Assembly: GCA_965223705.1 (NCBI GenBank)
Contig: OZ245015.1
Location: forward strand, 3,424,001-3,488,000
Origin: Myxococcota bacterium
GTDB lineage: Bacteria > Myxococcota_A > UBA9160 > UBA6930
Length of the DNA stretch: 64,000 bases
Reading direction: 5' to 3'
In this document: in pieces, positions 1-64,000 of the stretch
Layout of the letters: each line of letters starts with the position of its first letter
How positions within the stretch are numbered: position 1 is the stretch's first letter
Program-made: the position numbers and the translations under genes
The notes under the pieces: generated by a model
What the model saw: the letters and a program-made list of their open reading frames with translations, nothing else
Told to the model about the DNA's origin: nothing
The model's database searches: none

Positions 1-378
1 AGTGCCAACCACCAGGACGGGACGCCCATCCGTTGGAAGGTCGGGATTCGCGGAACCAGCATCTTCTGGCAGGAAGGGCTCTACGGGGAAACTTGGCTCG
101 GCGGATTGGTAGGCTTCGCGATGCTCGAACCGGGCCGCCACCGCGTATTTGCAGCCCTCGCGATCCGCGACGGTGGTGGAGAGGAAAACCTTCACGAGGA
201 ACTCTTCACCGGAGCCGAGCAGCTGATGCACCGGACGATCAATGAAGATCGAGACATCCTCAACACGATCCACTACCGCCCCGGAACGCTGACGCAAGGC
301 GATACAACGCTGGGTCGCTACCTCAAGTTCCTGCGCGACTTTCCCCGCGCCCATCCGTCGGGACCGTTTCTGCGCTGA
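1..378 (+). CDS. C-terminal part of a probable Rieske non-heme iron oxygenase catalytic domain (5' truncated by window edge)
   Basis: Frame 1 is open from base 1 to TGA at 376-378. The C-terminus 'INEDRDILNTIHY...QGDTTLGRYLKFL' resembles the ED..I...D helix of Rieske oxygenases. The Rieske motif itself is not in the window. Confidence 0.5.
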   Translation, partial: SANHQDGTPIRWKVGIRGTSIFWQEGLYGETWLGGLVGFAMLEPGRHRVFAALAIRDGGGEENLHEELFTGAEQLMHRTINEDRDILNTIHYRPGTLTQGDTTLGRYLKFLRDFPRAHPSGPFLR

Positions 379-410
379 GCGCGCGCGTTGCCACCAACAG
401 GGGGCTGCTG

Positions 411-1487
411 ATGCTCGAGATCGGGATTTTTCTACCGATCGCCAAGGGTGGATTCATCGTGTCGCGGCATGTGCCGGACACCTGGCCGACCTGGGAGCTC
501 AATCGCGACGTGACTCTCCGTTGCGAGTCCTTGGGCTTCGATTTCGCTCTGTCGATGGTGAAGTTCCGAGGGTTCGGCGGAGAAACCGAGTACTGGGACT
601 ACGCACTGGACTCCTTCACGCTGACCGCGTCACTCGCGGCGATGACCTCTCGGATCCGATTGATTCCGTCGGTCACGAATCTCACCCTGCACCCTGCGGT
701 CAGCGCGAGGATGGCGGTCACGATCGAAGCCGTATGCCCGGGTCGATTCGGGCTCAACATCGTCTCGGGCTGGTACAAAGACGAGTTCCAACAGATGGGG
801 CTGTGGCCGGGTGACCAGCACTTCGAGAGCCGATACGACTACGCCACCGAATACGTGCAGGTCTTGCGCTCTCTCTGGGATACGGGTCGTTGCGATTTTC
901 GAGGCACTTATTTCGAGCTCGAGAACGCGGAGATCAAACCGCAACCCAGCACGCCCATCCCGCTCGTATGCGCGGGCCAATCCGCTCGGGGTATCCGGTT
1001 TACCGCCGAGTGCGGTGATCGGAATTTCGTGATTGCGGGCGGCAACACCCACGACATCGAGGCGGACATCCGCGCGCTGCTTCACATCACGACCGAGCTA
1101 CAGGAACAGGCCAGAGCGCTCCACCGCGAAGTGGGAACGATCGGCTTGTTCAATATCATTGCCGCCGACACCGACGCGGAGGCAAAGCGTCGGTTCGACT
1201 ACATTGTCGAGGGCGCCGACGAAACCGCCCTGGCGAACCTTGTCGACCAAGCAGAACTCGACCCGTCCGAGGGCATGTCGGAGAGCTTGAAACGGAAGTC
1301 CATGTTCATGGGCCTTCCGACGCTGGTCGGCGGGTGGGAGACTGTCGCGAACTACCTCGATCGACTGCACCGAGAGGCGCGCCTCGATGCCTGTATGTTT
1401 GCCTTTCCCGATTTCGTACGGGATATCGAGGATTTCGGAACCCACATCCAACCGCGGATGGACGCGCGCCGCGACGCGCTCGCGTAG
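411..1487 (+). CDS. RutA-like luciferase-family (LLM) flavin-dependent monooxygenase
   Basis: 'GIFLPI', 'FDFALSMVKFRGFGGETEYWD', 'NIVSGW...EFQQMGLWPGD', 'CAGQSARG' match the RutA-type pattern. Confidence 0.85.
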   Translation: MLEIGIFLPIAKGGFIVSRHVPDTWPTWELNRDVTLRCESLGFDFALSMVKFRGFGGETEYWDYALDSFTLTASLAAMTSRIRLIPSVTNLTLHPAVSARMAVTIEAVCPGRFGLNIVSGWYKDEFQQMGLWPGDQHFESRYDYATEYVQVLRSLWDTGRCDFRGTYFELENAEIKPQPSTPIPLVCAGQSARGIRFTAECGDRNFVIAGGNTHDIEADIRALLHITTELQEQARALHREVGTIGLFNIIAADTDAEAKRRFDYIVEGADETALANLVDQAELDPSEGMSESLKRKSMFMGLPTLVGGWETVANYLDRLHREARLDACMFAFPDFVRDIEDFGTHIQPRMDARRDALA

Positions 1488-1495
1488 GAGAGAGC

Positions 1496-2239
1496 ATGCC
1501 GGACGTCGTCGGATTTCGCGCGAAGATGGGCGTGATCATCCCTTCCACGAACACGGTCGTCGAGTCCGACTTCTCGGAACTGAGGATTCCGGGCGTGACA
1601 TTCCACAGCGGTCGCATCTACATCGGACAGCCGAATCTCTCCTCGGACGAGGCGATGGAAGAGCTGCTCGCGCAGGTGGATCGCGCCATCGAAATCGCGG
1701 CGCGCGACGTACTCACGTGCCTCCCGGATTACCTCGTGATGGGGATGTCGGCGCCGACTTTTTGGGGCGGCGCCGAGGGCAGCCTCCGCTTCTCCGAAAA
1801 GATGAAACGATTGTCCGGACTCGACATCTCGACGGGTTCCGAAGCCTGCTCGGCGGCGCTTGAGACGCTCGGCGCAAAGCGAATCGCTGTCTTCACTCCA
1901 TACCAGCCCATCATGAGGGAACAGATCGTTCGCTATTTCGAGGAGCGCGGTTTCGAGGTACCGCGTTACAAGGACTTGCGGTGCGAAAGTGCGACGGCCA
2001 TCGCCGAGATTCGCCCCGAGGCGCTGCGACCTGTCCTCAAAGAGCTCGACGGAGATGATATCGACGCCATCGTTCAGTGCGGGACGAACCTCTCGATGAT
2101 CCGTCTCGCCGACGACGCGGAGGGGTGGCTCGGGAAACCCGTCATCGCCATCAACACCGCAACCCTGTGGCACGCCTATCGGCAGAACGGCTTGGACGAC
2201 CGGATCTACGGGTTCGGTTCCCTGATGAGTCGGCACTAG
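1496..2239 (+). CDS. Asp/Glu racemase superfamily protein (maleate isomerase / arylmalonate decarboxylase-like)
   Basis: ATG 1496 follows AGGAG. Motifs 'GVIIPSTNTVVE', 'VFTPY', 'GTNL', 'GKPVIAINTATLW'. Confidence 0.85.
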   Translation: MPDVVGFRAKMGVIIPSTNTVVESDFSELRIPGVTFHSGRIYIGQPNLSSDEAMEELLAQVDRAIEIAARDVLTCLPDYLVMGMSAPTFWGGAEGSLRFSEKMKRLSGLDISTGSEACSAALETLGAKRIAVFTPYQPIMREQIVRYFEERGFEVPRYKDLRCESATAIAEIRPEALRPVLKELDGDDIDAIVQCGTNLSMIRLADDAEGWLGKPVIAINTATLWHAYRQNGLDDRIYGFGSLMSRH

Positions 2240-2259
2240 CGACGCGAAAGGAGGCCGCG

Positions 2260-2571
2260 GTGGTCTATGAGATGCGCACGTATACCCTTCACCCGGGCAA
2301 GGTCCCCGAGTTTGAGGCACTCATTCAAAACGAGGCGCTGCCTCACCTGACGAAATACGGAACACTCGTCGGTTGGTGGTCGACGGAGATCGGTCCGCTC
2401 AACGAAGTAATTCATCTGTGGTCTTACGATGACCTCGCGCACCGCGAGCGTTCCCGCCGGCTGCAGGCGGAAGATCTGACGCTGGCGGCTTTCCGGCCCA
2501 AAGCGCAGCAACTCGTCGCGAGTCAGGAGAACAAGATCCTTGTGCCATCGAACTTTTCTCCGCTTCGGTAG
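2260..2571 (+). CDS. NIPSNAP family protein
   Basis: GTG 2260 follows AAGGAGG. Motifs 'YEMRTYTLHPGK', 'GPLNEVIHLWSY', 'FSPLR'. Confidence 0.9.
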   Translation: MVYEMRTYTLHPGKVPEFEALIQNEALPHLTKYGTLVGWWSTEIGPLNEVIHLWSYDDLAHRERSRRLQAEDLTLAAFRPKAQQLVASQENKILVPSNFSPLR

Positions 2572-2586
2572 TCGCTGAGCCACCGC

Positions 2587-3633
2587 ATGACTCTCCTCGT
2601 TCTGTATATCCTGCTGGCGATCGGCGTCTCGTTCGTTTGCTCGGTACTCGAAGCCGTACTGCTGAGCGTCACGCCGGCCTATATCGGTGTCCTCGAAAAA
2701 GAGCGGCCGCGAGCGGCCGAGCGACTGCGGAAACTAAAGGCGGACATCGATCGCCCGCTGGCGACGATTTTGAGTCTCAACACCATCGCACACACGATCG
2801 GCGCAGCAGGGGCCGGGGCTCAGGCGGCCTCGGTGTTTGGAAGCGCGTGGATCGGCGTCTTCTCTGCGGTGCTGACGCTCGCGATTCTCGTTCTCTCGGA
2901 GATCATCCCGAAGACGCTCGGGGCGGTCTACTGGCGCGAGCTCGCCCCCGGAACGAGCCGTGTGCTGGCCGTTCTCATCCGGGTCCTCATCCCTTTCGTT
3001 TGGCTTTCGCAGTGGATCACGCGCCTCATCGCTCCCGGCTCCAAGTCAGAATCCGTCAGCCGGGACGAGCTGGTCGCGCTCGCGACACTCGGCGCCGAGC
3101 AGGGAGTCGTGCAACGTCGCGAAGCCAGGATCCTCAAGAACCTGATGCGTTTCAATGAGCTTACGGCCCAGGACATCATGACACCGCGAACCGTGCTATT
3201 CGCCGCCCCGGAGACCTCATCGGTATCGGCGCTCGTGGAGCGCCAACCTTTCTTTTCTCGTATCCCGATCTACGACGACGATCTCGATCAGGTGACCGGC
3301 TATGTCCTGAAAGACGCCGTACTCGAGCGGCTTTCGGCGGGGTTGCCCGAAACGAAGCTTCTCGAAATCCGCCGCGAGATCCTGGCAGTTCCTCACAAGC
3401 TCTCGTTGCCCGAGCTCTTCGATCGGTTGCTCGAGCGTCGCGAACACATCGCCCTCGTCGTAGGGAAGTTCGGAGGCACGGCGGGCGTCGTCACGATGGA
3501 GGACGTTATCGAAACGCTCCTCGGTCTCGAGATCGTCGACGAGGTCGACGAAAACATGGATATGCAACAGGTCGCGCGAGAACGCTGGGCGGAACGGGCC
3601 GCGAAGATGGGTATCACGATCCCCGAACCGTGA
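2587..3633 (+). CDS. CNNM/DUF21 + CBS-pair membrane protein (hemolysin/CorB-like)
   Basis: 'SFVCSVLEAVLLS', 'NTIAHTIGA', 'SEIIPKTLG', 'IMTPR', 'FSRIPIY', 'TMEDVIETLLGLEIVDE'. Confidence 0.9.
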   Translation: MTLLVLYILLAIGVSFVCSVLEAVLLSVTPAYIGVLEKERPRAAERLRKLKADIDRPLATILSLNTIAHTIGAAGAGAQAASVFGSAWIGVFSAVLTLAILVLSEIIPKTLGAVYWRELAPGTSRVLAVLIRVLIPFVWLSQWITRLIAPGSKSESVSRDELVALATLGAEQGVVQRREARILKNLMRFNELTAQDIMTPRTVLFAAPETSSVSALVERQPFFSRIPIYDDDLDQVTGYVLKDAVLERLSAGLPETKLLEIRREILAVPHKLSLPELFDRLLERREHIALVVGKFGGTAGVVTMEDVIETLLGLEIVDEVDENMDMQQVARERWAERAAKMGITIPEP

Positions 3634-3634
3634 C

Positions 3635-3652
3635 CCGGCGAGAACTCGCCGG
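3635..3652. terminator. GC-rich hairpin between convergent genes (possible terminator)
   Basis: CCGGCGA-GAAC-TCGCCGG directly after the CNNM stop. No clear U tract. Confidence 0.35.
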
Positions 3653-3660
3653 CGATCAGT

Positions 3661-4035
3661 CTAGTCTTCAGCGCCGTTCGGAGCGTCGATCGCAAAAAGC
3701 CAGGTGCCGTCCGATTGCTGACGTACCAGCTCGACAGAACGCCCGCTCATCTCGATCGAGCCACCGTCCGGCCCGGTGCCCACGAGTTTCCAAGTGCCGC
3801 GGGTTACGGCGACATCGCCCGTCCGAATCGTCTCCTTCGGCTCCATGGTGAGACTCGGCTTCGTCGCGATGAACGCCTCCATGACCGAGCGGATTGCGTC
3901 GGTCCCTGTGACCGTGCCTTCTTCGGTCACAAAAGCGGCTTCGGGCTCATAGAGCGCAACGGCGGCCTCGAGGTCGCCTCGGTTGATCGCGTCGATGAGT
4001 TGCACGTTGACTTCTTCGGGAGTGTTGGCAGCCAT
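3661..4035 (-). CDS. NTF2-like / SnoaL (YybH/DUF4440-like) protein
   Basis: 'AINRGDLEAAVALYEPEA', 'ELVRQQSDGTWLFAIDAP'. ATG 4035 follows AGGAG. Confidence 0.85.
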   Translation of the reverse strand: MAANTPEEVNVQLIDAINRGDLEAAVALYEPEAAFVTEEGTVTGTDAIRSVMEAFIATKPSLTMEPKETIRTGDVAVTRGTWKLVGTGPDGGSIEMSGRSVELVRQQSDGTWLFAIDAPNGAED

Positions 4036-4101
4036 GGCGGCTCTCCTTGGGTGGGTTGGTCCATAGACCATCTCACATCCGCTCGCGCTCGACGACCGTT
4101 A

Positions 4102-4512
4102 TCATGCGCGCTCCTCCTCAAAGATCTCCGCGGCAAGAGCGCTATTCGCGAAATCCCGAAAGCGGTACCACTTGGCCTCTCGCATGGTGATGATGTGCGC
4201 GAAGTCGGAGCGGAACTCGCGCCCCGCTCGCTTTGTGCGGAACAACTGACTTCCCCAGACCGCGAGGTCGTCGCCCTGCTCGATGAACAACTTGGGCTCC
4301 ATTTCGACGACCTCGACCGAACCGGCGACCGCCTGGAGAAAGGCTCCCACACCTTCGGTCCCCCGGTAGGTCCCGGCGTACGGAATGGCTTCCGTGCCGT
4401 AGTAAGTGATCTCGACGTCAGGATGCATGCAGGCGAACACGGTCTCCGCGTCTCCCGCCGGCACCGCGCGATACAACGCGCGCGTCACTTCTACGTTTCG
4501 ACTCTCATCCAC
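4102..4512 (-). CDS. NTF2-like / SnoaL_2 (ketosteroid isomerase-like) protein
   Basis: 'NVEVTRALY...GD', 'IPYAGTYRG..GV..F', 'FRDFANS'. GTG 4512 overlaps the P450 stop. Confidence 0.85.
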   Translation of the reverse strand: MDESRNVEVTRALYRAVPAGDAETVFACMHPDVEITYYGTEAIPYAGTYRGTEGVGAFLQAVAGSVEVVEMEPKLFIEQGDDLAVWGSQLFRTKRAGREFRSDFAHIITMREAKWYRFRDFANSALAAEIFEEERA

Positions 4513-5737
4513 GGTGTTTTCCTTTCCCGGCCGAGGCCAGCCGGATGGGAAGGGACGCAAATGCGTGCGTCAGTAGATTCGCCTGCTGCTTCCGGGGCGC
4601 GGCGGCACCGAGCGCGATTTCGGGAAAACGCTCGAGCAGCGATGCCACGACGGCGGAAACCTCGAGACGGGCGAGATGGGCACCCAAACAGAAGTGGACG
4701 CCTCGGCCGAAGCTCAGGTGCTGATTCACGTTCGAGCGATCGATATCGAACGCGTCCGGATCGGGGAACACTTCGGGGTCGCGGTTGGCGGCGCCGTAGA
4801 ACAGCGCGACCCAATCGCCTTCGCGAACCTTTGCGTGGCGGATCTCCACGTCGCGCGTCGCAATTCGGAACAGCCGTTGTGGCGGACCCGTGAGGCGTAA
4901 CGTCTCTTCGATGAACGGTCCGATCAGATTCTGGTCGGCGGCGACCCGATCGCGAAGCGGCGAGCGTTGCGCCAGCTCAAAAACCACGTTCGCGATGAGT
5001 CCAGTGGTCGTCTCGGCGCCAGCGACGAGCAACGTGATGCAGAAACGAGCCACCTCTTCCGGTGTCAGGCGCTCGCCATCTACTTCCGCGTCGAGGAGCG
5101 CCCGCGTGAGATGGTCCCAAGACTCTCCCTTCCCCTCGATCACGCGCGCGACGTGCTCCATCACGTACTGCACCATCTGCGCGTTGCTCGCGTTCCGCTC
5201 CTCCGGCGTGAGATCGGCGGAAAGCATGAACGCTGGCGCCCAAGACTCCAGCAGCCGTGCGTCGGATCCGGGAAAGCCGAGCAACCGCGCCATTACAAGG
5301 GCCGGAACACGCGCGGCGACGGCCGACACGAACTCGACCTCGCCTTCGCCGAGTTCGTCCCAGAGTTGCGTTAGGGCTTCGTTCACCCAAGGGCGAAGCG
5401 CCTCGATACGTCTCCGGGTGAACGCGGCACTCACTAGACGCCGAAGCGGCGCGTGCTCCGGCTCGTCGTGATTCACGAGCATGAGCGTGGGCGCGTCGGA
5501 AGCGTCCTGCCTGGGGTCGCGCGAAGAGAACAGGACGTTGTCCCGAGCAGCGCGGTCCACATCGGCGTAGCGGAGAAGCACCCACGCCGTGACGGGCTCG
5601 TCTTGGCCGGGCACCGTGCCCGGCGGAAAGTCCCGGAGGCCCCACAACGGCGAGGCCGCGCGCAGCGCGTCGTAAGCCGGATACGGATCGGCGATGACTT
5701 CGGGACGCGTCAGGTCGGATGCTTGGGAAATCTCCAC
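4505..5737 (-). CDS. Cytochrome P450
   Basis: 'DPYPAY', I-helix 'AGAETT', ExxR 'EETLR', heme motif 'FGRGVHFCLG'. Confidence 0.95.
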   Translation of the reverse strand: MEISQASDLTRPEVIADPYPAYDALRAASPLWGLRDFPPGTVPGQDEPVTAWVLLRYADVDRAARDNVLFSSRDPRQDASDAPTLMLVNHDEPEHAPLRRLVSAAFTRRRIEALRPWVNEALTQLWDELGEGEVEFVSAVAARVPALVMARLLGFPGSDARLLESWAPAFMLSADLTPEERNASNAQMVQYVMEHVARVIEGKGESWDHLTRALLDAEVDGERLTPEEVARFCITLLVAGAETTTGLIANVVFELAQRSPLRDRVAADQNLIGPFIEETLRLTGPPQRLFRIATRDVEIRHAKVREGDWVALFYGAANRDPEVFPDPDAFDIDRSNVNQHLSFGRGVHFCLGAHLARLEVSAVVASLLERFPEIALGAAAPRKQQANLLTHAFASLPIRLASAGKGKHRG

Positions 5738-5758
5738 GACGGTCTCTCCTCGGTTAAA

Positions 5759-5791
5759 TATGTCCTTTGGACACTATGTCCTAGAGAAACA
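5759..5791. promoter_or_regulatory. Putative MarR operator(s) in the P450/MarR divergent spacer
   Basis: Palindrome TGTCC-TTT-GGACA (5761-5773) and direct repeat TATGTCCT (5759, 5775) in an AT-rich patch. Confidence 0.5.
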
Positions 5792-5817
5792 ATTGGTTCA
5801 AGGCTAATCTCGAAGCG

Positions 5818-6324
5818 ATGCCTCCGAAAACCCCTCCCCGAGCACGCGCCATTCCACCCGTGAAGAAGGCGCAGTTCGCAGCCGATTTCCTGGAGCTCTT
5901 CTACCCGGTCCACTACAAGATCGGGATGAAGATCGAGGATGGGATGCGTGGCGGTCGACTTTCGCGTCACCAAGTCGCTGTCCTGTGGCTCATCCGAACC
6001 GAAGGGGACGAAGGCACCGAGATCCGCCGGAAGGACATCGAGCGTGCGATGGGGAGTTGGTTCGAAATCAAGAGCTCGGCCATCTCGAAGGTGATTCGCT
6101 CGCTGACGCGGCCCCCACTGGATCTCGTCGAGATCTTCGAGGATGCGGAATCCGGCAGAGAGAAGCGCGTTCGGCTCACGGCGAAAGGCCACACTGAAAT
6201 CGATCGGATCGTCGTGGCCGGGCGTGAATTCATCGCGTCGATGGTCGAGCATTTGAGCGTGGACGACGCGAAGGCCGGTGTCCGCTTCCTGGCAAAGGTT
6301 TCGCAGATCGTCGAAATCGTCTGA
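5818..6324 (+). CDS. MarR family transcriptional regulator
   Basis: 'LSRHQVAVLWLI', wHTH 'SSAISKVIRSL', wing 'GREKRVRLTAKG'. Confidence 0.85.
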   Translation: MPPKTPPRARAIPPVKKAQFAADFLELFYPVHYKIGMKIEDGMRGGRLSRHQVAVLWLIRTEGDEGTEIRRKDIERAMGSWFEIKSSAISKVIRSLTRPPLDLVEIFEDAESGREKRVRLTAKGHTEIDRIVVAGREFIASMVEHLSVDDAKAGVRFLAKVSQIVEIV

Positions 6325-6349
6325 GAGGCCGGGGAACCGCGAGCGTTTC

Positions 6350-7183
6350 GTGAGCGACAAGCTGCAGCTACCGGAAGTCCCGGACTCGCTCTTTTGCCTG
6401 ACAACGCGCCCGGCGCGGGACGAATCATACCGCTCGTGTCGTTCTCGGACGGGTCTCGTCGTAACGACGTACGACCGTCCGCGGTTGCTGCGCCGGTTGC
6501 TGGCAACGCTCCGCCGTGTCGAGCTCAGCAACTGCGTGCTCTTGTTGGTCGACGACGCGAGTTCCGAGCAGACAAGGCGACTCGTCGAGGAATATCGACA
6601 TCCCTCTGCCTCGGTGATCACGGCCGTGCGGCGCCTACGCGACGATTGTCAGCTTCCGGCAAACCTGCGCTTCGCCTGGGACAAGCTCGTGGCCGAATAC
6701 GGCTGCGAGCGGCTTCTCTGCCTCGATGCCGACACGCTTGTACAACCGGACTTTCTGGCCAGCCTCGAAGCGGCGTTTGACGCGACGACGACACACGGTC
6801 AGCGGATCGTGAGCGGCTTCAACGCACCCTCGCACCAGGTGTTAGCCGAGACGCCTTCCCTCGCCGAGAAGGCATCCCTCGGCGGCGTCAATCTCTATTT
6901 CGACGCCGCCGTCTATGCGTCCCACGTCCGGGAGACGCTCCGCGACATGCGTTGGGACCGCGCGTTGGCCGACCACGCGGGTCCCGAGACCTTGCGTTTC
7001 TTTGCGACGACGCCTTCGGTCGTTCAACACACCGGGCGCACGGGATTTTGGTCGAGCTGGCGCAGTGGCGTGTTCGACTTTGCCCCAGACTACGCCTACT
7101 CGGGGCGACTCGACCAAATGCTTCGGCAAGGTACGCTGCGCGCCCGCCATCGACTCAATCAGTGGCTGCGCCGGCGGTCCTGA
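6350..7183 (+). CDS. Glycosyltransferase family 2 (GT-A fold)
   Basis: 'VVTTYDRPRLL', 'LVDDAS', DxD 'LDADT', 'VVQHTG'. Start uncertain. Confidence 0.7.
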   Translation: MSDKLQLPEVPDSLFCLTTRPARDESYRSCRSRTGLVVTTYDRPRLLRRLLATLRRVELSNCVLLLVDDASSEQTRRLVEEYRHPSASVITAVRRLRDDCQLPANLRFAWDKLVAEYGCERLLCLDADTLVQPDFLASLEAAFDATTTHGQRIVSGFNAPSHQVLAETPSLAEKASLGGVNLYFDAAVYASHVRETLRDMRWDRALADHAGPETLRFFATTPSVVQHTGRTGFWSSWRSGVFDFAPDYAYSGRLDQMLRQGTLRARHRLNQWLRRRS

Positions 7184-7188
7184 CGCAA

Positions 7189-7521
7189 CTACCTTGTGGG
7201 AAGCGTGAAGCCCATGTCGCGCTTCCCGCGAACGTCATAGATCTCCGCCGAATAGTGGAGAATGTCGCCGCGAATGTTGGACTCACTGAGAGCCGCTACG
7301 AGGCGATCCATATAAGGGTGGGTAAAGTGCTCATCGAGCGCCGCCTGATCGTCCCAGACCTCGAAGATAATCGCGCGGTTTGGCTCGGTAACATCGATGG
7401 CCCAGTCGTAAATCTGGGCGCCCGCTTCCTTGCGCGAGTACCCGATCGCTTCTTCCACCGCGTGCTTGACCCGATCAAAGCCTCCGGGCACGAACTGAAA
7501 CTCAACGGAAACAATCAGCAC
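7189..7521 (-). CDS. Antibiotic biosynthesis monooxygenase (ABM / quinol monooxygenase-like)
   Basis: 'SRKEAG', 'FEVWDDQAALDEHFTHPYM'. GTG 7521 follows GGAGGAG. Confidence 0.85.
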   Translation of the reverse strand: MLIVSVEFQFVPGGFDRVKHAVEEAIGYSRKEAGAQIYDWAIDVTEPNRAIIFEVWDDQAALDEHFTHPYMDRLVAALSESNIRGDILHYSAEIYDVRGKRDMGFTLPTR

Positions 7522-7558
7522 GGCCAACTCCTCCGACACTTCCGGCTTGGCCGGCTAG

Positions 7559-7574
7559 TATGACGGGGGTCATA
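7559..7574. promoter_or_regulatory. Palindrome in the ABM/BVMO divergent spacer
   Basis: TATGAC-GGGG-GTCATA with perfect 6-bp arms. Confidence 0.4.
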
Positions 7575-7646
7575 GGGAGCGTCATCGAAACCGATAGGAT
7601 CCCTTGTGACTGGAAACCACCACAAGATTGAGCGATTAATACGGAT

Positions 7647-9263
7647 ATGAATGCTACCGAATCTACTGGCACGGATTTCGACGCGATCATCGTCGGAGCC
7701 GGAATTGCCGGGCTCTACCAACTCCACCGGCTTCGCGAAAAGGGGCTCCGGGTTCGCTCGATCGACGCGGCGAGCGACGTCGGGGGCACCTGGTACTGGA
7801 ACTGCTACCCGGGCGCGCGGGTCGACTCCCAGTCCTATATCTACCAGTACTGGTTCTCGGACGACCTAATCGAGGAATGGAACTGGAGCCAGCGCTTCCC
7901 GACGCAGCCCGAGCTCGAGCGCTACCTCGACTTCGTGGCCGACAAGCTCGATCTCCGCAAGGACATCCAGTTCAACACGCGGGTGACATCGGCGAACTGG
8001 GACGAAGTGCAGAGCCACTGGATTCTGCACACGGACAAGGGCGAGGACCTGACCGCGCGTTTCTTCATCAGCTGCACCGGCATGCTCTCGGCTCCGATGG
8101 TCCCGCCGTTCCCGGGTCGCGAAGCGTACAAAGGGACGGTTGCGCACACCGCGCGATATCCGCGGGAGGGCATCGAGCTCGCGGGAAAAAAAGTGGGCGT
8201 GGTCGGTACGGGCGCTACGGCGATCCAAGTCATTCAGACGATCGCCGATGAGGTCGGGCAACTCACGGTCTTTCAGCGCACGCCGCAGTACGCCGTCGCC
8301 ATGCGCAACCCGCACTACACCGACGCCGACCGCGCGAAGTACAAGGCGAAGGCAAAAGAACTGTACGAGCGTGTGCACAGCACCTTTGCGGGCTTCGATT
8401 TCGATCTCGATCACGGATCGTGGTTCGATCACACACCGGAAAAGCGTCGAGAGATTCTCGAAGAAATTTGGGCCGACGGCTCGCTCAGCATGTGGGTGGG
8501 CAGCTTTCCCGAGGTGCTGACCGATGAGACCGTGGGAGAAGAAATGTCAGAGTTCGTGCGCGAGAAGATCCGCGCGCGCATCGACGACCCGAAAATCGCC
8601 GAGAAGCTGCTCCCCTACCACTATACGTTCGGCACCTACCGCGTCCCGCTCGAGCTGGGCTACTACGATGTCTACAACCGGGACAACGTCGAGCTCGTCG
8701 ATGTCAAGACCGCGCCGATCGAGTGCTTCACAGAGAAGGGCCTGAAGACCGCCGACGCGGAATACGAACTCGATGTCGTCATTCTCGCGACCGGGTTCGA
8801 CGCCGGGACGGGCTCACTATCGGCCATGAACATCACGGGCCGAGACGGAGCCTCGCTGACCCAGCAGTGGAAGGAGGACATCCGCTCGACCATGGGGCTC
8901 GCGGTGCACGGATTCCCCAACCTGTTCACTGTCGCCGGTCCCCTGGCCCCCTCGACGGCCTTCTGCAACATGACCACCTGCCTCATGCAACAGGCGGACT
9001 GGATCACCGACTGCATCTCCTGGATGCTCGACCACGACCACCATGCGTTTGAACCGACGGAGGAGAAGCAGAACGAGTGGGTGCAGCATCACGACGAGGT
9101 CGCCAACGCGACTTTGATGATGCGCACGAACTCGTGGTACACAGGCGCCAACATCGAAGGCAAACCGCGGCGCTTGCTCTCCTATATCGGTGGCGCTGCC
9201 AACTATCGGCAGATTTGCGAGGGCGTAGCGAAGAGCGGCTACGAGGGTTTCGCCGTCACCTAG
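7647..9263 (+). CDS. Type I Baeyer-Villiger monooxygenase (acetone/MEK monooxygenase-like)
   Basis: Two GxGxxG/A Rossmann motifs, 'GGTWYWNCYPGARVD', fingerprint variant 'YKGTVAHTARYP', 'ATGFD', 'SWYTGANIEGK'. Confidence 0.92.
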   Translation: MNATESTGTDFDAIIVGAGIAGLYQLHRLREKGLRVRSIDAASDVGGTWYWNCYPGARVDSQSYIYQYWFSDDLIEEWNWSQRFPTQPELERYLDFVADKLDLRKDIQFNTRVTSANWDEVQSHWILHTDKGEDLTARFFISCTGMLSAPMVPPFPGREAYKGTVAHTARYPREGIELAGKKVGVVGTGATAIQVIQTIADEVGQLTVFQRTPQYAVAMRNPHYTDADRAKYKAKAKELYERVHSTFAGFDFDLDHGSWFDHTPEKRREILEEIWADGSLSMWVGSFPEVLTDETVGEEMSEFVREKIRARIDDPKIAEKLLPYHYTFGTYRVPLELGYYDVYNRDNVELVDVKTAPIECFTEKGLKTADAEYELDVVILATGFDAGTGSLSAMNITGRDGASLTQQWKEDIRSTMGLAVHGFPNLFTVAGPLAPSTAFCNMTTCLMQQADWITDCISWMLDHDHHAFEPTEEKQNEWVQHHDEVANATLMMRTNSWYTGANIEGKPRRLLSYIGGAANYRQICEGVAKSGYEGFAVT

Positions 9264-9282
9264 ACTCATCGGGTTGCCTGCC

Positions 9283-9326
9283 GCCGTCGTACTCTGCCGT
9301 TCTACTCCGTCGTTGTAGCCGTTGTA
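9283..9326 (+). repeat. Imperfect 13-bp tandem repeats upstream of the OYE gene
   Basis: GCCGTCGTACTCT / GCCGTTCTACTCC / GTCGTTGTAGCCG, plus GCCGTTGTA at 9318. Confidence 0.45.
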
Positions 9327-9341
9327 TATTGGTCGGCACTT

Positions 9342-11354
9342 ATGACGACGAATGATCTTCAACATATCTGGCAGCCACTTCGCGTCGGACCGGTCGAACT
9401 CAAGCACCGCATCATGGTGTCTGGACACACCCAGCTCTACGGGAAAGATGGCACCCTCTCGGATCGGCACATCGCTTACTACCGGGCCCGAGCCGCCGGT
9501 GGAGCGGCGCTCCTGGTGCTCGAGCAGCAAGGCGTTCATCCGGCGGTGATGAACTATCACGCGGGATGCGGTTCCTGGGAGCGGCGGGTCATTCCGTGGT
9601 ACGAACGTCTGGGTGACGCGGTCCATCCCCACGGCTGCGCGCAGTTCGTGCAGCTCTTCGCTTCGGGCGCGCAAGGTCGCAGCACCCAGTACATCGATCA
9701 CTTCTCGCCGCTCTGGTCGGCCTCGGGGATCCCTTCTGCGATCTCCAATGAAAAACCCCTCGCGATGGAGCAGCAGCACATTGATGAGCTCGTCGAGCAC
9801 TTTGCGCTCTCGGCAGAGAACGTAAAGCTCGCCGGTCTCGATGGCATCGAGGTTCACGCGGCCCACAGCCAGCTCGTCGGCGAATTCCTGAGCCCGGCGT
9901 TCAACAAACGAAGCGACCGTTATGGGGGTAGCGTCCGCGACCGCTGCCAACTTGCGATCGAGATCGGGGACGCGATCCGGAAGCGCGTCGGGCCCGATTT
10001 TTGCCTGGGGATTCGACTCTCCGCCGATGAATACCTGGGGGGCGCGGGAATCACGTTGGAGCAGACCGAGGAGCAGCTCGACGTGCTGGCCGCGACCGGG
10101 TTCTACGACTTCTTCGACATCTCGGGCGGTGGCTATCACACGCTCCACATCGCTGTGGCTCCGATGGATCGCATGCCGGAGGGCTTTTTGGCCCCCGCGG
10201 CCGAGCGCGCCAAACGTGTGGTGGGCGAGCGGGGGAAGGTGTTCGTCGTCGGTCGCGTGCTCGATCTCCGCACGGCCGAGGAGATCGTCGCCAAGGGCGC
10301 CGCCGACATGGTGGCGATGACGCGTGCCCACATGGCCGATCCGGCGATCGTGCGAAAAACGCGCGAGGGGCGAGAGCGTGAGATCACGCGCTGCGTAGGC
10401 GCGAACGTATGCGTGAAACGTCTGATCGACAACGTCGCGATTACGTGCGTGATGAACCCGTCGATGGGTCGCGAAGACACTCGAGGAACCCTCGAACCGG
10501 CGACAACGCCCCGCGACATCCTGGTGGTCGGGGGTGGGCCCGCAGGGATGCGCGCCGCGGCCACCGCCGCCGCGCGCGGTCATCGTGTGCGGCTTTGGGA
10601 GAAGGAAGACGCGTTGGGTGGGCATCTGCGCACTTGGGCACGCCTCCCCGACCGACGCGGCTGGTCGGTGGCGATCGACAATCTACAGCGTCCCGTCGAA
10701 GACCGCGGAGTCGAGATATCGCTGGGTCGCGAGATCGACGCGGCTTCGGTGACGAATGCCGGCGCCGACGTCGTCGTGTTGGCCGTCGGGTCGCATTGGG
10801 ACGCCCAAGGTCTCTCCGCTTATCGCCCCGATCGCAACGGCATCCCCGGCCACGATCGCGACCATGTCCTCGACCTCGGCACTGCGGCGTCACGCGCGCT
10901 CGAGAATGCTGCCGCACTGGGCCGACGCGTCCTCATGGTCGATGAATCGGAGAGCTATACGCCGCTCGCACTGGCGCAGCTTCTCGCCGAAGCCGGCGTC
11001 GAGGTCGAGATCGTGTCACCGCGCGCTGTCGTTGGAGGAGACACATTGAAGATCCTCGAGATGCTGCATGTCTTTCCCAAGCTGAAAGCGGCGGGCGTCC
11101 ATTGGCGAGCCCAGCACTTCGTCGAGGAAATCCGAGAGAAAGACGTGCTGTTGTACAACACGTTCGGCGGCGAACCGTTTGCCGAGGACGGGTTTGATAC
11201 GGTGGTGCTATCCCTCTTTCGCCAACCCGAGCGAGACCTGTTCGATGCGTTGAAAGGTGCGGGCCCGGAGCTTCACCGCGTCGGCGACTGTCTCACGCCC
11301 CGCTCTCTCGAGGCGGTGATCCACGAGGCCGACGAACTGGGGCGAGCTCTCTAG
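9342..11354 (+). CDS. OYE/FadH-type NADH:flavin oxidoreductase (TIM barrel + Fe-S + FAD domain)
   Basis: 'LDGIEVHAAH', 'FLSPAFNKRSDRYGGS', Fe-S region 'CVGANVC...CVMNP', 'VVGGGPAG'. Confidence 0.9.
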   Translation: MTTNDLQHIWQPLRVGPVELKHRIMVSGHTQLYGKDGTLSDRHIAYYRARAAGGAALLVLEQQGVHPAVMNYHAGCGSWERRVIPWYERLGDAVHPHGCAQFVQLFASGAQGRSTQYIDHFSPLWSASGIPSAISNEKPLAMEQQHIDELVEHFALSAENVKLAGLDGIEVHAAHSQLVGEFLSPAFNKRSDRYGGSVRDRCQLAIEIGDAIRKRVGPDFCLGIRLSADEYLGGAGITLEQTEEQLDVLAATGFYDFFDISGGGYHTLHIAVAPMDRMPEGFLAPAAERAKRVVGERGKVFVVGRVLDLRTAEEIVAKGAADMVAMTRAHMADPAIVRKTREGREREITRCVGANVCVKRLIDNVAITCVMNPSMGREDTRGTLEPATTPRDILVVGGGPAGMRAAATAAARGHRVRLWEKEDALGGHLRTWARLPDRRGWSVAIDNLQRPVEDRGVEISLGREIDAASVTNAGADVVVLAVGSHWDAQGLSAYRPDRNGIPGHDRDHVLDLGTAASRALENAAALGRRVLMVDESESYTPLALAQLLAEAGVEVEIVSPRAVVGGDTLKILEMLHVFPKLKAAGVHWRAQHFVEEIREKDVLLYNTFGGEPFAEDGFDTVVLSLFRQPERDLFDALKGAGPELHRVGDCLTPRSLEAVIHEADELGRAL

Positions 11355-12964
11355 CCCGACTGCGAAGCGCCGACGACCACGCCCGGATTCATGATGCCCT
11401 TGGGATCGAGTCGGCGTTTGGCGAGGGTCAAGACATCCCCGAACAACTCCGGGCGCTGCCTCTCGTACCACTTCTGGTGATCGCGACCGATCGCGTGATG
11501 GTGGGTGATGGTGCCGCCGTTTTCGACGATGGCGTCTGACGCCGCCTCCTTGATCGACCGCCATTGCTCGAGCATGCCGTCGGGCCGTCCCTCGCCGTGA
11601 AACGCGAAGTACGGAGCGGGTCCGTCGGGGTAGGCGTGGCTGAAGCGACACGACACCGCACCTTCTTTGCCTGTTTCCCGACGCAGGGCGTCCGCGGTGG
11701 CTTCTTTGATGGCGTGGTAGAACGCCTCGAATCGGTCCCACGTGATCGCGGTCTCGAAGGTATCGGAGATAATCCCGCGCGGCGTCAGGTTCTCTCGGTT
11801 GTACGGCATGCGGATGAAAGCGGTGCGCCACGCGCCGACGGCCCCCTGCAGATTCGCGTCCGGGTTGTCGCGCCACGGGACGTCGACCACGCCACCGTGG
11901 TCGAGGCAGCACTGCTCGGCCCGCGCCATCCAAGCATCGACCGGGTGATCGGACGATTCGAACGAAACGACCATGAGCGTGAACGATCCGTCTCCGGCTC
12001 CGTTCACTTGCAGCTCGACGCCATCGACGATCCGCACGTTGGCCGGGAACAAGCCCGCTTGGGAAACCGCGTGGACCGCTCGAGCAGCATCGAAGAAGTC
12101 GGCGAAGCGAAACCCCGCGGTCGCCTTGTAGGTCGGGCGTCCCTGCAGGCGCACCCAGGCTTCGGTGATGATACCGAGGGCGCCTTCCGACCCGATCATG
12201 AACCGATCGGGACTGGGACCAGCGCCGGTACCGGGCAACCGGCGCGATTGGATTTCGCCGGCCGGTGTGACCATCGTGACGCTCTCGACGAGATCGTCGA
12301 TGTGCGTGTAGAGGGTGGCGAAATGACCGCCGGAGCGGGTCGCGATCCAGCCTCCCAGAGTCGACTGCTCGAAAGACTGCGGAAAATGGCGCAGGGTGAG
12401 TCCGTGAGGTTTGAGCTGCGCTTCTAGGTCGGGCCCGAACGTACCGCCCTGAATCCGCGCTGCGCGCGATACGGGATCGACTTCGAGCACTTTGTCGAGG
12501 CGTTCCATGTCCACCGTGACGGTGGCGGCGCTGCGGTCACCGACGTCGGGTGTCACGCCACCGACGACCGAGGATCCGCCGCCGTAGGGAACCAGGGCGG
12601 CGCCCACCTCGCCGGCCCAATCGTACAGTCGACGGATATCGTCGGCGTCCTTGGGATACGCCACGACATCCGGTGCGTGTGCGTAGTCGCGGGCGAACAT
12701 GCGGATCGAATCCGGCTGCGACTGGCCAAAGCTGTGTAGGACCCGCTCGTAGGGATCGGTGCGACAGATCGTTGCCAGCGCTTGCGGCGGTTCAATACGC
12801 GGTTCGGCCAGCGGGACGTCGTCGACGCCCGGCCATTTGCCGTCCGTTGTCGGCCGGATGCCGAAGCCGGTAGCGAAGGTCTCGAGAAGAGCCCCCACTT
12901 CCTTGGCATCCAAGCCATCGTCCTCGTACCCCCAACCCCAGAATTTCCGCCGCCGATTCGCCAT
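11351..12964 (-). CDS. FAD-linked oxidase, alkyl-DHAP synthase-like
   Basis: 'RKFWGWG', 'PYGGGSSVVGG', 'HFPQSFEQSTLGGWIATR', 'GSEGALGIITE', 'HHHAIG'. True start ATG 12964. Confidence 0.9.
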   Translation of the reverse strand: MANRRRKFWGWGYEDDGLDAKEVGALLETFATGFGIRPTTDGKWPGVDDVPLAEPRIEPPQALATICRTDPYERVLHSFGQSQPDSIRMFARDYAHAPDVVAYPKDADDIRRLYDWAGEVGAALVPYGGGSSVVGGVTPDVGDRSAATVTVDMERLDKVLEVDPVSRAARIQGGTFGPDLEAQLKPHGLTLRHFPQSFEQSTLGGWIATRSGGHFATLYTHIDDLVESVTMVTPAGEIQSRRLPGTGAGPSPDRFMIGSEGALGIITEAWVRLQGRPTYKATAGFRFADFFDAARAVHAVSQAGLFPANVRIVDGVELQVNGAGDGSFTLMVVSFESSDHPVDAWMARAEQCCLDHGGVVDVPWRDNPDANLQGAVGAWRTAFIRMPYNRENLTPRGIISDTFETAITWDRFEAFYHAIKEATADALRRETGKEGAVSCRFSHAYPDGPAPYFAFHGEGRPDGMLEQWRSIKEAASDAIVENGGTITHHHAIGRDHQKWYERQRPELFGDVLTLAKRRLDPKGIMNPGVVVGASQSG

Positions 12965-13064
12965 TGTTTTCCTCGTCGCTGTGCTTCGGATCGGTGTCTC
13001 GAATCCCGGAAATTTATCGAATCGCCGTGTACCCGCCGTCGCGCGCTGCTTGTATCCTGACCGG

Positions 13065-13916
13065 ATGGAATCACTCGTCGGGAAGACCGCGGTCGTCACA
13101 GGAGCCGCGTCGGGAATGGGCAAGGCCTTTTGCGAGCGTTTTGCGCGGGCCGGCATGAACATCGTCGCCGCGGACGTCGAGCAAAATGCCCTCGAAGAAA
13201 CCGCCGCCGCCCTGCGCGCCGGAGGCGCCAAAACCATCGCCGTGCCCTGCGATGTCTCCCGGTCCGAAGACCACGAATCCGTACTCGCTGCAGCCCTCGA
13301 CACTTTCGGCCAGGTCCACGTGGTGTGTCTCAACGCCGGAGTCGGCGGGGACAACGCGAGCAGCTGGAACCTGTCCGTCGAGGACTGGGAGTGGACCTTG
13401 GGGGTCAATCTGTGGGGCGTGATTCACGGCGTCCGCACCTTCGTTCCCCACCTGTTAGAACACGATGACGGTCATGTCGTGACGACGGCGTCGATCGCGG
13501 GTCATATCTCCTCGCCCTACGGCGCTCCCTACAACGTGAGCAAGCACGGTGTCGTCACCTTGTCCGAAGGCCTCTACACCGAACTGCGACGAGAAAAACG
13601 CGGTGTCGGGGTGACGTGCCTGTGCCCGGGCTTCGTCGCGACGAACATTCTCGATTCCGCCCGCAACCGACCGGGCGGACGTCCCGAACCGCGCGGCAAC
13701 CAGGACTCCGGAGGCTCTCGGTTTGTCGAGAAGGCCCGACACTTCATCGAGACGGGGAAACCGCCGGCCGAGGTCGCGGATCTCGTACACGACGCGATCC
13801 TCGACAATCAGTTCTGGCTTTTTACCGACGACGTGTGGGACGAACCGATCTCGAGGCGCCACCGGGAAATCGAAGGCAGGCTGCCTCCCAGCTCCCCCGC
13901 TCCCCGAAGCCGTTGA
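13065..13916 (+). CDS. Short-chain dehydrogenase/reductase
   Basis: 'TGAASGMG', 'NAG', YxxxK 'YNVSK'. ATG 13065. Confidence 0.93.
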   Translation: MESLVGKTAVVTGAASGMGKAFCERFARAGMNIVAADVEQNALEETAAALRAGGAKTIAVPCDVSRSEDHESVLAAALDTFGQVHVVCLNAGVGGDNASSWNLSVEDWEWTLGVNLWGVIHGVRTFVPHLLEHDDGHVVTTASIAGHISSPYGAPYNVSKHGVVTLSEGLYTELRREKRGVGVTCLCPGFVATNILDSARNRPGGRPEPRGNQDSGGSRFVEKARHFIETGKPPAEVADLVHDAILDNQFWLFTDDVWDEPISRRHREIEGRLPPSSPAPRSR

Positions 13917-13919
13917 GCA

Positions 13920-14735
13920 TCAGCGTCGGTTTGCGTAGCTGACTCCGAGCCCCGCCCTGGCATCACTCTGGATCCCGTACTGCGGAATGGGATACCGCAG
14001 TCCGTTTCGCGACAGAGCCTCCATCCCGGAAATCGCCACCGGGAGGTAGGACGGCGGCATGGCCATCAAGAGCTCGTCGTCTAGAACCCCGCCGTACCGC
14101 CGCTCTGCAAAGCAGGGGATCGAGAGACTGGGCTCTCGCTTTGCGAGCGCGCGTCCCCACGAGTCCGCACAAGCGGATTCGCCGACGCAGCCAAATTCGA
14201 GCTTGCTGTATCCCGACCACTGCAAGCCGTTGATCAAGAGGATCATCTGACCCGGCGTCGCATAGATGAGACAGATGTCCGGTGGATCGAGTCGACCGGA
14301 GGTCAGTGGGGATACGGCCATCGCTCGGTAGCGTCCGTGAGGCACGCAATCCATCGCGCGCTGATGCGCCGCAGAGTCTTGGCGTGTCTTGAACCACACG
14401 CCCTCCATCTGTTCACCGGAGAGCCAGGCGTCATCCTGTGGCATCAGGCCGAGGACCGCGCCGCACTGCTGACCGACGAGATCATCCGCAGTGATGCCCA
14501 CGGTCCAACCGAGGCGGGCCGATTGAGCGACGATCTGATCCGTCGTATGGATGTCTTTGGGCCGGCGCACCTTCGGCAAGGCCTCCATCTCCTCGACGCT
14601 CTCGAAGAGCTTCATTCCAATGGGCGTGGTTTTGAGCCTTAGCAGTCGGTTCAGCGAATCGACCCAACCCTTCCAATCCCATGTCTCGGGCGCCAACGGC
14701 TCGCTGCCCTCGATCTGCAATGTCCCGTCGCTCAT
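13920..14735 (-). CDS. DUF169 family protein
   Basis: 'LRLKTTPIGMK', 'PPDICLIYATPGQMILL', 'GESACADS', 'PCFAERR...DDEL'. Confidence 0.8.
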   Translation of the reverse strand: MSDGTLQIEGSEPLAPETWDWKGWVDSLNRLLRLKTTPIGMKLFESVEEMEALPKVRRPKDIHTTDQIVAQSARLGWTVGITADDLVGQQCGAVLGLMPQDDAWLSGEQMEGVWFKTRQDSAAHQRAMDCVPHGRYRAMAVSPLTSGRLDPPDICLIYATPGQMILLINGLQWSGYSKLEFGCVGESACADSWGRALAKREPSLSIPCFAERRYGGVLDDELLMAMPPSYLPVAISGMEALSRNGLRYPIPQYGIQSDARAGLGVSYANRR

Positions 14736-14849
14736 GGCCGCCGCCCTCCTTCTTTGAACCAGATCCGGTTCGCGCAGCGCTCAATATACTCGGTGTCGCT
14801 TAGGTAGGAGACCGGTACTACGTTTCCACGTCGAAACGGAGGCTTCGCG

Positions 14850-16127
14850 ATCGACGACGCAACTCGTACGTGGCATGAATGGCTCAGTTGGCTGGGTTTT
14901 TCCGCCTCGGCGGAGGAGCTCGCCGCCCTGCCCGGCCAGCTCGTGGGTCTCGCCGGCCTCGCCCTATTCGCCGCCGTGGCGTATCTCGTCGCTCACCGCA
15001 TTGTCCTGCGCCTCATCCGCGCCGGTATACAGCGCACGGCGACGAAGCTCGACGACGCGCTTGTCCGCGAGAAGGTGTTCGGGCGCCTCGCACACCTGGC
15101 CCCCGCTCTGGTCTTCTTCCTCGGAACCGGCCTTTTTCCGGAGATTCCCGAGACGATCCGGCTGATCGTCGAGCGCGTCGCGGTCTCCGTGATGATCGTC
15201 GTCGTCGTGCTCGGAATTTCGGGCTTCCTCAACGCGGTCAACACGGTCTACTCGCAAAACCCGGAGAATCGACACCGACCCATCAAGAGCTACGTGCAGG
15301 TCGCGAAGCTTGTACTGGTGTTCATCGCGGGGCTCCTGGTCGTCGCGACCTTGATGGATCGCTCCCCGCTTCTTTTCCTCTCCGGACTCGGTGCCGTGGC
15401 TGCTGTGCTGATGCTGGTCTTCCGCGACACGATCCTTTCATTGGTCGCGAGCGTACAGCTCACCAGTCACGACATGATCCACGTCGGCGATTGGATCGAG
15501 ATGCCCTCCTTCGGCGCGGACGGCGACGTGATCGACGTGGCGCTCCACACGGTCAAGGTCCAGAACTGGGACAAGACGATCACCACGATCCCGACGTACG
15601 CGCTGATCTCGAACTCGTTCAAGAACTGGCGAGGGATGTCGCGATCGGGCGGCCGGCGCATCAAACGGGCGCTCAACATCGACGTTCAGAGCGTGCGCTT
15701 CCTGACGGAATCCGAGATCGAGGCGTTCGGAACGCATCCGCTCCTCGGGGAGTACATCGCGGAAAAAATGGCCGAGCTCGAGCGCCACAACGAAGAGGCA
15801 CCGGCTTCGAAGAGGGAATCCCGCCGCCTTACGAATGTCGGAACGTTCCGCGCTTATATCGTCGCTTACCTGAGATCCCACGAGGCCATCCATCAAGGGA
15901 TGACGCTGCTCGTGCGCCAGCGCGACCCCACGGCCGAAGGGCTGCCCATCGAAGTCTATTGCTTTACACGATCGACGAAATGGGGGGTCTACGAAGACGT
16001 GCAGTCAGACGTCTTTGACCACCTCCTCGCGGTCGCTCCGCAATTCGACCTGCGTATCTTCCAGGCACCTTCGGGCTATGATCTGACGGGCTTCGCAAGA
16101 GGTGCCGCTGACCGGGAGCCGCATTGA
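14850..16127 (+). CDS. MscS-family mechanosensitive channel (YbdG/MscM-like), probable ATC start
   Basis: 'PIKSYVQVAK', 'GDWIEMP..GADGDV', 'VKVQNWDKTITTIPTY', 'NWRGMSRSGGRRIKR'. GGAGG at 14838 lies 7 nt before an in-frame ATC. Alternative start GTG 14943. Confidence 0.9.
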   Translation: MDDATRTWHEWLSWLGFSASAEELAALPGQLVGLAGLALFAAVAYLVAHRIVLRLIRAGIQRTATKLDDALVREKVFGRLAHLAPALVFFLGTGLFPEIPETIRLIVERVAVSVMIVVVVLGISGFLNAVNTVYSQNPENRHRPIKSYVQVAKLVLVFIAGLLVVATLMDRSPLLFLSGLGAVAAVLMLVFRDTILSLVASVQLTSHDMIHVGDWIEMPSFGADGDVIDVALHTVKVQNWDKTITTIPTYALISNSFKNWRGMSRSGGRRIKRALNIDVQSVRFLTESEIEAFGTHPLLGEYIAEKMAELERHNEEAPASKRESRRLTNVGTFRAYIVAYLRSHEAIHQGMTLLVRQRDPTAEGLPIEVYCFTRSTKWGVYEDVQSDVFDHLLAVAPQFDLRIFQAPSGYDLTGFARGAADREPH

Positions 16128-16140
16128 GGAGGAAACCACC

Positions 16141-17784
16141 ATGGCCACAACAGCAACCCACGAGACCACGCTGCGAGCGGCAGCGTATGACTACGAGGTA
16201 ATCGTCATAGGCGCAGGGGTCTCCGGGATCTTCCAGTTGAAGCGGCTCAGCGACCTCGGCGTAAACGCGACGGTCATCGATGCCAACGACGGCCTTGGCG
16301 GCACCTGGTACAACAACCGCTACCCCGGGGCGCGATTCGACTCCGAAAGTTACACCTACGGCTATTCCATCGATCGAGAAATCCTCGACGAGTGGCACTG
16401 GAGTGAACGATTCTCGCCCCAGCCCGAGACGCTGCGCTACTTGAACTTCGTCGTCGACAAGTGGGGCCTTCGAGACCAGATGCAGCTCGGCTGTCGGGTC
16501 GAGTCCATGGTGTTCGACGAGAAGACCGACACTTGGCGTGTCTCACTCGGCGACGGACGCGTCCTCAACGCTCGCGTCGTCATCACGGGGTTGGGCCCGC
16601 TGTCGACGCCGACCTTGCCGAAAATCGAGGGAATGGACGATTTCCAGGGAGCGTCGTTCCATCCCGCGAATTGGCCCCACGAGCCCTTGCAACTCGCGGG
16701 CAAGCGCGTGGGCATCATCGGCACGGGCGCCACGGCGATCCAGATTATCCCAGAAGTCGCCAAGGAAGCGGATCACCTGACGGTCTTTCAGCGCCGAGCG
16801 AACTGGGCGGCTCCGCTCAACAATGGGCCGATCACAGAGGAAGAAATGGAGGCGATCCGGGCGCGCTACGACGAGATCTTTGAAGCTTGCGCGCAATCTC
16901 CCGCGGCCTTCGAGCACAAGCCGGACAACCGGAGCTTTTACGATGTCTCGCCTGAGGAGCGCCGCGAGTTTTGGGATCGTCTCTACGACGAACCCGGATT
17001 CAGCATCTGGCTCGCAAACTTCCCCGAGATCTTTATCGACGAGGAAGCCAATGCCGCAATCTCCGACTACATCGCGGATCGAATCCGCCAACGGGTCGAC
17101 GACCCGGAGATCGCGGAGAAGCTGATCCCCAAGGACCATGGCTTCGGGATCCAGCGGCTCCCCCTCGAAAGCGGGTATTTCGAGACCTACAACCGCGACA
17201 ATGTCGAGCTGGTCGACTCACAGGCGACTCCCATCGAGCGGATCACAGCGAACGGGTTGCGCACGTCGGACCGCGAGTTCGAGTTCGACGTCATCATCTA
17301 CGCGACGGGATTCGACGCGTTTACGGGGGCTTACGATCACATTGATATCCGAGGAATCGGTGGCCAGAAGCTTCGCGACCTGTGGGCCAACGGGCCGATC
17401 ACCTACCTCGGGATGCTGGTCAGCGGATTCCCGAACATGGCGATGCTCGGCGGTCCGCAGAGCGCTGCAGCGAACTTCCCGCGCGGCTCCGAAGTGGCCG
17501 TCGATTGGGTCCTCCCGCTGCTCCAGCACATGTGGGACAACGGCTTCACGCGGTTCAACGCGAAGAAGAATTCGCAACAAGAGTGGTTCGAGGAGGTCAA
17601 ATCGAGCTACGAGGGTCTACTTGCGAGCAAGGCGCAGAGCTGGATCACCGGCTACAACTCCAACTTGAAGGGCCACGAATACGGCCACACGCGATTCAAT
17701 ATCTTCGGGACGGGCGGCGTCGAGTACGCGAAACACTTGAGAAAGGCCGTCGAGGGCGGCTACCAAGGAGTCGAGTTCAGCTAA
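16141..17784 (+). CDS. Type I Baeyer-Villiger monooxygenase
   Basis: 'GGTWYNNRYPGARFD', fingerprint 'FQGASFHPANWP', 'GTGATAIQ', 'ATGFD'. ATG follows GAGGAGG. Confidence 0.92.
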   Translation: MATTATHETTLRAAAYDYEVIVIGAGVSGIFQLKRLSDLGVNATVIDANDGLGGTWYNNRYPGARFDSESYTYGYSIDREILDEWHWSERFSPQPETLRYLNFVVDKWGLRDQMQLGCRVESMVFDEKTDTWRVSLGDGRVLNARVVITGLGPLSTPTLPKIEGMDDFQGASFHPANWPHEPLQLAGKRVGIIGTGATAIQIIPEVAKEADHLTVFQRRANWAAPLNNGPITEEEMEAIRARYDEIFEACAQSPAAFEHKPDNRSFYDVSPEERREFWDRLYDEPGFSIWLANFPEIFIDEEANAAISDYIADRIRQRVDDPEIAEKLIPKDHGFGIQRLPLESGYFETYNRDNVELVDSQATPIERITANGLRTSDREFEFDVIIYATGFDAFTGAYDHIDIRGIGGQKLRDLWANGPITYLGMLVSGFPNMAMLGGPQSAAANFPRGSEVAVDWVLPLLQHMWDNGFTRFNAKKNSQQEWFEEVKSSYEGLLASKAQSWITGYNSNLKGHEYGHTRFNIFGTGGVEYAKHLRKAVEGGYQGVEFS

Positions 17785-17805
17785 GCGACGCGTCGCATGT
17801 AGACG

Positions 17806-18621
17806 TCACAAGGCGTGATCAAACGCGCGGCTGATTCGGTCCGCCCTGCGCTCGAAGTACCTGGCGGCGTCTTTGTGCGTGTGGATGTACAGCTCATTGC
17901 GCCGGATCGCGCCCACCACCAACTCCGCGACGGAATCCGCGGTTAGCGTGGCGCCGTCGAGATTCGCGCGCTCTTCCTCCGTATACGTACGGTTTGCGGT
18001 GGGGCCGCCGAGAGAATCCGGCCGGTTGCGACTGCTGAAATCGATATTGCTCGTGACCCGCATCGGACACAACACCGATACCCCGATGCCCTGGTCGCGC
18101 ACATCCTTGTGTAGCGACTCAGCGAGCGCCACGGTCGCGGCTTTCGTCACGTTGTAGACGCCGAGATCACGGTTGGGCACGAGCCCGGCGAAGCTCGCGG
18201 TAAACAGGACGTGACCTCCGTTCCCCGCAGCGACCATTCGGGGAAGGAACGCCTCGACCCCGTGAATACACCCCCACAAGTTGACCTGCATCAGCCATTC
18301 CCAGTCGTGATGCGTCATCTCATGCGTCGGACCGAAAACAGCGACCCCCGCGTTGTTCATAACAATGTCGACCTGGCCGTACCGATCCCAGGCGAAGTCC
18401 GCCAAACCGATCACCGCCTCCCGCTGGGCGACATCGGTCACGAGACCGCACGCTTCGATGCCTTCACGACGTAGGGAATCGACCGTCGAATCGAGCAGAG
18501 GCTGCTCGATATCAGCGAGGACCAGCTTGGCGCCCCCGCGAGCCAACGCCCGCCCGGTGGCGAGACCGATACCGCTCGCGCCACCGGTGATCACTGCCAC
18601 TTTGTCTTTGAAGTCTTCCAT
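17806..18621 (-). CDS. Short-chain dehydrogenase/reductase
   Basis: 'TGGASGIG', 'NNAG', 'YNVTK'. Start overlaps the ACAD stop. Confidence 0.93.
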   Translation of the reverse strand: MEDFKDKVAVITGGASGIGLATGRALARGGAKLVLADIEQPLLDSTVDSLRREGIEACGLVTDVAQREAVIGLADFAWDRYGQVDIVMNNAGVAVFGPTHEMTHHDWEWLMQVNLWGCIHGVEAFLPRMVAAGNGGHVLFTASFAGLVPNRDLGVYNVTKAATVALAESLHKDVRDQGIGVSVLCPMRVTSNIDFSSRNRPDSLGGPTANRTYTEEERANLDGATLTADSVAELVVGAIRRNELYIHTHKDAARYFERRADRISRAFDHAL

Positions 18622-19910
18622 TACGCACGCCCCGCTTCGGCATCCATGAGGTCTTCGTACAAGGCCAAAGCTCGATCTCGAGCGGCGGGCACGTGGTAGT
18701 CGGGGAATATCTCGTCGCCCGGCTTGAATTCTTTGAGCACTTCACGGGCAACCGTAACTTTGTGGACCTCGGTCGGGCCGTCCGCGAGCCCGATGTGGAA
18801 GGAGTTGATCACCCAATCGGCGAACGGCATTTCCGTGCTGATACCGAGGGAGCCGTGCAAGTGCAACGCGCGTGAGGCGATGTCGTTCAGCACCTTGGGC
18901 ATCGTCGCCTTGACCGCAGCGATGTGTTTTCGCACCGCCCTGTAATCGTGGCCCTGATCGATCAACCAGGCAGTCTCCAGCACCATCAACCGAAACTGGC
19001 GCAGCTGAATCCACGAATCGGCGATTTTCTCCTGGACCATTTGCTTCCTCGCGAGTTGCTCGCCTTTCGTGGTGCGCGACAGCACCCGTTCGCACATCAT
19101 TTCGAGCGCGCGCTTCGATTGCGCCACCGTCCGCATCGCGTGGTGTAGGCGCCCACCGCCCAGGCGGACCTGAGCGACGACGAAGGCATCGCCGCGTTCG
19201 CCCAGCATGTTTTCGTGGGGCACCCGGACCTGGTTGTATCTCATGTACGCGTGTGTCGACTCGGGTTCGCCATAAAACGTCAGGTTGCGATCGATCTCGA
19301 CACCGGGTGTGTCCGCCGGAACGATGAACATCGACATCCGCCGGTACGGCTCGGCCTCTGGGTCGGTCACAGCCATCACGATGAAAAACGAGGCGTAGCG
19401 GGCATTGGACGAAAACCATTTTTCGCCGTCGATCACCCACTCGTCTCCGTCACGATGAGCACTCGTTTTAAACACCAGAGGGTCGGCGCCACCCTGCGGT
19501 TCGGTCATCGAAAAACAGGACACGATCCGATTGTCGAGCAGGGGCTCTAGGAAAACCCGCTTCTGTTCGGGCGTCCCGTAATGCGACAGAATCTCCGCGT
19601 TGCCCGTGTCCGGCGCCTGCGCTCCGAAGACGATGGGGCCGAAGCGCGACTGGCCGAACAGCTCGTTCATCAGTGCGAGCTTGACCTGGCCGTAACCACG
19701 CCCGCCGAGTTCGGGCCCGAGGTGGCAAGCCCATAGACCGCGCTCCTTGACCTCCGCCTGCAGCGGGCGTACGAGCTTCTCGAACCGAGGGTCGTGGATA
19801 TTCCACTGGCTGCCGAGAATGTGGTCGAGCGGCTCGACCCGCTCCCGCACGAACAGATCGATCCAGTCGAGTTGCTTTTGGAATTCGGGTTCCGTCGAAA
19901 AATCCCACAT
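18621..19910 (-). CDS. Acyl-CoA dehydrogenase (FadE1/FadE2, ACAD10/11-like)
   Basis: 'QAPDTGNAEIL', 'FSMTEP', 'GEKWFSSN', 'RLGGGRLHH', 'ADGPTEVH'. Confidence 0.93.
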   Translation of the reverse strand: MWDFSTEPEFQKQLDWIDLFVRERVEPLDHILGSQWNIHDPRFEKLVRPLQAEVKERGLWACHLGPELGGRGYGQVKLALMNELFGQSRFGPIVFGAQAPDTGNAEILSHYGTPEQKRVFLEPLLDNRIVSCFSMTEPQGGADPLVFKTSAHRDGDEWVIDGEKWFSSNARYASFFIVMAVTDPEAEPYRRMSMFIVPADTPGVEIDRNLTFYGEPESTHAYMRYNQVRVPHENMLGERGDAFVVAQVRLGGGRLHHAMRTVAQSKRALEMMCERVLSRTTKGEQLARKQMVQEKIADSWIQLRQFRLMVLETAWLIDQGHDYRAVRKHIAAVKATMPKVLNDIASRALHLHGSLGISTEMPFADWVINSFHIGLADGPTEVHKVTVAREVLKEFKPGDEIFPDYHVPAARDRALALYEDLMDAEAGRA

Positions 19911-20019
19911 AGTCCTTCTTCACCTCGAGTGAGTCGTGAGAGTCTAACAAGCGCGCGAGAGTCGTGAGCGAGGGGTGTTACAGTGGCGCCGCCCCCACGA
20001 CTCGAACTCGGAGACCAAA

Positions 20020-20589
20020 GTGCCACAGCCCGAGACGCCCGAACCGGTTGCGCGATTCGTCGAACGGGTAACGCAGTCGCTCGAAAGCTCAAAAGCCGAG
20101 GAGAAGTTCCTGCCCCGAATTGGCGAAGCCATGCAAGCATTGGTTTCGACCGATGACTGGCTCCCCGAGGATCTCGCCCGACCGCACCCACAGCACTACC
20201 AGCAATACCTGATCTACGCAGCGCCGGACGACCGGTTCTCTCTGGTCAGCTTCGTATGGGGGCCCGGCCAAGAAACGCCGATTCACGATCACACCGTCTG
20301 GGGCGTAATCGGGGTCCTGCGCGGCGCCGAGATCTCGCAACGCTACGAGATCTCGGTCGACGGGGTCCCTTGCGCGACGGGTGACGCTGTCGAACTCGCG
20401 CCCGGTGCCGTCGAGTTCGTTTCACCGCGGGTCGGCGACGTGCACAAAGTCAGAAATCCGCGGAGTGCACCTTCGATCAGCATTCACGCCTACGGCGCCA
20501 ACATCGGCAAGGTGCGGCGCCACGTATTCCCGCCCGAGGGCGGCGCTCCGAAGCTATTCGTCTCGGGGTATACAAACGGCGATCACTAG
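20020..20589 (+). CDS. Gln-type cysteine dioxygenase family (3-mercaptopropionate dioxygenase-like)
   Basis: 'HYQQYLIY', 'FVWGPGQETPIHDHTVWG', 'DVHKV', 'SIHAYGANIG'. GTG 20020 follows GGAG. Confidence 0.9.
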   Translation: MPQPETPEPVARFVERVTQSLESSKAEEKFLPRIGEAMQALVSTDDWLPEDLARPHPQHYQQYLIYAAPDDRFSLVSFVWGPGQETPIHDHTVWGVIGVLRGAEISQRYEISVDGVPCATGDAVELAPGAVEFVSPRVGDVHKVRNPRSAPSISIHAYGANIGKVRRHVFPPEGGAPKLFVSGYTNGDH

Positions 20590-20601
20590 CCTGGATTCCC
20601 G

Positions 20602-22191
20602 ATGAACGTACGTGACTACGCGTGGGTCCGTTCGAAGCTGTTGCGGCGGGAAGAAATCGCATTCCTCGACGTACGAGAGGAAGCGCGCCACGCAGAGGGA
20701 CACCCCCTGTTCGCCGCGAACCTTCCCGCCACCCGTATCGAGCTCGACGCGTACACCAAGCTGCCGCGTCGCGATGCTCCAATCGTGACATTCGACGCTG
20801 GCGAGGGGCTCGCAGAGACGGCTGGCGAGCGCCTCGAGAACCTCGGATACGCCGATGTCAGTGTGTTCCGAGACGGACTCGAAGGCTGGAAGGCTGCCGG
20901 GGGCGAGGTGTTCATCGATGTCAATGTGCCGAGCAAAGCCTTTGGCGAGCTGATGGAATCCGTCTGCCGTACGCCTTCGTATTCGGCGGAGGAAGTTCAG
21001 GCGCTGATCGACGCCGGAGAAGACATCGTCATCGTCGATGTGCGCCGGTTCGACGAGTATCAGACGATGTGCATCCCCACGGCGATCCATGTGCCCGGAG
21101 CGGAGGTCGTGTTGCGGGCGCCCGAGTTCGCTCCTCGCCCGGATACCCGGGTCGTCGTCAACTGTGCCGGGAGAACCCGCAGCTTGATCGGCTGCCAATC
21201 GCTCATTCACGCCCAGATCCCGAACCCCGTTGTGGCGCTGCGCAACGGAACGATCGGGTGGACCCTAGCGGGCCAGTCGTTGGACTTCGGACAAGCACGA
21301 ACTTCCGTCGCCTCGTTGCCAGAAACATCGAAAGAAGTCGCGCGTCGCCGCGCCCGGGCTGTGGCGGACCGGGCTTCCGTAAAACGCGTCGACACGGAAA
21401 CCCTCGCGCGCTGGTCTCAGCAGGAGGGCCGCACGACCTACGCTTTCGATGTCCGCACCGAAACGGAATACGCGGACGGCCACGTTCCGGGGTTCCTCTC
21501 GGTCCCCGGTGGTCAACTCGTCCAGGAGACGGAGATGTACGCCCCCGTCCGAGGCGCGCGAATCGCACTGGCCGACGATGACGGCGTGCGCGCCAACATG
21601 TCGGCCTCGTGGCTCGCCCAGATGGCCTGGGACGTCTACGTCGTCGATGGCCTGCAAGCGTTGGATTTCAGCGAAGAGGGTCCGTGGGTCCCACCTCTTC
21701 CGCCGCTGCCCAACAACCGCAGAGTCACCCCCGACGCGGCACGTGAGTGGCTACTCGCGTGCGAAGCGACCGTCGTGGATGTCGCAAAGTTCGCTGAGTT
21801 CAGGACCGGCCACGTTCCGGGCGCGTGGTACATGCTCCGTTCCGAACTCTCCAAAGCCGTCCCGCTGCTCCCGAACACTCCGCGCTATGTCGTAACGAGC
21901 GGCGATGGCCTATTGGCAGAGCTCGTCGCTCCGGAACTCGCCCCACGGGTCGAGGGTGAGGTCAACGTGCTGGAAGGCGGAACCTCCGCGTGGGCGCAGG
22001 CGGGCCATCCTTTGGAATCCGGTGAGGTCCACTTGGCTTCCTCGCCCATCGACCGCTACCGGAGACCCTACGAGGGAACCGACGCGAGTCCCGAAGCGAT
22101 GCAGGCGTATCTCGATTGGGAGTTCGGGCTCATCGAGCAACTCGAGCGCGACGGAACCCATCACTTCAAACCCATGCCGCCCGCGAGATGA
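20602..22191 (+). CDS. Multi-domain (four-domain) rhodanese-related sulfurtransferase
   Basis: Repeated 'DVR..E...GH.PG' modules, active loop 'NCAGRTRS', C-terminal 'RYRRPYEG...MQAYLDWE'. Confidence 0.9.
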   Translation: MNVRDYAWVRSKLLRREEIAFLDVREEARHAEGHPLFAANLPATRIELDAYTKLPRRDAPIVTFDAGEGLAETAGERLENLGYADVSVFRDGLEGWKAAGGEVFIDVNVPSKAFGELMESVCRTPSYSAEEVQALIDAGEDIVIVDVRRFDEYQTMCIPTAIHVPGAEVVLRAPEFAPRPDTRVVVNCAGRTRSLIGCQSLIHAQIPNPVVALRNGTIGWTLAGQSLDFGQARTSVASLPETSKEVARRRARAVADRASVKRVDTETLARWSQQEGRTTYAFDVRTETEYADGHVPGFLSVPGGQLVQETEMYAPVRGARIALADDDGVRANMSASWLAQMAWDVYVVDGLQALDFSEEGPWVPPLPPLPNNRRVTPDAAREWLLACEATVVDVAKFAEFRTGHVPGAWYMLRSELSKAVPLLPNTPRYVVTSGDGLLAELVAPELAPRVEGEVNVLEGGTSAWAQAGHPLESGEVHLASSPIDRYRRPYEGTDASPEAMQAYLDWEFGLIEQLERDGTHHFKPMPPAR

Positions 22192-22206
22192 CACACGGAG
22201 GATCGT

Positions 22207-22698
22207 ATGCCCGGTTCGCTTACCACACAGGATCAGCTTGACATTGCCCACACCATTCAAGAGGTAGCGAGGGCTTTTGACGAAAAGCTGCATCACGAGC
22301 TGTTGCCGACAGTATTCACCGACGACGCGAGCGTCTTGTACCGCCTACGCGGACAACGCTTCGACTTTTCCATGCCGGAAGGTCCCGGCAAAGTGAAATC
22401 CTTCCACGATCTCTGTTACTGGACCCAACACCTGGTGTCGCCTCATGTCCTCTCGATCGACGGCGACCGCGCGACTGCCAGAACGCCGGTGCATGCCCTG
22501 CATCTACAGGTTCGAAACGACGGCTCACACAACCAATGGGTCATCGGCGCCGTCTACCACGACGAACTCGTGCGCCGAGACAACCGGTGGCGAATCGCCA
22601 AGCGCCTCGCGCTCTGTCCTTACGTGGAAGGCGACTTGCTGACCCGCGGCGTCCGGTCCTTCCCGAACTTGCCGGATCTCGATCGCGAAACGATTTAG
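22207..22698 (+). CDS. NTF2-like / SnoaL_4 protein
   Basis: 'VFTDDA', 'TQHLVS', 'IDGDRATAR', 'YHDELVRRDNRWRIAKR'. Confidence 0.85.
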   Translation: MPGSLTTQDQLDIAHTIQEVARAFDEKLHHELLPTVFTDDASVLYRLRGQRFDFSMPEGPGKVKSFHDLCYWTQHLVSPHVLSIDGDRATARTPVHALHLQVRNDGSHNQWVIGAVYHDELVRRDNRWRIAKRLALCPYVEGDLLTRGVRSFPNLPDLDRETI

Positions 22699-22711
22699 CT
22701 CCTCGTCGGCC

Positions 22712-23224
22712 CTAGGGCAGGCGGATTTCGAGGAGCAACCATCGATTCGAATCGTCGAGGGGCTCTGCGCGGATGGCTCGAGTCGGGCGCACAGTCAGCT
22801 CCCTCCGGGCTTCGGTGATCCGTTGAACGACGTCTCCTCGCTCATTCTGGTGGACGAGCTCAACGCGAAGCTCACGACGGGGTCGCTCCTGAAGGACGGT
22901 GATGGCGAGTTCTCCATCCGGGAGAGCCAATCGGAGCTTCTGATCGAAGGTTGTGCCGCGGTCGATGGACGCTATGTGCTCGACTTCGCGCGCCTCGGCC
23001 AGTTCTGAAAGGCGTTCGAAGCGGGCGCGCTCGGTGGCTTCCGCGAGCTCCTCGCCCAGCTCAAGCGCGACGTCGAGGATCTGCGCTTTCACGATCAGCG
23101 ATCGCGCTCCGGGTTTTCCGATAGGGATCCGGTACTGCGTATAGCCCGGCTGGGAGACAAGCCCCGCGGAAGCAACCACAAGCAGGGCGAAGGCGGACGG
23201 AAGCCAGCGAAAGAGACGGAACAT
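22712..23224 (-). CDS. Hypothetical exported protein
   Basis: ATG 23224 follows AAAGGAG. Sec-like signal 'MFRLFRWLPSAFALLVVASAGL'. No family recognised. Confidence 0.55.
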   Translation of the reverse strand: MFRLFRWLPSAFALLVVASAGLVSQPGYTQYRIPIGKPGARSLIVKAQILDVALELGEELAEATERARFERLSELAEAREVEHIASIDRGTTFDQKLRLALPDGELAITVLQERPRRELRVELVHQNERGDVVQRITEARRELTVRPTRAIRAEPLDDSNRWLLLEIRLP

Positions 23225-23332
23225 CGGAGCTCCTTTTCGTTGCCCATTCTGACGCCGGAGGCTCGCTAGAAGTTCACCACGACGAGGCTCTCGACTTCGA
23301 TAACATGCGGGCTGCCTGCGGAGGAGGATCAC

Positions 23333-23770
23333 ATGGGTGAGCCGACGATGGCCTACAGCGGCCGTTGCTACAGCAGCGGCATTACCGGGCGTTCCATCTG
23401 TAACGCACGACACCACCACTTTGTGAGCGACGATACCGGCGGCGATGCGGTCGGCGCGGGCGAGCTGTTCTGCGCAGGGCTCTCCGCCTGCGCAGTGAAT
23501 CTCACCGAACGGATCGCGCGCACTGAAGAGCGTCCGCTCCACAGTATGGACGTCACGGTCAGCGCGTGGCGCGATATGGAAAAGGTCCCGAGCGACCTCA
23601 CCCTGTATGACGCCATCCGGATCGAGATCGAGCTCTGGGGCGTTACCGACAAGGACGCGGAGTACCTGGTAGAAACCTGGAAGTCTCGCTGACCCATCTA
23701 CGGCTCAGTCGCGGTCGCGACTGCAGAGACAACCGTCAAAGTCGTTTCACATCAGCAAGAGCGGCCCTAG
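23333..23770 (+). CDS. OsmC/Ohr-family protein, probable selenoprotein (Sec at TGA 23690-23692)
   Basis: 'AGELFCAGLSAC' carries the first OsmC Cys. Read-through gives 'WKSR-U-PIYGSV', matching the second-Cys 'CP(I/V)' motif. The frame continues to TAG 23768-23770. SECIS-like hairpin downstream. Confidence 0.85.
23704..23726 (+). promoter_or_regulatory. Putative bacterial SECIS element (OsmC)
   Basis: CT-CAGTCGC-GGTC-GCGACTG-c-AG hairpin starting after an 11-nt spacer from UGA. The GGUC apical loop resembles E. coli fdhF. Confidence 0.75.
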
Positions 23771-23784
23771 CCGAAAGGAATCCC

Positions 23785-24984
23785 ATGCCTGCACCGAGTT
23801 TCATTGCGAGCGCTCCGGAAGAGGTCGGGCTCGACTCCGAAAAGATTGCGGCGCTCTTCGCACGCGCCGAGCGAGACGTTGCGGAAGGGCTCCTCCCGGC
23901 CGTCCAAGTGGCGATCGCGCGAAACGGGAAGATCGGTGCGATGCGCACGTTTGGATCCGCGGTGCAGGACGGTGAAGAGCGCACCGCCGATGACGAGACA
24001 AACTTCGTCGCGATGTCGGCCACGAAGGCCGTGGTCGCCTCCGCCGCGTGGATCCTGATGCAGGAGGGAAAGCTCAGCCAGAAAGATCGCGTCGTCGACT
24101 ATCTGCCGGAGTACGGGAGCTTCGATAAGGCCGCGACGACGCTCGAGCACCTGCTCGCCCACACCGCGGGGATTCCCTTTGCGCGGCATCGAACCGATGA
24201 TTGGGGTGATCCGCAGAAGCTCCGGCAACGCTTCGCGGACTGGCAACTGGAGCATCCGCCCGGAGAGCAGTTTCGCTACCACCTCGCCGCAAATTTTCTT
24301 CCGATCGCGATGATCGTCGAGCAGATCAGCGGGCAGCCCCTAGCCGAGTTCATTCGGACGCGGATCGCCGAGCCACTCGGCTTGCCGGGTCTGCGCCTCG
24401 GTCTTCGGTCGCAGGACGACGTACGGGTCGCGGACCTCGTGTGGGTGGGAACGAGCCTCACCTCCGAGGACTACGAAGCGATGGGAATTCCAGGCAATCC
24501 TGTGATCGCCGCGATCGACGAAAAGCTGGTGCTCGAGTTCAACGAACGTCCCATTCGAGAGCTCGGTTATCCCGCTGGCGGGCTCATCACCACGGCGGGC
24601 GACCTCGCCCTGTTCTACCAGGCACTCCTGGCCGATGGCTTGGCACACGACGGAACCGAGGTCTGGCGCAAAGAGACGTTGGTCGATGCCAGGCGGATTC
24701 GGACGGGGGACTTGCGGGATCCGGTGATCGGGTGCCGCGCCAACCGCGGCCTCGGCATCGTGATTGCCGGCGACGACGGCCAGGCCAACATGCGGAGCTT
24801 CGGGCGCACCAACTCGCCCGAGTCGTTCGGACACCCGGGATTCGGAGGCCAGTGCGCCTGGGCCGACCCCGCGACGGGAATCTCGTTCGGGTACTTGACG
24901 AACGGCTACGACCGCAACGAGATCCGAATGGCGCGCCGCCAGGTCGCGGTCTCGAGCTTGGCGGCGTCTTGCGCGCCTTACTGA
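23785..24984 (+). CDS. Serine hydrolase, beta-lactamase (family VIII esterase) fold
   Basis: SxxK 'MSATK', 'LLAHTAG', 'PGEQFRYH', 'FGHPGFGG..AWADP'. Confidence 0.9.
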   Translation: MPAPSFIASAPEEVGLDSEKIAALFARAERDVAEGLLPAVQVAIARNGKIGAMRTFGSAVQDGEERTADDETNFVAMSATKAVVASAAWILMQEGKLSQKDRVVDYLPEYGSFDKAATTLEHLLAHTAGIPFARHRTDDWGDPQKLRQRFADWQLEHPPGEQFRYHLAANFLPIAMIVEQISGQPLAEFIRTRIAEPLGLPGLRLGLRSQDDVRVADLVWVGTSLTSEDYEAMGIPGNPVIAAIDEKLVLEFNERPIRELGYPAGGLITTAGDLALFYQALLADGLAHDGTEVWRKETLVDARRIRTGDLRDPVIGCRANRGLGIVIAGDDGQANMRSFGRTNSPESFGHPGFGGQCAWADPATGISFGYLTNGYDRNEIRMARRQVAVSSLAASCAPY

Positions 24985-24999
24985 GAGGTCGCGACGAGG

Positions 25000-25455
25000 T
25001 CAGCCCATCTCTTTTGATGCGGTGCGGTCCGACACCATGCGGACCCGGGCGCGCAGGTGTTGATACTTCCACTCACCGTCGATCTTGACGTAGTCGTCGT
25101 CGTAACGAGCGGTCATCCAGATAGCGCGATCGTCGGCGCTCCGGGTCCACGGGCCCATGATGTACCACACGCCAGTCGCAGATTCGCCGTCCACCTCGAT
25201 GATGGGGTTCATGATGTTGTGCTGCGAGAAGCTAAACGTGTCGCGAAACCCTTCGAATAGCTTTCGGATCTCCGCATGACCGCGCGCCTGGCCGAAGTCC
25301 GGGCTCTCCCAGACGCCGTCCTCCGCGAACAACGAGGTGATGCGGTCGGGGTTGTGCATGTCGTCACAGACGTCGCAGTAGCGAGCCTTCAACTGCTTGA
25401 TGGCCTCAATATCCTCGAGCCGCGTGATGCGGGCCGCGAGATTCACTTCGCTCAT
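25000..25455 (-). CDS. NTF2-like / SnoaL_4 (LinA/BaiE-like) protein
   Basis: 'LEDIEAIKQLKARYC..CD', 'SQHNIMNPIIEVDG', 'YDDDYVKIDGEWK'. Confidence 0.85.
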   Translation of the reverse strand: MSEVNLAARITRLEDIEAIKQLKARYCDVCDDMHNPDRITSLFAEDGVWESPDFGQARGHAEIRKLFEGFRDTFSFSQHNIMNPIIEVDGESATGVWYIMGPWTRSADDRAIWMTARYDDDYVKIDGEWKYQHLRARVRMVSDRTASKEMG

Positions 25456-25503
25456 ATTTCCGTGCCTCCCCTTCGGTAAGGCTAACACGCGCCGCAGCGC
25501 CGA

Positions 25504-27003
25504 TTACGACGCACGCCGAAGCGCATGCCCCGCACGCTCGGCGGTCAACACACCGTCCCTCACTGCCCATGTACCGTTCACGAAGACGTGAGCGATCCCG
25601 TCGGGGTAGCAGTTTGGATCCTCGAAGGTACCTCGATCGATGATGCGCTCGGAATCAAAGAGGACGAGGTCGGCGAACGCGCCCTCTTCCACGAGACCGC
25701 GGCCCTCCAAACCGAACTTCGCGGCGGAGAAACCCGTCATGCGGTGCACCGCCTCTTCGAGCGAGAGCAACCCGCGATCCCGCGCATAGTGGCCGACGAC
25801 CCGGGCGAAGCTGTTGTAAAGGCGCGGGTGAGGTCTTCCCTCGAGTGTGGGAACCCCGTCGGAGCCGATCATCGTCGCCGGGTGCCTCAGGACGGTTTCG
25901 ACGTCGGTCTCGCTCATCATATGGAGGACGACGGTCGTCCCGGGCGCCTCGCGCTCGATCCGGTGGGCCGCGTCGACTGCCGAAAGGCCGAAGGACTCCG
26001 CGAGGGACGCGATCGTCCGTCCTTCCCACTCCGGATGTCCAGTGGAGGCCGCGACCACAACGTCCTCGGGTCGCACCGCTCCGATCCCGGAACCGCTGGC
26101 TGCTTCCGAAAAGACGTCGTTCTGAATCACCGCGCGGAGTATTGTGCTCCCCGCAGTGTACGGGTACTGATCCGCGTGCACGCTCTCACCCCGCGCCTGC
26201 GCCGCCTCGATGAGCGCGAGTGCTTCGGACACGAGTCCCCAGTTCTCGCGTCCCGAGGCCTTCAGGTGGGAGATCTGCACGGGTATCCCGGCCGAGGCAC
26301 CGATGGCGATCGCTTCGCGAACCGAGCGCAGCAAGCCACTCGCCTCGTCCCTCATGTGGGTGGCGTAGAGGGCGCCGCTTCCTCGAAGCTCCGCAGCGAG
26401 CTCCGCGATCTCTTCGGTCTCGGCGTAGCGACCCGGTTCGTAGATCAAGCCCGTCGAAAGACCGAGCGCACCGGCCTCGACCGCTTCCCGCAACTGGGCC
26501 TTCATCGCGTCGAGCTCACGCCGCTCGGGCTGCCGCGGCTCTCGCCCGATCGCTGCCAGGCGCAACGTGCCGTGACCGGCGAGGACACCGATGTTCGCGC
26601 CGGGCCGCACTTCGGCGACCCGGTCGACGTAGCCGCGAAACCCGTCGAAGGGTTCGATGGCAATGCCCGGCGTCAGGGCCTCGGCGAGAGCGACCGCTTC
26701 GGCAAAGGGAGCGGGTCCGAAGCCGCAGTTTCCGACGATGCAGGTGGTGACGCCTCCGCGCAGCTTGAAGCCCATATCCGGATGCACCAAGGCGGCGAAG
26801 TCGTCATGCGTGTGGACGTCGATGAAACCGGGGGCGAGGGCGAGGCCACAAGCGTCGATCTCTTCGCGTGCCGTTGCGTTGCCGGGCGCGCCGACCGAAG
26901 CGATGCGTTCACCCGCAACTCCGACGTCGACTTCGCGAGACGGCCCGCCCGTGCCGTCGACGACCCGGGCTCCTCGAATCAAGACATCGAAGTGGGCGCC
27001 CAT
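25504..27003 (-). CDS. N-acyl-D-amino-acid deacylase (D-aminoacylase family)
   Basis: 'PGFIDVHTHDD', 'GNCG', 'THMRDE', 'SHLK', 'DQYPY', 'GSDG...HPR'. ATG 27003 follows GGAGG. Confidence 0.93.
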   Translation of the reverse strand: MGAHFDVLIRGARVVDGTGGPSREVDVGVAGERIASVGAPGNATAREEIDACGLALAPGFIDVHTHDDFAALVHPDMGFKLRGGVTTCIVGNCGFGPAPFAEAVALAEALTPGIAIEPFDGFRGYVDRVAEVRPGANIGVLAGHGTLRLAAIGREPRQPERRELDAMKAQLREAVEAGALGLSTGLIYEPGRYAETEEIAELAAELRGSGALYATHMRDEASGLLRSVREAIAIGASAGIPVQISHLKASGRENWGLVSEALALIEAAQARGESVHADQYPYTAGSTILRAVIQNDVFSEAASGSGIGAVRPEDVVVAASTGHPEWEGRTIASLAESFGLSAVDAAHRIEREAPGTTVVLHMMSETDVETVLRHPATMIGSDGVPTLEGRPHPRLYNSFARVVGHYARDRGLLSLEEAVHRMTGFSAAKFGLEGRGLVEEGAFADLVLFDSERIIDRGTFEDPNCYPDGIAHVFVNGTWAVRDGVLTAERAGHALRRAS

Positions 27004-27058
27004 GCCTCCGAGGGTACCCGAAGCCGAATGACGCGGTGGAATGCTCCGCCCTCCCCGG

Positions 27059-28084
27059 TCAGACGAGCCCGTGCGCGATGAGGCTTTCACCCGTATCGAC
27101 CACCATTTCCTCGAGACTGCGCGGCTTCCAGCCGAGGCGATCCCGGATCTTCGTGGTGTCGATGTCCTGACGTTTGCCGAGTTCGGGAACGACGAGCCGC
27201 ACGGTCTTGTCGAAGAGGGATGCCGCGCGGATCGCGAAGTTGGGGAGTCTTCGGGTCGGAACCTTGTAGCCGCGGTCGGCGAAGTTTCGGTTCAGGATCT
27301 CGACAATCTCTGCCATCCAGGTGTGTTCCCCGGCGCAGCAGAACCGCTCCCCGCCCGCGCCCGGAGCGGTCATCGCGGCGACATGGGCCGCCGCCACGTC
27401 TCGAACGTCGACGGTGGCGTAGCCGAGATTCGGTACGCCGGGGAACTCCCTCGCCATGAACTTTCGAACGGCTTCGGAGGACGTCGGCGGTGAGTCGCCC
27501 GTCAAGAGTGGCCCCAAGATGAGGCCGGGGTTGATCGTGGTGAGATCGAGACCGCACGTGTTCGCGAAATCCCACGCCGCGCGCTCGGCCAGAGTCTTGC
27601 TTTTTTCGTAGGGGGCGAGCCCTTCGACGATCGACCAATCGCCCTCGTCAAAGGTGCGGGACCCGTCGCGCGCATGGCCGTACACCACGGCTGCGAGGGA
27701 AGAGGTCATGACCACGCGTTGCGCGCCCGCCTCCGATGCCGCGCGAAGCACGCGGAGTGCTCCCTCGCGCGCCGGGACGATCAATTCATCCTCGTGGCGT
27801 GGGAGTTCCGCCGGGATGGGGGAAGCGATGTGGTGGACGAAGCGGCAACCGCGAACGGCGTCCGCCCACCCGTCGTCGCTCGAGAGGTCGGCGTCGACCA
27901 GTTCGAGCCGGTCGGCGACATCGGTATGGCGGGCCAGAGCCTCGCGCAGCGGTGCGGCGCGTTTTTGAGAGCGAAGCGTGCCGCGCACGCGGTACCCCTC
28001 CCTCAGCAGCGCGAGCGCTGTATGTAGGCCGACGAAACCGGAAATACCCGTGACGAGAACTGTGCTGTCCTGTTGCGCAGTCAT
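27059..28084 (-). CDS. NAD(P)-dependent epimerase/dehydratase (aldehyde reductase / DFR-like extended SDR)
   Basis: 'TGISGFVG', 'HIASP', 'TSS', 'YEKSKTLAERAAW', 'VDVRDVA'. Confidence 0.9.
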   Translation of the reverse strand: MTAQQDSTVLVTGISGFVGLHTALALLREGYRVRGTLRSQKRAAPLREALARHTDVADRLELVDADLSSDDGWADAVRGCRFVHHIASPIPAELPRHEDELIVPAREGALRVLRAASEAGAQRVVMTSSLAAVVYGHARDGSRTFDEGDWSIVEGLAPYEKSKTLAERAAWDFANTCGLDLTTINPGLILGPLLTGDSPPTSSEAVRKFMAREFPGVPNLGYATVDVRDVAAAHVAAMTAPGAGGERFCCAGEHTWMAEIVEILNRNFADRGYKVPTRRLPNFAIRAASLFDKTVRLVVPELGKRQDIDTTKIRDRLGWKPRSLEEMVVDTGESLIAHGLV

Positions 28085-28143
28085 GGAAATGACTCCTCCG
28101 GATGGGATGGATACAAAATGACGACTTCTGTAAGGTTGTAAAT

Positions 28144-28168
28144 CCACCTGACAGATCTTGTCAAGTGG
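28144..28168. promoter_or_regulatory. Putative TetR operator
   Basis: CCAC-c-TGACA-GATCT-TGTCA-a-GTGG imperfect 25-bp palindrome between the divergent reductase and TetR genes. Confidence 0.6.
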
Positions 28169-28219
28169 TAAAGTCCGAACGGGTCCGAGGTACCGAGAGC
28201 GGGAGTCGAAACGGCGGAG

Positions 28220-28789
28220 ATGGGCGACACGGAAGAGAAAATCGTCGAGGCCGCGATCCGCACCTTCGTGCGCTACGGGGCGCGAAAGACCGCGATGGCC
28301 GATATCGCGGAAGCGGCGGGGGTCTCGCGGCAGACGCTCTACGCGACTTTTGGTGGCAAAGACGAGCTGATCGTCGCGTCGATTCGAGCCGTCACCGAGC
28401 GCTCCTTGGCCGACGTGCGCGAGGGCTTGAAAGGCTGCGCCACGCTTTCCGAACGACTCGACGTCTACCTCCTCGGGACCGTCGTGAAATCATTCGAGCT
28501 CCTCCAGAACGCCGCCGACGCGGAGGACTTGATCTCGGGTCACAACGAGGCCGGGCGCACCGAGCTTGCCAGGTCTCACGAACGGCACGAAGCGCTACTG
28601 GCGGAGATCTTGGCGCCCGACACCGAGCGCATCGACGCGTCCGGCCACACCGTGCAAGAGCTCGCGCACTTCATCGCAACGGCCGGCAAAGGGTTCAAAT
28701 ACGGTGCTTCGAACCGCGAAGATCTCGACGGTTTGTGCAGGACGCTGAAGAACGCCGTGCTGGCCATCGCGGACTCGAACGAAAGGTAG
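28220..28789 (+). CDS. TetR/AcrR family regulator
   Basis: N-terminal HTH 'TAMADIAEAAGVSRQTLYATF..KDEL'. Confidence 0.92.
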   Translation: MGDTEEKIVEAAIRTFVRYGARKTAMADIAEAAGVSRQTLYATFGGKDELIVASIRAVTERSLADVREGLKGCATLSERLDVYLLGTVVKSFELLQNAADAEDLISGHNEAGRTELARSHERHEALLAEILAPDTERIDASGHTVQELAHFIATAGKGFKYGASNREDLDGLCRTLKNAVLAIADSNER

Positions 28790-28792
28790 AGG

Positions 28793-29293
28793 ATGACCCT
28801 TGTCGAAGTGGGCGCGATCGGTGAGCTGGTAGGGGGGCTCGGTGTGTTGGCGACCCTGATCTACCTAGCCGCGCAAGTCAATCAGTCGAACCGGCTCGCA
28901 AGCGCACAAGTTCACCAGGAGACGTCGCGCATCTCTTCTGAGTTCGGAATGCAAACGAACCGTGAGGAAGTGGAGCTGGCGGCGCGAATCCCGACGTCGT
29001 GGGATGAGCTGTCGGCGACGGATCGGAGGCTCATCGGCTTTCGCCTCGCGGCTGTCGTCAACTACTACGAGACGCTTTTCTACGCCCATGAGCGAGGAGA
29101 CGTAGAAGAAGATCTGTGGATGAGCCGCGTCGAACGCATGCGGCGCACGTTCGCGATCTTCGCGCCGATGTGGCCTCACTACAAAACGACCTTCGGTGGG
29201 CGCTTCGGCGAGTTCGTCGACGCGGAGGTCCTACCGAGTCTCGACGGGTTTTTCTGGGAAGATTCCGAAGTCGGGCCGTCCGAGCGCCGCTAG
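28793..29293 (+). CDS. Hypothetical membrane-anchored protein
   Basis: N-terminal TM 'IGELVGGLGVLATLIYLAAQV' followed by a helical domain. Starts 3 nt after the TetR stop. Confidence 0.7.
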   Translation: MTLVEVGAIGELVGGLGVLATLIYLAAQVNQSNRLASAQVHQETSRISSEFGMQTNREEVELAARIPTSWDELSATDRRLIGFRLAAVVNYYETLFYAHERGDVEEDLWMSRVERMRRTFAIFAPMWPHYKTTFGGRFGEFVDAEVLPSLDGFFWEDSEVGPSERR

Positions 29294-29940
29294 CCGCCCC
29301 GGGGCTCGCCCGTCGCGATCCGGTGGACCATCTGCGTAACGAGGGTCTCCCAGGAAATCCCTCCGAGATCGCGTCCCAGGGCGACAATCGACGCCACGCC
29401 GTGAAGTGCGCAGCGAAATGCCTGCACCCGCTCCTCCTTACCCGCGCCGTCCGGGGGCGGTCCCGATGCCTGCACCGCAGCGGCGAGCGCGTCGAGCATG
29501 CGTTTCCCCTGAACGTGTTGCTTGGCGGTAGCCGCTTCCCGAGAGAAAGGGTGCGAACGGATCAGGAAGATCGCCTCGTAGGCGTGGGGGCGATCGAGGG
29601 CGAAGCGCACATAGGCCCGGGCCACCGACAGTAGCCCCTCGCGCGGGTCCTCCTCCGACGCGAGCGCCACCTCGAGCCGATCCGCGAGGCGGCCCACTTC
29701 GACTTCGATGAGCTCGGACAGCAGGTCATCTTTGTCCGCGAAGTGCAGATAGATCGTGCGAGGCGAGTAGCCGACTTGCGCCGCCACGCGGCGCATCGAG
29801 ATCGCGGCGAGTCCCCCTTCGGCGAAGAGTTCCCGGGTCGCGTCCAGGATCGCGTCACGGACCTTGGCCCGGGCTTCCTGTCGGAGCTTCGCTTTGACGT
29901 CGCCGCGGCCGGAAGGTCCACCCGTTTGACGAGGGCTCAT
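29290..29940 (-). CDS. TetR family regulator (WHG-type C-terminal domain)
   Basis: HTH 'ISMRRVAAQVGYSPRTIYLHFADKDDL', 'AYVRFALDRPHAY', 'ALHG'. Confidence 0.9.
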   Translation of the reverse strand: MSPRQTGGPSGRGDVKAKLRQEARAKVRDAILDATRELFAEGGLAAISMRRVAAQVGYSPRTIYLHFADKDDLLSELIEVEVGRLADRLEVALASEEDPREGLLSVARAYVRFALDRPHAYEAIFLIRSHPFSREAATAKQHVQGKRMLDALAAAVQASGPPPDGAGKEERVQAFRCALHGVASIVALGRDLGGISWETLVTQMVHRIATGEPRGG

Positions 29941-29981
29941 CTCGCTCCCACCTCACAGCGATTGATTCGTGCGTTGCGCCT

Positions 29982-29998
29982 AGTATACACTGTGTACT
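29982..29998. promoter_or_regulatory. Putative operator of the divergent TetR, upstream of the DUF1329 operon
   Basis: AGTATACA-C-TGTGTACT with 7/8 matching arms, AT-rich, in a 95-bp divergent spacer. Confidence 0.6.
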
Positions 29999-30035
29999 CG
30001 GATCGTATCCCAATCGAAGTACTGAGGAACCCGAG

Positions 30036-31346
30036 ATGCAACACGAGAACTGCGCCTATCGCGCGCTGCGCCGGCTCGCCCAGCCGGTTTGGATCGTCGC
30101 TCTTCTAGGGCTCTCTGCAATGGCGACCGCCGAGACGGATCGCAGCTACCAATCGCTGCGCGACTGGATCGCGAACGAAGGACCGAGCGAACCCATCGCG
30201 CCGGGCACGCGGCTGACGGAGAAGGACCGCGAGCTCCTCGAGCGCTACATCCCGCACTCGGCCTGGGACTACTACATCTTCGACGGCATGGAGATGGAGA
30301 TTGCGGAAACGGGCCACTACCCCGCCCCGCCCGGCTGGGGCGAGGAGGTTCCCTCGGACTACCGCCTCGACGAAGAAGGCGTCCTCTTGAACTTTCGGGG
30401 CGGCGGCTTCCCCTTCCCCGAGATCGACGCAACCGACCCCTTCGCCGGCCAGAAGGTGGTCTGGAACATGCTGTGGCGCCCGGGCAGCGACGACTACGAC
30501 ATGCCCATGGTGACCTGGCTGCGCGGTGAGAACGGGCGCCTCGACCGCGAACTCGAATACACGTCGGTGAACTCCATGTATGCGCGCGGCCGGGAGAGCC
30601 TCGTGCCGGGCTACGAGGAGGTGAAGAGCAAGCGGGTGATGGAGTTCCGCTCGCCGCGAGACATGGCCGGCGCGAAGGACATGGCCATCACGTACGTCGA
30701 CCACTACAAGGAGAACTCCGGCTGGCTCTACATGCCGGCCCAGCGCAAGCCCCGGCGCACCCTCGCCTCCGAGCGCACCAGCGAGCTGATGGGCATGGAC
30801 ATGATTCGCGAAGACCTAAACGGCTTCGGCGGAAAAGTCTTCGAAAACGATTGGGAATATCTCGGTACGCGGAAGGTCTTCGCCACGATCAACGTGCGCG
30901 ACAACCCGGAGATCGGCGGCCCTCACCTCTGGGTGCCGCACAAGGCACGCTGGGAAGTGCGTGATGCGCACGTGGTGCTGGTGACGCCCACGGTGTCGAA
31001 CCATCCCTACAGCCATCGGATCATTTTCATCGATACCGAGACCTACTGGACCCACTGGATGTTCGGCTTCGATCGCGAAGACGACGAGATGCTTCGCATG
31101 AACCAGCACTACCTGAAATACTCGGAGAGCTACGCCCACGAAGAAGTCAGTCAGGCGCCGTACGTCAAGCACGACTACTCGGTGAACGTGGGACACCAGG
31201 TGTTTCTCCACCTCGGCGAGACGGATATCAACGCCAAGAAACCCCACGCGACCATCACACACTGCTTCACGAAGAAGCGCGAGTTCTCGCCGGCCCGCGC
31301 GAGGCAGTTCTACTCATTGCGCAACATGGTGAGCGGCCGGCGTTAG
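30036..31346 (+). CDS. DUF1329-family periplasmic (LolA-like) protein
   Basis: Signal peptide, 'GFPFP.ID..DPFAGQKVVWN', 'WLYMPAQRKPRR', 'GMDMIREDLNGF', 'HPYSHRIIFIDTE'. Confidence 0.8.
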   Translation: MQHENCAYRALRRLAQPVWIVALLGLSAMATAETDRSYQSLRDWIANEGPSEPIAPGTRLTEKDRELLERYIPHSAWDYYIFDGMEMEIAETGHYPAPPGWGEEVPSDYRLDEEGVLLNFRGGGFPFPEIDATDPFAGQKVVWNMLWRPGSDDYDMPMVTWLRGENGRLDRELEYTSVNSMYARGRESLVPGYEEVKSKRVMEFRSPRDMAGAKDMAITYVDHYKENSGWLYMPAQRKPRRTLASERTSELMGMDMIREDLNGFGGKVFENDWEYLGTRKVFATINVRDNPEIGGPHLWVPHKARWEVRDAHVVLVTPTVSNHPYSHRIIFIDTETYWTHWMFGFDREDDEMLRMNQHYLKYSESYAHEEVSQAPYVKHDYSVNVGHQVFLHLGETDINAKKPHATITHCFTKKREFSPARARQFYSLRNMVSGRR

Positions 31347-31356
31347 GCCAGACATC

Positions 31357-32934
31357 ATGAACCGAACGATTCTTCGGCGTTGTACCGTTGTCGCGATCGC
31401 TTTCCTCCTGGTCCAAGCCGGCCGCGCGGACGCGGTCATCAACCTGACGGAAACCATCGAGCTCGAGGGCATCTTCAAGGTTCAGAACATCCTGCGCACG
31501 CCGCGCTTCCGCGACACCGAATTCATCATGCAGCGCAACACGGCGCAGCTCGAAGGGAAGTACTACTTCCTCCGGGACAGCAAGGCTTTCGGCCGCTTTT
31601 CAACGGGACCACTCGAGGAAGCGACCTTCACCTTCATCGGGCGCGCTGTCTACGATTCGGTGTACGACACCCGAGACAGTTTCGATGAACCGAAGAACCC
31701 GGAGTTCACCCTCCGCGAGGCCTTCGTCGACCTGTTGTTGCCGCCTTTCACGCTGCGTCTCGGGCGCCAGCAAGTGGTCTGGGGGGAGACGGACAACTTC
31801 AGGGCACTGGACGTGATCAACCCGCTCGACCTCGGTTGGCACTGGTCCCGGGAGCAGTGGGAGGACATCCGCATCCCGTTGTGGATGGCCCGTGGCATCT
31901 ACGATATCGGCAAGATCGGTCCTTTCGAGGAATCCTTCCTCGAGATGATCTGGATCCCGGCGGACTTCCGCCGCAACAAGACCGAGAGCGATCCGAACCG
32001 CCCCTGGGCCTTCACGGGTGCCGGTCTGAACGAGCTCGCCAACAGCGTCGTCATCGGAAACGATCTGTTCGATCTTCAGGTGAACGTTCGCGATCGCGGC
32101 CCGCGGCGAAAACTGCAGCACGGCCAGGGCGGTGCGCGTTTCAAGGCGATCTGGGGCGATATCGATTTCAGCCTGAACTACTTCTACGGCTATTCCGCCG
32201 ATACCGGTGCCAAGGTGCGCTCGGATCTCGGGACGACCCAGGGCAACACCATCTCCTCGGTGGTGGATCTCGTAAACCCCCGCACCCATGTGTTCGGCGT
32301 GACCGCCAACTACTCCGAGGAGATCTACACCCAATCGGTGATCCGCCTAGAGGCGACGCTCACGACCGGCGTCCCCGTGAGCTACGCGGCGGGCACACCG
32401 GAGACCGTCGACTCGGGCCTCGATCAGTTCGACACGGCCAAGCGCACGGTGGTGATGTTGGGAGTCGACCGTCCGACGTGGATCCGCACACTGAATCGGT
32501 CGCGCACGTTCTTCATCTCGACCCAGATCTTCTGGCGCCGCTACATCGACTACAGCTCGGACTACCGTGGGATTCCCGCGGTAGAGCCGGCTGTCATCAA
32601 TGGCGCCGTAATCGATGACCGGTTCGTGAGCGTGAATACCGACGAGATCGACCGCGACGAATTCGTGATCACGTTCTCGGCCTCGACGAGCTACGGCTCG
32701 GCCGGACTCTTTCAGCCGCTTTTCGTGGTCGCTTACGATCCCATCTCGACAGGCGGCTACACCCAGCTCGCTTTCAACTACCTCTGGTCGAAGCACATCG
32801 TGTTCCGCGCAGAACAGCACTACTACTGGGGCGGAAGCGGCGGCGATCCGGGACCGTGGGCGCTCGGCGATATCTGGGGCTCCACTGAGCAGAGCCGCCA
32901 TGAAACCGTCTTCAGTGTGACCTTCCAGTTTTGA
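31357..32934 (+). CDS. DUF1302-family outer-membrane beta-barrel protein
   Basis: Signal peptide, 'LREAFVD..RLGRQQVVWGETD.F..LDVINPLD', 'IRIPLWM', C-terminal BAM-type 'VFSVTFQF'. Confidence 0.85.
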   Translation: MNRTILRRCTVVAIAFLLVQAGRADAVINLTETIELEGIFKVQNILRTPRFRDTEFIMQRNTAQLEGKYYFLRDSKAFGRFSTGPLEEATFTFIGRAVYDSVYDTRDSFDEPKNPEFTLREAFVDLLLPPFTLRLGRQQVVWGETDNFRALDVINPLDLGWHWSREQWEDIRIPLWMARGIYDIGKIGPFEESFLEMIWIPADFRRNKTESDPNRPWAFTGAGLNELANSVVIGNDLFDLQVNVRDRGPRRKLQHGQGGARFKAIWGDIDFSLNYFYGYSADTGAKVRSDLGTTQGNTISSVVDLVNPRTHVFGVTANYSEEIYTQSVIRLEATLTTGVPVSYAAGTPETVDSGLDQFDTAKRTVVMLGVDRPTWIRTLNRSRTFFISTQIFWRRYIDYSSDYRGIPAVEPAVINGAVIDDRFVSVNTDEIDRDEFVITFSASTSYGSAGLFQPLFVVAYDPISTGGYTQLAFNYLWSKHIVFRAEQHYYWGGSGGDPGPWALGDIWGSTEQSRHETVFSVTFQF

Positions 32935-33593
32935 GCGCACGCGCGCTGCGTTGGGCGGTGGGAATTTCGCTGCTTGCCCTGGCGGCCATCGCGGGCTTCG
33001 GTCTCTACAGCCAGAGCGGCGGAGCGAGCTTCACCCCCATCGCGCCGACGAACCGGATGGAAGGGGCGGCGCTGCTCTCGATCCCCCACTTGCTCGAGGA
33101 TTTCGATCTCGTCGACGACGAGGGCCGAGCCTTTACTCCGGCGCGCCTCACCGGCCGCTGGACTCTGCTGTTCTTCGGTTACACCCACTGCCCCGACATC
33201 TGCCCGGTGACGCTCCAGAGCTTGGGTGACGTGATGCCGCTGCTCTCGACAGGGGAGGACCACGAGGAACCCCAGGTCTTCTTCGTCTCCGTCGACCCGG
33301 AGAACGACAGCGCCGAGCGCCTGCGTGAGTACGTTGACTTTTTCCACCCCGCGTTCGTCGGCGTAACCGGGAGCCCGGACGAGATCTCCGCCTTTGCCCT
33401 CGATGCGGGGGCGTTCTTCGAAGTGCATGAGCGAGCGGAGGGCGAAGATCCCCTGGTGAGCCACGCCTCATCCCTGTTTCTCGTCGATCCCAAGGGCCGT
33501 TTGGCGGCCCTCCTCGACGCTCCCGGTGAGCCTCGACGCTTTGCCGAGCTGTTCGCACGCGTGAAGGTGATGATTGCGGAGGCGTCGGGATGA
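32931..33593 (+). CDS. SCO1/SenC copper chaperone
   Basis: 'FFGYTHCPDICP' (CxxxC), 'SVDPEND', conserved His in 'VSHASSLFLVDP'. TTG overlaps the upstream stop. Confidence 0.93.
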   Translation: MSARALRWAVGISLLALAAIAGFGLYSQSGGASFTPIAPTNRMEGAALLSIPHLLEDFDLVDDEGRAFTPARLTGRWTLLFFGYTHCPDICPVTLQSLGDVMPLLSTGEDHEEPQVFFVSVDPENDSAERLREYVDFFHPAFVGVTGSPDEISAFALDAGAFFEVHERAEGEDPLVSHASSLFLVDPKGRLAALLDAPGEPRRFAELFARVKVMIAEASG

Positions 33594-34024
33594 GCTTCGC
33601 GCGCCGCTCCGTGCTGCCCCTCTTCGGAGCTCTCGTCGCCGCGTGCTCTGCGGGGCAGGAACTCACGGCGCGCGATGCTTGGATCCGCCTCTCACCTCCG
33701 GGCTCCAATGCCGCCGCGTTCCTCACACTCGAAAACCACGGCACGACGCTGCGTCGCGTGACGACCGCCGAAAGTGCGGATGGCTTCGCGGTTGAGTTGC
33801 ACGAGACGGTGGAGCGCGACGGCGTCGCGCGGATGGGGAAGCTCGACGGGCTCGAGATCCCCGGTGGCCAATCCGTCACACTCAAACCTCGCGGCATCCA
33901 CCTGATGCTTCTCCGACCGCCGACCTTCCGCGAGGGTCAGATGGTTCGGCTGTGGCTCACGCTCGATGATGGAACGCGGCTCCCCGTCGAGGCGCAGGTA
34001 CGGCGCAAGGCTCCGGCGCGGTGA
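33590..34024 (+). CDS. PCu(A)C periplasmic copper chaperone (lipoprotein)
   Basis: Lipobox 'VAAC', 'AWIR', H-x10-M...HxM motif ('ELHET..DGVARM...GIHLML'). ATGA overlap. Confidence 0.92.
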   Translation: MSFARRSVLPLFGALVAACSAGQELTARDAWIRLSPPGSNAAAFLTLENHGTTLRRVTTAESADGFAVELHETVERDGVARMGKLDGLEIPGGQSVTLKPRGIHLMLLRPPTFREGQMVRLWLTLDDGTRLPVEAQVRRKAPAR

Positions 34025-34596
34025 ACGCGTTCGGCCGCCCGACCCGGCTCTTGCCCGTTCTCGCGCTCGCTCTCGGATGTGGAAATCCGACCATCGAGGA
34101 GCGCTGGGAACCCGCCGAGGAAGGCGCCCGGGTCTCCCGGGAAATTGCCCAGACACTGTGCGGTCCGCTTCTCGAGCGAGGTCAGGCGGCGCTCCTCGTG
34201 GGAGGCGAGGGAGAAGGAGCGAGCCCGCGCGAGCCCTATGACCTCTGCATGCGGCAACAGGGCTGGGTCCTCCACTCGGAGAACGCCCGGGACGTCGGGG
34301 ACGCGATGCGGGCCGAAGTCGATGAGTTTCTCGATCGCGAAGTCGCGCCGCGACACTCCAAGCGAGAACTCGCCAGCGCCTTCGGTGCACCCGTTTGCTA
34401 CGGAGCCCCGCCCGGCACCGGACTCTGCGGCCCACTGGCTGAGGGTGAGCCCGACCCCGAGGCGGAGACCTGTGTGTGGGAGTTCGCATACCACTCGCGC
34501 GTGGCCCGGCAGCGCTTCACCGTGGTGCTGACCTGCCTGCTCCCCCAAAACGGGGGGCCGCGGGGCGAGGGATCTTGTCAGCTCGACGCCCGCTAG
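34021..34596 (+). CDS. Hypothetical Cys-rich lipoprotein
   Basis: GTGA overlap with the PCuAC stop, lipobox 'LALGC', 7 further Cys. Confidence 0.7.
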   Translation: MNAFGRPTRLLPVLALALGCGNPTIEERWEPAEEGARVSREIAQTLCGPLLERGQAALLVGGEGEGASPREPYDLCMRQQGWVLHSENARDVGDAMRAEVDEFLDREVAPRHSKRELASAFGAPVCYGAPPGTGLCGPLAEGEPDPEAETCVWEFAYHSRVARQRFTVVLTCLLPQNGGPRGEGSCQLDAR

Positions 34597-34612
34597 CGGT
34601 GCAGCGCGGGGA

Positions 34613-35410
34613 TCAGGGCGACTCCTCGCTCTCTTGAATGGAACGGATGTACGCGACGTAGAGCATGATCTCGCCGCGCGCCGCGGCATCGCCCCCCATG
34701 CCCCCGGGGCGGCGGAATCGCTCGCCCCAAATGGGCATGTCGCGACTGCCGTGGGCCAGAACCTTCTCCCGGCCGTCGATCGCCGCAGCCACCCGTCTCG
34801 AGGGGAACTTTCCGCCGTTGCGGCGGCTGAGGGAGCGCAGGTCAGCCGGGGCCTCCTGCAACATCTCTGCGAGGTAGCCGTCTCCGCGTCCGGAGCTGCC
34901 GTGGCACGCCGCGCAGTTTTTCCGGAACTGCTCCTGCCCGACCTGGGCCACGGTTCGGTCCCGCTTCTCGGTCTCTCGCGACGGCGCGGGCTCGACGCCG
35001 ACCTGAATGCTCCGCAGGTACGCGACAAGCAGTGCGATCTCGCCCGCGACTTCCGACTCGTCTTTCTCGCCGCCCGCGCCGAGGCGTTCCCCCCAGATCG
35101 GCATCTCGGCCGAACCGTGGGCCCGAGCCCGGGACCGACCGTCGATGATGCGCGCGATCTCGTCCGCCTCGAATACTCCGCTACGCCGCTTCGCGATCGC
35201 CGTGAGATCGGGCGGCGGCACCCTCAGGAGGCTCGCGAACTCGCCCGCACCCCGGGCATCCGGACCGTGGCACGTCGCGCAGTGCCGCTCATACGAAGCG
35301 CGCCCAACCAGGACCGCCTCTTCGGCTTCCTCTTCGGCGAGCGCGGGCGCGCCACTGCTCGAGAGCAAGAGACAAAGAACCAAGCCCAACCTGCTATACC
35401 GCGATGCCAT
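34613..35410 (-). CDS. Periplasmic di-heme c-type cytochrome (two tandem homologous domains)
   Basis: Signal peptide, CATCH and CAACH, each followed by 'P.DL..','IDGR','HGS..MPIWGER'. ATG 35410 follows AGGAG. Confidence 0.9.
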   Translation of the reverse strand: MASRYSRLGLVLCLLLSSSGAPALAEEEAEEAVLVGRASYERHCATCHGPDARGAGEFASLLRVPPPDLTAIAKRRSGVFEADEIARIIDGRSRARAHGSAEMPIWGERLGAGGEKDESEVAGEIALLVAYLRSIQVGVEPAPSRETEKRDRTVAQVGQEQFRKNCAACHGSSGRGDGYLAEMLQEAPADLRSLSRRNGGKFPSRRVAAAIDGREKVLAHGSRDMPIWGERFRRPGGMGGDAAARGEIMLYVAYIRSIQESEESP

Positions 35411-35506
35411 CCAGTCTCCTTCTTCCACTAGCTAAATTATAGATCCTCGAATGACGCTGCCGCACAATGCGGAGTGAATTTGGCTGCACACCTGCGAGGA
35501 AACGAC

Positions 35507-36622
35507 ATGAAAAAGCGAACGGCCTTCTTTCACGACGAGCGATGTCTGTGGCACAGCACGCAGGGGCTATTCGCGTTGGTCCTACCCGTAGGTGGCTGGG
35601 TTCAGCCGCCGGCTGGCGCCGGTCTCGCTGAGTCCCCTGAATCGAAACGCCGCGCCATTTCGCTGCTGCAGGTATCGGGTCTCGCGGACGCGGTAGCGCT
35701 GCAGAGCGCACCGACCGCTACCGAGGAGACACTCTTGCGCGTGCACCCCCGTTCCTATCTAGATCGTTTTCGCGAGCTGTCCGACGCGCAGGGCGGCGAG
35801 CTCGGGCCCTTCGCGCCTTTCGGCCCGGGGAGCTACGACATCGCCAAGGTTTCCGCCGGGCTCGCGGTGGCCGCGGTGGACGCCGTTCTGAGCGGCGACT
35901 ATCAGAATGCCTACTCCATGTCGCGGCCGCCGGGACACCACTGTCTTCCGGATCAACCGATGGGCTTCTGCTTGTTGGCGAACATCGCGATCGCCATCGA
36001 AGCGGCGCGAGAAAAACACGGTGTGGAACGCGTGGTGGTACTCGACTGGGACGTGCACCACGGCAACGGCACGCAGACGGTGTTCTACGAGCGCGACGAC
36101 GTGCTGACGATTTCTCTACATCAAGAAGGCTGTTTCCCGCCGGCCTACAGCGGCGCCGACGATCGCGGCGACGGCAAGGGGCTCGGCTTCAACATGAATG
36201 TGCCGCTTCTGCCCGGCGGAGGACATGCGGCCTATATGTACGCCATGGAACGCATGGTCGTTCCCGCAATCGAACGCCATCGCCCCGACCTCATCGTCAT
36301 CGCATCGGGTTACGACGCGGGTAGCGTGGATCCCCTCGCACGGATGCTCCTCCACAGCGAGTCCTATCGAGAGCTGACACGGCAGGTGATGGCGCTCGCG
36401 GACAGCCACTGCAATGGGCGGTTGGTGATGGTGCACGAAGGGGGATACGCCGAATCCTACGTGCCGTTTTGCGTGCACGCCGTGACGGAAGCACTCGCCG
36501 GCGAACGCACGGAGGTCATCGACCCCATGCTCGAGATGTTCGAAGCCTGGCAACCGAACGTTCGGGCGGAAGCCTTGCAGCGGGAATTGATCGACGAGAT
36601 GGCGAAGCTCCACAACTTGTAG
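35507..36622 (+). CDS. Class II histone-deacetylase-like amidohydrolase (HDAH-type)
   Basis: 'RPPGHH', 'GFC', 'DWDVHHGNGT', 'SGYDA', 'HEGGY'. Confidence 0.93.
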   Translation: MKKRTAFFHDERCLWHSTQGLFALVLPVGGWVQPPAGAGLAESPESKRRAISLLQVSGLADAVALQSAPTATEETLLRVHPRSYLDRFRELSDAQGGELGPFAPFGPGSYDIAKVSAGLAVAAVDAVLSGDYQNAYSMSRPPGHHCLPDQPMGFCLLANIAIAIEAAREKHGVERVVVLDWDVHHGNGTQTVFYERDDVLTISLHQEGCFPPAYSGADDRGDGKGLGFNMNVPLLPGGGHAAYMYAMERMVVPAIERHRPDLIVIASGYDAGSVDPLARMLLHSESYRELTRQVMALADSHCNGRLVMVHEGGYAESYVPFCVHAVTEALAGERTEVIDPMLEMFEAWQPNVRAEALQRELIDEMAKLHNL

Positions 36623-36623
36623 G

Positions 36624-37742
36624 TTAGAAGCGGAAAAAATCCTGCGCGTTCTCCTCAACGATCCGGTTCACCGACTTCACGGGGAGATCCTTGAGCGTTT
36701 CGCGAAGCGTCGCGATGGGACGAACGAACCCCTCGGCGTGGGGATAGTCCGAGCCGAAGAAGAACTTTTCGTCGCCCGCGAACTGAACGATCAGCGGGAA
36801 CATCTTCTCCTCTGGATCTCCGCAGATCCAGATGTTGTTCGCGAAATACTCCTGCGGTGTGCGCTTCATCTGCGAGGTGTCCTTCATGTAGCCGAAGCGG
36901 TAGGAGAGACGCTCGAGCCACTCACCGACCCAACCGGCCATCGCTTCGATGGTGGCGACACGCAGCTTCGGAAAGCGCTCAAAGACCCCGTCGTAGACCA
37001 TCGTGGTGAGGGCCATCCGCGGGTCTTGAATCACGTTCATCGTCACGAACATGAAGCCGGGATACCGATGTTCGTAGTATTGATGACCCGTGTAGCGCGG
37101 GTGCCCGACGAGATGCAGCGAGATACTCAAGTCCGCGGCCTGGGCCGCCGCCCAAACCGGGTCGAGTTCTTCGTGACCCAAACTCTTGCCGGCGACGGGC
37201 ATCGCCGGGACGAAGAGGGTTCGTGCGCCCATTCTTGCGACGCGCTCGATCTCCTTCACGGCGAGCGCCGGATCGCGCAACGAAAGATGGGCCGCCGGGA
37301 ACAGGCGATCCTTGTGATCGGCCGTCAAACTGAAGGCCCAATCGTTGTAGGCGCGGCAGAGCGCATCGGCGAGGAGGGGGTCACCGACGGAGCCCTCCCA
37401 GACGAGACCGAGGCTCGGATACAGGACCTGCTTGTCAAAGCCTTCGTCGTCGAGAAAACGAACGCGGGCGTCCATATCCTGCCACTGGCTGTTTTCGATG
37501 AGGTAGCGGTCGAAGGAGTTGAGGTCTTTTCCCTCTTCCTTCTGGCTATAGGCGACGAGTGCGCCGAGAAGTTCTTCGACGTCAATCAACAGCATGGGCT
37601 TGTTGTCGACGACGAGCCCCCGTTCCCCGGTCCCTTCGTCGCGTGAGAGCTTTACGCAGCGATCCTTGAACTTCGGATCGATGTGAAGCTCGAACAAATC
37701 GAAGGGTTCCATGAAATGGCTGTCACCGTCGATAATGGGCAT
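36624..37742 (-). CDS. Amidohydrolase_2 family metal-dependent hydrolase/decarboxylase
   Basis: 'IIDGDSHFMEP', 'QVLYPS', 'RAYNDW', 'GVFERFPKLR', 'FGSDYPH'. Confidence 0.9.
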   Translation of the reverse strand: MPIIDGDSHFMEPFDLFELHIDPKFKDRCVKLSRDEGTGERGLVVDNKPMLLIDVEELLGALVAYSQKEEGKDLNSFDRYLIENSQWQDMDARVRFLDDEGFDKQVLYPSLGLVWEGSVGDPLLADALCRAYNDWAFSLTADHKDRLFPAAHLSLRDPALAVKEIERVARMGARTLFVPAMPVAGKSLGHEELDPVWAAAQAADLSISLHLVGHPRYTGHQYYEHRYPGFMFVTMNVIQDPRMALTTMVYDGVFERFPKLRVATIEAMAGWVGEWLERLSYRFGYMKDTSQMKRTPQEYFANNIWICGDPEEKMFPLIVQFAGDEKFFFGSDYPHAEGFVRPIATLRETLKDLPVKSVNRIVEENAQDFFRF

Positions 37743-37790
37743 ATCGTCTCCTCCGGAGGATTCCGTGATTCTGAGCCAGTCGAGCGCCTC

Positions 37791-38990
37791 GTGGAACTAG
37801 ATTCTCGTCCCTACCGATGGGTCGTCCTCGTTATCGCGGTCGCGATGAACGCCGTGCCGGCCGGCATGGCCTGGACCTACGTCGCATTGGTCGCGTCCCC
37901 CCTCGTCACCGATTTCGGACGCGGCTTTGAGGACTGGGGAGCGCTTTGGTCGACGATCTCGCTGGGCGCCATGGCCTCGGCGGTCATCGGAGGCGCGTTG
38001 GGCGACCGCTACGGCGTCCGGCAAGTGGTTGGCGTTGGCGGCCTCTTGATGGCAACGACGTTGTTCGTGCGGAGCGAGGCCCAGTCCTACGCAGTCCTGC
38101 TCGCAAGCATGGGCGTGTTTGGCCTCTCCCTCGGTTGTGTCATGCCAAACCTCTCAAAAACCATCGGTCTCTGGTTCCCCGCTCGGGAACTCGGAATGGC
38201 GAACGGGTTCGCGCTGGGCGGAAACGGTGCGGGCATCGCTCTCGGTGCAATCTTCACCCCCTACTGGGTCTCCGCCGCGGGCGGTTGGCGACCCGTTACC
38301 GCCGGGATCGCTTGGGTCGTGGCGATCTTGTCCGTGCTGTGGCTGATCGGGATCCGAAATAGAGCGACCGCTGACGCGCCGAGGCAAGGCCTCTTCGATG
38401 GCCTTCGGCGCGTGATGCGCGTGCGCGACGTCTGGATCCTCGCGGCCTGCTACCTGCTGTTCCTGGGTGGCTACTTGGGGGCCTACGGTTACGCACCGAC
38501 GTACTTCGTGCAGGAGCAAGGCTTCAGCTCGGAGCGAGCTGGATTGATGATCTCGTTGGTGTTGTGGGCCTTCGTCGCCGGCGCGCTGCTGCTTCCCGCA
38601 TGGTCCGATCGCATCGGAGTTCGTCGAACGGTGTTCGCGCCGGCGATGGTCCTCGCGGGCGCCATGCTGTTTCTTTCTGCGCTACCGACCGGACCGAGCC
38701 TGGCCGTGGCGCTCGTCTGCTGGGGACTCGCGGCGGGAGTCGTGCCCCTGTTGTTCGTCGCACCGCTAGAGATGCCGCGAGTGGGCCCCGAACTCGGCGG
38801 GGCGGCGGTGGGAATGGCGCTGACGGCGGGGTTCCTCGGCGGGTTTATCATGCCCCTCGTGGGTTTGCCGCTCGTCGCCAAGCATCCGCTTCTGGGCTTC
38901 GCCTTTTGGGGCGCCTGCTACGCGGCCGCCGGATTGTTGTTCCTCGCGCTGCGGGAGACCGGCCCCGGAGAAAACCCCAGAGTTCCTTGA
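37791..38990 (+). CDS. MFS transporter
   Basis: About 12 hydrophobic segments, motif A 'GALGDRYGVR', 'WFPARELGMANG', 'SDRIGVRR'. Start uncertain. Confidence 0.88.
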   Translation: MELDSRPYRWVVLVIAVAMNAVPAGMAWTYVALVASPLVTDFGRGFEDWGALWSTISLGAMASAVIGGALGDRYGVRQVVGVGGLLMATTLFVRSEAQSYAVLLASMGVFGLSLGCVMPNLSKTIGLWFPARELGMANGFALGGNGAGIALGAIFTPYWVSAAGGWRPVTAGIAWVVAILSVLWLIGIRNRATADAPRQGLFDGLRRVMRVRDVWILAACYLLFLGGYLGAYGYAPTYFVQEQGFSSERAGLMISLVLWAFVAGALLLPAWSDRIGVRRTVFAPAMVLAGAMLFLSALPTGPSLAVALVCWGLAAGVVPLLFVAPLEMPRVGPELGGAAVGMALTAGFLGGFIMPLVGLPLVAKHPLLGFAFWGACYAAAGLLFLALRETGPGENPRVP

Positions 38991-39002
38991 GGAGAAAAAG
39001 CG

Positions 39003-39854
39003 TTGCTCCAGTGGAAAATCGGAAACGTGACGATCACGCGGATCGTCGAACTCTCCGCGCCGACTTCGGTGCGCTTCATGTTCGACGGGGTCAGCAAGTC
39101 GGACCTTTTGTCCATCGACTGGTTGCATCCGCATTTCGTGACCGCCGAGGGTCACATGCTCTTCAGCATCCACGCCTTGCTGATCGAGTCCGAAGGCCGT
39201 CGGATTATCGTCGACACGTGTCTCGGGAACGACAAGGAGCGCTTGGTCGACGGCTGGGGTATGCGCAGCGGTCCGTTTCTCGACGATATTGCCGCGGCGG
39301 GCTTCCCCCGCGACCGCATCGACACCGTGCTCTGCACGCACCTGCACGTCGACCACGTCGGTTGGAACACCATGCTCGAAGATGGGCAATGGGTGCCGAC
39401 TTTCCCCAATGCCGAGTACCTGTTCGCGAAGGAGGAGTGGGCTTACTGGAGCGAACACGAGCAGACCGAGTTCGGACCGGTCGTTCAAGACTCGGTTCGC
39501 CCGATCGTCGACGCGGGTCTCGCCAAGCTCGTCGAGATGGACCATCGCCTGACTGACGAGGTCTGGCTCGAACCGACCCCCGGTCACACACCGGGACACA
39601 TCAGCGTTCGCATCCGCTCGGAGGGACGAGACGCCATCATCACCGGCGACATGACCCACCACCCGTGCCAGATGAAGCACCCGGAATGGGCGGCCCGTGC
39701 GGACTACGACCCGGTCCAGTCGACGGCCACCCGACGCGCGTTCTACGAGCGTTATGCCGACCAGCCGGTGCTCATCATCGGCACCCACTTCGCAACGCCG
39801 ACCGCCGGTCACGTGGTGCGCGATGGCAATGCCTATCGCTTCGATGTGGATTAG
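39003..39854 (+). CDS. MBL-fold metallo-hydrolase
   Basis: 'THLHVDHVGWNT', 'PGHTPGH', 'GD..HHP', 'HF'. TTG follows GAGGAG. Confidence 0.92.
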   Translation: MLQWKIGNVTITRIVELSAPTSVRFMFDGVSKSDLLSIDWLHPHFVTAEGHMLFSIHALLIESEGRRIIVDTCLGNDKERLVDGWGMRSGPFLDDIAAAGFPRDRIDTVLCTHLHVDHVGWNTMLEDGQWVPTFPNAEYLFAKEEWAYWSEHEQTEFGPVVQDSVRPIVDAGLAKLVEMDHRLTDEVWLEPTPGHTPGHISVRIRSEGRDAIITGDMTHHPCQMKHPEWAARADYDPVQSTATRRAFYERYADQPVLIIGTHFATPTAGHVVRDGNAYRFDVD

Positions 39855-39862
39855 GAGGGCGC

Positions 39863-40918
39863 ATGTCACACGCCATCGATTTCGGTCTCTTGCTGGCTTT
39901 TCGCAACCCGCCTCAATGGGCGCAGCCCCGGGAGCAGCTCTACGAAGATCACATCGAGCAGGCGGTCTACGCCGAGGCTCTCGGTTACGACACCGTGTGG
40001 ACCACGGAGCATCACTTTGCGGAAGACGAGTGGTCACCGTCGCTACTTCCGATACTCGCGGCGATGGCGGCGCGCACCACGACGATTCGCCTCGGCACAT
40101 TTTTGATCGTCCTCCCGTTTCACCATCCGGTCCGCGTGGCAGAGGACGCGGCGACGGTGGACATCATCTCGAAAGGGCGCCTGGAGCTCGGCCTGGGTCT
40201 CGGCTACTGGCTCAGTGAATTCGCGAGCTTCAATATTCCGCGCAACCAGCGCGTCCCACGATTGCGCGAGGGCATCGAGATCATTCAGAAGTGCTTCACC
40301 GAAGAATCGTTCTCGTATGAGGGCCGCTTCAACACCCTCCGCCAAATCGAGATGCGGCCCAAGCCCGTTCAGCAGCCGCACCCGCCGATCTGGATCGGAG
40401 CGATGATGGAGAAGTCCGTGCGGCGTACCGCCGAACTGGGGTGCCACCTCGCCGGTAGTGGGGGCGCCGATCTACAACAGATGTACGACCGCGCGCTGGT
40501 CGAGCTCGGCAAAGACGTTAAGGCTCACAAGATCTCGCAGCTGCGTGCTGTCTACATCGCGGAGACCCGCGACGAGGCCTGGGACGACGCCCAGGATCAC
40601 CTGCACTACATGATGAGCAGCTACGATAAACGCTACAAGGAAGCGGACGACCTACCCTGGGCGAAAGAGACGATGACCGCGCCGGAAGTGCCGCCTCCCG
40701 CGGAGCTTCGTCACCTGAAGGACCTGTCCTTCTTCCAAGCTCCGCTCATCGTCGGGACTCCCGACGATGCGATTGCCGAGATCGAACGCTACCGCGCCGA
40801 GACGCGCGTGACGCACCTCGTGATGTGGATGCAGCTTCCCGGTCTGCCCGCGGAAAAGGCGCGGCGCTCTATGGAGCTTTTCGCGAAAGAAGTCATGCCT
40901 CACTTCGCGATAGGATGA
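39863..40918 (+). CDS. LLM-class flavin-dependent oxidoreductase
   Basis: 'WTTEHHF', 'HPVRVAEDAATVDIISKGR', 'PKPVQQPHPPIW', 'SMELFAKEVMP'. Confidence 0.92.
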   Translation: MSHAIDFGLLLAFRNPPQWAQPREQLYEDHIEQAVYAEALGYDTVWTTEHHFAEDEWSPSLLPILAAMAARTTTIRLGTFLIVLPFHHPVRVAEDAATVDIISKGRLELGLGLGYWLSEFASFNIPRNQRVPRLREGIEIIQKCFTEESFSYEGRFNTLRQIEMRPKPVQQPHPPIWIGAMMEKSVRRTAELGCHLAGSGGADLQQMYDRALVELGKDVKAHKISQLRAVYIAETRDEAWDDAQDHLHYMMSSYDKRYKEADDLPWAKETMTAPEVPPPAELRHLKDLSFFQAPLIVGTPDDAIAEIERYRAETRVTHLVMWMQLPGLPAEKARRSMELFAKEVMPHFAIG

Positions 40919-40922
40919 TCTG

Positions 40923-41390
40923 ATGCACTCCTTTGAAGACGAGTTCGCGATTCGACGGCTGATGGATCAATACGGCGCGGGCGTCGACGAGCGGGACTGG
41001 GACGCGTGGTCGACGATCTTCGACGATCCGCTCGCTACGGATTTCTCGGGAATCGATCCCGCTTTTGCGCCAGCCACGGTATCGCGCGCCGATCATGTGG
41101 CCGGGGCGCGGTCCGTGATCGACCAGTTCGACGCCACCCAGCACATGATCACGAACGTTCAGGTGAGCTTCGAAGGGGATGAAGCGAAGGCCAGGGCCGT
41201 GATGCGTGCGGAACACTGGTTGAGTGGTCTGCGCGGGCCGGCGCGCTACACGATGTTCGGCGTGTACGAAAACAGGTTCAGACGCCGTTCCGCGGGATGG
41301 GTCATTTCCAGCCTGGCGCTGCGTATCACCCGCGACGAGGGAAACCTCGATGTCTGGGCCGAGGCGATCCGCCGCGCCACCGCCGCTTGA
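40923..41390 (+). CDS. NTF2-like / SnoaL_4 protein
   Basis: 'IRRLMDQYGAGVDERDW', 'ATQHMITN', 'GVYENRFRR...W'. Confidence 0.88.
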   Translation: MHSFEDEFAIRRLMDQYGAGVDERDWDAWSTIFDDPLATDFSGIDPAFAPATVSRADHVAGARSVIDQFDATQHMITNVQVSFEGDEAKARAVMRAEHWLSGLRGPARYTMFGVYENRFRRRSAGWVISSLALRITRDEGNLDVWAEAIRRATAA

Positions 41391-41415
41391 ACCTGAGTGC
41401 GTGTGAGGTAGAAAG

Positions 41416-41499
41416 ATGACTTCGATCTTGATCACGGGTTGCACGTCGGGAATCGGGGAAAAGGCAGCGGTCGCCCTTGCGCGGGCCGAGGACGACTAG
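41416..41499 (+). pseudogene. 5' stub of an SDR gene
   Basis: GAGG then ATG gives MTSILITGCTSGIGEKAAVALARAEDD*. The TGxxxGIG Rossmann start is intact, then the frame stops after 27 aa. Confidence 0.75.
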
Positions 41500-41542
41500 A
41501 ACAGGCTCCTCGTCTCGGTCTCCAGCTTGAGCGCTCCCCGCG

Positions 41543-42970
41543 TCAACCCGATGCTCGTGTGAGCTCGGGTCGCGCGCGATGCCAATCCGTTGCGCACTGA
41601 AAAGCGTGCACGGTGTTGAGCACCCGACCCTCGGCAAAGGCCGGCCCCACGATCTGCAGGCTTACCGGCAAGCCGTCCGAGTCCCGGCCGCACGGCGCGA
41701 CAACGGCCGGGAGACCCGTGAGATTGAACGGCTCGGTGTTGCGGAGCAACGCGCCAAACACGCTGTCGTCTACGCCGTTGACCTCGACCGTCGCCTGGCC
41801 CATGGGCGTCGCGGTAATCGGCGTCGCGGGCGTCGCGATCACGTCGACGTCCGAGAACAGCCGAGCCAGCTCTTTCCCGAAGAGCGTGCGAAACCGCTGC
41901 GCGTGAAGGTAGTCCTTCGCGAGCAGTTGATCGCCCAGCTCGAGGAAGGCCCGCACCTGTTCGCTGTACAGCTCGGCGCGGTCGCCGAGCGTGTCGTCGT
42001 GATAGGCCGTCGCTTCGGCGAGGTAGATCGCAAGCGCCGCACCGGCGGCATGCTCCGCGTTGGCCACGGCGATCGGCACAAGTCGCGCGCCCTGCGCCAC
42101 GAGCACTTCGAGGGCGTTGTCCACGCAGGCGACGACCTCGGCCTGCGCCCGATCGAAGAACATCGAACGGGGCACACCGATTCGCAGCCCTGACACATCA
42201 CCCGTCAACTGCGTGCCGTAGTCCGGGACCGGCGCCGCTGACGTAGCCTCGTCGGCCGGGTCTTGACCCGCAACCGCCTGCAAGAAAAGCGCTGCGTCGC
42301 GGGCCGAATGCGCTAGCGGCCCGGTGTGGTCCATGCTCCAGCACAGGGGCAATACCCCGGCGCGTGACACGCGCCCGTAGGTCGGCTTGAGACCGGTGAG
42401 GCCGCACAGGGATGACGGCATGCGGATGGATCCACCGGTGTCACTACCGCTCGCGATTGGAACCAGACCTGCCGCGACGGCGGCGCCCGATCCACCGCTT
42501 GAACCGCCAGAAATGCGGGACGTATCCCACGGATTCGCTACCGGCCCGAACATCGACACCTCGTTGGTCGGTCCGTACGCGAACTCGTGGGTGTTCGTCT
42601 TGCCGATCGTGATCATGCCGGCTTCACGCAGCCGCTTGACGACGGTGGCGTCCTCGCTCGGGACATGGTTCTCGAGGACCCGAGAACCGCCTGTCGTGCG
42701 CAGGCCCGCCGTGGCGTACAAATCCTTGTGTGCGACAGGGACCCCGTGCAGAGCGCCTCGATACGCTCCGTCGCCGATGCTCCGTTCCGCCTTCCGCGCG
42801 GCCGACAAGGCGCCTTCGGCGTCAATCGTGACGAGTGCATTCAGCGAATCGTTCAACGCCTCGGTGCGATCGAGACAAGCCTGAGTGACCTCGACCGGTG
42901 AAACCTCGCGCGCCTCAATCAGTTGAGCCAGCTCATGCACTTCGAGGGCTGCCAACTCAGTCGCTTTCAT
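41543..42970 (-). CDS. Amidase signature family enzyme (AtzE/GatA-like)
   Basis: 'HGVPVAHKD', 'GKTNTHEFAYG', 'GGSSGGS', 'GSDTGGSIRMPS'. ATG 42970. Confidence 0.93.
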   Translation of the reverse strand: MKATELAALEVHELAQLIEAREVSPVEVTQACLDRTEALNDSLNALVTIDAEGALSAARKAERSIGDGAYRGALHGVPVAHKDLYATAGLRTTGGSRVLENHVPSEDATVVKRLREAGMITIGKTNTHEFAYGPTNEVSMFGPVANPWDTSRISGGSSGGSGAAVAAGLVPIASGSDTGGSIRMPSSLCGLTGLKPTYGRVSRAGVLPLCWSMDHTGPLAHSARDAALFLQAVAGQDPADEATSAAPVPDYGTQLTGDVSGLRIGVPRSMFFDRAQAEVVACVDNALEVLVAQGARLVPIAVANAEHAAGAALAIYLAEATAYHDDTLGDRAELYSEQVRAFLELGDQLLAKDYLHAQRFRTLFGKELARLFSDVDVIATPATPITATPMGQATVEVNGVDDSVFGALLRNTEPFNLTGLPAVVAPCGRDSDGLPVSLQIVGPAFAEGRVLNTVHAFQCATDWHRARPELTRASG

Positions 42971-43166
42971 CGGTCGCCTCCGGGCGAAAAACGGTCGCCG
43001 GTTCGACTTCTTTGAGCGGCAAGGCGCGCAAACCATCGAGTAGCTGCAGGATGGGCTCAAACGCTTCGGCGTATGCCGCAGCGCGCGCCGCTTCGATCGG
43101 GTGACCCGCGTTCTCCGCGGCGACCCGCGCAATCGTTTCGGCCGTGATGGCCTTCCGTCGTTCCAT
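42957..43166 (-). CDS. Small amidase partner (AtzG/GatC-like)
   Basis: 69-aa helical protein ending 'EVEPATVFRP', overlapping the amidase start. Confidence 0.7.
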   Translation of the reverse strand: MERRKAITAETIARVAAENAGHPIEAARAAAYAEAFEPILQLLDGLRALPLKEVEPATVFRPEATDESD

Positions 43167-43174
43167 ACGCGTTC

Positions 43175-43330
43175 TCAACTCGCCCAACCGAGTTCTCGGC
43201 TCAAGAGGTGAATACTGGCGGTAGCACTCGGCCGCCCGCCCGCGCTCTCTTCTTGCATCAAATCGATTTTCTCTTCCGAGAACATGCGAACGACCCGAGG
43301 GTTCGGGCCGTAGGATTCGATGAGCTTCAT
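43175..43330 (-). pseudogene. 5' stub of a glutathione S-transferase gene
   Basis: GAGG then ATG gives 'MKLIESYGPNPRVVRMF.EEK.IDLM', a GST N-terminus, followed by loss of similarity and a stop at 51 aa. Confidence 0.65.
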
Positions 43331-43352
43331 GGTGTCCTCATGGGTTGATCGG

Positions 43353-44369
43353 TCAGGAAGTCCATGCCGAGAATGCGTTGATGATCGCTGCGTGATTGGC
43401 CTTCGTCTGTTCCGGCAGGACAGAAAACGTCGGCGAGTAAAGAAGAAGCGTGTCGACGAGGCCCTCGAAGGCTCGCGCTTGTCGCCGCACGTCATCCGGA
43501 GTGCCGGCCAACGCAAGGGTTTCGACCATATCGTCCGTCACGCTGTCGATCATCGTTTCGACGTCAGCGGCGGCGAACGCGCCCCGGATCTTTTCCTTCG
43601 CGTCGCCGAACCCCAGCGGATCGAGCACGATGTCGAAATAGGGAAGCGTGGCGTAGAACGCGATCGCGTGTCGCGCGAGGCGCCGCGCCGCGGCCGCATC
43701 GCTATCCACCGCACAGATCTTGAGGGTGGTGTACTCAAACGCTTCCTCGTCCCTTCCCGCGCGCGCTAGACCGCGCTGGACGTTCGGGCGCGCGATCTCT
43801 TTAAAGTACTGCGGCGTATTCAGGGTGTTGGCGATCAGCCCGTTGGCGACTTCGCCGCAGAGCTGCAGCATGTTCGGTTGGACCGCCGCCAGATAGATCG
43901 GAACCTCGGGAAAGGGCGCCGGGATGAAACGGTGGTATCCGCGGACTCGGATGATCTTGCCGTCGTAGTCGACGGGGTCGTTGAGAGAGCCGGTCCACAT
44001 CGTGCGGATGCAAGCGATGTAATCGCGCATGCGCGCGACCGGCTGCGTGACCTCGAGCCCGTGCCAGTCTGCGTTCCACGCCGGCGGCGCGGTGCCGAGA
44101 CCGAGAATGAAATTCTGGTTCGTCAGTTCCGCCATGGTCTGCGCCGCCGTCTCGGCCAGCATCGGCGGGCGGGCAAACGTGGCGACGGCCGTGCCGTAGC
44201 GCACGCCGGGCGCAACGCTCACCATGGCAGCGAGCGGTGTGAACGCGTCCCGTCCGAGCTCGGTCGTCCACAGGCTGTCCACGCCAGCGTCGGCTGCGTC
44301 CAGCGCGTAAGCGAGACATTCGTCGAGGCTCAAATTCTCACCGGAAAAGACGAGGCCCCACTTGAGCAT
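43353..44369 (-). CDS. LLM-class oxidoreductase (Mer-like, possibly F420-dependent)
   Basis: 'LWTTE..RDAF', 'FILGLG', 'PIYLAAVQPNML.LCGEVANG', 'LALAGTPDDV'. Confidence 0.88.
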   Translation of the reverse strand: MLKWGLVFSGENLSLDECLAYALDAADAGVDSLWTTELGRDAFTPLAAMVSVAPGVRYGTAVATFARPPMLAETAAQTMAELTNQNFILGLGTAPPAWNADWHGLEVTQPVARMRDYIACIRTMWTGSLNDPVDYDGKIIRVRGYHRFIPAPFPEVPIYLAAVQPNMLQLCGEVANGLIANTLNTPQYFKEIARPNVQRGLARAGRDEEAFEYTTLKICAVDSDAAAARRLARHAIAFYATLPYFDIVLDPLGFGDAKEKIRGAFAAADVETMIDSVTDDMVETLALAGTPDDVRRQARAFEGLVDTLLLYSPTFSVLPEQTKANHAAIINAFSAWTS

Positions 44370-44433
44370 GACGTGACTCCACCCTTCAGTCGCGCGGAGC
44401 TTGGCCTAGGAGCAACTCCGTTGCCAATGCGCT

Positions 44434-45300
44434 TCAGACGTCCGCGCTCTCGAGGACCGCAGCGCAAAGACGCACCAGCTCTTCGTGAGACGCGTCGGCG
44501 CTGCGTCCGCTGGTTTCGAGCTGGATGTCGGCCAAGCTGTAGCTCGGCTCTCGCTCCGCCAGGATGAGACGGAGATCGTCCATCGATCGAGCGTTCCCGC
44601 GCATCGGTCGCAGATCACCCTGCAGGACCACGCGTTGCATGTGATCTTCGGGGTCGGCCCGCAGCCAAACCGTGAGATACGCATCGCGAAGCCGAGCAAA
44701 CGTCGACGTCTCACTGACGAGGCTACCGCCCGCCTCTACCACGGCGCGGGGATGCTTTGCGATCGTGTCCTCGAGGGCCTCCCGTTCCAGGCGCCGATAC
44801 GCGCGTTGGCCGCCGACGGAGAACACTTCGTCGACCTCGAGCCCGCCGATGCGAACGATGAGATCGCTCAGACGCACAAACGGCACGCCGTGATGCTGGG
44901 CCAAGCGACGTCCGAGGGTCGTCTTGCCCGCGCCGCGCAGGCCGATGAGCGCGACGCCCTGCTTCGTTGGCGCTTTCCCTGCGAAGTGTTCGGAGAGGAG
45001 CTCATGCGCTTCGATTCGCTGCTCGGCCCCGAGGTTCGCGAGCAAGCGATCGAGCGCCGATTCCGCGTCGGCGCCCGACGGGCCCGTCGCGAGGATCGTA
45101 TCGAACGGGGCACCCATCGCTTCGGCGATTCGCCACAGGACACCCACCGAGGGGTTGGCTGCGCCCCGCTCGAGGTCGGCCAGATAGCGCTCTGAAACGT
45201 CGGCGTGGACGGAAAGATCGCGGCGCGTCATTCCGCGTGCGGCCCGGAAGCCGCGGATACGCTCGCCCAGGTGTCGGAGATGGGCCTCTACCGAACTCAT
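44434..45300 (-). CDS. boxR: BoxR/BzdR-type regulator (XRE HTH + shikimate-kinase-like domain)
   Basis: 'GMTRRDLS..ADVSERYLADLERG..NPS', P-loop 'LIGLRGAGKTTLG', 'HMQRVVLQGDLRPM'. Divergent from boxC. Confidence 0.9.
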   Translation of the reverse strand: MSSVEAHLRHLGERIRGFRAARGMTRRDLSVHADVSERYLADLERGAANPSVGVLWRIAEAMGAPFDTILATGPSGADAESALDRLLANLGAEQRIEAHELLSEHFAGKAPTKQGVALIGLRGAGKTTLGRRLAQHHGVPFVRLSDLIVRIGGLEVDEVFSVGGQRAYRRLEREALEDTIAKHPRAVVEAGGSLVSETSTFARLRDAYLTVWLRADPEDHMQRVVLQGDLRPMRGNARSMDDLRLILAEREPSYSLADIQLETSGRSADASHEELVRLCAAVLESADV

Positions 45301-45302
45301 TG

Positions 45303-45334
45303 GCGATATAATGCCGAACATGTATTATATTGCA
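45303..45334. promoter_or_regulatory. Putative BoxR operator / overlapping divergent promoters
   Basis: Inverted repeat ATATAAT-N11-ATTATAT (45306-45330), giving TATAAT on both strands, followed by TGCA. Confidence 0.55.
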
Positions 45335-45356
45335 ACTTCGGATCGAGGTAATCAGG

Positions 45357-47000
45357 TTGGCCCAGCGAATCGCCTTCGACACCCATCCTTCCAAATACCG
45401 CCATTGGCAACTCCGCGTCGCCGAGGGCATCGCCACCCTCGCGATGGCGGTCGACGAAACCGGGGCGCTCGCCGAAGACGCGGACTACGAGCTCAAACTG
45501 AACAGCTACGACCTCGGCGTCGACATCGAGTTGGCCGATGCGCTGGAGCGGATCCGGTTCGAACAACCCGACGTGCGCGCGCTCGTGATTCGCAGCGCCC
45601 GCGACAACGTGTTCTGCTCCGGCGCGAACATCTACATGCTGCGCGATACGAGCCACGGACTGAAAGTGAACTTCTGCAAGTTCACGAACGAGACACGTCT
45701 CTACCTGGAAGAGCTCTCCGCCGAGAGTCGCATTCCAACCATCGCCGCACTGAACGGCACGGCATCGGGGGGAGGCTACGAACTCGCCCTAGCGTGCGAC
45801 AAGATTCTGTTGCAAGACGATGGGAACAGCGCCGTCAGTCTCCCGGAAGTTCCGCTGCTCGGTGTGCTCCCTGGAACGGGAGGGCTTACGCGCTTGGTGG
45901 ACAAGCGAAAGGTCCGGCGCGATCGCGCCGACTTCTTCTCCACTACCGCGGAAGGAGTACGCGGTAAACGCGCCGTCGCCTGGGGGCTCGTCGACGCGGC
46001 GGCTCCGAAGAGCCGCTTTGAAGACGCGCTGGAAGAAATCGTCGGCAACCTGGTTGCGGGCATCCCGGAACGCGATGAGCCCGGTATCGAGCTGACGCCC
46101 CTCAACCCGACGCGCGGCGAAGGCGAGACGCGTTACCGCCACGTGAGTATTCGCCTGCGCGAGGGAGGCCGCGTCGCGGACCTCTGCGTTGAGGGTCCCG
46201 CCGAACCTCCGCCGAACCGGGTGGAGGACCTGCGCGCCATCGGCGCTGATGCGTGGTCGCTGCGCGCGTTCCGCGAATTGGATGACGCGGTTCTCGACCT
46301 GCGTCTGAACCATTCCGAGGTCGGTGTCGTCGTCCTGTCGACGCGGGGAGATCTCGATCGGGTGCGCTTGTGGGATGAAGCGCTGGCGAAATTCGCGCAA
46401 GACGATTGGTTCGCGCGCGAGATCCTTCTCCACGCGCGCCGCGTGCTGAAGCGCGTCGATCAAAGCGCGCGCACGGTGTTCGCCTTGATCGAGCCCGGCT
46501 CTTGCTTTGCCGGATCTCTGTTCGAGCTGGCGCTCGCCGCGGACCGGAGCTTCATGCTCGACGAAGCTGACGGCCCACAGATCGCTCTGTCGCCGCTGTC
46601 CTTCGGTCCCCTGCCGATGGCGAATGGTCTGTCGCGTCTCGAGACGCGCTTTCTCGGAGAACCCGAACGCCTCGAGAAGCTTCGCGAGTCGACCGGGCCC
46701 CGGGGCGCCGCGGAAGCCCTCGACGCCGGGCTCGTCACCTTCGCACCCGACGACATCGACTGGGCGGACGAGGTGCGACTCGCGGTCGAAGAGCGCGCGT
46801 CCTTCTCGCCCGATGCCCTCACCGGTCTCGAAGCGAACCTGCGCTTTGCCGGACCCGAGACGATGGAAACCAAGATTTTCGGCCGCCTCAGCGCATGGCA
46901 GAATTGGATTTTCCAGCGCCCCAACGCGGTGGGCGAAGCCGGTGCACTGTCGCGCTACGGCTCCACCCAGCGACCCGAATTTGACACGCGGCGGACCTAG
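45357..47000 (+). CDS. boxC: 2,3-epoxybenzoyl-CoA dihydrolase
   Basis: 'YRHW', 'LKLNSYDLGVDIEL', 'FCSGANI', 'KVNFCKFTNETR', 'ETKIFGRLSAWQNWIFQRPNA'. TTG 45357 follows GAGG. Confidence 0.95.
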   Translation: MAQRIAFDTHPSKYRHWQLRVAEGIATLAMAVDETGALAEDADYELKLNSYDLGVDIELADALERIRFEQPDVRALVIRSARDNVFCSGANIYMLRDTSHGLKVNFCKFTNETRLYLEELSAESRIPTIAALNGTASGGGYELALACDKILLQDDGNSAVSLPEVPLLGVLPGTGGLTRLVDKRKVRRDRADFFSTTAEGVRGKRAVAWGLVDAAAPKSRFEDALEEIVGNLVAGIPERDEPGIELTPLNPTRGEGETRYRHVSIRLREGGRVADLCVEGPAEPPPNRVEDLRAIGADAWSLRAFRELDDAVLDLRLNHSEVGVVVLSTRGDLDRVRLWDEALAKFAQDDWFAREILLHARRVLKRVDQSARTVFALIEPGSCFAGSLFELALAADRSFMLDEADGPQIALSPLSFGPLPMANGLSRLETRFLGEPERLEKLRESTGPRGAAEALDAGLVTFAPDDIDWADEVRLAVEERASFSPDALTGLEANLRFAGPETMETKIFGRLSAWQNWIFQRPNAVGEAGALSRYGSTQRPEFDTRRT

Positions 47001-47023
47001 AAGTCGCGGAGGAACGTTACGCC

Positions 47024-48442
47024 ATGACCGCAGTCGAACTGAACGAGAAGATTCCCAACAACGTCGCGCTCTCCGAGGACCGACGGTTGCAGCGCGCCCT
47101 CGAGGCGTGGCAACCGAAGTTCCTCGACTGGTGGCGAGAGATGGGGCCGATGGGGTTCCTCGACAACGACGTGTACCTCCGAACAGCCATCAGCACCGAA
47201 CCCGGAGGTTGGGCCAACTTCGACTACGTCAAGATGCCCGACTATCGCTGGGGCATCTTCCTCGCCGATGCCGAGCCCGATCGCCGCATCGGCTTCGGAG
47301 ACGAGCTCGGGAAGCCGGTGTGGCAAGAAGTGCCCGGTGAGCACCGGGGAACGCTGCGGCGGCTCATCGTCACCCAGGGAGACACCGAGCCCGCGAGCGT
47401 CGAGCAACAGCGAAGGCTCGGGCAGACTTGTCCGAGCCTCTACGACCTGCGCAACCTGTTCCAAGTGAACGTCGAGGAGGGGCGGCACCTCTGGGCCATG
47501 GTCTACCTCCTCCACACGTATTTCGGCCGCGATGGACGCGAAGAAGCGGAAACCTTGGTCGAGCGACGCAGCGGCGACATCGACAACCCGAGAATCCTGG
47601 GCGCCTTCAACGCGCCGATCGACGACTGGCTTTCCTTCTTCATGTTCACCTACTTCACAGACCGCGACGGGAAGTACCAGCTGCTGGCGCTCGCCGAGAG
47701 CGCTTTCGACCCGCTGTCGAGAACGACTCGTTTCATGCTGACCGAAGAAGCGCACCATATGTTTGTGGGAGAAACCGGGGTCCAGCGCATTGTCGAACGG
47801 ACGGCTGAAGTCCTGCAGGAGAATCCCGATGCCGACCTCCACGCGATGGGTTGTCTCGATCTGCCTCTTCTGCAGCGCTACATGAACTTCTGGTATTCGA
47901 TCTCGCTCGACTTGTTCGGTGGCGAGGTGTCGAGCAATGCCGCCGCGTATTTCGCGTCGGGTATCAAGGGACGCGCCTACGAAGAGCGCTTTGAGGATCA
48001 CGTCGCGCTCGACGCGACGCACCGAATCGCTGTGCCCGAAGGCGGGGGCCTTGTCGACCGAGATGTCCCCTTGCGCAACGCGATGAACGAAGTCTTGCGC
48101 GACGCCTATGCCGAGGATTCCGCACGCGGCGTCGCGAAGTGGAACCGCGTTCTCGAGCGAAACGGAATCGACTATCGGTTCACGCTCCCCTCGACGCGCT
48201 TCAATCGCAAACAGGGCCTCTACGCGGACTTCTTTTTCACGCCGGAAGGCGAACCCACGAGTGAAGAAGCCTGGCAAGCCCAGCGCGACGCGTGGTTGCC
48301 CACGGAATCGGACTACGCGTACGTTCGAAGCATCATGCAGAAGCCGGTGACAGAGCCGGGGCAAATGGCGAACTGGATCGCTCCTCCGAAGAGTGGCATC
48401 AAAGGACGGCCGGTCGACTACGAGTACGTGCGGTTCGAGTAA
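47024..48442 (+). CDS. boxB: Benzoyl-CoA 2,3-epoxidase subunit B (diiron)
   Basis: 'IPNNV', 'QGDTEPASVEQQR', diiron ExxH motifs 'EEGRH' and 'EEAHH', 'GQMANWIAPP'. Confidence 0.96.
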   Translation: MTAVELNEKIPNNVALSEDRRLQRALEAWQPKFLDWWREMGPMGFLDNDVYLRTAISTEPGGWANFDYVKMPDYRWGIFLADAEPDRRIGFGDELGKPVWQEVPGEHRGTLRRLIVTQGDTEPASVEQQRRLGQTCPSLYDLRNLFQVNVEEGRHLWAMVYLLHTYFGRDGREEAETLVERRSGDIDNPRILGAFNAPIDDWLSFFMFTYFTDRDGKYQLLALAESAFDPLSRTTRFMLTEEAHHMFVGETGVQRIVERTAEVLQENPDADLHAMGCLDLPLLQRYMNFWYSISLDLFGGEVSSNAAAYFASGIKGRAYEERFEDHVALDATHRIAVPEGGGLVDRDVPLRNAMNEVLRDAYAEDSARGVAKWNRVLERNGIDYRFTLPSTRFNRKQGLYADFFFTPEGEPTSEEAWQAQRDAWLPTESDYAYVRSIMQKPVTEPGQMANWIAPPKSGIKGRPVDYEYVRFE

Positions 48443-48458
48443 GACGGAGGAAACGGCC

Positions 48459-48857
48459 ATCGAGCTACACCACCGATCGGGCCAGGTGGCATCCGAGCAC
48501 CTCGACGCCGCGGTCGAGCTATTCACCGAGATTCTCGATCTCAAGGAGATCTTTCGTCTCCCCGGCACCTCCTTTCTTCAGGCCGAGACGGGTTCCGTCG
48601 CCATCCAGCTGATCGCAAGACCGGCCCTACGCGCTCAGGAGAAGAAGCAGCTGTCGCATGTGGGATTCGTCTCGGACAACCCCGAGCGGGACCGCGAACG
48701 CATTCGCGAGTTTCTCGCGTCGCGGGGCTTCGTAACCACCCTCGGCCAGTGGTCTCCGCGGGAGCTCTGGGTCGACGCGCCGGAGATCTTCTACGACTTC
48801 GTCATTGAGGTGTTTGACCGCACGCTTCTGGAAGAAGTGATGCGCTCGGCCACGTAG
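48459..48857 (+). CDS. VOC/glyoxalase-fold-like protein, probable ATC start
   Basis: 'IELHH', 'AVELFTEILDL', 'IQL', 'SHVGFVS', 'FVIEV'. GGAGG at 48446 lies 8 nt before an in-frame ATC. Confidence 0.65.
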   Translation: MELHHRSGQVASEHLDAAVELFTEILDLKEIFRLPGTSFLQAETGSVAIQLIARPALRAQEKKQLSHVGFVSDNPERDRERIREFLASRGFVTTLGQWSPRELWVDAPEIFYDFVIEVFDRTLLEEVMRSAT

Positions 48858-48867
48858 CACGACGCGC

Positions 48868-51033
48868 TCAACCCGCTTCTACGGTGATCGGGAGTGCGCT
48901 GAACGCCGCGGTCCCCGTGAGCGGATCGATCCGCTGATCGTCGTTTAGCGCATTCACGTTGGCTCCGGGCTGGAGCGACTCCGCTACCGAAAGGCGAGCG
49001 CCTCGTCCGTCGTGCCCGAATCCGTGGGGAAGGCTCACCACGCCGGGCATCATCTCATCGCTGATCTCGAGCGGCGCTTTGACCCGCCCTACCCTTGAAG
49101 CCACCCATACGTCTTTCCCGGCCTCGAGACCCAAACGCTGCGCGTCGATCGGATTCATGTAGAGGGTGCAGCGCGCCTTGCCCTTCGCGAACGCGGGAAG
49201 GTTATGGAACCACGAGTTGTTCGAACGCATTTGTCGTCGTCCGACCATGACGAGCGGGGGTCGCGACTCGGCGAGCTTCTCGTGAAGACGCGGGAGGTCG
49301 GCGAGCATGGCGTCGGGAGCGAGATCGATCTTTGCATCGCCCGTGGCGAGCCGCTCCGGAAGCGCTGTCGTGAGCGGCCCGAGATCGATCCCGTGCGGTG
49401 ACTGACGTAGCTTCGCGAGCGACATGTCCTCGGTCGCGGCATGCGGACCACTGCGGAGCATCAGATCGAGGAGCTGCTGCGGCAAGCTCTCGTCGCTGGA
49501 AACCGAGTTCGGGTCAACTCGACGGCTCTTCGCCATGCCCGCGAGAAGCTCGGTTTCGAGTTGCGCGACAGATTCACCGCGGAGTCGCGACGCGAGTTCA
49601 AGGGAGACCTGCCAGGGATGAAGAAGCCCGGGTTCGGGATCGAGGACCGGCGGGCAGTACTTGGCGAAGTTCCGGACGGCCTGGGCGTGAAAGGCGAGTC
49701 CGTAGTTCTCGCGCACGAGGCCTGTTGTCGTGGGCAAAACGACGTCTGCGTGCCGAGTCGTCTCGTTCAGGTAGAGATCGATCGAGACCATAAACTCGAG
49801 ATCGCGCAAGGCTTCGTCGAGGCGTGTCGCGTTGGGCGTAGAGAGCACGGGATTACCCGCGATAGTCAGCAAACCGCGCACTTGCTCTGGCCCCGGCGTA
49901 TCGATTTCCTCGGCGAGAGCCGCCACCGGAAGCTCGCCGGCGAACTCCGGCAACCCGCGCACGCGGCTAGTCCAGCGGCCTAAAGGCACGGGGCGCGAGG
50001 AAACGCGGTTCGAATCGTGGGCCGTGAGCGGGAACATGGCGCCACCCGCTTCGTCGAGGTTGCCTGTCACGGCGTTGAGCGCGTCGACGAGCCAGCTGGC
50101 CAAGCTGCCGAACGATTGTGTTGTGGTGCCCATCCTTCCGTAGCAAACCGCGCGTCGCGCCCCGGCGAACTGCCGGGCGATGTCCCGAATCGTCGCTGGG
50201 GCGATTCCCGTGACGGCTTCGACGCTCTCCGGTGCGAAGGAGCGAGCGGCTTCCTCGAGCGCTTCGATTCCGCGCAGAGAACCGGCGAGTCGTCCCGGTG
50301 CGGCGAGCCCCTCATCGAAAACGGTGTGGAGGGCGGCGAGCAGGAAAAACGCGTCGCCGTCGGGTCGCAGGAAATGATGCTCGTCCGCTACCGCGGCGGT
50401 TTCGCTGCGGCGTGGATCGAGGACGACGAGTCGTCCGCCGCGTTCGCGCAGTGCGCGAAGCCGGCCGGGGAAGTCCGGTGCCGTCATCAAGCTCCCGTTC
50501 GACACGAGAGGGTTGGCACCGAGCACCAAGAAGAAGTCGGTGCGGTCGATGTCAGGAACCGCCAGCATCGAGGGACTTCCGAACATGAGACCCGAGCTCA
50601 GCATCTTGGGGAGTTGATCCACGCTCGTGGCGGAGAAGCGCCACTTCGTTCCCAACGCGCGCTGCAGGGTAGGGTTGACCAGCATCGAGGCATAGTCGTG
50701 GATGTTGGGGTTTCCCAAGTAGGTCGCGACAGCGTTCGCGCCGTGGGTGACGCGCACGCGGAGAAGTCCCTCCGCTGCGCGGTCGAGGGCCTCCTCCATC
50801 GAGACCTCTCGGAACTCACCATCGATCTTCACCAACGGACGGCGGAGACGGTCCGGATCCTCATCGAGCCCCTTGAGGGCGTAGGCCTTGGGGCAGATGT
50901 AGCCCCGGCTCAGCGGGTCGTTCGCGTCGCCGCGAACGGTGATGACACGCCGTGCCGATCGATCGACCTCGACGGCGATTCCGCAGTGCGCTTCGCAAAA
51001 CGAACAACTTCGATGGACGATTTCCGTGGTCAT
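48868..51033 (-). CDS. Molybdopterin-dependent oxidoreductase with N-terminal 4Fe-4S cluster
   Basis: 'CSFCEAHCG...GYICPK', 'GANPLVSNGS', 'AGNPVLS', 'DLYLNETT..ADVVLP', 'RRQMRSNNSW'. No Tat signal. Confidence 0.92.
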   Translation of the reverse strand: MTTEIVHRSCSFCEAHCGIAVEVDRSARRVITVRGDANDPLSRGYICPKAYALKGLDEDPDRLRRPLVKIDGEFREVSMEEALDRAAEGLLRVRVTHGANAVATYLGNPNIHDYASMLVNPTLQRALGTKWRFSATSVDQLPKMLSSGLMFGSPSMLAVPDIDRTDFFLVLGANPLVSNGSLMTAPDFPGRLRALRERGGRLVVLDPRRSETAAVADEHHFLRPDGDAFFLLAALHTVFDEGLAAPGRLAGSLRGIEALEEAARSFAPESVEAVTGIAPATIRDIARQFAGARRAVCYGRMGTTTQSFGSLASWLVDALNAVTGNLDEAGGAMFPLTAHDSNRVSSRPVPLGRWTSRVRGLPEFAGELPVAALAEEIDTPGPEQVRGLLTIAGNPVLSTPNATRLDEALRDLEFMVSIDLYLNETTRHADVVLPTTTGLVRENYGLAFHAQAVRNFAKYCPPVLDPEPGLLHPWQVSLELASRLRGESVAQLETELLAGMAKSRRVDPNSVSSDESLPQQLLDLMLRSGPHAATEDMSLAKLRQSPHGIDLGPLTTALPERLATGDAKIDLAPDAMLADLPRLHEKLAESRPPLVMVGRRQMRSNNSWFHNLPAFAKGKARCTLYMNPIDAQRLGLEAGKDVWVASRVGRVKAPLEISDEMMPGVVSLPHGFGHDGRGARLSVAESLQPGANVNALNDDQRIDPLTGTAAFSALPITVEAG

Positions 51034-51044
51034 AGTCGGCCCCT

Positions 51045-53015
51045 TCAAGCTCCGGCCCCGTTCCAATGCGCGGCAGATCGTCGCTTCATCATCGCGCGGA
51101 AGTCCCGAGTCGTGTCGGGGAGAAGCTCACCGGTACCCCAGTCGACGATGACACCGTACTGGCGCACCAGATCGAACTCGTCGAGTTCGCCGCGGCGAAA
51201 ACGCCCGGCGACCGCCTCGGGATCCTCATCGAGCCAGCCCGAACGCGCGCCGGCGATCCGCTGACGCTCCTCGCGGGTCGCGTCTTCGTCCACGTCGTAT
51301 TCGGCGAGGTCTTCGTCGATGGTGCGGATCACAACGCCGTAGTCCTTGCGCGCGCGATCGATCGAGACGTAACCGTCGGCGACGTCGTCACAAACGCGCG
51401 CAGGATCTCGAAGCAGAGGATCGCCGTAGCCTCCGCCGCCGGCGGTTCCGCGTCGGAACCGGTCGCCCTGCCCGACAGGCACGTCGGAGAACACCGCTCC
51501 GAGGAACTTGTCCTCTCCGTTCCGCTCGAGCCATAGTCCGTGCGGGCGCGCGGGGAGCCCCCCCTCGATCCCCCAGACCACCGAGCGCTCCCGGTCGCAG
51601 AAATACGAGATCACCGTCCCGTCGGACTCGAGAAGCGTGCTGTCCTTGTCGGCGCCGACACCGCCCCGGTAGCGGCCCGGACCCGCGCTGTCCGTCACGA
51701 TCTCGAAGCGGTCCGTCCGGATCGGACACAGGCGTTCTTGACCTTCGACCGGTTGAATCATCAGGCCGACACCGAAACACGAGGCCGTGACACTGTGACC
51801 GTCTCGGCCGTTACGGCCACCCCACCCTCCCGAGAGCCAGTCGTAGAGCATGAAATACGGCTTGCCATCGGTGCGCTGATCGAACCCGCCTGTCTGCAGA
51901 TATTCGAGATTGAACGCACAAGCCATGGCGCGCTCCGGCATGATTCCCGACCACAGCTCGAACGCGCAGTTCATGATCTTCTCGAAGACCATCACGAAGC
52001 CCGTGACGGCTACGGGCCACCGGGCGCTCACGATGCTGTCTTCGGGCGCCACGACATCCACGACGCGGTAGAAGCCGGAGTTGAGCGGCACATCCGGAAA
52101 GAACGTCTTGATCCCCGAGATGACGGCGGCGTAGGTCGCGCCAAAGGCGGAGTTGTAGAGACAGTTGATCGTCGGCGAGGAACCCTCGAAATCGACGACC
52201 ACCTGATCACCGCGAATGGTCATCTTCAGACGGATCGGGATCATGCCCTCTTCGGCCGTCGGATCCTGATCGACGTAATCGATCGTCTCCCAGCTGCCGT
52301 CGGGAATTTCGGAGATGCGCTGACGCACCACGCGCTCGACGTAATCCTGCACCTCCGCCATCGCAGCGACGACGACGTCGCGCCCGTACTTGTCGACCAG
52401 GCGCAGGATCTCCCGCTCGGCGAGACGACAAGCTTCGGTCTGGGCCTCCATGTCGCCGAGAATCGCATCGGGATCGCGGGTGTTCTTCGCGATGAGCTTC
52501 GCCACGTCGGGGCGGCGTTCTCCCTTTCCCCAGATCCGTACCGGGGGAATACGGATGCCCTCCTTGAACATGTCCTTCGCCGTGACGTCGAACGATCCCG
52601 GGACACTGCCGCCCATGTCGGCCCAATGACCGTTGGCCTGTGTCCAGGCGATGAGTTCGCCTTCTGAGAAGACCGGCAACACGACGCGCGTATCGCTGAA
52701 GTGTGTACCTCCGACGTAGGGGTCGTTCACGAGGAACACATCGCCGGGATGGATATCGCCCGCAAACTCCTCGATGACCGCCTTGCAGGTGTAGTGGAGC
52801 GTTCCCACGTGGGCGGCGAGGTCCTGATTGCCCTGTGCAACGGTGTTTCCCTCGGCGTCGCACAATGCGTTCGAGAAGTCGCGGTTGTAGACGACGAAGG
52901 AGTAGCAAGTTCGTCGCACCTGCTCGGCCATCTCGTCGACGACCGTGACAAAGGCGTTGCGAAGGACTTCGAACGTGACCGGGTCGAGGCCGTCGGCATG
53001 GTTCGCGTTCATCAT
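51045..53015 (-). CDS. Hydantoinase B / 5-oxoprolinase-family subunit
   Basis: 'DPVTFEVL', 'RDFS', 'PGDVFLVNDPY.GGTH..D', 'HWADMGG.VPGS', 'GGGGYGDP'. Confidence 0.93.
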   Translation of the reverse strand: MMNANHADGLDPVTFEVLRNAFVTVVDEMAEQVRRTCYSFVVYNRDFSNALCDAEGNTVAQGNQDLAAHVGTLHYTCKAVIEEFAGDIHPGDVFLVNDPYVGGTHFSDTRVVLPVFSEGELIAWTQANGHWADMGGSVPGSFDVTAKDMFKEGIRIPPVRIWGKGERRPDVAKLIAKNTRDPDAILGDMEAQTEACRLAEREILRLVDKYGRDVVVAAMAEVQDYVERVVRQRISEIPDGSWETIDYVDQDPTAEEGMIPIRLKMTIRGDQVVVDFEGSSPTINCLYNSAFGATYAAVISGIKTFFPDVPLNSGFYRVVDVVAPEDSIVSARWPVAVTGFVMVFEKIMNCAFELWSGIMPERAMACAFNLEYLQTGGFDQRTDGKPYFMLYDWLSGGWGGRNGRDGHSVTASCFGVGLMIQPVEGQERLCPIRTDRFEIVTDSAGPGRYRGGVGADKDSTLLESDGTVISYFCDRERSVVWGIEGGLPARPHGLWLERNGEDKFLGAVFSDVPVGQGDRFRRGTAGGGGYGDPLLRDPARVCDDVADGYVSIDRARKDYGVVIRTIDEDLAEYDVDEDATREERQRIAGARSGWLDEDPEAVAGRFRRGELDEFDLVRQYGVIVDWGTGELLPDTTRDFRAMMKRRSAAHWNGAGA

Positions 53016-55049
53016 GCACCCCCTACGTGGAGTCGAAGGTTTCCGTAGGTATCCACTTCTGCCCGGGCGTCGGGTGGCACCACCGTCGTCGTGTCGAGCT
53101 GCTCGATCACGGCGGGCCCTTCGATGAGCGAGCCTACCGTGAGCTCGGGACGCCAGAAGATCGGCGTCTCGAGCGCACCCTCTGCGTTGTCGAAGTGCAC
53201 GGGACGTTTGGTGCGCGGCGCGACGGCGCGGTGAATTGCGTCTCCGCGCGCGAGCTCCGCTTTCGGCGTCGTCCCGATTGCCGTGAGGTTCAGTCTGAAG
53301 ATCTCGATGGCTGCATCGTCACGCCGGAAGTTGTATTCGCGCTGGTGCGCCGCGCCGAAATCCTCCACCGCGGCACCGATCGAGCTGAGCGGAGACGATA
53401 CGGGCACGGCGATCGACCGCCACTGTCCCAAGTAGCGCATGTCGATCGAGCGTTGGAGAACAACGCGCTCGGGTGCAACCCCCTCGTGATCGAGTCGCTC
53501 TCGCGCTTCTCGCTCGAGCCCCGCGAAGGCCGACTCCAGTGCGTCGGCGTCGGCTTCGTCCGTTCCGACGAGGTAGGTCAGCGCCAGGTCGTGTCGAATG
53601 TCGACGAGGAGGCATCCGAGGGCTGAGGTCACCCCCGGATAAGGAGGCACGATCACCGTCGGGATCGCGAGCTCTCGCGCCAGGTCGGCACCGTGTAGAG
53701 CCCCGGCGCCGCCGAACGCCAAGAGCGCGAAGTCGCGCGGATCGTGGCCTCGCATGATCGAGACCAGACGGACGGCATCGGCCATGTTGGCGTTAGATAC
53801 ACGCAAGATGGCACGCGCTGCCTCGTAGGGATCGAGGCCCAGCGGCTGCGCGATTTGCTCGCGAATGGTGCGCTCGGCCGCCTCTCGGTCGAGGACGAGG
53901 TCACCGCCGACGAGCTCGGTCCCCAAGCGCCCGAGCAACAAGTTCGCGTCGGTGTTGGTGGGCAACTCTCCGCCACGCCGGTAGCACGCCGGTCCAGGTT
54001 GCGAACCTGCGGATTGCGGACCACTGCGCAACGACCCTGCCTCATCAATTCCAGGCGATCGAGCCGCCACCGGCGCCGATCGTCTTAACGTCGATGCTCG
54101 GAAAGCAGATCGGCGAGCCGTACTCGATGTACCAATCGCGCGTGATCGTCGACTCGCGGTCCAGCACGATCGACACGTCGCAGCTCGTGCCGCCCATATC
54201 GAGACCGATGGTGTTGTCGAAACCGCAGAGATTGCCGATGTGTCGACTCGCGATCGCTCCGGCGGCGATTCCCGAACCGGCGAGGCGACCGGCGTGCTCC
54301 TCGGCGGTTTGCGGCGTCATCACGCCGCCTCCGCTGTGGAGGAGCAACAAGTCGCTCTGGTAGCCGCGATCCTTGAGCGCTTCGTTGAAGCGCAACGCGT
54401 ATTCGCCCACCACGGGCCGGAGTGCGGCATTCACCAACGTCGTGGAAAAGCGCTCGTGCTCGAAGATCTCGGGCAGCACCTCGGAAGAAGTCGAAATCGT
54501 GACCCCGGGTAGCTCCTCCTCCAGGATGGCCTTCATTTGCTTCTCGTTCTCGGGGTTCGCGAAGGCGTTGATGAAGCACACGGCGACGGTCTCGATTCCG
54601 CGTTTGCGGAGAATGCGGGCCACCTCACGCGCACCCGTCTCGTCAAGCGGCGTTACGATCTTTCCGAACGTGTCGACACGCTCGTTCACCGTGAGCCGAT
54701 CTCGGCGTCGCACGTAGGGCGCCGGATTGTCCTGGTACGCGTCCCACAAGTCTTCTTTCGTCGAACGAGCGATCTCGATCACATCGCGGAAGCCGCTCGT
54801 GACGACCATCGCCGTGCGCGGGAGACGGCGCGTAATGAGCGCGTTGGTCGCCACCGTAGTCCCGTGAGAAAAAAGGGTGACCTCGGCAAGCGAGACCCCG
54901 GCTTTCTCGAGCGATTCGAGCGCCCCCTCAATCGGGTCATCGGGCGTACTCGGCACTTTTCCGATGCGGATCTCGCCGGTCCGCTCATCGAGGATGCATA
55001 AGTCAGTGAAGGTTCCGCCGATATCGACGGCGACACGGAGATGCGTCAC
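53012..55049 (-). pseudogene. Hydantoinase A / oxoprolinase ATP-binding subunit with a 1-nt frameshift near 54050
   Basis: The first ORF ('DIGGTFTD', 'HGTTVATN', 'DMGGTS') ends 'GAGGGSIAW-N*' and the second continues 'IDEAGSLRSGPQSAG'. Removing one A restores 'AWIDE'. Confidence 0.85.
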
Positions 55050-55132
55050 AGGGATCCTCCTCGGACGGGGACTGAGCGAAGTGGCCAGGATATCTGGTTG
55101 TTCGTACCGGTAGCAACGCGTACTCTCGAGCC

Positions 55133-56509
55133 ATGAATGCGAGCTTCGAGCTGGTCGAAGGAGCGTTCGGCCTGCGCCTCGGGGACGGCGACCTCGACGC
55201 CGTCCGCAGGCTCCTACTCGATCACATTGGGGTGGCCGCCCGGGGCGCGGAACGCCCGAGCGCGCGGGCGGCTCAAGAACTTGCGCGAGCCGCCCCTTCT
55301 ACAGGCCCTTCCCTTCCCATCATCGGATCAAGACAACAGGCGGGAGCGCTCGCGGCTTGCTTCGCGAACGCGGTGGCCGGCCATTCGATCGAATACGACG
55401 ACGTTCACAACAGCTCCTCGACGCACCCCGGAGTCGTGGTGTTTCCGGCGAGCTTGGCAGCGCAGTCCTTTGCAGACTGTGACGAAGACACCTTCCTCCA
55501 AGCCGTGCTGGTCGGCTACGAGGTGATGTGCCGCGTCGGTCGCGCCGCCCGTCCGAGCGTTCAGTACGAGCGCCACTTCCATCCCACAGGAACCTGCGGC
55601 GGCCTTGGGGCAGCGGCGGCCGCTTCGCGATTGCTCGGTCTGTCCATACCCGAAACGGTCTCGGCGCTCGGCCTCGCGGCCACGGTTGCGGGAGGCGGTA
55701 TGCGCTTCGCCGCGGATGGTTCCTCGACCAAGCACTTGAATCCCGCCGCGGCGGCGCGCGCCGGGGTCGAGGCGGCGCTTCTCGCGCGGGCGGGGGCCTT
55801 TGGCGGGGAGGATCCCGTCGCCGGCGCCCGCGGTTTCCTCGAGACCTATTCCGATCGCGTCGACGCGGATCGCCTACTGAACGGGTTGGGTGCGGGTCCT
55901 TCCGAGCTTTCGACGACGAGCGTGAAGGCGCACACCTGCTGCCGCTACAACCAGGGGCCCATCGATTGCCTGCTCGAGATCCGCAACCGCGAGCGTCTCA
56001 GGGCGGGCGACGTCGCGCAGGTGCGGCTCGGCCTGATGAGTGCAGCCGTCGACATCGTGGCGCGCCCGGAATCGCAAAAGCGGAATCCGCAGACCGTCGT
56101 CGACGCGCAGTTCAGTTTGCCCTTCGGCGCGGCCGTCGCTCTAGCCGACGGGTGCGCCGGTCTCGCCCAGCACGATGTCGATCGCCTTGGGGATCCCCAG
56201 CTGAAAGACCTGATGGAAAGAGTCGAGTGTGTCGTCGATCCCGAACTCGATCGGACCTACCCGGAGCAATGGGCTGCTTGGGCGCGAGTGACGACAAAGG
56301 CCGGCGAAACCTTCGGGGCAAGCACGGATTACCCCAAAGGCGACCCGGAGAACCCGCTCGATCGGGACGAGTTGCACGCAAAGTTCCGCGCTCTGACGGA
56401 GGGGATCTTCAGCGAGAAGCGCCGCGCGGAGATCTTCGCGTGTGTGGAACGCCTCCCCCATCCCGGCTCCCTGAAAGCCCTCCTCGAGCGACTTCAAACG
56501 GACGTTTGA
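55133..56509 (+). CDS. MmgE/PrpD family protein
   Basis: 'HSIEYDDVH...THPG', 'GYEV', 'FHPTG', 'KAHTCC', 'AQFSLP', 'PKGDPENP'. Confidence 0.92.
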   Translation: MNASFELVEGAFGLRLGDGDLDAVRRLLLDHIGVAARGAERPSARAAQELARAAPSTGPSLPIIGSRQQAGALAACFANAVAGHSIEYDDVHNSSSTHPGVVVFPASLAAQSFADCDEDTFLQAVLVGYEVMCRVGRAARPSVQYERHFHPTGTCGGLGAAAAASRLLGLSIPETVSALGLAATVAGGGMRFAADGSSTKHLNPAAAARAGVEAALLARAGAFGGEDPVAGARGFLETYSDRVDADRLLNGLGAGPSELSTTSVKAHTCCRYNQGPIDCLLEIRNRERLRAGDVAQVRLGLMSAAVDIVARPESQKRNPQTVVDAQFSLPFGAAVALADGCAGLAQHDVDRLGDPQLKDLMERVECVVDPELDRTYPEQWAAWARVTTKAGETFGASTDYPKGDPENPLDRDELHAKFRALTEGIFSEKRRAEIFACVERLPHPGSLKALLERLQTDV

Positions 56510-56876
56510 GCGTGCGATCCTCGTAGGGGCTGGATGGGCCGCAGCGCTGAAGAAGGAAATGATGGCTGCTCCCGACCGCTCTCTTCCCCAAGGCTTCTGA
56601 ATGGCCGGCAATTGGGCGAGATGACGCCGCGGAGGAGCTCATTCTCAAGTTGATGCGCACCTCCGCGGAGGTGATCCTGGTCCTCTCACCAGATCTGGCC
56701 AACAGCGCCGAACCGGTCCGTCTGTCAGATGCGTCTCGACATGCCACCTGCCCAAACCGCGGCGCAGCCCTCGCGTGTGACGCAGGCTCCCGAGAAAACT
56801 ACGTAAGAATCGGCGCCGCCGCCGCGTCTCACGCATGAACCCAGGGGCCGCAGCCCCGCAAGTTGGAGTGATGATC

Positions 56877-57329
56877 ATGAAACGCACCCTCTGCCTGGTC
56901 ACGCTTACGGTTGCGCTTGTGGCGCTCCCGTTCGCGAGCATCGCCGCATTCGAGTACAGCACACCGGGAGTCTCGGGCTATGACCTCGTCTCGTTTCACA
57001 CGGGCGAAAAGCCCCAGCGCGGAAACGGCAATCACAAGGCGACCCACGACGGCGTCGACTACCTGTTCGTGAACGAGGCCAACAAGAAAACCTTCGAGCG
57101 GAATCCCGAGCGGTACCTGCCGGCTTACGGAGGCTACTGCGCCTACGGCGTTTCCGTGAAGAAGAAGTTCGTCGGCGATCCCGACGTCTGGCGAATCGTC
57201 GACGGGCGCCTGTACCTGAATCTCGACACGAAGATTCAGAACACGTGGTCCAAGGACATCAAGGGCAATATCCGCAAGTCCGAGGCCAACTGGCCGAAGA
57301 TCGAGCATGCGGATCCGGCCGCACTGTAG
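56877..57329 (+). CDS. Exported YHS-domain protein (Cys form of a family with Sec members)
   Basis: Signal peptide, 'GYDLVSF', 'F..NPERYLPAYGGYCAYG', 'DP..WRIVDGRLYLN', 'NWP'. Confidence 0.88.
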   Translation: MKRTLCLVTLTVALVALPFASIAAFEYSTPGVSGYDLVSFHTGEKPQRGNGNHKATHDGVDYLFVNEANKKTFERNPERYLPAYGGYCAYGVSVKKKFVGDPDVWRIVDGRLYLNLDTKIQNTWSKDIKGNIRKSEANWPKIEHADPAAL

Positions 57330-57405
57330 TCGGCCGCGGGAGCGGGGCCATCCCTCCGGCCCTGCTCCCCCTGCTTCCCCGACAAACGCGACCTACGCTG
57401 CCCCG

Positions 57406-58032
57406 GTGACCCGGGAGCCCGATAGCAACGAAGCTTGGCTCGACGCCTTGCGAAGCGACGGACACGAGCAGTCCGTCGCACTCGAGGCTCTTCGACGTCG
57501 ATTGCTCCGTGTCTTGCCCGCCGGGCTCGGGAATCACGGGCAACTCCCCCCGCCTATCTTGGAAGACATCGTGCAAGAATCACTGCTTCGCATTGTCGAT
57601 CGGCTCGAAACGTTTCAGGGGCGCAGTCGCTTTACAACCTGGGCAACCAGCATCGCGATCCGCGTCGGACTCACTGAATTACGCATGCGCCAATGGCGCG
57701 ACGTGTCCCTGGACCAGATGACCGCGGGGACCACCCTGCCGAAGGCGCTCTCCCGGGGTCCGCAAAGCCCCGACGCAGAAGCTGAGCAGCGGCGGATCCT
57801 CGCATCGCTGGGACAAGCGATCGAGAGCGCCCTCACCGAGCGACAGCGCACCGCTCTCGTGGCCGAGATCCGCGGCATGCCCCAAGAGGAGATCGGCCGT
57901 CGCCTCGGGATGAAGCGCAACGCGGTCTATAAGCTTGCCCACGATGCTCGCAAGAAGCTCCGGCGCACACTCGAGGCGGAAGGGATCTCGCCAGATGTCC
58001 TGCGGCATGCTTTTGACGGGGGGAGCGACTAG
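57406..58032 (+). CDS. ECF sigma-70 factor
   Basis: 'EDIVQE', 'FQGRSRFTTWA', 'LTERQR', 'RNAVYKLAHDARKKLR'. Start uncertain. Confidence 0.9.
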   Translation: MTREPDSNEAWLDALRSDGHEQSVALEALRRRLLRVLPAGLGNHGQLPPPILEDIVQESLLRIVDRLETFQGRSRFTTWATSIAIRVGLTELRMRQWRDVSLDQMTAGTTLPKALSRGPQSPDAEAEQRRILASLGQAIESALTERQRTALVAEIRGMPQEEIGRRLGMKRNAVYKLAHDARKKLRRTLEAEGISPDVLRHAFDGGSD

Positions 58033-58263
58033 ATGGCTTTATCCGATCGGGAGATCCGGACGCTGGTTTCCGCTGTCGCGAAAACGCGCGACCAGGAGAT
58101 CGACTGCGACGCCTGCCTGCGCGACATGTCGGAATTCGCCGAAGCGAACCTCGTCGGCAGCAGCTTGACGGAAGCGCTCCGATTGGTGCGCGATCACATC
58201 GAGACCTGCCCCGAATGCGAGGAAGAATACCGGGCGCTGCTCGTGGCCATGCGGGGGTGCTGA
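58033..58263 (+). CDS. Soluble zinc-binding anti-sigma (ZAS / zf-HC2-like)
   Basis: 'IDCDAC' and HxxxCxxC 'HIETCPEC'. Starts immediately after the sigma stop. Confidence 0.85.
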   Translation: MALSDREIRTLVSAVAKTRDQEIDCDACLRDMSEFAEANLVGSSLTEALRLVRDHIETCPECEEEYRALLVAMRGC

Positions 58264-58356
58264 CGCTCCCACCCGGCCCTCCGCGGCTCCGCTCACCAAC
58301 TGGCGCGGGCCACCGCAACGGATCTGAGCTACGCACCCCCCGAGGAGGTGCGTGCG

Positions 58357-59577
58357 ATGACCCCTGCGCTGGAAGGTCTGCGCATCATCGAAGGCTCCGC
58401 CTTCGTGGCGGCTCCCCTGGGCGGTATGACCCTCGCCCAGTTGGGCGCCGACGTGATCCGCTTCGACGCCATCGGCGGTGGCCTCGACTATCACCGCTGG
58501 CCGGTGACGCGTGAAGACGTGAGCCTCTTCTGGGCCGGGTTGAACAAGGGCAAACGATCGATCCAGGTCGATTTGCGCAGCCCGGAAGGGAGGGAGCTCG
58601 TCGTCGGAATCATCACGGCACCGGGTCCCGAGGCGGGAATCTTCTTCTCGAACTTCCCCGAGAGCGGGTGGCTCTCCGACGACATCCTAAGAGGCCGCCG
58701 CGAAGATCTCATCTACGTGAACATCATCGGCAACCCAGACGGCTCGACCGCGGTCGACTACACCGTGAATCCTTCGTCGGGCTTTGCGATGGCGACGGGA
58801 CCGAGCGGCTCGCGTATGCCGACCAACCACGTGCTCCCCGCCTGGGACACCGCGACGGGCCTCACCGCGGCGATCGGCCTGCTCGCCGCCGAGCGACACC
58901 GCGCGCGAACCGGTGACGGGCAGCTCGTGCGCCTCTCCCTCAGCGATGTCGCTTTCGCGATGGTTGCGAACCTCGGCTACTTGGCGCAGGCGCAGCTCAC
59001 CCGCGAAGACCGTGTTCCCGTCGGCAACGATCTGTACGGCGCCTTCGGACGCGACTTCCCCACCGAAGACGGGCGGCGGGTCATGGTGGTCGCCATCAGC
59101 TACCGGCAGTGGACGAGTCTCGCGAAAGCGACGCAGATCGACGACCACCTTCCGGCCATCGAAAAGGCGCTGGGTGTCGACCTTCGCAAGGAGGGCGATC
59201 GCTTCCGAGCGCGCGACGCCATTGCCGCCTTCATCGCGCCTTTCATCGCACGTCACACGCTCGAAGAGCTGCGGGCGATCTTCGACGAACACGCCGTCTG
59301 TTGGGGGCCCTACCAGACCTTCCGAGAGCTCGTGGAGCACGATCCGCGCTGCTCCACGGCGAATCCGATGTTCGCGATGGTGGATCAACCCGGCGTCGGC
59401 CGAATTCTCGTGCCTCGCACGCCTCTGGCGTTCGAAGGGATGGAGCGACGGCCGCCGAAACCCGCACCGAAGCTCGGCGAGCACACGGACGAGATCCTCG
59501 AGGAGGTGCTGGGTCTTACGACACGCGAGATCGGCGCGCTCCACGACACCGGCGTTGTCGCGGGTGGTGCGCCCTAA
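58357..59577 (+). CDS. mct: Class III CoA-transferase, mesaconyl-CoA C1-C4 transferase (2-methylfumaryl-CoA isomerase)-like
   Basis: 'EGSAFVAAPLGGMTLAQLGADVIRFD.IGGGLDY.RWP', 'SLFWAGLNKGKRS', 'AVDYTVN', 'NHVLPAWD', 'LYGAFGRDF'. Confidence 0.8.
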   Translation: MTPALEGLRIIEGSAFVAAPLGGMTLAQLGADVIRFDAIGGGLDYHRWPVTREDVSLFWAGLNKGKRSIQVDLRSPEGRELVVGIITAPGPEAGIFFSNFPESGWLSDDILRGRREDLIYVNIIGNPDGSTAVDYTVNPSSGFAMATGPSGSRMPTNHVLPAWDTATGLTAAIGLLAAERHRARTGDGQLVRLSLSDVAFAMVANLGYLAQAQLTREDRVPVGNDLYGAFGRDFPTEDGRRVMVVAISYRQWTSLAKATQIDDHLPAIEKALGVDLRKEGDRFRARDAIAAFIAPFIARHTLEELRAIFDEHAVCWGPYQTFRELVEHDPRCSTANPMFAMVDQPGVGRILVPRTPLAFEGMERRPPKPAPKLGEHTDEILEEVLGLTTREIGALHDTGVVAGGAP

Positions 59578-60818
59578 GGCCCGGGTTCCTGCGATCCGGC
59601 GGTCGGCCGCGCCACGACGCGCCAGATCAGCTCGTTGGTGTCGTCGGCGACGTACAACGCGCCTTTCGGCCCGAGTGCGAGTCCGGTCATCCTGAACTGG
59701 GTCTCGCTAGCGGCGCCGATGGCGAAGGTCTCGAAGCGCGACGGCGCGCCCGAGGAATCGAAGCTGACAAACACGATCCGGTAACCTTCCTGGGGTCGCG
59801 GTGCCCGGTTCCAAGAGCCTCGAAACGCGACGAAGAGCCCCCCGCGGTAGCGCGAAGGGAAGGCTTCGGCGGAATAAAAGGTCATTGCCATCGGCGCCCA
59901 GTGCGCGGGGAACGCCAGCGCAGGCGCTTCGGCGTCGCCGCACCGACCGACCTTCTCGCCGTCACCGCCGTATTCCGGGGCCAGCACCTTGCGGCCCTCG
60001 ATGCCGTCGAAATAGCAGTAGGGCCACCCGAAATCGCCACCGCGCGTGAGACGCACGAGCTCCTCTGCCGGTAGCTCCGCGTTGGCTTGCGCGGAAAAGC
60101 CCCAAAGTGACGCGAGCTGATCCCGTCCGTTGACTGCGCCCCAAAGCGACCCGTCAGCAGGTCGCACCGCCATGGCGAGGGTATGCCGCAGGCCGAGCGC
60201 GAAGCGTCCCGACGCGTTGTGTCGCTGTCCCGGCCGGTCCGCGGCGTACTTCCAGATACCGGCCTGCAAATCGCGCTGCGGACAGGGATCGAGTCCGGGC
60301 GAACCCGGTGTTCGCGAGCTCTTCTGGCAGGCGTTCGAAGGAGCGCCCACCGAGACGTAGAGCGCTCCGTCGGGACCGAGGACGATGGCCTTCTCGCGGT
60401 GGCTGCGCTGCTCGGGGAATCCGCTGACCACGACCTCACTCTTCGATCGCGGTGTCAGCTGCCCGGTTTTCCACGGCCACCGCAGCACCGCATCGTGCGC
60501 AGCGTAATAGAGGTGGTGCGTCGAGAGCGCGATCCCGTGGCCACTGCCGCGGCCGAAACGATGCCGCTCATCCGCTCGGCCGTCCCCCGTGGTGTCGCGC
60601 AGGGCCATGACACCACCCGAATGCCGACCGCGTGCTCGCAGCGCGGCAAACACGTCGCCGTTTTCTGCCACGGCGAGATTGCGGACGGGCCCCGTATCCG
60701 TCGCAAAGACCTTCGCGCAAAAACCGTCTGGGAGCTTGAGGCCTCCATCATCGGTATCGCACGGGCTGGCGTGGGCCACCTCTACCTGAGCGAACGCAGC
60801 GAGAAGGCACAAGCGCAC
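59574..60818 (-). CDS. PQQ-dependent sugar/sorbosone dehydrogenase-family beta-propeller (exported)
   Basis: 'LKLPDGFC', 'LYVSVGAPSNAC', 'GLRH', 'FGWPYCY', 'AHWAP', 'GSWNR'. Start uncertain (GTG 60818 gives a signal peptide). Confidence 0.85.
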   Translation of the reverse strand: MRLCLLAAFAQVEVAHASPCDTDDGGLKLPDGFCAKVFATDTGPVRNLAVAENGDVFAALRARGRHSGGVMALRDTTGDGRADERHRFGRGSGHGIALSTHHLYYAAHDAVLRWPWKTGQLTPRSKSEVVVSGFPEQRSHREKAIVLGPDGALYVSVGAPSNACQKSSRTPGSPGLDPCPQRDLQAGIWKYAADRPGQRHNASGRFALGLRHTLAMAVRPADGSLWGAVNGRDQLASLWGFSAQANAELPAEELVRLTRGGDFGWPYCYFDGIEGRKVLAPEYGGDGEKVGRCGDAEAPALAFPAHWAPMAMTFYSAEAFPSRYRGGLFVAFRGSWNRAPRPQEGYRIVFVSFDSSGAPSRFETFAIGAASETQFRMTGLALGPKGALYVADDTNELIWRVVARPTAGSQEPGP

Positions 60819-60854
60819 AGCAGAGGCTAGTTTCGATAGGAGAGGAGATCGACG

Positions 60855-61832
60855 ATGCGTCTCGGTTACCAAATTCCGAACTTCACTTACCCGGGCATTC
60901 CGCAGGATCGGATTTTCGAGACTGTGGTGGCACAGGCTCGCGCGGCGGAGCGCGCCGGTTTCGACCGCGTCTTCGTCATGGACCACTTCTACCAACTCCC
61001 CCGGCTAGGCGAGCCCGACGAGGCCATGTTCGAGTGTTATGCGCTCCTCGCGGCTCTGGCCCAACATACCTCGACGGTGCGCCTTTCTGCACTCGTCACG
61101 GGCAACACCTATCGCAACCCGGCGCTTCTGGCGAAAACGATCACGACCCTCGACCACGTATCGGGTGGCCGCGCCACACTCGGGATCGGTGCGGGATGGT
61201 TCGAGCAGGAACACGAAGCGCTGGGGTTTCGGTTCGGCACCTTTGCAGAGCGGTTTGAGAAGCTCGAGGAAGCGCTGCAGATCATCGTGCCGATGCTTCG
61301 CGGAGAACGCCCGAGCCTCGCCGGCAAACACTACGAAGTGACAGAAGCGATCAACCAGCCGGCTCCCGTTTCGCGCATCCCGGTCATGATCGGTGGCGGC
61401 GGAGAGAAGAAGACGCTCCGGATGGTCGCCCAGTACGCCGACGAGTCCAATCTCATCTGCGACAACGGCGACGTGCCGCGGAAACTCGACGTGCTCGCCG
61501 AGCACTGCGAACGACTGGGGCGGGACCGTTCCGAAATCGCCGTCACGAAGCTCGTGCTCGTCGTCGTGGCGCCCACAATGGAGGACGCACAAGCCGATAT
61601 CGCCGAGACGGCTGCCGCCAAGGGCTGGTCTCCCAAGCAATTTGAGGAGCGTCTGCGGCTGCGTGACGATGTTGTGATCGGTGACCCAGATACCGTGGGA
61701 GAAGTGATGCAGCGGCTCGCGGGCTTCGGGCTCGATGGGGTGACCGCGGATCTACCCGCCAACGCGCACCGACCGGAGCGCATCGCGCTCCTCGGCGAAG
61801 TCGCTTCCAAGGCGTTTCCCGCCCGCAGCTAG
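60855..61832 (+). CDS. LLM-class, probably F420-dependent oxidoreductase (Rv1855c-like)
   Basis: 'VMDHFYQ', 'LVTGNTYRNPALLAK', 'GIGAGWFEQEH', 'IGGGGEKKTL'. Confidence 0.9.
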   Translation: MRLGYQIPNFTYPGIPQDRIFETVVAQARAAERAGFDRVFVMDHFYQLPRLGEPDEAMFECYALLAALAQHTSTVRLSALVTGNTYRNPALLAKTITTLDHVSGGRATLGIGAGWFEQEHEALGFRFGTFAERFEKLEEALQIIVPMLRGERPSLAGKHYEVTEAINQPAPVSRIPVMIGGGGEKKTLRMVAQYADESNLICDNGDVPRKLDVLAEHCERLGRDRSEIAVTKLVLVVVAPTMEDAQADIAETAAAKGWSPKQFEERLRLRDDVVIGDPDTVGEVMQRLAGFGLDGVTADLPANAHRPERIALLGEVASKAFPARS

Positions 61833-61868
61833 GATGGAAACGGTATATTCGCGATAGGAGTTCACGCG

Positions 61869-62519
61869 ATGTCCCTCAAAGAAAAACTCGATCAGATCCG
61901 GGCGGGAGCCGCCAAAATGATTCCCGCAGACAAGCTCGCGATCATGCACGAAGTAACCGCCGAGCAGCAGGCCAGCGGGCTTGCGGATCGCGCAATCGCC
62001 GTCGGTGCGACGCTTCCACCCTTCGAACTCGCGAACCAGCATGGTGACACGGTCCGAAGTGCCGAGCTTCTCGCAACCGGCCCGCTGGTCCTGACCATCT
62101 ACCGGGGTGTTTGGTGACCCTACTGCAATGCGGAGCTGGAAGCTCTGCAGGCGGTGCTTGACCGGATCCGACAACTCGGTGCGAACTTGGTCGCCATTTC
62201 TCCTTCGACCCGAGAGAACGCTGCGGCCATCGCCGACAAGACGAACGTCGGTTTCGACATTCTCTGCGACCCCGGCAACCGGTACGCCGAGCAACTCGGG
62301 CTCGCCTTTGCACTTCCGGATCGGTTGCGCGAGGTGTACGACGGCTTCGGCATTAATCTTCCGAAGTTCAACGGCGATTCGAGTTGGACGCTGCCCGTGC
62401 CCGCTCGCTTTGTCGTCGACCGTGACGGGGTCGTCCGTTACTCGGAAGCCGATGCCGACTACACGGTACGCCCTGAGCCGGAAGAAACCGTCGCGGCATT
62501 GCAGGCCGTCGTCGGTTAG
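61869..62519 (+). CDS. AhpC/TSA peroxiredoxin-like protein, probable selenoprotein (UxxC; TGA 62115-62117)
   Basis: Two in-frame ORFs join as 'TIYRGVW-U-PYCNAEL', where the family motif is 'FYRGxWCPYC'. 'WTLPVPARFVVD' and 'DYTVRPEP' follow. SECIS-like hairpin downstream. Confidence 0.92.
62129..62149 (+). promoter_or_regulatory. Putative bacterial SECIS element (peroxiredoxin-like)
   Basis: TGCGGAGCT-GGA-AGCTCTGCA hairpin (one G-U pair) starting after an 11-nt spacer from UGA, with a G-first apical loop. Confidence 0.75.
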
Positions 62520-62545
62520 CTACTGGAACGCCACAGGAGGACAAC

Positions 62546-62857
62546 ATGCATTTTCTGGTTCGCGCCAAGATCAAGAAGCCCCGCGACGTCTCGAACAAAG
62601 AGTTCTACGGGGTTTGGCAGCGTGAGAGCGTCGCCGGACGCCAGCTCGCCGAGCAAGGGTTGCCGATCTACAAGGTGGCGGGAAAGTACGAAGTCGTCTT
62701 CATCATCGAGGTTGGTTCCGAATCAGAACTCGACGAAGCCTTCCACTCCCTGCCGATCTGGCAGGAGGGCTTCCAGGATATGGTCGAGCTCGAGGTCGAA
62801 GCACTTCGACCGTACGCCGAGTGGGGCAAGCAACTCGACAAGCTCGCGGCGGGCTAG
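62546..62857 (+). CDS. Muconolactone delta-isomerase family protein
   Basis: 'MHFLV', 'YKVAGKY', 'ELDEAFHSLP', 'EVEAL'. About 100 aa, strong SD. Confidence 0.65.
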   Translation: MHFLVRAKIKKPRDVSNKEFYGVWQRESVAGRQLAEQGLPIYKVAGKYEVVFIIEVGSESELDEAFHSLPIWQEGFQDMVELEVEALRPYAEWGKQLDKLAAG

Positions 62858-62871
62858 CCCGAGAAAGCGGG

Positions 62872-64000
62872 TCAGACGATCCGCGAATTCTGGACGCCCC
62901 AGTAGCGGTCGCGAAGCAGGCGCTTGTAAAGCTTCCCGGTCGGAAGACGCGGCAGCTCCGCTTCGAAGTCGATCGAGCGGGGGCATTTGTACGAAGCCAG
63001 GTGTCCGCGGGCAAAGGCGATCAGTGCCTCCTCGAGTTCGGGTGAACCCGTCACCCCGTCGACCGGCTGAACGACCGCCTTCACTTCCTCTCCGAACTCC
63101 TCGTTCGGTACACCGAACACCGCGACGTCGACGACCTGGGGATGCGTGATCAGGATGTTCTCGATCTCGGCCGGGTAGATATTCACTCCGCCCGAAATGA
63201 TCATGTAGGTCTTCCGGTCGGTCAGGTAGAGATAGCCGTCTTCGTCGAGGTAGCCGACGTCCCCGAGCGCGGACCAATTCGGATGTTCGGGGTGTTGGGC
63301 CTCCCGCGTCTTTTCCGGCGCGTTGTGGTACTCGAACGGCATCTGCGGCAGTTCGAAATACACGACGCCGGTCTCCCGCGGCGGGAGCTCCTTGCCTTCG
63401 TCATCGCAAATATGGAGCGTGCCGAAAACAGCCCGGCCAACGGATCCTTTGTGCTCGAGCCATTCCTCGGAGTTGAGGAAGGTCAGCCCATTGAACTCCG
63501 TCCCTCCGTAATACTCGGTGAGGATCGGGCCCCACCAATCGATCATGTCCTGCTTCACGCGCTCGGGACAAGGCGCCGCCGCATGGACGGCGTTGCGAAG
63601 GCTGCTGGTGTCGAAGCGCGCCCGCTCGGCCTCCGGGAGTTTCAGCATGCGAGAGAACATCGTCGGCACGAACTGGGCGTGTGTGCAGCGATGGCGCTCG
63701 ATGGCGTCGAGGGAACGTGCCGCGTCGAACGACTCCATGACAACGACCGTGCCCCCGACGCTCTGGACAAACGTGGTAAAGGCCAATGGCGCCGAGTGAT
63801 AGAGAGGAGCCGGAGAGAGGTAAACCGTGCTTTCGTCGAACGCGAAAAGCCCTCGAAAAAAATCTCGCGCCGGATCGGGGTCGTCGACACTCGCACCGGT
63901 GAGCGGGCGCAAGATGCCCTTGGGCCGTCCAGTCGTGCCCGAGCTGTAGAGCATCGTCGCGCCTCGAGGTCGCTCGGGCAGTGGCTCGGTCGGTAGGCCC
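62872..64000 (-). CDS. Acyl-CoA synthetase (AMP-forming), 5' truncated by window edge
   Basis: 'YSSGTTGRPKG', 'PLYH', 'YYGGTE', 'GDVGYLD', 'ISGGVNIYP.EIE', 'TGKL'. Confidence 0.95.
   Translation of the reverse strand, partial: GLPTEPLPERPRGATMLYSSGTTGRPKGILRPLTGASVDDPDPARDFFRGLFAFDESTVYLSPAPLYHSAPLAFTTFVQSVGGTVVVMESFDAARSLDAIERHRCTHAQFVPTMFSRMLKLPEAERARFDTSSLRNAVHAAAPCPERVKQDMIDWWGPILTEYYGGTEFNGLTFLNSEEWLEHKGSVGRAVFGTLHICDDEGKELPPRETGVVYFELPQMPFEYHNAPEKTREAQHPEHPNWSALGDVGYLDEDGYLYLTDRKTYMIISGGVNIYPAEIENILITHPQVVDVAVFGVPNEEFGEEVKAVVQPVDGVTGSPELEEALIAFARGHLASYKCPRSIDFEAELPRLPTGKLYKRLLRDRYWGVQNSRIV

What the first reader, a model, noticed from the sequence alone, without database searches (positions are those of the whole stretch)
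23333..23770. Hidden selenoprotein: OsmC-like protein with Sec at the second catalytic Cys position
Seen: the ORF track stops at TGA 23690, exactly where OsmC/Ohr proteins have the second Cys of 'CP(I/V)'. Read-through gives R-U-P-I-Y-G-S-V and 25 codons after the UGA to TAG, ending 14 nt before the next gene (145 aa, normal OsmC size). A hairpin with a GGUC loop follows. Established: bacterial Sec insertion needs a SECIS just 3' of UGA, and OsmC-like selenoproteins have been predicted computationally. Inference: Sec at the C-terminal site, usually the resolving Cys, is mechanistically odd and may mark a distinct subfamily.
Basis: partly seen in the sequence, partly recalled or inferred. Interest (0 to 1): 0.72.

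Follow-up and report, generated by a model that had tools for sequence, protein, structure and literature searches.

The report
OsmC-fold selenoprotein, selenium at second cysteine
The apparent stop codon inside this small antioxidant-type gene is very likely read as the rare amino acid selenocysteine, placing selenium at the second active-site position, the reverse of the published OsmC-like selenoproteins, in a widespread bacterial family that gene callers usually cut short at that codon.

Summary
Observation confirmed. ORF 23333-23770 has an in-frame TGA at codon 120, aligned with the second (resolving) Cys of Ohr/OsmC. The genome has selA, selB, selD and tRNA-Sec. In 188 family loci that codon is TGA (157) or TGC/TGT (31), nothing else, and the frame continues 19-39 codons (one cut locus aside). 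A hairpin with GU at +22/+23 is kept in 113 of 116 distinct TGA sequences, with compensatory changes at silent sites, and in 0 of 29 Cys sequences. Sec insertion is therefore very likely (about 0.96). The published OsmC-like selenoprotein (UxxT, NF041052) has Sec at the first Cys; this protein scores 15 bits against a cut-off of 95. It is a separate family, about 26-64% identical to this protein, seen in Pseudomonadota, Chloroflexota and others, and not listed in the catalogues I searched. Cys53 is invariant, but Ohr's catalytic Arg and Glu are not in register. My preferred mechanism (0.45, untested) is swapped roles: Sec120 attacks and Cys53 resolves. This scan reported the same family before in at least seven windows of other genomes. 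Verdict: new variant of a known kind.

The parts
23320..23327 (+). Shine-Dalgarno-like GGAGGAGG, 5 nt before the ATG
   Evidence: sequence
23333..23770 (+). OsmC/Ohr-fold gene, 145 aa with UGA read as Sec; gene callers stop at 119 aa
   Evidence: AlphaFold model pLDDT 84; best fold matches are OsmC-like proteins, Z 12.2, rmsd 2.0 over 114 residues
23390..23392 (+). Arg20, invariant family arginine (G-R motif); three residues after the place of Ohr's catalytic Arg
   Evidence: 178 of 178 distinct family proteins; register from the alignment of family member P0179 to P. aeruginosa and A. baumannii Ohr
23399..23401 (+). Cys23, third cysteine, kept only in the close clade
   Evidence: 150 of 151 close proteins; not among the residues listed for the 27 distant ones; 150 of 178 overall
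23462..23464 (+). Glu44, nine residues before Cys53 (YhfA-type spacing; Ohr's catalytic Glu aligns with Gly43)
   Evidence: 175 of 178 Glu, and no Glu at 43 in 178
23489..23491 (+). Cys53, first conserved cysteine (peroxidatic position of Ohr)
   Evidence: 178 of 178; alignment
23690..23692 (+). In-frame TGA, predicted Sec120, at the second conserved cysteine (resolving position of Ohr)
   Evidence: TGA 157, TGC 18, TGT 13 of 188 loci
23706..23723 (+). SECIS-type hairpin inside the coding sequence; GU at 23714-23715 (+22/+23); encodes S-V-A-V-A-T
   Evidence: E. coli fdhF SECIS has G23/U24 (PMC8659212, passages)
23768..23770 (+). True stop codon TAG
   Evidence: homologs stop 19-39 codons after the site, mostly 25-26
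23785..24984 (+). Downstream beta-lactamase-fold serine hydrolase gene, 14 nt after the stop; probably co-transcribed here, not a conserved partner
   Evidence: PF00144; best NCBIfam match LipE, far below cut-off; not among the 45 largest neighbour clusters

Best explanation
The gene very likely encodes a 145-residue OsmC/Ohr-fold selenoprotein, predicted to work as a dimeric peroxide reductase in which selenocysteine 120, at the second active-site position, likely attacks the substrate and cysteine 53 likely resolves it. Expression (about 0.96): SelB, carrying Sec-tRNA, would bind the GU-tipped hairpin 14-31 nt after the UGA and insert Sec. Catalysis (inferred): the ionised selenol reduces a hydroperoxide to give Se-OH; Cys53 condenses with it to a Se-S bond; a cellular dithiol (lipoylated protein or thioredoxin, not identified) reduces the bond. 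Shown: sequence anatomy, Sec machinery, Cys/TGA pairing, hairpin covariation, loss of Ohr's Arg and Glu from their places. Predicted: fold and dimer. Inferred: Sec insertion itself, a Cys53-Sec120 redox pair (about 0.85), peroxide as substrate, and the swapped roles.
For: Machinery: selA, selB, selD, tRNA-Sec 78 bits with UCA anticodon. Pairing: only TGA/TGC/TGT at the site in 188 of 188 loci; 65 of 87 database homologs end exactly before the site and 17 continue C-P-L-Y-G. Hairpin plus GU in 113 of 116 distinct TGA sequences and 0 of 29 Cys sequences; three pairs join third codon positions and covary, with Watson-Crick counts 104, 115 and 115 of 116 against shuffle means 67.5, 109.2 and 80.6. 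selB in 66 of 69 genomes with the TGA form; all 28 family-bearing genomes in a Chloroflexota sample have selB, against 228 of 301 overall. Redox pair: Cys53 in 178 of 178, aligned to Ohr's pair. Dimer of the natural Cys homolog P0006: score 0.91, best control 0.02; mark reached by 20 of 30 solved pairs and 1 of 23 single chains; runs agree 97%, pLDDT at least 92 (like complexes are solved, so this may be from memory). Role swap: no Arg at the place of Ohr's catalytic Arg and no Glu at the place of its Glu in 178 proteins, so the residues that activate the first Cys in Ohr (PMC5962072, passages) are not in register; Cys/Sec pairs generally mark the catalytic residue (PMC2673044, passage); residue 120 sits at the start of helix 121-129 after an Arg kept in 167 of 178.
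Against: No protein, RNA or activity data. In every characterised Ohr I read about, the first Cys is peroxidatic (PMC4486171, PMC5962072, passages). One paper calls the second Cys buried and inaccessible to an alkylating probe (PMC5384416); another calls its setting hydrophilic (PMC4486171). The published Sec-OsmC family, also YhfA-like, puts Sec at the first site. Invariant Arg20 could fold back and replace Ohr's Arg; I had no coordinates to measure this. Peroxidase activity of Ohr-like proteins is itself disputed (TvOsmC) or untested (YhfA). All 10 genomes with the Cys form also have selB, so Sec is dispensable in some lineages. The column shuffles ignore relatedness.
Confidence: 0.45

Rival explanations
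1. Selenoprotein with Ohr's usual order: Cys53 attacks the peroxide and Sec120 is a true resolving residue that speeds Se-S formation, guards Cys53 from over-oxidation and is the atom the reductant attacks.
For: Positional homology; Ohr mutagenesis (PMC4486171). PDB titles 6EBD and 6EBG show first-Cys mutants of OhrB with dihydrolipoamide; that the reductant bonds to the second Cys is my recall, not found. Invariant Arg20 and Glu44 lie at the predicted dimer interface and might activate Cys53.
Against: Ohr's Arg and Glu are not in register. Sec usually marks the attacking residue. Se-S bonds have a low redox potential and were hard to reduce in engineered MsrB (PMC1278935, passages).
Confidence: 0.3
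2. Selenoprotein, but not a peroxidase: the Cys53-Sec120 pair acts as a disulfide or persulfide reductase or in sulfur/selenium transfer.
For: Ohr-like/YhfA proteins lack the peroxidase Arg and Glu and have no established activity. A four-domain rhodanese lies near the gene in this window and in 16 Dehalococcoidia loci (35% identity between the two compared); a cysteine-dioxygenase-like gene precedes it here (weak Pfam match).
Against: No neighbour is shared across phyla; the large clusters are lineage synteny. Rhodaneses are common. Closest characterised relatives by sequence are Ohr peroxidases.
Confidence: 0.2
3. The TGA is a real stop, a sequencing error or a pseudogene lesion, giving a 119-residue protein with one active-site cysteine.
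For: Standard annotation; NCBI holds 119-aa entries such as MCB1738914.1 and MYA62825.1. No expression data.
Against: Never TAA or TAG at the site in 188 loci. Downstream codons change mostly silently. The lost part is helix 121-129 and strand 132-140 of the fold, part of the predicted interface. The hairpin tracks the TGA. Contigs keep TGA.
Confidence: 0.04
4. UGA is read as another residue (Trp, Gly or Cys) through a changed genetic code or non-specific read-through.
For: UGA reassignment exists in some bacteria (my knowledge).
Against: TGA is also the terminal stop in 19 of 134 TGA-form loci with a stop in view. Homologs never have TGG or Gly at the site. Dedicated tRNA-Sec, SelB and a SECIS-type hairpin are present.
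Confidence: 0.01

Closest known systems
OsmC-like selenoprotein of the Sargasso Sea and GOS surveys (PMC1088965, PMC2398784; motif UxxT; representative MCS5647933.1; NCBIfam NF041052 OsmC_like_Se)
   Same: OsmC fold (PF02566), one Sec paired with one Cys about 65-70 residues apart, Cys homologs exist, predicted only computationally.
   Different: Sec is at the first site with Cys at the second; here the reverse. This protein scores 15.4 bits against a cut-off of 95. Of 19 NF041052 loci examined, 12 have U at the first site, 3 have C, 4 were not extracted. The two families occur side by side in the same genomes.
Ohr organic hydroperoxide reductase (X. fastidiosa 1ZB8, P. aeruginosa 1N2F, C. violaceum OhrB 6EB4, A. 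baumannii 9JX6; TIGR03561)
   Same: Same fold and cysteine pair; C-P-x-Y/C-P-Y at the second site; closest solved relatives by sequence (E 1.6e-4).
   Different: About 20% identity; 24.6 bits against cut-off 88.85; catalytic Arg and Glu not in register; Sec in place of the resolving Cys.
Ohr-like/YhfA group (E. coli YhfA 1ML8, Aq_1549 2E8C, M. pneumoniae 1LQL, lsei_0423 2QL8)
   Same: Best structural matches (Z 12.2, 11.4, 11.0, 10.3); acidic residue nine before the first Cys; Ohr Arg and Glu missing.
   Different: Own invariant G-R motif and N-terminus; Sec; no detectable close relative among solved structures. The group is a loose one that awaits classification (PMC5384416).
E. coli fdhF SECIS element
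   Same: Hairpin in the coding region just after the UGA with an essential apical GU (G23, U24; PMC8659212).
   Different: GU at +22/+23 here as counted from the first base after UGA (numbering conventions may differ by a base); no bulged U17 in this stem.

Membership tests
Bacterial selenoprotein | selA, selB, selD and tRNA-Sec in the genome | tested here: met
Bacterial selenoprotein | In-frame UGA aligned to Cys of homologs, conservation past the UGA | tested here: met
Bacterial selenoprotein | SECIS hairpin just 3' of the UGA with apical G/GU | tested here: met
   113 of 116 TGA sequences, 0 of 29 Cys sequences; bSECISearch itself was not run
Bacterial selenoprotein | Selenium shown in the protein | not testable with these tools
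   needs 75Se or mass spectrometry
OsmC/Ohr superfamily (PF02566) | Profile score above cut-off and OsmC fold | tested here: met
   37.6 vs 27.5 bits
OsmC/Ohr superfamily (PF02566) | Two conserved Cys about 60 residues apart | tested here: met
   C53 and U/C120, 67 apart
OsmC/Ohr superfamily (PF02566) | Homodimer with active sites at the interface | tested here: inconclusive
   model of Cys homolog P0006 supports it, 0.91 vs best control 0.02; may be from memory of solved dimers
OsmC-like selenoprotein NF041052 (UxxT) | Score at or above 95 bits | tested here: not met
   15.4 bits; two distant family loci 32-35 bits
OsmC-like selenoprotein NF041052 (UxxT) | Sec at the first Cys in UxxT | tested here: not met
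   first site is TGC/TGT in 161 of 161 loci; motif here is U-P-I-Y
Ohr subfamily (TIGR03561) | Score above cut-off | tested here: not met
   24.6 vs 88.85 bits
Ohr subfamily (TIGR03561) | Catalytic Arg in the first loop and Glu ten residues before the first Cys | tested here: not met
   by sequence register: 0 of 178 Arg at 17, 0 of 178 Glu at 43; a spatial substitute such as Arg20 is not excluded
OsmC subfamily proper (TIGR03562) | Model match, and Arg in the loop before helix 1 with the conserved Glu | tested here: not met
   no match for this protein, 1 of 59 family members at E 0.005; residues 33-43 hold no Arg
Ohr-like/YhfA group | Both Cys positions kept, Ohr/OsmC Arg and Glu absent | tested here: met
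   definition from PMC5384416 and PMC8945050 (passages)
Thiol/selenol peroxidase | Dithiol-dependent hydroperoxide reduction | not testable with these tools
   needs an assay

The most novel reading that the evidence does not exclude
An old, multi-phylum family of OsmC-fold selenoenzymes has swapped the catalytic roles of its two active-site residues: selenocysteine at the canonical resolving position is the nucleophile and replaces the Arg/Glu activation of Ohr. The OsmC fold would then have recruited selenium twice, once at each site, both versions living in the same genomes, and repeated Sec-to-Cys reversions in Sec-competent hosts give natural pairs for testing what selenium buys.
Probability: 0.35. 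Interest if true: 0.72.

Novelty: new variant of a known kind. Interest (0 to 1): 0.52.

Why it matters
It adds a selenoprotein subfamily that the 119-entry 2026 catalogue does not list; that catalogue counts a different Sec position as a distinct subfamily (PMC13188914, section 7). The family is common: 293 confirmed matches in the species-representative genome collection for the close clade alone and 28 of 301 sampled Chloroflexota genomes. Most database entries lack the second active-site residue. It also tests the working rule that Sec marks the attacking residue: either Ohr-like proteins can run with swapped roles, or Sec can be selected at a resolving position. Either answer bears on the unsolved function of the YhfA/Ohr-like group. 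The SECIS is an unusually clean case of an RNA signal dictating protein sequence (V-A-V-A-T in 114 of 116 TGA sequences, 0 of 29 Cys sequences). Interest is tempered because OsmC-like selenoproteins have been predicted since 2005 and no activity is shown.

Tried and rejected
Single-protein scan of genome contigs found no relative; the alignment scan did. No family member found in 40 relatives (single query) or in 300 other genomes sampled from the host's phylum (alignment). No paralog in the host genome; its two other OsmC-type genes are different. Folding energy alone does not single out the hairpin. No sigma-70 promoter match and no informative terminator. No RNA holder listed. GC profile shows no island. 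Neighbourhood gave no partner shared across phyla, and no lipoyl or thioredoxin partner among the 45 largest clusters (the first attempt, timed out). The expected split 'Cys form where Sec machinery is missing' was not found: 10 of 10 Cys-form genomes have selB. Three TGA-form genomes gave no selB match; two of them have selA matches, G068 has neither (completeness not given). My first idea that Arg20 equals Ohr's catalytic Arg was dropped. The ESM Atlas gave no result. The careful tree did not finish; the quick tree was used. No paper found on which Ohr cysteine bonds to lipoamide. Cys23 was rejected as a family-wide catalytic residue.

Full report
Observation. The ORF starts at ATG 23333 behind a strong Shine-Dalgarno sequence, and standard translation stops at TGA 23690-23692 after 119 residues. 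Read with TGA as Sec it gives 145 residues ending at TAG 23768-23770, with R-U-P-I-Y-G-S-V across the site. The next gene, a beta-lactamase-fold hydrolase, starts 14 nt later. The read-through protein matches Pfam OsmC above cut-off. Against solved Ohr proteins, Cys53 aligns with the first Cys and residue 120 with the Cys of C-P-Y. The AlphaFold model (pLDDT 84, residue 120 modelled as Cys) has the OsmC topology, and the part after the TGA supplies helix 121-129 and strand 132-140. Fold searches return Ohr/OsmC proteins; the best is Z 12.2, rmsd 2.0 over 114 residues. Contigs of four runs from three studies show no change at the TGA; one run is probably the source, and none is RNA.

Machinery. 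The 4.56 Mb genome (95% complete) has selA, selB, selD and a tRNA-Sec of 78 bits, cut-off 47, with a UCA anticodon.

Cys/TGA pairing. Of 87 protein hits, 65 end at W-K/Q-x-R just before the site (58 of them at 119 aa), 17 continue with C-P-L-Y-G, and 5 are otherwise broken or short. NCBI entries MCB1738914.1 and MYA62825.1 are 119-aa stubs. L185 was dropped as a duplicate of L061, and L213 and L214 as ordinary OsmC-like genes. The first two sets are biased towards close relatives and are partly redundant. With the window, 188 of 188 loci have TGA (157), TGC (18) or TGT (13) at the site; the frame then runs 19-39 codons, apart from one locus cut by its contig end. In the four codons after the TGA no second-position change occurs among 118 distinct sequences, and silent differences dominate through the hairpin. 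TGA is also the terminal stop in 19 of 134 TGA-form loci, so the code is not globally changed. A search of 1.84 billion cluster representatives gave 303 hits at E 0.001, and many of the listed distant ones end at the same place; I could not fetch their own DNA, but the Chloroflexota loci of similar distance show TGA in 22 of 27.

SECIS. The hairpin spans +14 to +31. It is unremarkable by folding energy but strongly selected. All pairs from +15:+30 to +21:+24 plus GU at +22/+23 are kept in 113 of 116 distinct TGA sequences and 0 of 29 Cys sequences; GU alone is 116 of 116 against 0 of 29. Three pairs join third codon positions and covary: +15:+30 is G-C 77, A-U 27, G-U 11; +18:+27 is C-G 112, U-A 3, U-G 1; +21:+24 is C-G 95, G-C 14, A-U 6. 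No shuffle of 2000 reached the observed counts, though shuffles ignore kinship; the Cys forms are the better control. The +21:+24 pair means the tip is a GU dinucleotide, recalling G23/U24 of E. coli fdhF (PMC8659212, passages). Chance is low: 52 of 92,945 TGA triplets in the genome have such a hairpin within one base of this place.

Distribution and history. TGA forms come from Pseudomonadota (32 loci), Chloroflexota (36) and Tectimicrobiota (1); Cys forms from Acidobacteriota (7) and Nitrospinota (1); three loci have no phylum given. selB was found in 66 of 69 TGA-form genomes and 10 of 10 Cys-form genomes. In a Chloroflexota sample all 28 family-bearing genomes have selB, against 228 of 301 overall (kin are not independent; the 228 includes unpublished G382, on which nothing else rests). 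A quick tree of 119 rows (residues before the site only; near-identical rows thinned; 19 Cys proteins added from searches) needs at least 14 Sec/Cys changes, 6 forced by well-supported branches, with Sec in most main branches. As the hairpin has the same place and core sequence throughout, one old Sec origin with repeated reversions is the simplest reading; it is inference, the tree is unrooted and weakly resolved. The gene was not found in 40 relatives or 300 phylum members searched, and the closest named proteins are gamma- and alphaproteobacterial (79%, 64%), so this copy was likely acquired sideways. No neighbour is shared across phyla.

Comparison with what is known. OsmC-like selenoproteins were predicted in the Sargasso Sea survey (PMC1088965; passages, tables and the supplement entries for OsmC) and GOS (PMC2398784; one table passage), always as UxxT. 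The 2022 review (PMC9312934; passages), the 2026 review (PMC13188914; section 7 parts 1-2 with the whole of Table 1) and deep-Sep (PMC12013277; passages and a search of 4 supplements) list only that form; PMC1976440 (one passage) names it only. Its sequences have U at the first site and C at the second. NCBIfam NF041052 members fetched here confirm this, and a joint alignment shows the two families as mirror images. This protein scores 15.4 bits on NF041052 (cut-off 95), and no NCBIfam model fits it. Paper searches found no description of Sec at the second site. The library holds only CC-licensed PMC papers and bioRxiv, and I did not read the GOS or 2026-review supplements, so absence from print is not proven. 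Earlier notes of this scan report the same family in at least seven windows of other genomes; I saw them after reaching this reading and do not count them as evidence.

Mechanism. In Ohr the first Cys, activated by Arg19 and Glu51, attacks the peroxide; the second resolves; lipoylated proteins reduce the disulfide (PMC5962072, PMC5384416, PMC4486171, PMC8945050; passages). Here Cys53 is invariant (178 of 178), so both atoms are needed. But Ohr's Glu aligns with Gly43 and its Arg with position 17, where none of 178 proteins has Glu or Arg; the invariant Arg20 lies three residues later and Glu44 has the YhfA spacing (the Arg register rests on one distant member's pairwise alignments). The family therefore sits in the Ohr-like/YhfA group. 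A dimer model of a natural Cys homolog passes (0.91, best control 0.02) with residues 18-21, 23, 39-57 and 117-130 at the interface, but gives no active-site distances. I favour swapped roles (0.45): a selenol needs little activation, and Sec usually marks the attacking residue (PMC2673044, passage). The usual order with Sec as resolving and reductant-facing atom stays close (0.30): the second Cys is called buried in one paper, and the sister family uses the first site; against it, Se-S bonds can be hard to reduce (PMC1278935, passages). A non-peroxidase role such as sulfur transfer gets 0.20, on the weak recurrence of a four-domain rhodanese nearby. A real stop or another residue gets 0.05 together.

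Verdict. A real and well-supported predicted selenoprotein, a new variant of a known kind: same fold as a catalogued family, opposite Sec position, separate lineage. Interest 0.52; 0.72 if the role swap is shown.

Noticed in passing
window 22712-23224 (-): Divergent ORF of about 170 aa from an internal ATG with a Shine-Dalgarno-like GGAG and a signal-peptide-like start; not scanned against families.
   Followed up: no
window 19975-22698 (+); L081:6480-8102: Cysteine-dioxygenase-like gene, four-domain rhodanese and SnoaL-like gene upstream; a related four-domain rhodanese (35% identity) lies downstream of the family gene in 16 Dehalococcoidia loci.
   Followed up: partly
L183:2210-2971 and 41 other loci: A RidA/L-PSP-domain gene of about 250 aa sits upstream on the same strand in 42 loci, within 300 nt in 41; the named ones are Chloroflexota.
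   Followed up: no
L216-L234 (e.g. G099: L083 and L219): Many Dehalococcoidia genomes carry both OsmC-fold selenoprotein types, Sec-first (NF041052) and Sec-second.
   Followed up: partly
P0008, P0017: Cys-form proteins that still read V-A-V-A-T; P0008 is identical to TGA-form L072 before the site. Very recent Sec-to-Cys change or a base-call error; DNA not seen.
   Followed up: no
G000:C1:22501-23403: The host's selD lies in a 736-aa open frame, fused behind an N-terminal domain that looks like a flavoprotein oxidoreductase, with Cys (C-G-G-C-A-A-K) at the catalytic loop; selB is about 2 kb away, selA and tRNA-Sec are elsewhere.
   Followed up: no
G044:C1:166082-167198; G068: G044 has selA in four pieces and no selB match; G068 has neither, yet both carry the TGA form with an intact hairpin. 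Assembly gaps or errors are likely.
   Followed up: partly
Chloroflexota sample G120-G419: selB matches in 228 of 301 genomes, a high share for a phylum.
   Followed up: no
run X5, window 23719-23900: A related organism from another study keeps the OsmC-type gene next to the same hydrolase gene.
   Followed up: no
P0172, P0176, P0219, P0231: Long proteins (370-714 aa) with two to four stretches matching the family profile: possible tandem or fused forms.
   Followed up: no
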